DNA from: a bacterium
Lineage (GTDB): Bacteria; Electryoneota; Electryoneia; Electryoneales; Electryoneaceae
Reading direction: 5' to 3'
DNA: 10,598 bases
NCBI GenBank assembly: GCA_043801585.1
Contig: JAZDLX010000177.1
Coordinates: forward strand, 1 to 10,598
Shown here: in pieces, positions 1-10,598 of the stretch
How positions within the stretch are numbered: the first letter of the stretch is position 1
How the letters are laid out: every line of letters starts with the position of its first letter
Notes under the pieces: generated by a model
The model's input: only the letters and a program-made list of their open reading frames with translations
Databases searched by the model: none
What the model was told of the DNA's origin: nothing
Made by a program: the position numbers and the translations under genes

Positions 1-1182
1 GGACTGATTGCTCAATGAAAGGCTAATCCGCGGACTAAGTTCAGGATTAAAATCGGAGGGAGCATCGTATCGAAGTGCCAATGCTGCATCCCATGAAGAT
101 ATGAGACCGCCAAGCTGATCTCCGTAAGAAACCGTGGTGAATCCACTATTGGTCACCCGCTTCCGTTCACCGACATCGGTGCTGTTGATCCGGTCGTTGC
201 GGAATGAATACCCGTAACTTAAACGCATCTGGTCAGTCAGATTGCCAGACATTTTCAGGTCCGTTCCCGTCGCGTAATTCTTGTGGTCGCTGTGCACCTT
301 CGCCAGGCTGTAGTCATCATCGAAGCGGGTGCGGTAATTCAGAAAATAGCCGCCTGCATCAAGGTTAAATCCTTGGAAAAGTACAGTTTTTCGGTAGTTG
401 AGATTCAGTGTCTGGTTGTCAAGCAACAGTCTTGCCAACGGATTGATGTTGTCGATCATGCCCGGCGAACCACCGTTGGATGAGTACCAGGAATAGGAAC
501 TCTGCAGCGACTGTCCTGATGGCAGTTCTGAGCTGATCTTTGCGAAAACCGAGCTGGAATTCTGTGCATTGTTCACCATCTCGACTCGCCGGTCGTAGCG
601 ATCTGTGTACTCATAATTGCCTCCCCACAGATCTTTTCTGAATGAGATCATCGAGTTGATCTTGCCTTTTGTCAACGAATAATTCAGACTGTAGATCTGA
701 AGGTTGTACGAGCCATAGGTGGCTCTGGCCGAAGCTGACTGCTGAACCTTTACCGACTCGGATTCATTCTCTTTCGACGTGATGACAATGACTCCGCCGA
801 CTGCATCCGATCCGTATTCCGCGGAGCGTCCACCTCGCAGCAACTCGATGGATTTGATGTTTTCGATGGAGATGTTGCTGACGTTGACGCCGATACTGCC
901 CGGTGTATTGAGCTTCTGGCCATCCATGATGACCACGACCTTTGACGAACTCACGTCACGGAGCATTACTTCCCCGGTGCTGCTGATATAGACACCGGAA
1001 ATCAGCGCGAGAGCATCACCAACATTTTCACAATTGTATTTGAGGAAATCCGCTTCCTGAAGGATCACATGTGAGGTCTGTCGCTCTGCGCTGACAGCCG
1101 TCGTGTCCGATTGTGCGAATAGAGAGGATAGCGGCAGGATGATTGCAAGACTGACCGTCAGGGAAAGCATGGCCTTTCGCAT
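1..1182 (-). CDS. TonB-dependent outer-membrane receptor, BtuB/CirA-like (N-terminal 394 codons; runs off the left edge)
   Basis: Absent from the ORF track because it has no stop inside the window. Manually translated from ATG at 1182 (SD AAGGAG just upstream): signal peptide MRKAMLSLTVSLAIILPLSSLFA|Q, TonB-box-like DTTAVSAER (cf. BtuB DTLVVTANR), plug motif KVVVIMDGQKLN...ISIENIKSIELLRGGRSAEYGSDAVGGVIVITSK, then beta-strand-like sequence (TYGSYNLQIYSLNYS), ending in the same frame with ELSPRISLSL at the edge. Confidence 0.93.
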   Translation of the reverse strand, partial: MRKAMLSLTVSLAIILPLSSLFAQSDTTAVSAERQTSHVILQEADFLKYNCENVGDALALISGVYISSTGEVMLRDVSSSKVVVIMDGQKLNTPGSIGVNVSNISIENIKSIELLRGGRSAEYGSDAVGGVIVITSKENESESVKVQQSASARATYGSYNLQIYSLNYSLTKGKINSMISFRKDLWGGNYEYTDRYDRRVEMVNNAQNSSSVFAKISSELPSGQSLQSSYSWYSSNGGSPGMIDNINPLARLLLDNQTLNLNYRKTVLFQGFNLDAGGYFLNYRTRFDDDYSLAKVHSDHKNYATGTDLKMSGNLTDQMRLSYGYSFRNDRINSTDVGERKRVTNSGFTTVSYGDQLGGLISSWDAALALRYDAPSDFNPELSPRISLSLSNQS

Positions 1183-1303
1183 GGGATATCTCCTTTCGTC
1201 CACAACGAAGATCAAAGTGGACCGTCGCCCCCAGGTAACCTGGAAGGATGCTCGATCCGGCGAGCGAAACGGTTCTCGCCTGCCGGGAACTTTCCTGCAT
1301 ATT

Positions 1304-2338
1304 TCAGTTTTTCGCTAACTGCAACGCCTTGTCCGTCAACCGATCGGCGAGAACCGCCAAACCGAGATTATTCACTTCCTCGATCTTGTCCAGCATTGGC
1401 ATCGGAAAGGCTTCGATGCCTTTCATCGCCCCGGCGATGCTGCCCGCGATGGCGCCGATGGTGTCCGCATCGCCACCCATGTTCGCCGCGGCACGCACAA
1501 CTTCCAGCGGGTCGCCGTCGTAATAGGAAATCAGCGCAATCGCCACCGGAGCCGTCTCCGTCATCGCCACACCGGCTCCAATCAAATCGTAGAGATCCGT
1601 CCACACCAACGACTCATCCCTGCCTGATTTCGCGAGATCAATCGCCCATTCCGCACGTCGCCGAATCGATGCCGAAGCCCAGGGATTGCCGTGCCGGGAG
1701 CCTTTGTCGACGCCATACAGAAAGGCATCGATCACCTCTTTGGTGGATGCTCCCGTCATCCCGGCAGCAATCGCGCAGGCGATCGCCGACGCGCCGGAAA
1801 TGGCGACGCTTGTGTTGTGCGTGGGCTTGCAGACTTCGGCGGCGTCACGGACCACGGCGTCCAGATCTCCCGGGTGGATGATGCCGACGGGGGAGATGCG
1901 CATCGCCGCGCCGTTGGTGTCGCCCATCCAGCCGGAGTCCTCGATCGATCCACCGTTGCGAATGAACTCCAGGGCGCGCCGGGTGCTCGGGCCCAGGTAC
2001 TGGGTGTCGAATCCTCCCACCTCTTCCGCCCAGTGGATCAGCGACCATGCGAGCTTTTCGGCATCGGCGACGCCGTCCGCCAGCAGGTATTCGGCGATCA
2101 GAATCGTCTGCTGAGTGTCATCGGTGATTGACCCCGCCGGCATCCCGTTATGGATCAGATGTCCAGGGGGTGCGGGGAGGAAGTCGTTCACGCCATTGGG
2201 ATAGGTTTCTTTCACCTGCTGCGGAGTGAACAGCGATGTCGGCATGCCCATCGCATCACCGAAGGCTACCCCGGCCAGGCATCCGTAGGCTCGGCGGAAA
2301 AGATCTTCGCGATCAAAGCTGGATGTACTCGTGGTCAT
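1304..2338 (-). CDS. ADP-ribosylglycohydrolase family protein (DraG/ARH superfamily, E. coli YegU-like subgroup)
   Basis: 344 aa with family motifs GDAMGMP, metal-binding TDDT, LGPST, TNGAAMRISP, PTH and ANMGGDADTIGAIAG. Motif order resembles E. coli YegU as recalled. Start overlaps the upstream gene's stop (ATGA, 2335-2338). Confidence 0.93.
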   Translation of the reverse strand: MTTSTSSFDREDLFRRAYGCLAGVAFGDAMGMPTSLFTPQQVKETYPNGVNDFLPAPPGHLIHNGMPAGSITDDTQQTILIAEYLLADGVADAEKLAWSLIHWAEEVGGFDTQYLGPSTRRALEFIRNGGSIEDSGWMGDTNGAAMRISPVGIIHPGDLDAVVRDAAEVCKPTHNTSVAISGASAIACAIAAGMTGASTKEVIDAFLYGVDKGSRHGNPWASASIRRRAEWAIDLAKSGRDESLVWTDLYDLIGAGVAMTETAPVAIALISYYDGDPLEVVRAAANMGGDADTIGAIAGSIAGAMKGIEAFPMPMLDKIEEVNNLGLAVLADRLTDKALQLAKN

Positions 2339-3195
2339 GGTTCGATCATCTCCCCGACGACCGTGATCGGTTGTCTCACGGCGTTACGCAGCATCTCAAC
2401 CTTGTCCGGTTCCATCGAAACGATGATGCAGGTCGAGGGACCGCCTGTTTTTTTCAATGGTATTGTGTTGTTTTCCTTGATCTTCGCTTTCAGATTCGCC
2501 GTTCGCGCCATCTCCCCGATTTCATAGCCACTGCCATGACTGCCGACGGGGAGGATATCATGGATGAAATCGAACTGACTCAACGTGCGGACGCAGGCGA
2601 CATCGGCAATCTCGGGGTCATCGAGGCGGACTTCATCCTCGGGCGCGGATTTCGGGAAACCGACACAGACGACAGCGTCACCGGCCCGCGAATTTCCCGG
2701 CCGAAGGTCTTTTTCCTCCGCCAACCCGATGACCACCACGCCCATCCCGGTCTGCACCGTGGGCACGTTGTCCTCCGTGCTGCCGGTGACCACTTTCGAT
2801 CCTGCCAGCCCGGAGTGTTCCACCTCCTCGCGGACTCCTCGAATGATCTCCTCGCCGGTGGGGCTCATTTCGACACTCAGGGTGTCGACGACGAGAAGCG
2901 GGGTTGCCCCGGCGGCAACCATCTCCATCAACGGAACCCGTACGGCGAAACGCCCGAGGAGATAGCCGGGGGCGGGGAAACTGTCGTGCTCTTTCGGTCC
3001 AATCCCTCCGGTGGAATCGGAAGCGATGATGATGTTCAGGCCGTGAAACAGTTCGACGGCCAGGAGATCCCGTATGGTGTGGATTGGGAAGCCGGAAGCA
3101 GGATCCTGCTTATGCTGGTTAAAACGTTTGAAAAAATCGGCGAGCAGATCGGCATTCAACGCCGCTGTATCGCTCTCCGTGGATGGAGCTGTCAC
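2335..3195 (-). CDS. cblS: Alpha-ribazole kinase CblS-like protein (PurM/AIR-synthase-related ATP-binding fold)
   Basis: 286 aa with IRDL, ASDSTGGIGPKEHD, RVPLMEMVAAGA, DTLSVEMSPTGEEIIRG, TGSTEDNVPTVQTGMGVVVIG, PVGSHG and GGPST. These match the recalled Listeria/Geobacillus CblS pattern (RDL..CD.S.G.GEK.HD..RV.L.E....GA..EMEPTG..GSTEEN...QT..G). GTG start overlaps the gntR stop (GTGA, 3192-3195). Confidence 0.82.
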   Translation of the reverse strand: MTAPSTESDTAALNADLLADFFKRFNQHKQDPASGFPIHTIRDLLAVELFHGLNIIIASDSTGGIGPKEHDSFPAPGYLLGRFAVRVPLMEMVAAGATPLLVVDTLSVEMSPTGEEIIRGVREEVEHSGLAGSKVVTGSTEDNVPTVQTGMGVVVIGLAEEKDLRPGNSRAGDAVVCVGFPKSAPEDEVRLDDPEIADVACVRTLSQFDFIHDILPVGSHGSGYEIGEMARTANLKAKIKENNTIPLKKTGGPSTCIIVSMEPDKVEMLRNAVRQPITVVGEMIEP

Positions 3196-3959
3196 GGTTT
3201 CGCTCCGCTGTTGTGTACCAATATTTCAACCACGTTGGCCCGCAGGAAATGGAACCGGCACTGATCGATTGGCAGATAGGTTCTCACCACTTCCATCACC
3301 CTTCCCTCGGTGTCATGGGTGATGCGGTGGAGGTGGAAAAGTGGCGTGCCTTTCTCGACTTGCATCGGTTCCGATTCGTAGTCGGATGCCGGTTGGCATT
3401 CCAGGTACTCTTCCGCCTTCAGAGGAACGAGATCGAATTGTTTGCTCAGTACGGCAAAGAGGGATTCTTTCTCGAGGTCAAAATCGAACAGTGTGGGGCA
3501 AAGAACCTTGGGAATGAATGAAACCTGCAGGCTGAAGGGTTTGTCGTCAAGCAACCGCAACCGGCGCAGGACAAAGATCGGGTCGCGTTGCGCTATTTTC
3601 AGTACCTGCGCTGTGTCCAGGGATGCGGACATCTCTTTTTGTGCGAGGATGCGTGTTGTCAGCTTTCTGCCGCTTTTACTGATTTCGTCATAAAAACTGA
3701 AACTCTCGCCGATCCCAAGGAACATTTTCCTCGGGGATACAAACGTTCCCCGGCCCTGTTCGCGGAACAGAATGCCTTCGGACACCAGGTCAGCGATTGC
3801 CTGCTTGGCAGTGTTCCGGCTGACGCGGTAGTGGGTCGCGAGTTCATTCTCAGAAGGAACGCGTTCATCCGCGGCATATTTGCCTTTTGCGATACGTTCG
3901 CGAATTTGTTCCTTGATCTGATGATAGAGAGGAAGCACGCTGGTTCGGTCCAGACTCAT
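3192..3959 (-). CDS. GntR-family transcriptional regulator, HutC subfamily (wHTH + UTRA effector domain)
   Basis: N-terminal PLYHQIKEQIRERI...VPSENELATHYRVSRNTAKQAIADLVSEGILFREQGRGTFV. C-terminal UTRA pattern LRRLRLLDDKP...SFIP...SLFAVL...GTPLFHLHRITHDTEGRVME. Second ATG (3959) preferred over 3965 for correct spacing from SD AGGAG. Confidence 0.95.
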   Translation of the reverse strand: MSLDRTSVLPLYHQIKEQIRERIAKGKYAADERVPSENELATHYRVSRNTAKQAIADLVSEGILFREQGRGTFVSPRKMFLGIGESFSFYDEISKSGRKLTTRILAQKEMSASLDTAQVLKIAQRDPIFVLRRLRLLDDKPFSLQVSFIPKVLCPTLFDFDLEKESLFAVLSKQFDLVPLKAEEYLECQPASDYESEPMQVEKGTPLFHLHRITHDTEGRVMEVVRTYLPIDQCRFHFLRANVVEILVHNSGAKP

Positions 3960-4003
3960 CGTCATTCTCCTGGTTGATGTTTTCGTCGTGAAAAGTCATT
4001 GCC

Positions 4004-4975
4004 TCATTGATCGTCGATATCTTTCGGCACGATGTTCAATTCGAGTCGCTCCATGCTGCCCGGCGCGTGAATTGCTTCCGCGAAAAGCCTCGCAGCCACG
4101 GGAATCATCGGCCCTGCCTGTTTCGTCTTCGCTGAATCGATGAAACGCACCCTGCCGTTCTTCACGGCGTCGATGCGATCCGCTCCTTCACGGTGGGCGA
4201 TACGGTAGGGAGTGGTGGTGCCGTTGCCCGCCTGTGGACCTTCGTAATGGGGACCCTCTTCGCCTCCGGTTGCCCACCAGGGAATCAGGATCACCTCCGG
4301 GTTTTTCTCCACCACTTCTTCCCAGGTCACGCTCGGAGCGATTCCGGGGCGCTCCGAGAAAATCGGATCAGCCCCGACGATTCTCATCAATTCGGTGATG
4401 TAGGAGTTGGCCCCCGGAACGCACTTGTAGAAGTAGTTGATCTCGTAGTACACCGTCACCCGGGGAACATCTGCGTACTGTGTGGCGATTTCATCGAGCT
4501 GTTTCTTGATCCCATCAACCATTTTTTCCGCTTCAGCCTGATGCCCGATGAACTTTCCCAGTTCAAGGATGCTGTCGTAGCTCTCCTGGAGGCTTTTCTC
4601 GTCGACGTGGATGATCGTGATTCCCTGCCGTTTCAGCCATCCGTGGTAGCGCCGCTGCAACTGTGTGGATGTCAGCGCCAGATCGGGGTGCAGCGATTTC
4701 ACCAGGGCTGTGTCGATGTCAAGGAACCCGCCAACATCCGTCAGACGTCCCTCTTCGACGAGCCGGGGGATGCTGTCGGGGAAAATGCTGTAGCGGCTCA
4801 CCCCAACGAGTTGGTCAAGCCCTCCAAGTTCGACAACCGTATGGGTCCAGTTGGGGGCGAGTGAAACAATCCGGTGTTGGGTGGTTTCCTGTGCATAAAC
4901 GGCTGTCGAGAATGTGACAACGAGAACAAGCGCGATCGAAAGGGTACGTGTCCAGAAGGTGTCTGTGCGTTTCAT
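4004..4975 (-). CDS. Periplasmic substrate-binding protein, class III helical-backbone (BtuF / Fe-siderophore type)
   Basis: Start at ATG 4975 (SD GAGGA upstream) gives a signal peptide ending AVYA|QE with no lipobox. Motifs RIVSLAP, LVGVSRY, VGGF, LHPDL, GANSYITEL, VTWEEVVEKNPEVILI, AVKNGRV and GP are typical of BtuF/YvrC-like proteins. The ligand cannot be determined from sequence. Confidence 0.88.
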   Translation of the reverse strand: MKRTDTFWTRTLSIALVLVVTFSTAVYAQETTQHRIVSLAPNWTHTVVELGGLDQLVGVSRYSIFPDSIPRLVEEGRLTDVGGFLDIDTALVKSLHPDLALTSTQLQRRYHGWLKRQGITIIHVDEKSLQESYDSILELGKFIGHQAEAEKMVDGIKKQLDEIATQYADVPRVTVYYEINYFYKCVPGANSYITELMRIVGADPIFSERPGIAPSVTWEEVVEKNPEVILIPWWATGGEEGPHYEGPQAGNGTTTPYRIAHREGADRIDAVKNGRVRFIDSAKTKQAGPMIPVAARLFAEAIHAPGSMERLELNIVPKDIDDQ

Positions 4976-5052
4976 GACCGTGTTCCTCAGTTCTCGAAGC
5001 GGAGGGGGGGCTCCGAGGGTTAGCGTGAACACTGACGGGGATTGTGGTCAAC

Positions 5053-5082
5053 TTGATGGGACAACCCATCAATCCGACAACC
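5053..5082. promoter_or_regulatory. Candidate operator for the GntR/HutC regulator
   Basis: Perfect 8-bp inverted repeat TTGATGGG-acaa-CCCATCAA (5053-5072), plus minus-strand direct repeat GGTTGTC x2 (5082-5076 and 5066-5060), at or just downstream of the predicted start site. Confidence 0.45.
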
Positions 5083-5084
5083 AA

Positions 5085-5113
5085 AACCTACAGGCCGGAC
5101 GATTCGTTCGCAA
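5085..5113 (-). promoter_or_regulatory. Putative sigma70 promoter of the btuF-like operon
   Basis: Minus strand TTGCGA (5113-5108), 17-nt spacer, TAGGTT (5090-5085). Predicts a start near 5078, about 100 nt before the ATG. Confidence 0.45.
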
Positions 5114-5221
5114 GGGATACTGGAGTCATTTGAACGATTCAAAACGGTGAGTGCCTCGAGGAGGTGCGGGTGGATAGTTTCCTGCGAAAGAGGCATTGTA
5201 ACTAACTAATTAACAAAATAA

Positions 5222-5251
5222 TAAAAACAGGAATGGTAGCGGCCATTTCCC
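5222..5251 (-). terminator. Probable intrinsic terminator after the HDOD gene
   Basis: Minus strand GGAAATGG-ccgcta-CCATTCC (one bulge) followed by TGTTTTTATT, about 60 nt after the HDOD stop. Confidence 0.45.
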
Positions 5252-5310
5252 GTTTGACATGCCGGTCAGATGCTTCTTAAGGGAGTTGATGAACCATGCG
5301 GGTAAGCTCT

Positions 5311-6198
5311 CTACAACCATGAGAGCATCATCTTCGACCCGTTCATCGCCTGACGGATGTACCGTCCGTACCGGCTCCTCATTTCATCCAGGAGGTGGGG
5401 ACCTTCGCGGAAACGGAGATGGTTCGGGAGAGATGACTCAACCTGGTCCAGAGGAATCTCGAGGGGGAATGGATCGGGGGAGATGGTGGACGCCACCTGG
5501 ATCAATGCAGCATAGCTGGAAAGTCTGTTCGTGAGTGACGGCTGATGGTGGTAACGGACTACGTCCACAAGGTCCGGGTGCAGTCCCCACGATTCGAGCA
5601 ACAGGGCTCCAATCGCTGCGTGATCGAAGCCAAACAAATCCCGTTCCTGTTCGAGTGACCATCGGCCCGACTCATGATATGAGCGGATTGCCTTGCGAAC
5701 GAGTTGCGGCCTCAATGAATCGAGCGCAAACCACCCGATGTGGTGCAGCAATCCAGCGAGGTATGGATCGGGACCGGCGATGTGCCTCATCCGTTTGCGC
5801 AGGTGAAGCGCTTTCGCGAGGATTCCCGTTCCGACTGCGTGACGCCAGAGGACGCCGGTGCGGAGATTCAACTCATTCCAGGGAGCGAACGTGCGCAATT
5901 TTGGTTGCCGGGCGCAGAGGGAACGAATCGTCTCCTCGGGAATCAATACGAGGGCGTCTTCGATGGTCATCGGAGCGGGTGTGCCTGACGGGCGCTGGTG
6001 TCCCGCTTCCCTGAGGATCGTTGTGGCGAGTGGGGGATCGAGCAGAATCGCGCGTTTGATCTCGCGCATACTGCACCCGTTCCGCTGAACCATCGCTCGA
6101 TGGTAATCCGCGGCTTCCGGGAGTGTCGGCAATTCGCTGATCTGCTGAAGGTCGCGGCTCAGCTCTTCGACGTCTGCCACCTGAGGTTGAATTTCCAT
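5311..6198 (-). CDS. Stand-alone HDOD-domain signal transduction protein (divergent)
   Basis: ELPTLPEAA, ILLDPPLATTILR, TIEDALVLI, LWRHAVGTG, AGLLHHIG and ERDLFGFDHAAIGALLLESWGL..LVDVVRYHHQP are HDOD hallmarks. ATG 6198 preferred over GTG 6228, which lies at the predicted sigma28 start site. Confidence 0.9.
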   Translation of the reverse strand: MEIQPQVADVEELSRDLQQISELPTLPEAADYHRAMVQRNGCSMREIKRAILLDPPLATTILREAGHQRPSGTPAPMTIEDALVLIPEETIRSLCARQPKLRTFAPWNELNLRTGVLWRHAVGTGILAKALHLRKRMRHIAGPDPYLAGLLHHIGWFALDSLRPQLVRKAIRSYHESGRWSLEQERDLFGFDHAAIGALLLESWGLHPDLVDVVRYHHQPSLTNRLSSYAALIQVASTISPDPFPLEIPLDQVESSLPNHLRFREGPHLLDEMRSRYGRYIRQAMNGSKMMLSWL

Positions 6199-6233
6199 TG
6201 TGCCTTGTGCAAACGGAGTGTTCCCCACTACTA

Positions 6234-6260
6234 CTATCGGCGAATTTGCCGAATTCTCAA
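6234..6260 (-). promoter_or_regulatory. Possible sigma28 (FliA) promoter for the HDOD gene
   Basis: Minus strand GCCGATAG (6241-6234) matches 7/8 of the GCCGATAA -10 consensus. TTGAGAAT, 11 nt upstream, matches only 4/8 of TAAAGTTT. Confidence 0.4.
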
Positions 6261-6357
6261 CTCCAGAAATTTTCCAAAGGTGGAGAGGACAGGTTTCCAG
6301 GCGAGTATGCTCTGATCGGGCATGTGCAGGCGGGACGTCGAGCCAGGCAGTGACGGT

Positions 6358-6385
6358 AAAAGAGCCCGGATGCCATCGGACTCTT
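6358..6385 (-). terminator. Intrinsic terminator downstream of cheV
   Basis: Minus strand AAGAGTCCG-atggcatc-CGGGCTCTT followed by TT (stem includes one G-U pair, short U run), about 40 nt after the cheV stop. Confidence 0.55.
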
Positions 6386-6423
6386 CTTTAAGTGCTTAAT
6401 TATAAATCAAATGAATCTTCTGT

Positions 6424-7380
6424 TCAGGACACTCCAAAGATGAGACAATCGAGAACAGTCACAATATCCTCAACCTGAGGTTTGCTCAACACCTTGTCCA
6501 CACCGACTTCACGGCATTTCCTCCTCATTTGGTCACTGATCAGCGAGGAAACAACAATGACCGGAATGTTTTTCTGGTTCATGTCTTTTTTAAGTTTACG
6601 GCATAGTGTCAGACCGTCCATCTGGGGCATTTCGATATCTGTCAGCACGGCGTGAAGCCGATCGGTGAGTGGGATGTTCTCCTTGTCCGTGGCAAGTCTC
6701 AGTGAGTGAATGTGTGTCAGCGCAGTTTTCCCGTTGTCAGCCTCGATAAGATTTGTATAACCATGTTTTTTCAGTTCGCGAACGACCGATCCCCGAACAA
6801 ATGAGGAATCCTCCGCATAGAGTACAGTCACTCTGGATCGCATCTCGCGGAGATCTTCCCGTTGCAATGCGTTGGACGACTCCCGGAAGGCGACATTGGG
6901 CAGGATTTCCGCTGTCAACTGTTCGATGTCGAGGATCAGAATGTCGGTGCCCTCTACGGTAAGAGTGCCGGTGATATGAGCCGAGTTGTTGCGCAAAAAG
7001 GAACTGATGGGTTGCAGATCGTCCCATGAAAAACGGTGGAAGCGTTCGGCGCCGTTGATCAGAAATCCCAGAATCGTTCGATTGAATTCAGCGACAAGGA
7101 TAATCGGGTTCTGGTCCGAGGAGATGAATTCGCGGTAGAGGGCATGTTTCAGGTCAATCAGCGGAATTGACCGATCACGAAACAGAAAGGTTCCAAGCAG
7201 GGACGGGTGGCTTGAGGGCAGATGCGTGATATCCGTGTTGCCCGATTGGATGATCTGTTGCACTTTAGCGACATTGATGCCAAAGCTCTGCTCGCCTACG
7301 ATGATCTCCGCGATCTCCATCTCGTTGGTGCCCGAGTCGAGGAGTCTGCTTTGCGGGCGTTTTGCGGTTCGATCACCCAT
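6424..7380 (-). CDS. cheV: Chemotaxis coupling protein CheV (CheW domain + receiver domain)
   Basis: 318 aa. CheV-type N-terminus LLDSGTNEMEI...FGINVAKVQQII, CheW core (GTFLFRDRSIPLIDL, ILVAEFNR, ILILDIE), receiver domain YAEDSSFVR...VLTDIEMPQMDGLTL...IPVIVVSSL...LSKP with intact Asp, Ser and Lys. SD AAGGGGA. Confidence 0.95.
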   Translation of the reverse strand: MGDRTAKRPQSRLLDSGTNEMEIAEIIVGEQSFGINVAKVQQIIQSGNTDITHLPSSHPSLLGTFLFRDRSIPLIDLKHALYREFISSDQNPIILVAEFNRTILGFLINGAERFHRFSWDDLQPISSFLRNNSAHITGTLTVEGTDILILDIEQLTAEILPNVAFRESSNALQREDLREMRSRVTVLYAEDSSFVRGSVVRELKKHGYTNLIEADNGKTALTHIHSLRLATDKENIPLTDRLHAVLTDIEMPQMDGLTLCRKLKKDMNQKNIPVIVVSSLISDQMRRKCREVGVDKVLSKPQVEDIVTVLDCLIFGVS

Positions 7381-7581
7381 GGATTCCCCTTGATCCGAGT
7401 TTTGGGGATTTTAGAAATTCAGTCCATGCTACATCGTTGAACTGCCGCAATGCAAGCGAGTTCTCTCGCTTTCGGATTCGTTCCCGGGAGGCGGCAGGCA
7501 AACTGGATCGTGAATTCATTTCCTGTCGAAGAATCGTCATTGATACTACTTTAATATTGGATAAACGGAGAGGAAAAATCT

Positions 7582-8598
7582 ATGCGTAAGATCTCATTGC
7601 TTGCCTTGGTTCTCCTCGCGGGAGTACCCTTCCCGTCCCTTTACGCCGGACCCGCCGGAACGTCAACTCCCGGGATCGCCACGGATCCGATTGCCCACAC
7701 CTTCTCCATCGTTGCCATCGATCACGAGCGCGGAGAAATGGGAGTTGCGGTGCAATCCCACTGGTTCTCCGTCGGTCCGGTCGTGCCGTGGGCTCAACCG
7801 GGGATCGGCGTGATCGCCACTCAATCTCTCGTGAACATCTCCTACGGTCCCCGAGGTCTCGCGATGCTCAAAGAGGGAAAAGCCGCCACGGATGTTGTCA
7901 AGGAACTGACGACTCCTGACACGGGACGTGATTACCGTCAACTCGCCGTCATCGACGCGCACGGCGGAGTGGCCACCTGGACCGGAACTCTGTGCATCCC
8001 CGAAGCGGGGCATGTCACCGGAGATAACTATTCCGTTCAGGCGAACATGATGCTCAAAGGAACGGTATGGCCGGCGATGGCGAAGGCCTTCGAGGAGGCG
8101 GAGGGGCCGTTGGCGGAGAGAATGCTCGCTGCTCTTGACGCCGCCCAGGCGGAGGGAGGTGACATTCGCGGAAGGCAGTCGGCGGCGATGATCGTGGTCA
8201 GAACAGTCGCGTCCGAGGAACCCTGGAATGACCGGCTCGTCGATCTTCGCGTTGACGACTCGGAGCACCCTCTTCTCGAGCTGCGCCGTCTTCTGACCAT
8301 TCACCGCGCTTACGAACACATGAATGCCGGAGATCTTGCGGTGGAAAAGGGTGATGTTGAAACTGCTCTGATCGAATATTCCACTGCCGACTCGATGAAC
8401 TCGGACAACCCGGAAATGCCCTTCTGGCATGCGGTTTCTCTCGCGAACGTGGGCAGGGTGGAGGATTCACTGCCGATCTTCGCTCGGGTCTTTCGTGAAG
8501 GCGGGGACCATTGGCGGGAGTTGGCGCGACGGTTGCCGGAGGTGAACCTGCTCGAGGTCAGCGACCGGGATCTGAAGAAAATTCTGTCGATCAGGTAG
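7582..8598 (+). CDS. Secreted DUF1028-family Ntn-hydrolase with a C-terminal TPR-like helical domain
   Basis: Signal peptide MRKISLLALVLLAGVPFPSLYA. DUF1028 motifs HTFSIVAID..GEMGVAVQS, GVIATQS, RQLAVID, TWTG, QANMM, GGDIRGRQSAA and DLRVDD..PL.EL.RL. TPR-like tail (AYEHMNAGD..NPEMPFWHAVSLANVGRVEDS). SD GGAGAGG. Confidence 0.9.
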   Translation: MRKISLLALVLLAGVPFPSLYAGPAGTSTPGIATDPIAHTFSIVAIDHERGEMGVAVQSHWFSVGPVVPWAQPGIGVIATQSLVNISYGPRGLAMLKEGKAATDVVKELTTPDTGRDYRQLAVIDAHGGVATWTGTLCIPEAGHVTGDNYSVQANMMLKGTVWPAMAKAFEEAEGPLAERMLAALDAAQAEGGDIRGRQSAAMIVVRTVASEEPWNDRLVDLRVDDSEHPLLELRRLLTIHRAYEHMNAGDLAVEKGDVETALIEYSTADSMNSDNPEMPFWHAVSLANVGRVEDSLPIFARVFREGGDHWRELARRLPEVNLLEVSDRDLKKILSIR

Positions 8599-8711
8599 CA
8601 GGTGTCAGGGAGTGTGGCCGACAACCAGCCATCCCGATAAAAGTATATTTGAATCCACGCGTGGAGTGTACGTCGGCTGACTCCATTTTTCTCATACAGA
8701 TCGGAACGATT

Positions 8712-10598
8712 GTGGCTGGGGAAAGCGGAAAACACCGTTTTACTGCGAATGCCGGAAACACCTTTATTGTGGCGTTTATCCTGATATTCTGCGCAGCGGG
8801 CACGGTGGCCGGGGGGATGGTCGCCGTGACCGATTCCGTCACGAATGCGGCAGATGACAGCACCCGGTTGATGAATTGGGAGCGAACCGGAAACAAACTC
8901 GTCACCGCAAGACGTCCCCGTGTGGGTCTCGTGCTCAGCGGGGGAGGCGCCAAAAGCCTCGCGCACATCGGAGTGCTGAAGGTGATCGAAGAGGCCGGCC
9001 TTCATATCGACATCGTCACTGGTGTCAGCATGGGAGCGGTTGTCGGCGGGTTTTACGCGATCAGCTATTCACCGCAAAAGCTGGAGGAGATCGCACTTTC
9101 GACGGATTGGTACGCGCTGCTTGACGACACCCCTACGCGACGCGACCTCTCCATGGAACAGAAACTCTACGATGAGATTTACAACCTTTCATTGCCATTC
9201 AGGAATTGGAAAATCTCCCTGCCCAGCGGTGTCATTCAGGGATTTCGCATCAATAAAATGCTCTCCGGGTACACGTGGCCGGTGCAGAACGTCACGGACT
9301 TCACCGATTTTCCCCGCCCCTTTGCCGCTGTGGCAACCGATCTTGAAACGGGGGATGCGGTCGTCCTTCGTGAGGGGTCGCTTGCCGAGGCGATTCGTGC
9401 GAGCATGTCGATCCCCAGCGTTTTCGCACCGATGCGGATCGGGGACAAATTGCTGATCGATGGTTACGTTGCCCGCAATATCCCAGCCCAGGACGCGAAG
9501 GAGTTGGGGGCGGACATCCTGATCGGTGTCGATGTCGGAACGCCTCCCCGGTCCGCCGAACAGTTCGAAAGCATGGTCGATATCATCAACCAGACCATGG
9601 ATTATCAGGGACGCGAGGCGAACACACGTCAGCGTGCAATGCTCGATATTCTGATCCAACCTGATGTCGCGGACGTCGGACTCCTCGATTTCGAGCATGT
9701 CGAAGAGATCATCCGCAAAGGCGAGGAGGCTGCACGGGCGCATTTCACGGAATTGAAAGCCCTTGCGGACAGTCTGAACGCCATCTCCCCACCGCCGAGA
9801 TTGTATTACCCGATTAGCGCCGACAGCATCTACGTCGCAGAGTTAAAAATTGATGGTCTTGAGCGAACCTCAAAATCGGTTATTTTCGGTGCGTTCAACG
9901 TCCCCATCCCCGGGTGGATGAGCCGCGAGGAGCTGGAGGGCGCCGTTGACCGGATCTATGGAACCCGGTATTACAAGAACGTCACCTACCACCTTCTGCC
10001 GCAGCCGGGCGGAACCTCCTTGTACATCAGCGTCAGTGAACAAAAATCAGCAATTCTTCGTTTCGGTTTCCATTACGATACGAATCGAAAAGCGGCAGTG
10101 CGGTTCAATCTGACACGGTTGAACTGGCTGCTGCCCGGCTCTTTTGCCAGTGCGGATGTGAAGCTCGGTAATACCACGGTGTACGATCTCACGTATTTCG
10201 CTGCGGCGGGACGTCAGGCCAGGGTTGGAGTGCGGCTGAATTTCAACATGGAACAGTCCGACCTGGTGTTCACGGATCAGGCGGGCACGACGAATCCTCT
10301 CAACGAAAATATTCAACAGGCGAATCTGTTTACAGGTTCACTCTATTCGACACGGTTCGGCGCGGGCGGCGGAATCACGCTGATCGGAAGCAGGATCAGG
10401 ATCGGTCAACTGGAACGGGACGATGATGCTGTTGTGTCGTTGTACGGTCTGATCTGGTATGACACGCTTGACCGGCTCAACTTTGGCACCCAGGGATCGA
10501 TGGTCCAGCTTTTGTTTACCCAATCCGTCCACGACATCTATAATCGTGGAGCTTTCTACCTCAAGCGGGAAGGATTCTTCGACCTGAATGTGCCTTTG
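8712..10598 (+). CDS. Patatin-like phospholipase fused to POTRA and Omp85-like beta-barrel (PlpD / type Vd autotransporter-like); 3' end beyond window
   Basis: Absent from the ORF track because it has no stop inside the window. Frame with codons at 8913 reads RPRVGLVLSGGGAKSLAHIGVLKVIEE, nucleophile elbow GVSMG (9021-9035), AIRASMSIP, LIDGYVARNIP (Asp at 9459), POTRA-like IYVAELKIDGLERT...AVDRIYGTRYYKNVTY...SVSEQ, then beta strands and YDTLDRLNF. Hydrophobic N-terminal stretch FIVAFILIFCAAG. Start codon uncertain (GTG 8712 chosen). Confidence 0.88.
   Translation, partial: MAGESGKHRFTANAGNTFIVAFILIFCAAGTVAGGMVAVTDSVTNAADDSTRLMNWERTGNKLVTARRPRVGLVLSGGGAKSLAHIGVLKVIEEAGLHIDIVTGVSMGAVVGGFYAISYSPQKLEEIALSTDWYALLDDTPTRRDLSMEQKLYDEIYNLSLPFRNWKISLPSGVIQGFRINKMLSGYTWPVQNVTDFTDFPRPFAAVATDLETGDAVVLREGSLAEAIRASMSIPSVFAPMRIGDKLLIDGYVARNIPAQDAKELGADILIGVDVGTPPRSAEQFESMVDIINQTMDYQGREANTRQRAMLDILIQPDVADVGLLDFEHVEEIIRKGEEAARAHFTELKALADSLNAISPPPRLYYPISADSIYVAELKIDGLERTSKSVIFGAFNVPIPGWMSREELEGAVDRIYGTRYYKNVTYHLLPQPGGTSLYISVSEQKSAILRFGFHYDTNRKAAVRFNLTRLNWLLPGSFASADVKLGNTTVYDLTYFAAAGRQARVGVRLNFNMEQSDLVFTDQAGTTNPLNENIQQANLFTGSLYSTRFGAGGGITLIGSRIRIGQLERDDDAVVSLYGLIWYDTLDRLNFGTQGSMVQLLFTQSVHDIYNRGAFYLKREGFFDLNVPL

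Follow-up and report, generated by a model that had tools for sequence, protein, structure and literature searches.

What does a CblS-family kinase do when its gene is coupled to that of an ADP-ribosylglycohydrolase (ARH)-fold enzyme and set among genes for corrinoid-type uptake? CblS has been described as serving biosynthetic salvage, chiefly in Firmicutes (PMC6461909). A preliminary description of the locus had envisaged an inducible route for scavenging or degrading alpha-ribazole, cobamide fragments, or related alpha-nucleosides.

A predicted operon of eleven genes

The window, meaning the whole stretch of 10,598 nucleotides that was analyzed, is the entire contig C38 of genome G000. An ORF check recovered all five co-oriented genes of the preliminary description on the minus strand, with profile matches to a PF01497 substrate-binding protein (SBP), GntR and UTRA domains, PF00586, PF03747, and a PF07715 plug domain (Table 1). 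The 4-bp overlaps claimed for the gntR/kinase and kinase/arh junctions are present as well, and the other intergenic gaps measure 38 bp (SBP-gntR) and 121 bp (arh-receptor).

Table 1. Features assigned in the window, in order of transcription.
Feature	Positions	Strand	Basis and remarks
Predicted GntR operator	5051..5066	(-)	16-bp imperfect palindrome, 76 nt upstream of likely SBP start
Class III periplasmic binding protein, BtuF-like	4004..4975	(-)	PF01497; start ATG 4975 by ribosome-binding site; frame open to 5032 (longest-ORF start)
GntR/UTRA (HutC-type) transcription regulator	3192..3965	(-)	PF00392 + PF07702
CblS-family (PurM superfamily) kinase, ARH-linked clade; predicted alpha-riboside 5'-kinase	2335..3195	(-)	PF00586, tree, shared residues
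YegU-type ADP-ribosylglycohydrolase-fold enzyme; predicted alpha-riboside-5'-phosphate glycosidase	1304..2338	(-)	PF03747
BtuB-like TonB-dependent receptor 1	1..1182	(-)	Truncated by contig end; gene and operon resume on G000:C148; start ATG 1182 by ribosome-binding site, versus longest-ORF start 1215

As an account of the whole operon, the five genes fell short: they make up the front half of a unit that totals 11 genes here, as seen from contig C148 and the related genome G039. The start of C148 is an 89%-identical copy of window positions 1-1067 with identical ends, which is an assembly bubble. C148 adds six genes, namely receptor 2, a beta-propeller (BtuG-like) lipoprotein, the SAH/SIH hydrolase AhcY, NupC, EamA, and a secreted calcineurin-like phosphoesterase. 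The operon thus runs from the BtuF-like protein through GntR, the kinase, the ARH, and two BtuB-like receptors to the phosphoesterase, and in G039 all 11 genes are contiguous in unchanged order.

Beyond these genomes, we surveyed 80 metagenome loci, whose 10-kb flanks cut the operon. The ARH gene lies within the operon in 52/52 loci with 3.5 kb or more of sequence after the kinase; the adjacency is conserved elsewhere, as the preliminary description required, and the arrangement is therefore not a matter of chance. A sigma-70 scan of positions 1100-5400 found no promoter, no convincing minus-strand terminator was seen, and an Rfam scan of the window gave just three matches, all at chance level. 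A search of largely open-access literature turned up no account of this combination of genes.

A separate kinase clade and its glycohydrolase partner

The kinase carries the PF00586 AIRS N-terminal domain (E 9e-8) and is 29% identical over 234 aa (E 2e-29) to the product of a Listeria gene preceding cobU-cobS-cobC, labeled hypothetical in RefSeq, which we take to be cblS. Its Atlas neighbors are clusters named alpha-ribazole kinase or CblS (0.97, versus 0.86 for SelD-related ones), and matches to ThiL and HypE are marginal only. The earlier label of a CblS-like kinase is thus borne out, full-length homology placing the enzyme nearer to CblS than to SelD, PurM, ThiL, or HypE. Twenty-nine positions (including R42, D43, D60, E91, E141, and N143) are kept in at least 90% of both ARH-linked and cob-linked kinases, and the conserved PurM-type ATP/metal residues are common to the cob-linked CblS members.

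Within the family, however, the kinase falls in a clade of its own (SH-aLRT support of 94, from a quickly built tree whose outgroups are distant). An ARH gene lies within 5 kb in 57 of the 70 rows of this clade versus none of the 35 outside it, whereas cob neighbors accompany 0/70 clade members and cobS/cobU stand beside 13/35 kinases outside. Because identity to the Listeria protein is just 29% and clade-specific residues are present, the substrate may have shifted. The loci of basal clade members contain nucleoside ABC transporters alongside nucleoside hydrolases and a PF04227 protein; in L141, a PF04227 gene is found two genes downstream of a clade kinase.

The partner enzyme matches PF03747 (E 1e-65) and is 34% identical over 312 aa to E. 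coli YegU, to which it is much closer than to DraG or ARH3. Its binuclear metal site (TDD and DxDT motifs; T72, D73, D74, D290, D292, and T293) is kept in 35/35 kinase-linked ARHs, and in the ARH tree the kinase-linked enzymes group together in a single supported clade (33 rows). In sequence alignments, the catalytic Glu position (Glu25 of hARH1, Glu33 of LchARH3), likewise Glu in DraG and MJ1187, is Ser35 in our enzyme; it is Ser in 32/35 kinase-linked ARHs and Glu in none. According to PMC6309922, ARH1 and ARH3 depend on this Glu for full activity, and both cleave only alpha-linked ADP-ribose. The enzyme could be slow or inactive, given the replacement of its catalytic Glu.

Two known systems invite comparison. 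The CblT/CblS salvage route of Listeria and other Bacillota uses the same kinase family, and a CblT-like ECF S-component stands beside the kinase in 38/80 of our loci. What differs here is the separate kinase clade, an ARH partner in place of CobU/CobS/CobC, a predicted GntR operator instead of a riboswitch, and diderm hosts with outer-membrane receptors and mostly without CobS. The E. coli yegTUV/yegW (GgaR) cluster, in which the yegTUV genes are of unknown function according to PMC10819704, likewise joins a nucleoside-type transporter, a YegU-type ARH, a kinase, and a GntR/UTRA repressor. Our locus has a PurM-fold CblS kinase (PF00586) and not the PfkB protein YegV, an ECF or CNT transporter and not the MFS protein YegT, and an extra corrinoid-type uptake module, whereas YegU keeps the catalytic Glu. 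The yeg-like logic suggested earlier thus holds, and for the ARH the kinship to YegU goes beyond logic; the regulator is just 24% identical to YegW. Since 19 of the 21 long YegU-type matches scanned are PfkB-ARH fusions, kinase-then-ARH is a recurring module.

Uptake, regulation, and host genomes

The SBP (PF01497, E 9e-30) is the sole family member in G000, and its profile ranks 4m7o ("iron-binding protein") best in the PDB, followed by nine vitamin B12-binding protein sequences. For both receptor profiles, BtuB comes first among solved structures, with the scores of all receptors far below the NCBIfam BtuB cut-offs. The propeller profile finds a surface-layer protein best and B12 proteins second, these being partner chains of the BtuB entries 8blw, 8bmx, and 8p97. 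Such profile comparisons are compatible with the original, predicted labels of BtuB-like receptor and BtuF-like SBP.

G000 has no strong BtuB-like receptors other than those of the operon, and in the receptor tree the operon receptors form their own clade, their nesting among riboswitch-linked receptors being neither supported nor contradicted. In other genomes of the phylum, 40/50 receptor-profile matches have a cobalamin riboswitch no more than 6 kb upstream. The likeness to Bacteroidota-type BtuB-BtuG uptake and to the phylum's riboswitch-linked locus extends to receptor profiles, propeller matches, and the receptor-then-propeller order, but here the receptor is duplicated, riboswitch and BtuCD are absent, and the set stands among catabolic-type enzymes. 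We dropped missing BtuCD as a sign of periplasmic processing: BtuCD occurs in 0/79 genomes of the phylum, and 77/79, including G000, encode a riboswitch-linked type of ECF S-component, which may substitute and could bring in B12 intact.

The preliminary idea of a TonB route in place of CblT did not stand, as many of the metagenome loci with a CblT-like S-component have receptors too. Over 39 long loci, 21 have CblT only, 11 NupC only (found in the operon of the present host), one both, and six neither; of the two esterases (calcineurin-like and PHP-like), 15 have one, 13 the other, none both, and 11 neither. Each pair looks like a set of alternatives, though the 10-kb flanks cut the operon. 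An Atlas search with the phosphoesterase returned generic metallophosphoesterases only. AhcY, present in 31/80 loci, carries the HxExK signature in 32/34 copies, versus HxTxE in the housekeeping enzyme; PMC10978960 ties HxExK to SIH preference. AhcY has no place in a scheme of alpha-riboside catabolism.

A GntR gene occurs in 59/80 metagenome loci, and a motif discovered de novo in the upstream regions of 40 de-duplicated loci (scoring 16.5 on average, versus 8.3 for shuffles) points to the palindrome in Table 1 as the predicted GntR operator. No cobalamin riboswitch was found in the window or in the three carrier genomes of the phylum (G000, G030, and G039; 92-96% complete, two sharing one genus). 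It is present in 70 of the phylum's 79 genomes, and all three carriers are among the nine without, in a count that takes in close kin and is not of independent genomes. The riboswitch-linked locus is lost in operon carriers.

None of the three carriers has CobS or CobT, and CobU and CobC gave no match in G000. Entry of the kinase product into B12 synthesis is therefore unlikely, and with it the scavenging for cobamide synthesis that had been considered. Among 301 genomes sampled from the phylum of G080, CobS occurs in 2/8 with an ARH-clade kinase versus 61/64 with other CblS-family kinases. The hosts have methylmalonyl-CoA mutase and would thus lose by destroying B12. Bacillota versions of the operon read GntR-CblT-kinase-ECF-ARH and do without receptors, and 4/5 such genomes keep the riboswitch.

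Proposed function and alternatives

As judged from sequence, the operon probably serves, by a modest preference on our part, the inducible catabolism of alpha-ribosides from cobamides. The two BtuB-like receptors, the BtuG-like lipoprotein, and the BtuF-like protein would capture corrinoids, as their homology and riboswitch-linked relatives suggest. In the weakest step, the secreted phosphoesterase (calcineurin-like or PHP-like) may release the nucleoside, either out of the nucleotide loop or from alpha-ribazole-3'-phosphate. The nucleoside would then enter via a CblT-ECF transporter or NupC, the kinase would, by its family, yield the alpha-riboside-5'-phosphate, and the ARH would cleave the alpha-N-glycosidic bond to give base and ribose-5-phosphate. 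More speculatively, purine bases may be deaminated and salvaged where a deaminase is present, and unusable bases exported by the EamA/DMT protein. GntR would act as a repressor at the conserved palindrome, with the phosphorylated riboside as the probable signal for its release. The present host probably also obtains intact B12 through the two receptors. In favor of this reading stand the ARH partners and missing cob neighbors of the kinase clade, the absence of CobS and CobT from the carriers, the alpha-only specificity of ARH1 and ARH3, the recurrence of kinase-then-ARH modules, the nucleoside-related neighbors of basal clade members, and the riboswitch-linked relatives of the receptors.

The same logic underlies pseudouridine catabolism, in which the kinase PsuK acts before the nucleoside-5'-phosphate glycosidase PsuG, giving base and ribose-5-phosphate, and the PF04227 gene near a clade kinase in L141 is a further point in common, but their folds are unrelated to those of our pair and their substrate is a C-glycoside. 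A precedent for the phosphoesterase step is the remodeling enzyme CbiR of Akkermansia muciniphila, described in PMC7733943 as a phosphodiesterase freeing alpha-ribazole from AdoCbl. CbiR, however, has an AP endonuclease 2 fold and lies amid cobamide synthesis genes, whereas here the esterase is secreted and no CobS is present for rebuilding. A stronger version, a dedicated dismantling of cobamides by BtuB/G/F-type capture, a secreted phosphoesterase cut, and a CblS kinase and ARH glycosidase of new specificity, with a GntR that senses an alpha-riboside phosphate in place of the B12 riboswitch, may apply, but we hold it only tentatively. Against catabolism of the tail, cobamides are trace nutrients, and the gain from eating it is small.

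The operon could instead mainly supply B12, a protein sensor having replaced the riboswitch: GntR would respond to alpha-ribazole-5'-phosphate that the kinase makes and the ARH clears, or the enzymes would dispose of cobamides with unusable lower ligands; tail nutrition would be incidental. The riboswitch distribution, the lack of other strong BtuB-like receptors in G000, the widespread ECF S-component, and methylmalonyl-CoA mutase speak for this. We nonetheless find it rather unlikely, considering that Bacillota operons lack receptors and mostly keep the riboswitch, that basal loci lie within ordinary clusters for nucleoside catabolism, and that two of three carriers come from one genus. It is also unlikely that the substrate is another alpha-riboside not derived from cobamides (an alpha-nucleoside, ribosyl-adenosine from ADP-ribose polymers, or an SAH-related compound), taken up by re-purposed B12-like transporters. 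The AhcY signature, the deaminase and NupC (both pointing to purine nucleosides), clade-specific changes in both kinase and ARH, and the separate receptor clade would fit, but for receptors, propeller, SBP, CblT-like S-component, and CblS-like kinase alike, the nearest characterized relatives include proteins that handle corrinoids or ribazole, and the carriers lost the riboswitch-linked locus.

Ordinary CblS-type salvage, with alpha-ribazole-5'-phosphate going into cobamide synthesis or remodeling and the ARH as an accessory, is very improbable: family membership, the CblT-like partner, and CobS in G188 and G204 favor it, whereas the three nearly complete carriers lack CobS and CobT, and cob genes adjoin no clade member. 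Hardly credible is an ARH that erases protein ADP-ribosylation like DraG or ARH3, unconnected to the kinase product. The shared Pfam family and intact metal-binding motifs are set against its closeness to YegU, the replaced Glu, the single kinase-linked clade, and the lack of any transferase among recurring neighbors.

The locus matters because a distinct CblS-family clade, in hosts unable to assemble cobamides, is tied to an alpha-anomer-specific hydrolase fold. If the proposed catabolism is true, uncultured Bacteroidota-related and Bacillota lineages would harbor a biological sink for the lower ligand of B12 and perhaps for the whole vitamin, and corrinoid uptake would have shifted from riboswitch to protein control. 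An ARH-fold enzyme would gain a small-molecule activity, offering a cheap, specific test for the still unassigned E. coli YegU/YegV pair, and should the dismantling pathway hold, the widespread YegU-PfkB pairs would be alpha-riboside-5'-phosphate catabolic modules. It would also warn against inferring B12 salvage wherever a cblS gene occurs.

Extent and control of the operon

All five minus-strand genes of the preliminary description, as well as the 4-bp overlaps at the gntR/kinase and kinase/arh junctions, were recovered by an ORF and family scan of the window. The window is the full length of contig C38 of a 3.28-Mb, 92% complete genome (G000) from an uncultured host, and the operon resumes on contig C148, whose first 1067 bases copy window 1-1067 with identical ends. 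The N-terminal two thirds of receptor 1 are thereby present as two 89%-identical alleles (window 1-1067 and G000:C148:1-1067), which differ synonymously at 64 codons and non-synonymously at 40; this surface receptor may vary between strains or have undergone allele exchange. Onward, C148 encodes a second TonB receptor, a beta-propeller lipoprotein, AhcY, NupC, an EamA protein, and a lipobox-bearing calcineurin-like phosphoesterase. All 11 genes are contiguous and in the same order (C38, then C148) in G039, a genome of the same genus; G030, the third carrier in the phylum, has five of them on one contig and four on another. After the operon's last gene, an integrase, a primase-like ORF, and small genes, judged by eye (L006:10826-14473 on C148), look like an integrated element. 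Window 5311-10598 encodes an HDOD protein, a CheV-like CheW-receiver, a DUF1028 protein, and a patatin-POTRA-Omp85 (PlpD-like) gene; no link of these genes to the operon was seen, and the HDOD, CheV-like, and DUF1028 genes stand next to it in metagenome locus L001 too.

A 16-bp palindrome, the predicted GntR operator, recurs 5' of the first gene (40 de-duplicated loci; mean score 16.5 versus 8.3 shuffled). Some loci, including three without gntR, have a poor copy or none, and L019 has the palindrome although gntR is missing there.

Predicted operator in the window, and gene families near the kinase in metagenome loci
Feature	Window position	Loci (best 80 of 201)	Basis
GntR operator palindrome	5051-5066		motif recurrence
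ARH		65	
GntR		59	
TonB receptor		43	
CblT-like S-component		38	
ABC ATPase		38	
SBP		37	
AhcY		31	
EcfT		30	
Calcineurin-like esterase		24	
Propeller		21	
PHP-like esterase		15	
Deaminase		15	
NupC		13	
EamA		10	

The kinase and its ARH partner

The kinase had been assigned to the CblS family, and this is borne out by a match (29% over 234 aa) to a Listeria monocytogenes gene that is flanked by pduV and cobU-cobS-cobC and that we take to be cblS, by matches in Lactiplantibacillus and Cytobacillus to genes with cobS and an ECF S-component next to them, and by ESM atlas clusters named alpha-ribazole kinase and CblS (0.97). Close named homologues occur in Ignavibacteria, Marinimicrobia, Calditrichia, Bacteroidota, and Bacillota. 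A quick tree (107 of 131 collected rows after length and 90% identity filters, with two own-genome outgroups) places the window kinase inside a 70-row clade (SH-aLRT 94), in which an ARH lies within 5 kb in 57 rows and cobS or cobU in none. In the 35 rows outside, cob genes accompany 13 and an ARH within 5 kb none. Both groups have 29 conserved residues in common and differ in nine columns. In L137 and L146 (G362, G164), an ORF of ~745 aa joins a CblS-family kinase to an ABC ATPase match, directly before cobS and cobC.

The kinase-ARH pairing is conserved, with an ARH in 52/52 loci having at least 3.5 kb downstream among the best 80 of 201 confirmed loci, a set ranked by similarity to the window kinase that includes near-duplicates and many short contigs. 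Bacillota loci read GntR-CblT-kinase-EcfAA'-EcfT-ARH, without receptors, and in L084 a small DMT-family exporter precedes kinase-ARH. Basal clade kinases are accompanied by BMP-type nucleoside ABC transporters, PfkB kinases, nucleoside hydrolases (two in L136, G204:C1), or a PF04227 protein (L141, G215:C46), presumably pseudouridine-5'-phosphate glycosidase. Both these loci are general nucleoside-catabolism clusters, with an IF-2B-family isomerase also among the genes, and G215 has two kinase paralogues.

The ARH shares 34% identity with E. coli YegU in a 312-aa alignment and is far nearer to it than to DraG or ARH3; in a 93-row tree, 33 of the 35 ARHs linked to the kinase group in a single clade (SH 97), with L087 and L136 outside. 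The 21 long YegU-type matches scanned among the best 150 profile matches comprise 19 fusions of PfkB with ARH, in one of which PfkB scores below threshold, one GntR-ARH, and one double ARH. Fusion with, or adjacency to, a PfkB kinase thus recurs among YegU-type ARHs (P0149, P0167, P0176, and 16 more), and an ARH-PfkB pair stands divergent beside the kinase-ARH operon in L024:5611-7522 and L028. Cleavage by ARH1 and ARH3 is confined to alpha-linked ADP-ribose, and their full activity depends on a conserved glutamate (PMC6309922). In our alignment, kinase-linked ARHs retain the metal ligands, His63 and Glu261 are invariant, and the glutamate position is Ser35 here (Ser in 32/35, Glu in 0/35). 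Judged from sequence, this would fit a changed leaving group and also a weak enzyme. According to PMC9503650, genomic context suggests a broader substrate range for the fold.

Predicted corrinoid uptake in the host's phylum

BtuB is the top PDB match for both receptor profiles, with scores under NCBIfam cut-offs; the propeller profile finds a surface-layer protein and then YncE-family chains, including the partners of BtuB entries (BtuG, as we assume), and the SBP profile finds 4m7o and then BtuF. A cobalamin riboswitch occurs in 70/79 genomes of the phylum and in 0/3 operon carriers. Elsewhere, 40 of 50 receptor-1 profile matches in non-carriers have a same-strand riboswitch no more than 6 kb upstream, and the 15 riboswitch regions fetched hold a receptor-1-like receptor (14) and a related propeller (13). 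In its carriers, the operon thus appears to have taken the place of the locus that usually serves B12 uptake. Since a BtuC-type (FecCD/BtuC) permease was found in 0/79 genomes and the riboswitch-linked type of ECF S-component, presumably CbrT, in 77/79, the probable route of B12 through the inner membrane of this diderm phylum is ECF transport. An odd inner/outer-membrane fusion unites an ECF S-component (inner-membrane type) with the plug and barrel of a TonB receptor in one reading frame (L183:883-3351, G045:C12), and G076, G077, and G078 likewise have open frames, of 769-821 aa; in G045, G076, and G077 a cobalamin riboswitch directly precedes the fusion.

A candidate route for alpha-ribosides

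Within the phylum, the kinase occurs in 3/79 genomes only. CobS and CobT were found in none of these three, and searches of G000 for CobU and CobC gave no match; all three possess B12-binding domains and methylmalonyl-CoA mutase. Among 301 genomes of the phylum of G080, 72 have a CblS-family kinase, and CobS occurs in 2/8 with an ARH-clade kinase versus 61/64 with others, the eight being chosen by score, checked by tree and context, several of them close kin, and given without completeness figures. As CobS is mostly missing from ARH-clade carriers, the phosphorylated product would usually lack a synthase to use it.

Gene content, conservation, clades, missing synthases, and the operator motif are observed, whereas every ligand and reaction is inferred; we lean towards a pathway under GntR control. 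Corrinoids would be captured and an alpha-riboside freed outside the cytoplasm, a step for which CbiR is a precedent (PMC7733943); the riboside would be imported via CblT-ECF or NupC, phosphorylated at 5', and hydrolyzed to base and ribose-5-phosphate. The operon AhcY, which has no place in this scheme, has HxExK in 32/34 copies (HxTxE in the housekeeping paralogue) and a Pyrococcus enzyme as its best PDB match. The deaminase, missing from the G000 operon, has as nearest PDB entries 3ou8 and 3rys, which we take for adenine deaminases although they are named adenosine deaminases there. The portion of PMC13296781 consulted does not decide between these activities. Enzymes with HxExK favour S-inosylhomocysteine, according to PMC10978960.

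Among the alternatives, B12 supply by the uptake genes with a kinase/ARH loop for sensing or quality control is rather unlikely, and a non-cobamide alpha-riboside as the substrate is slightly less probable again. Ordinary salvage, in view of the missing synthases, is very improbable, and protein de-ADP-ribosylation by the ARH, which lacks the ARH1/ARH3 glutamate, even more so.

Every part of the operon is from a known family, and known kinase-glycosidase operons have the same logic; in the literature searched, no paper describing this gene combination was found. That the preferred scheme amounts to a genuine cobamide-dismantling pathway is a tentative reading, which, if true, would be categorically new.
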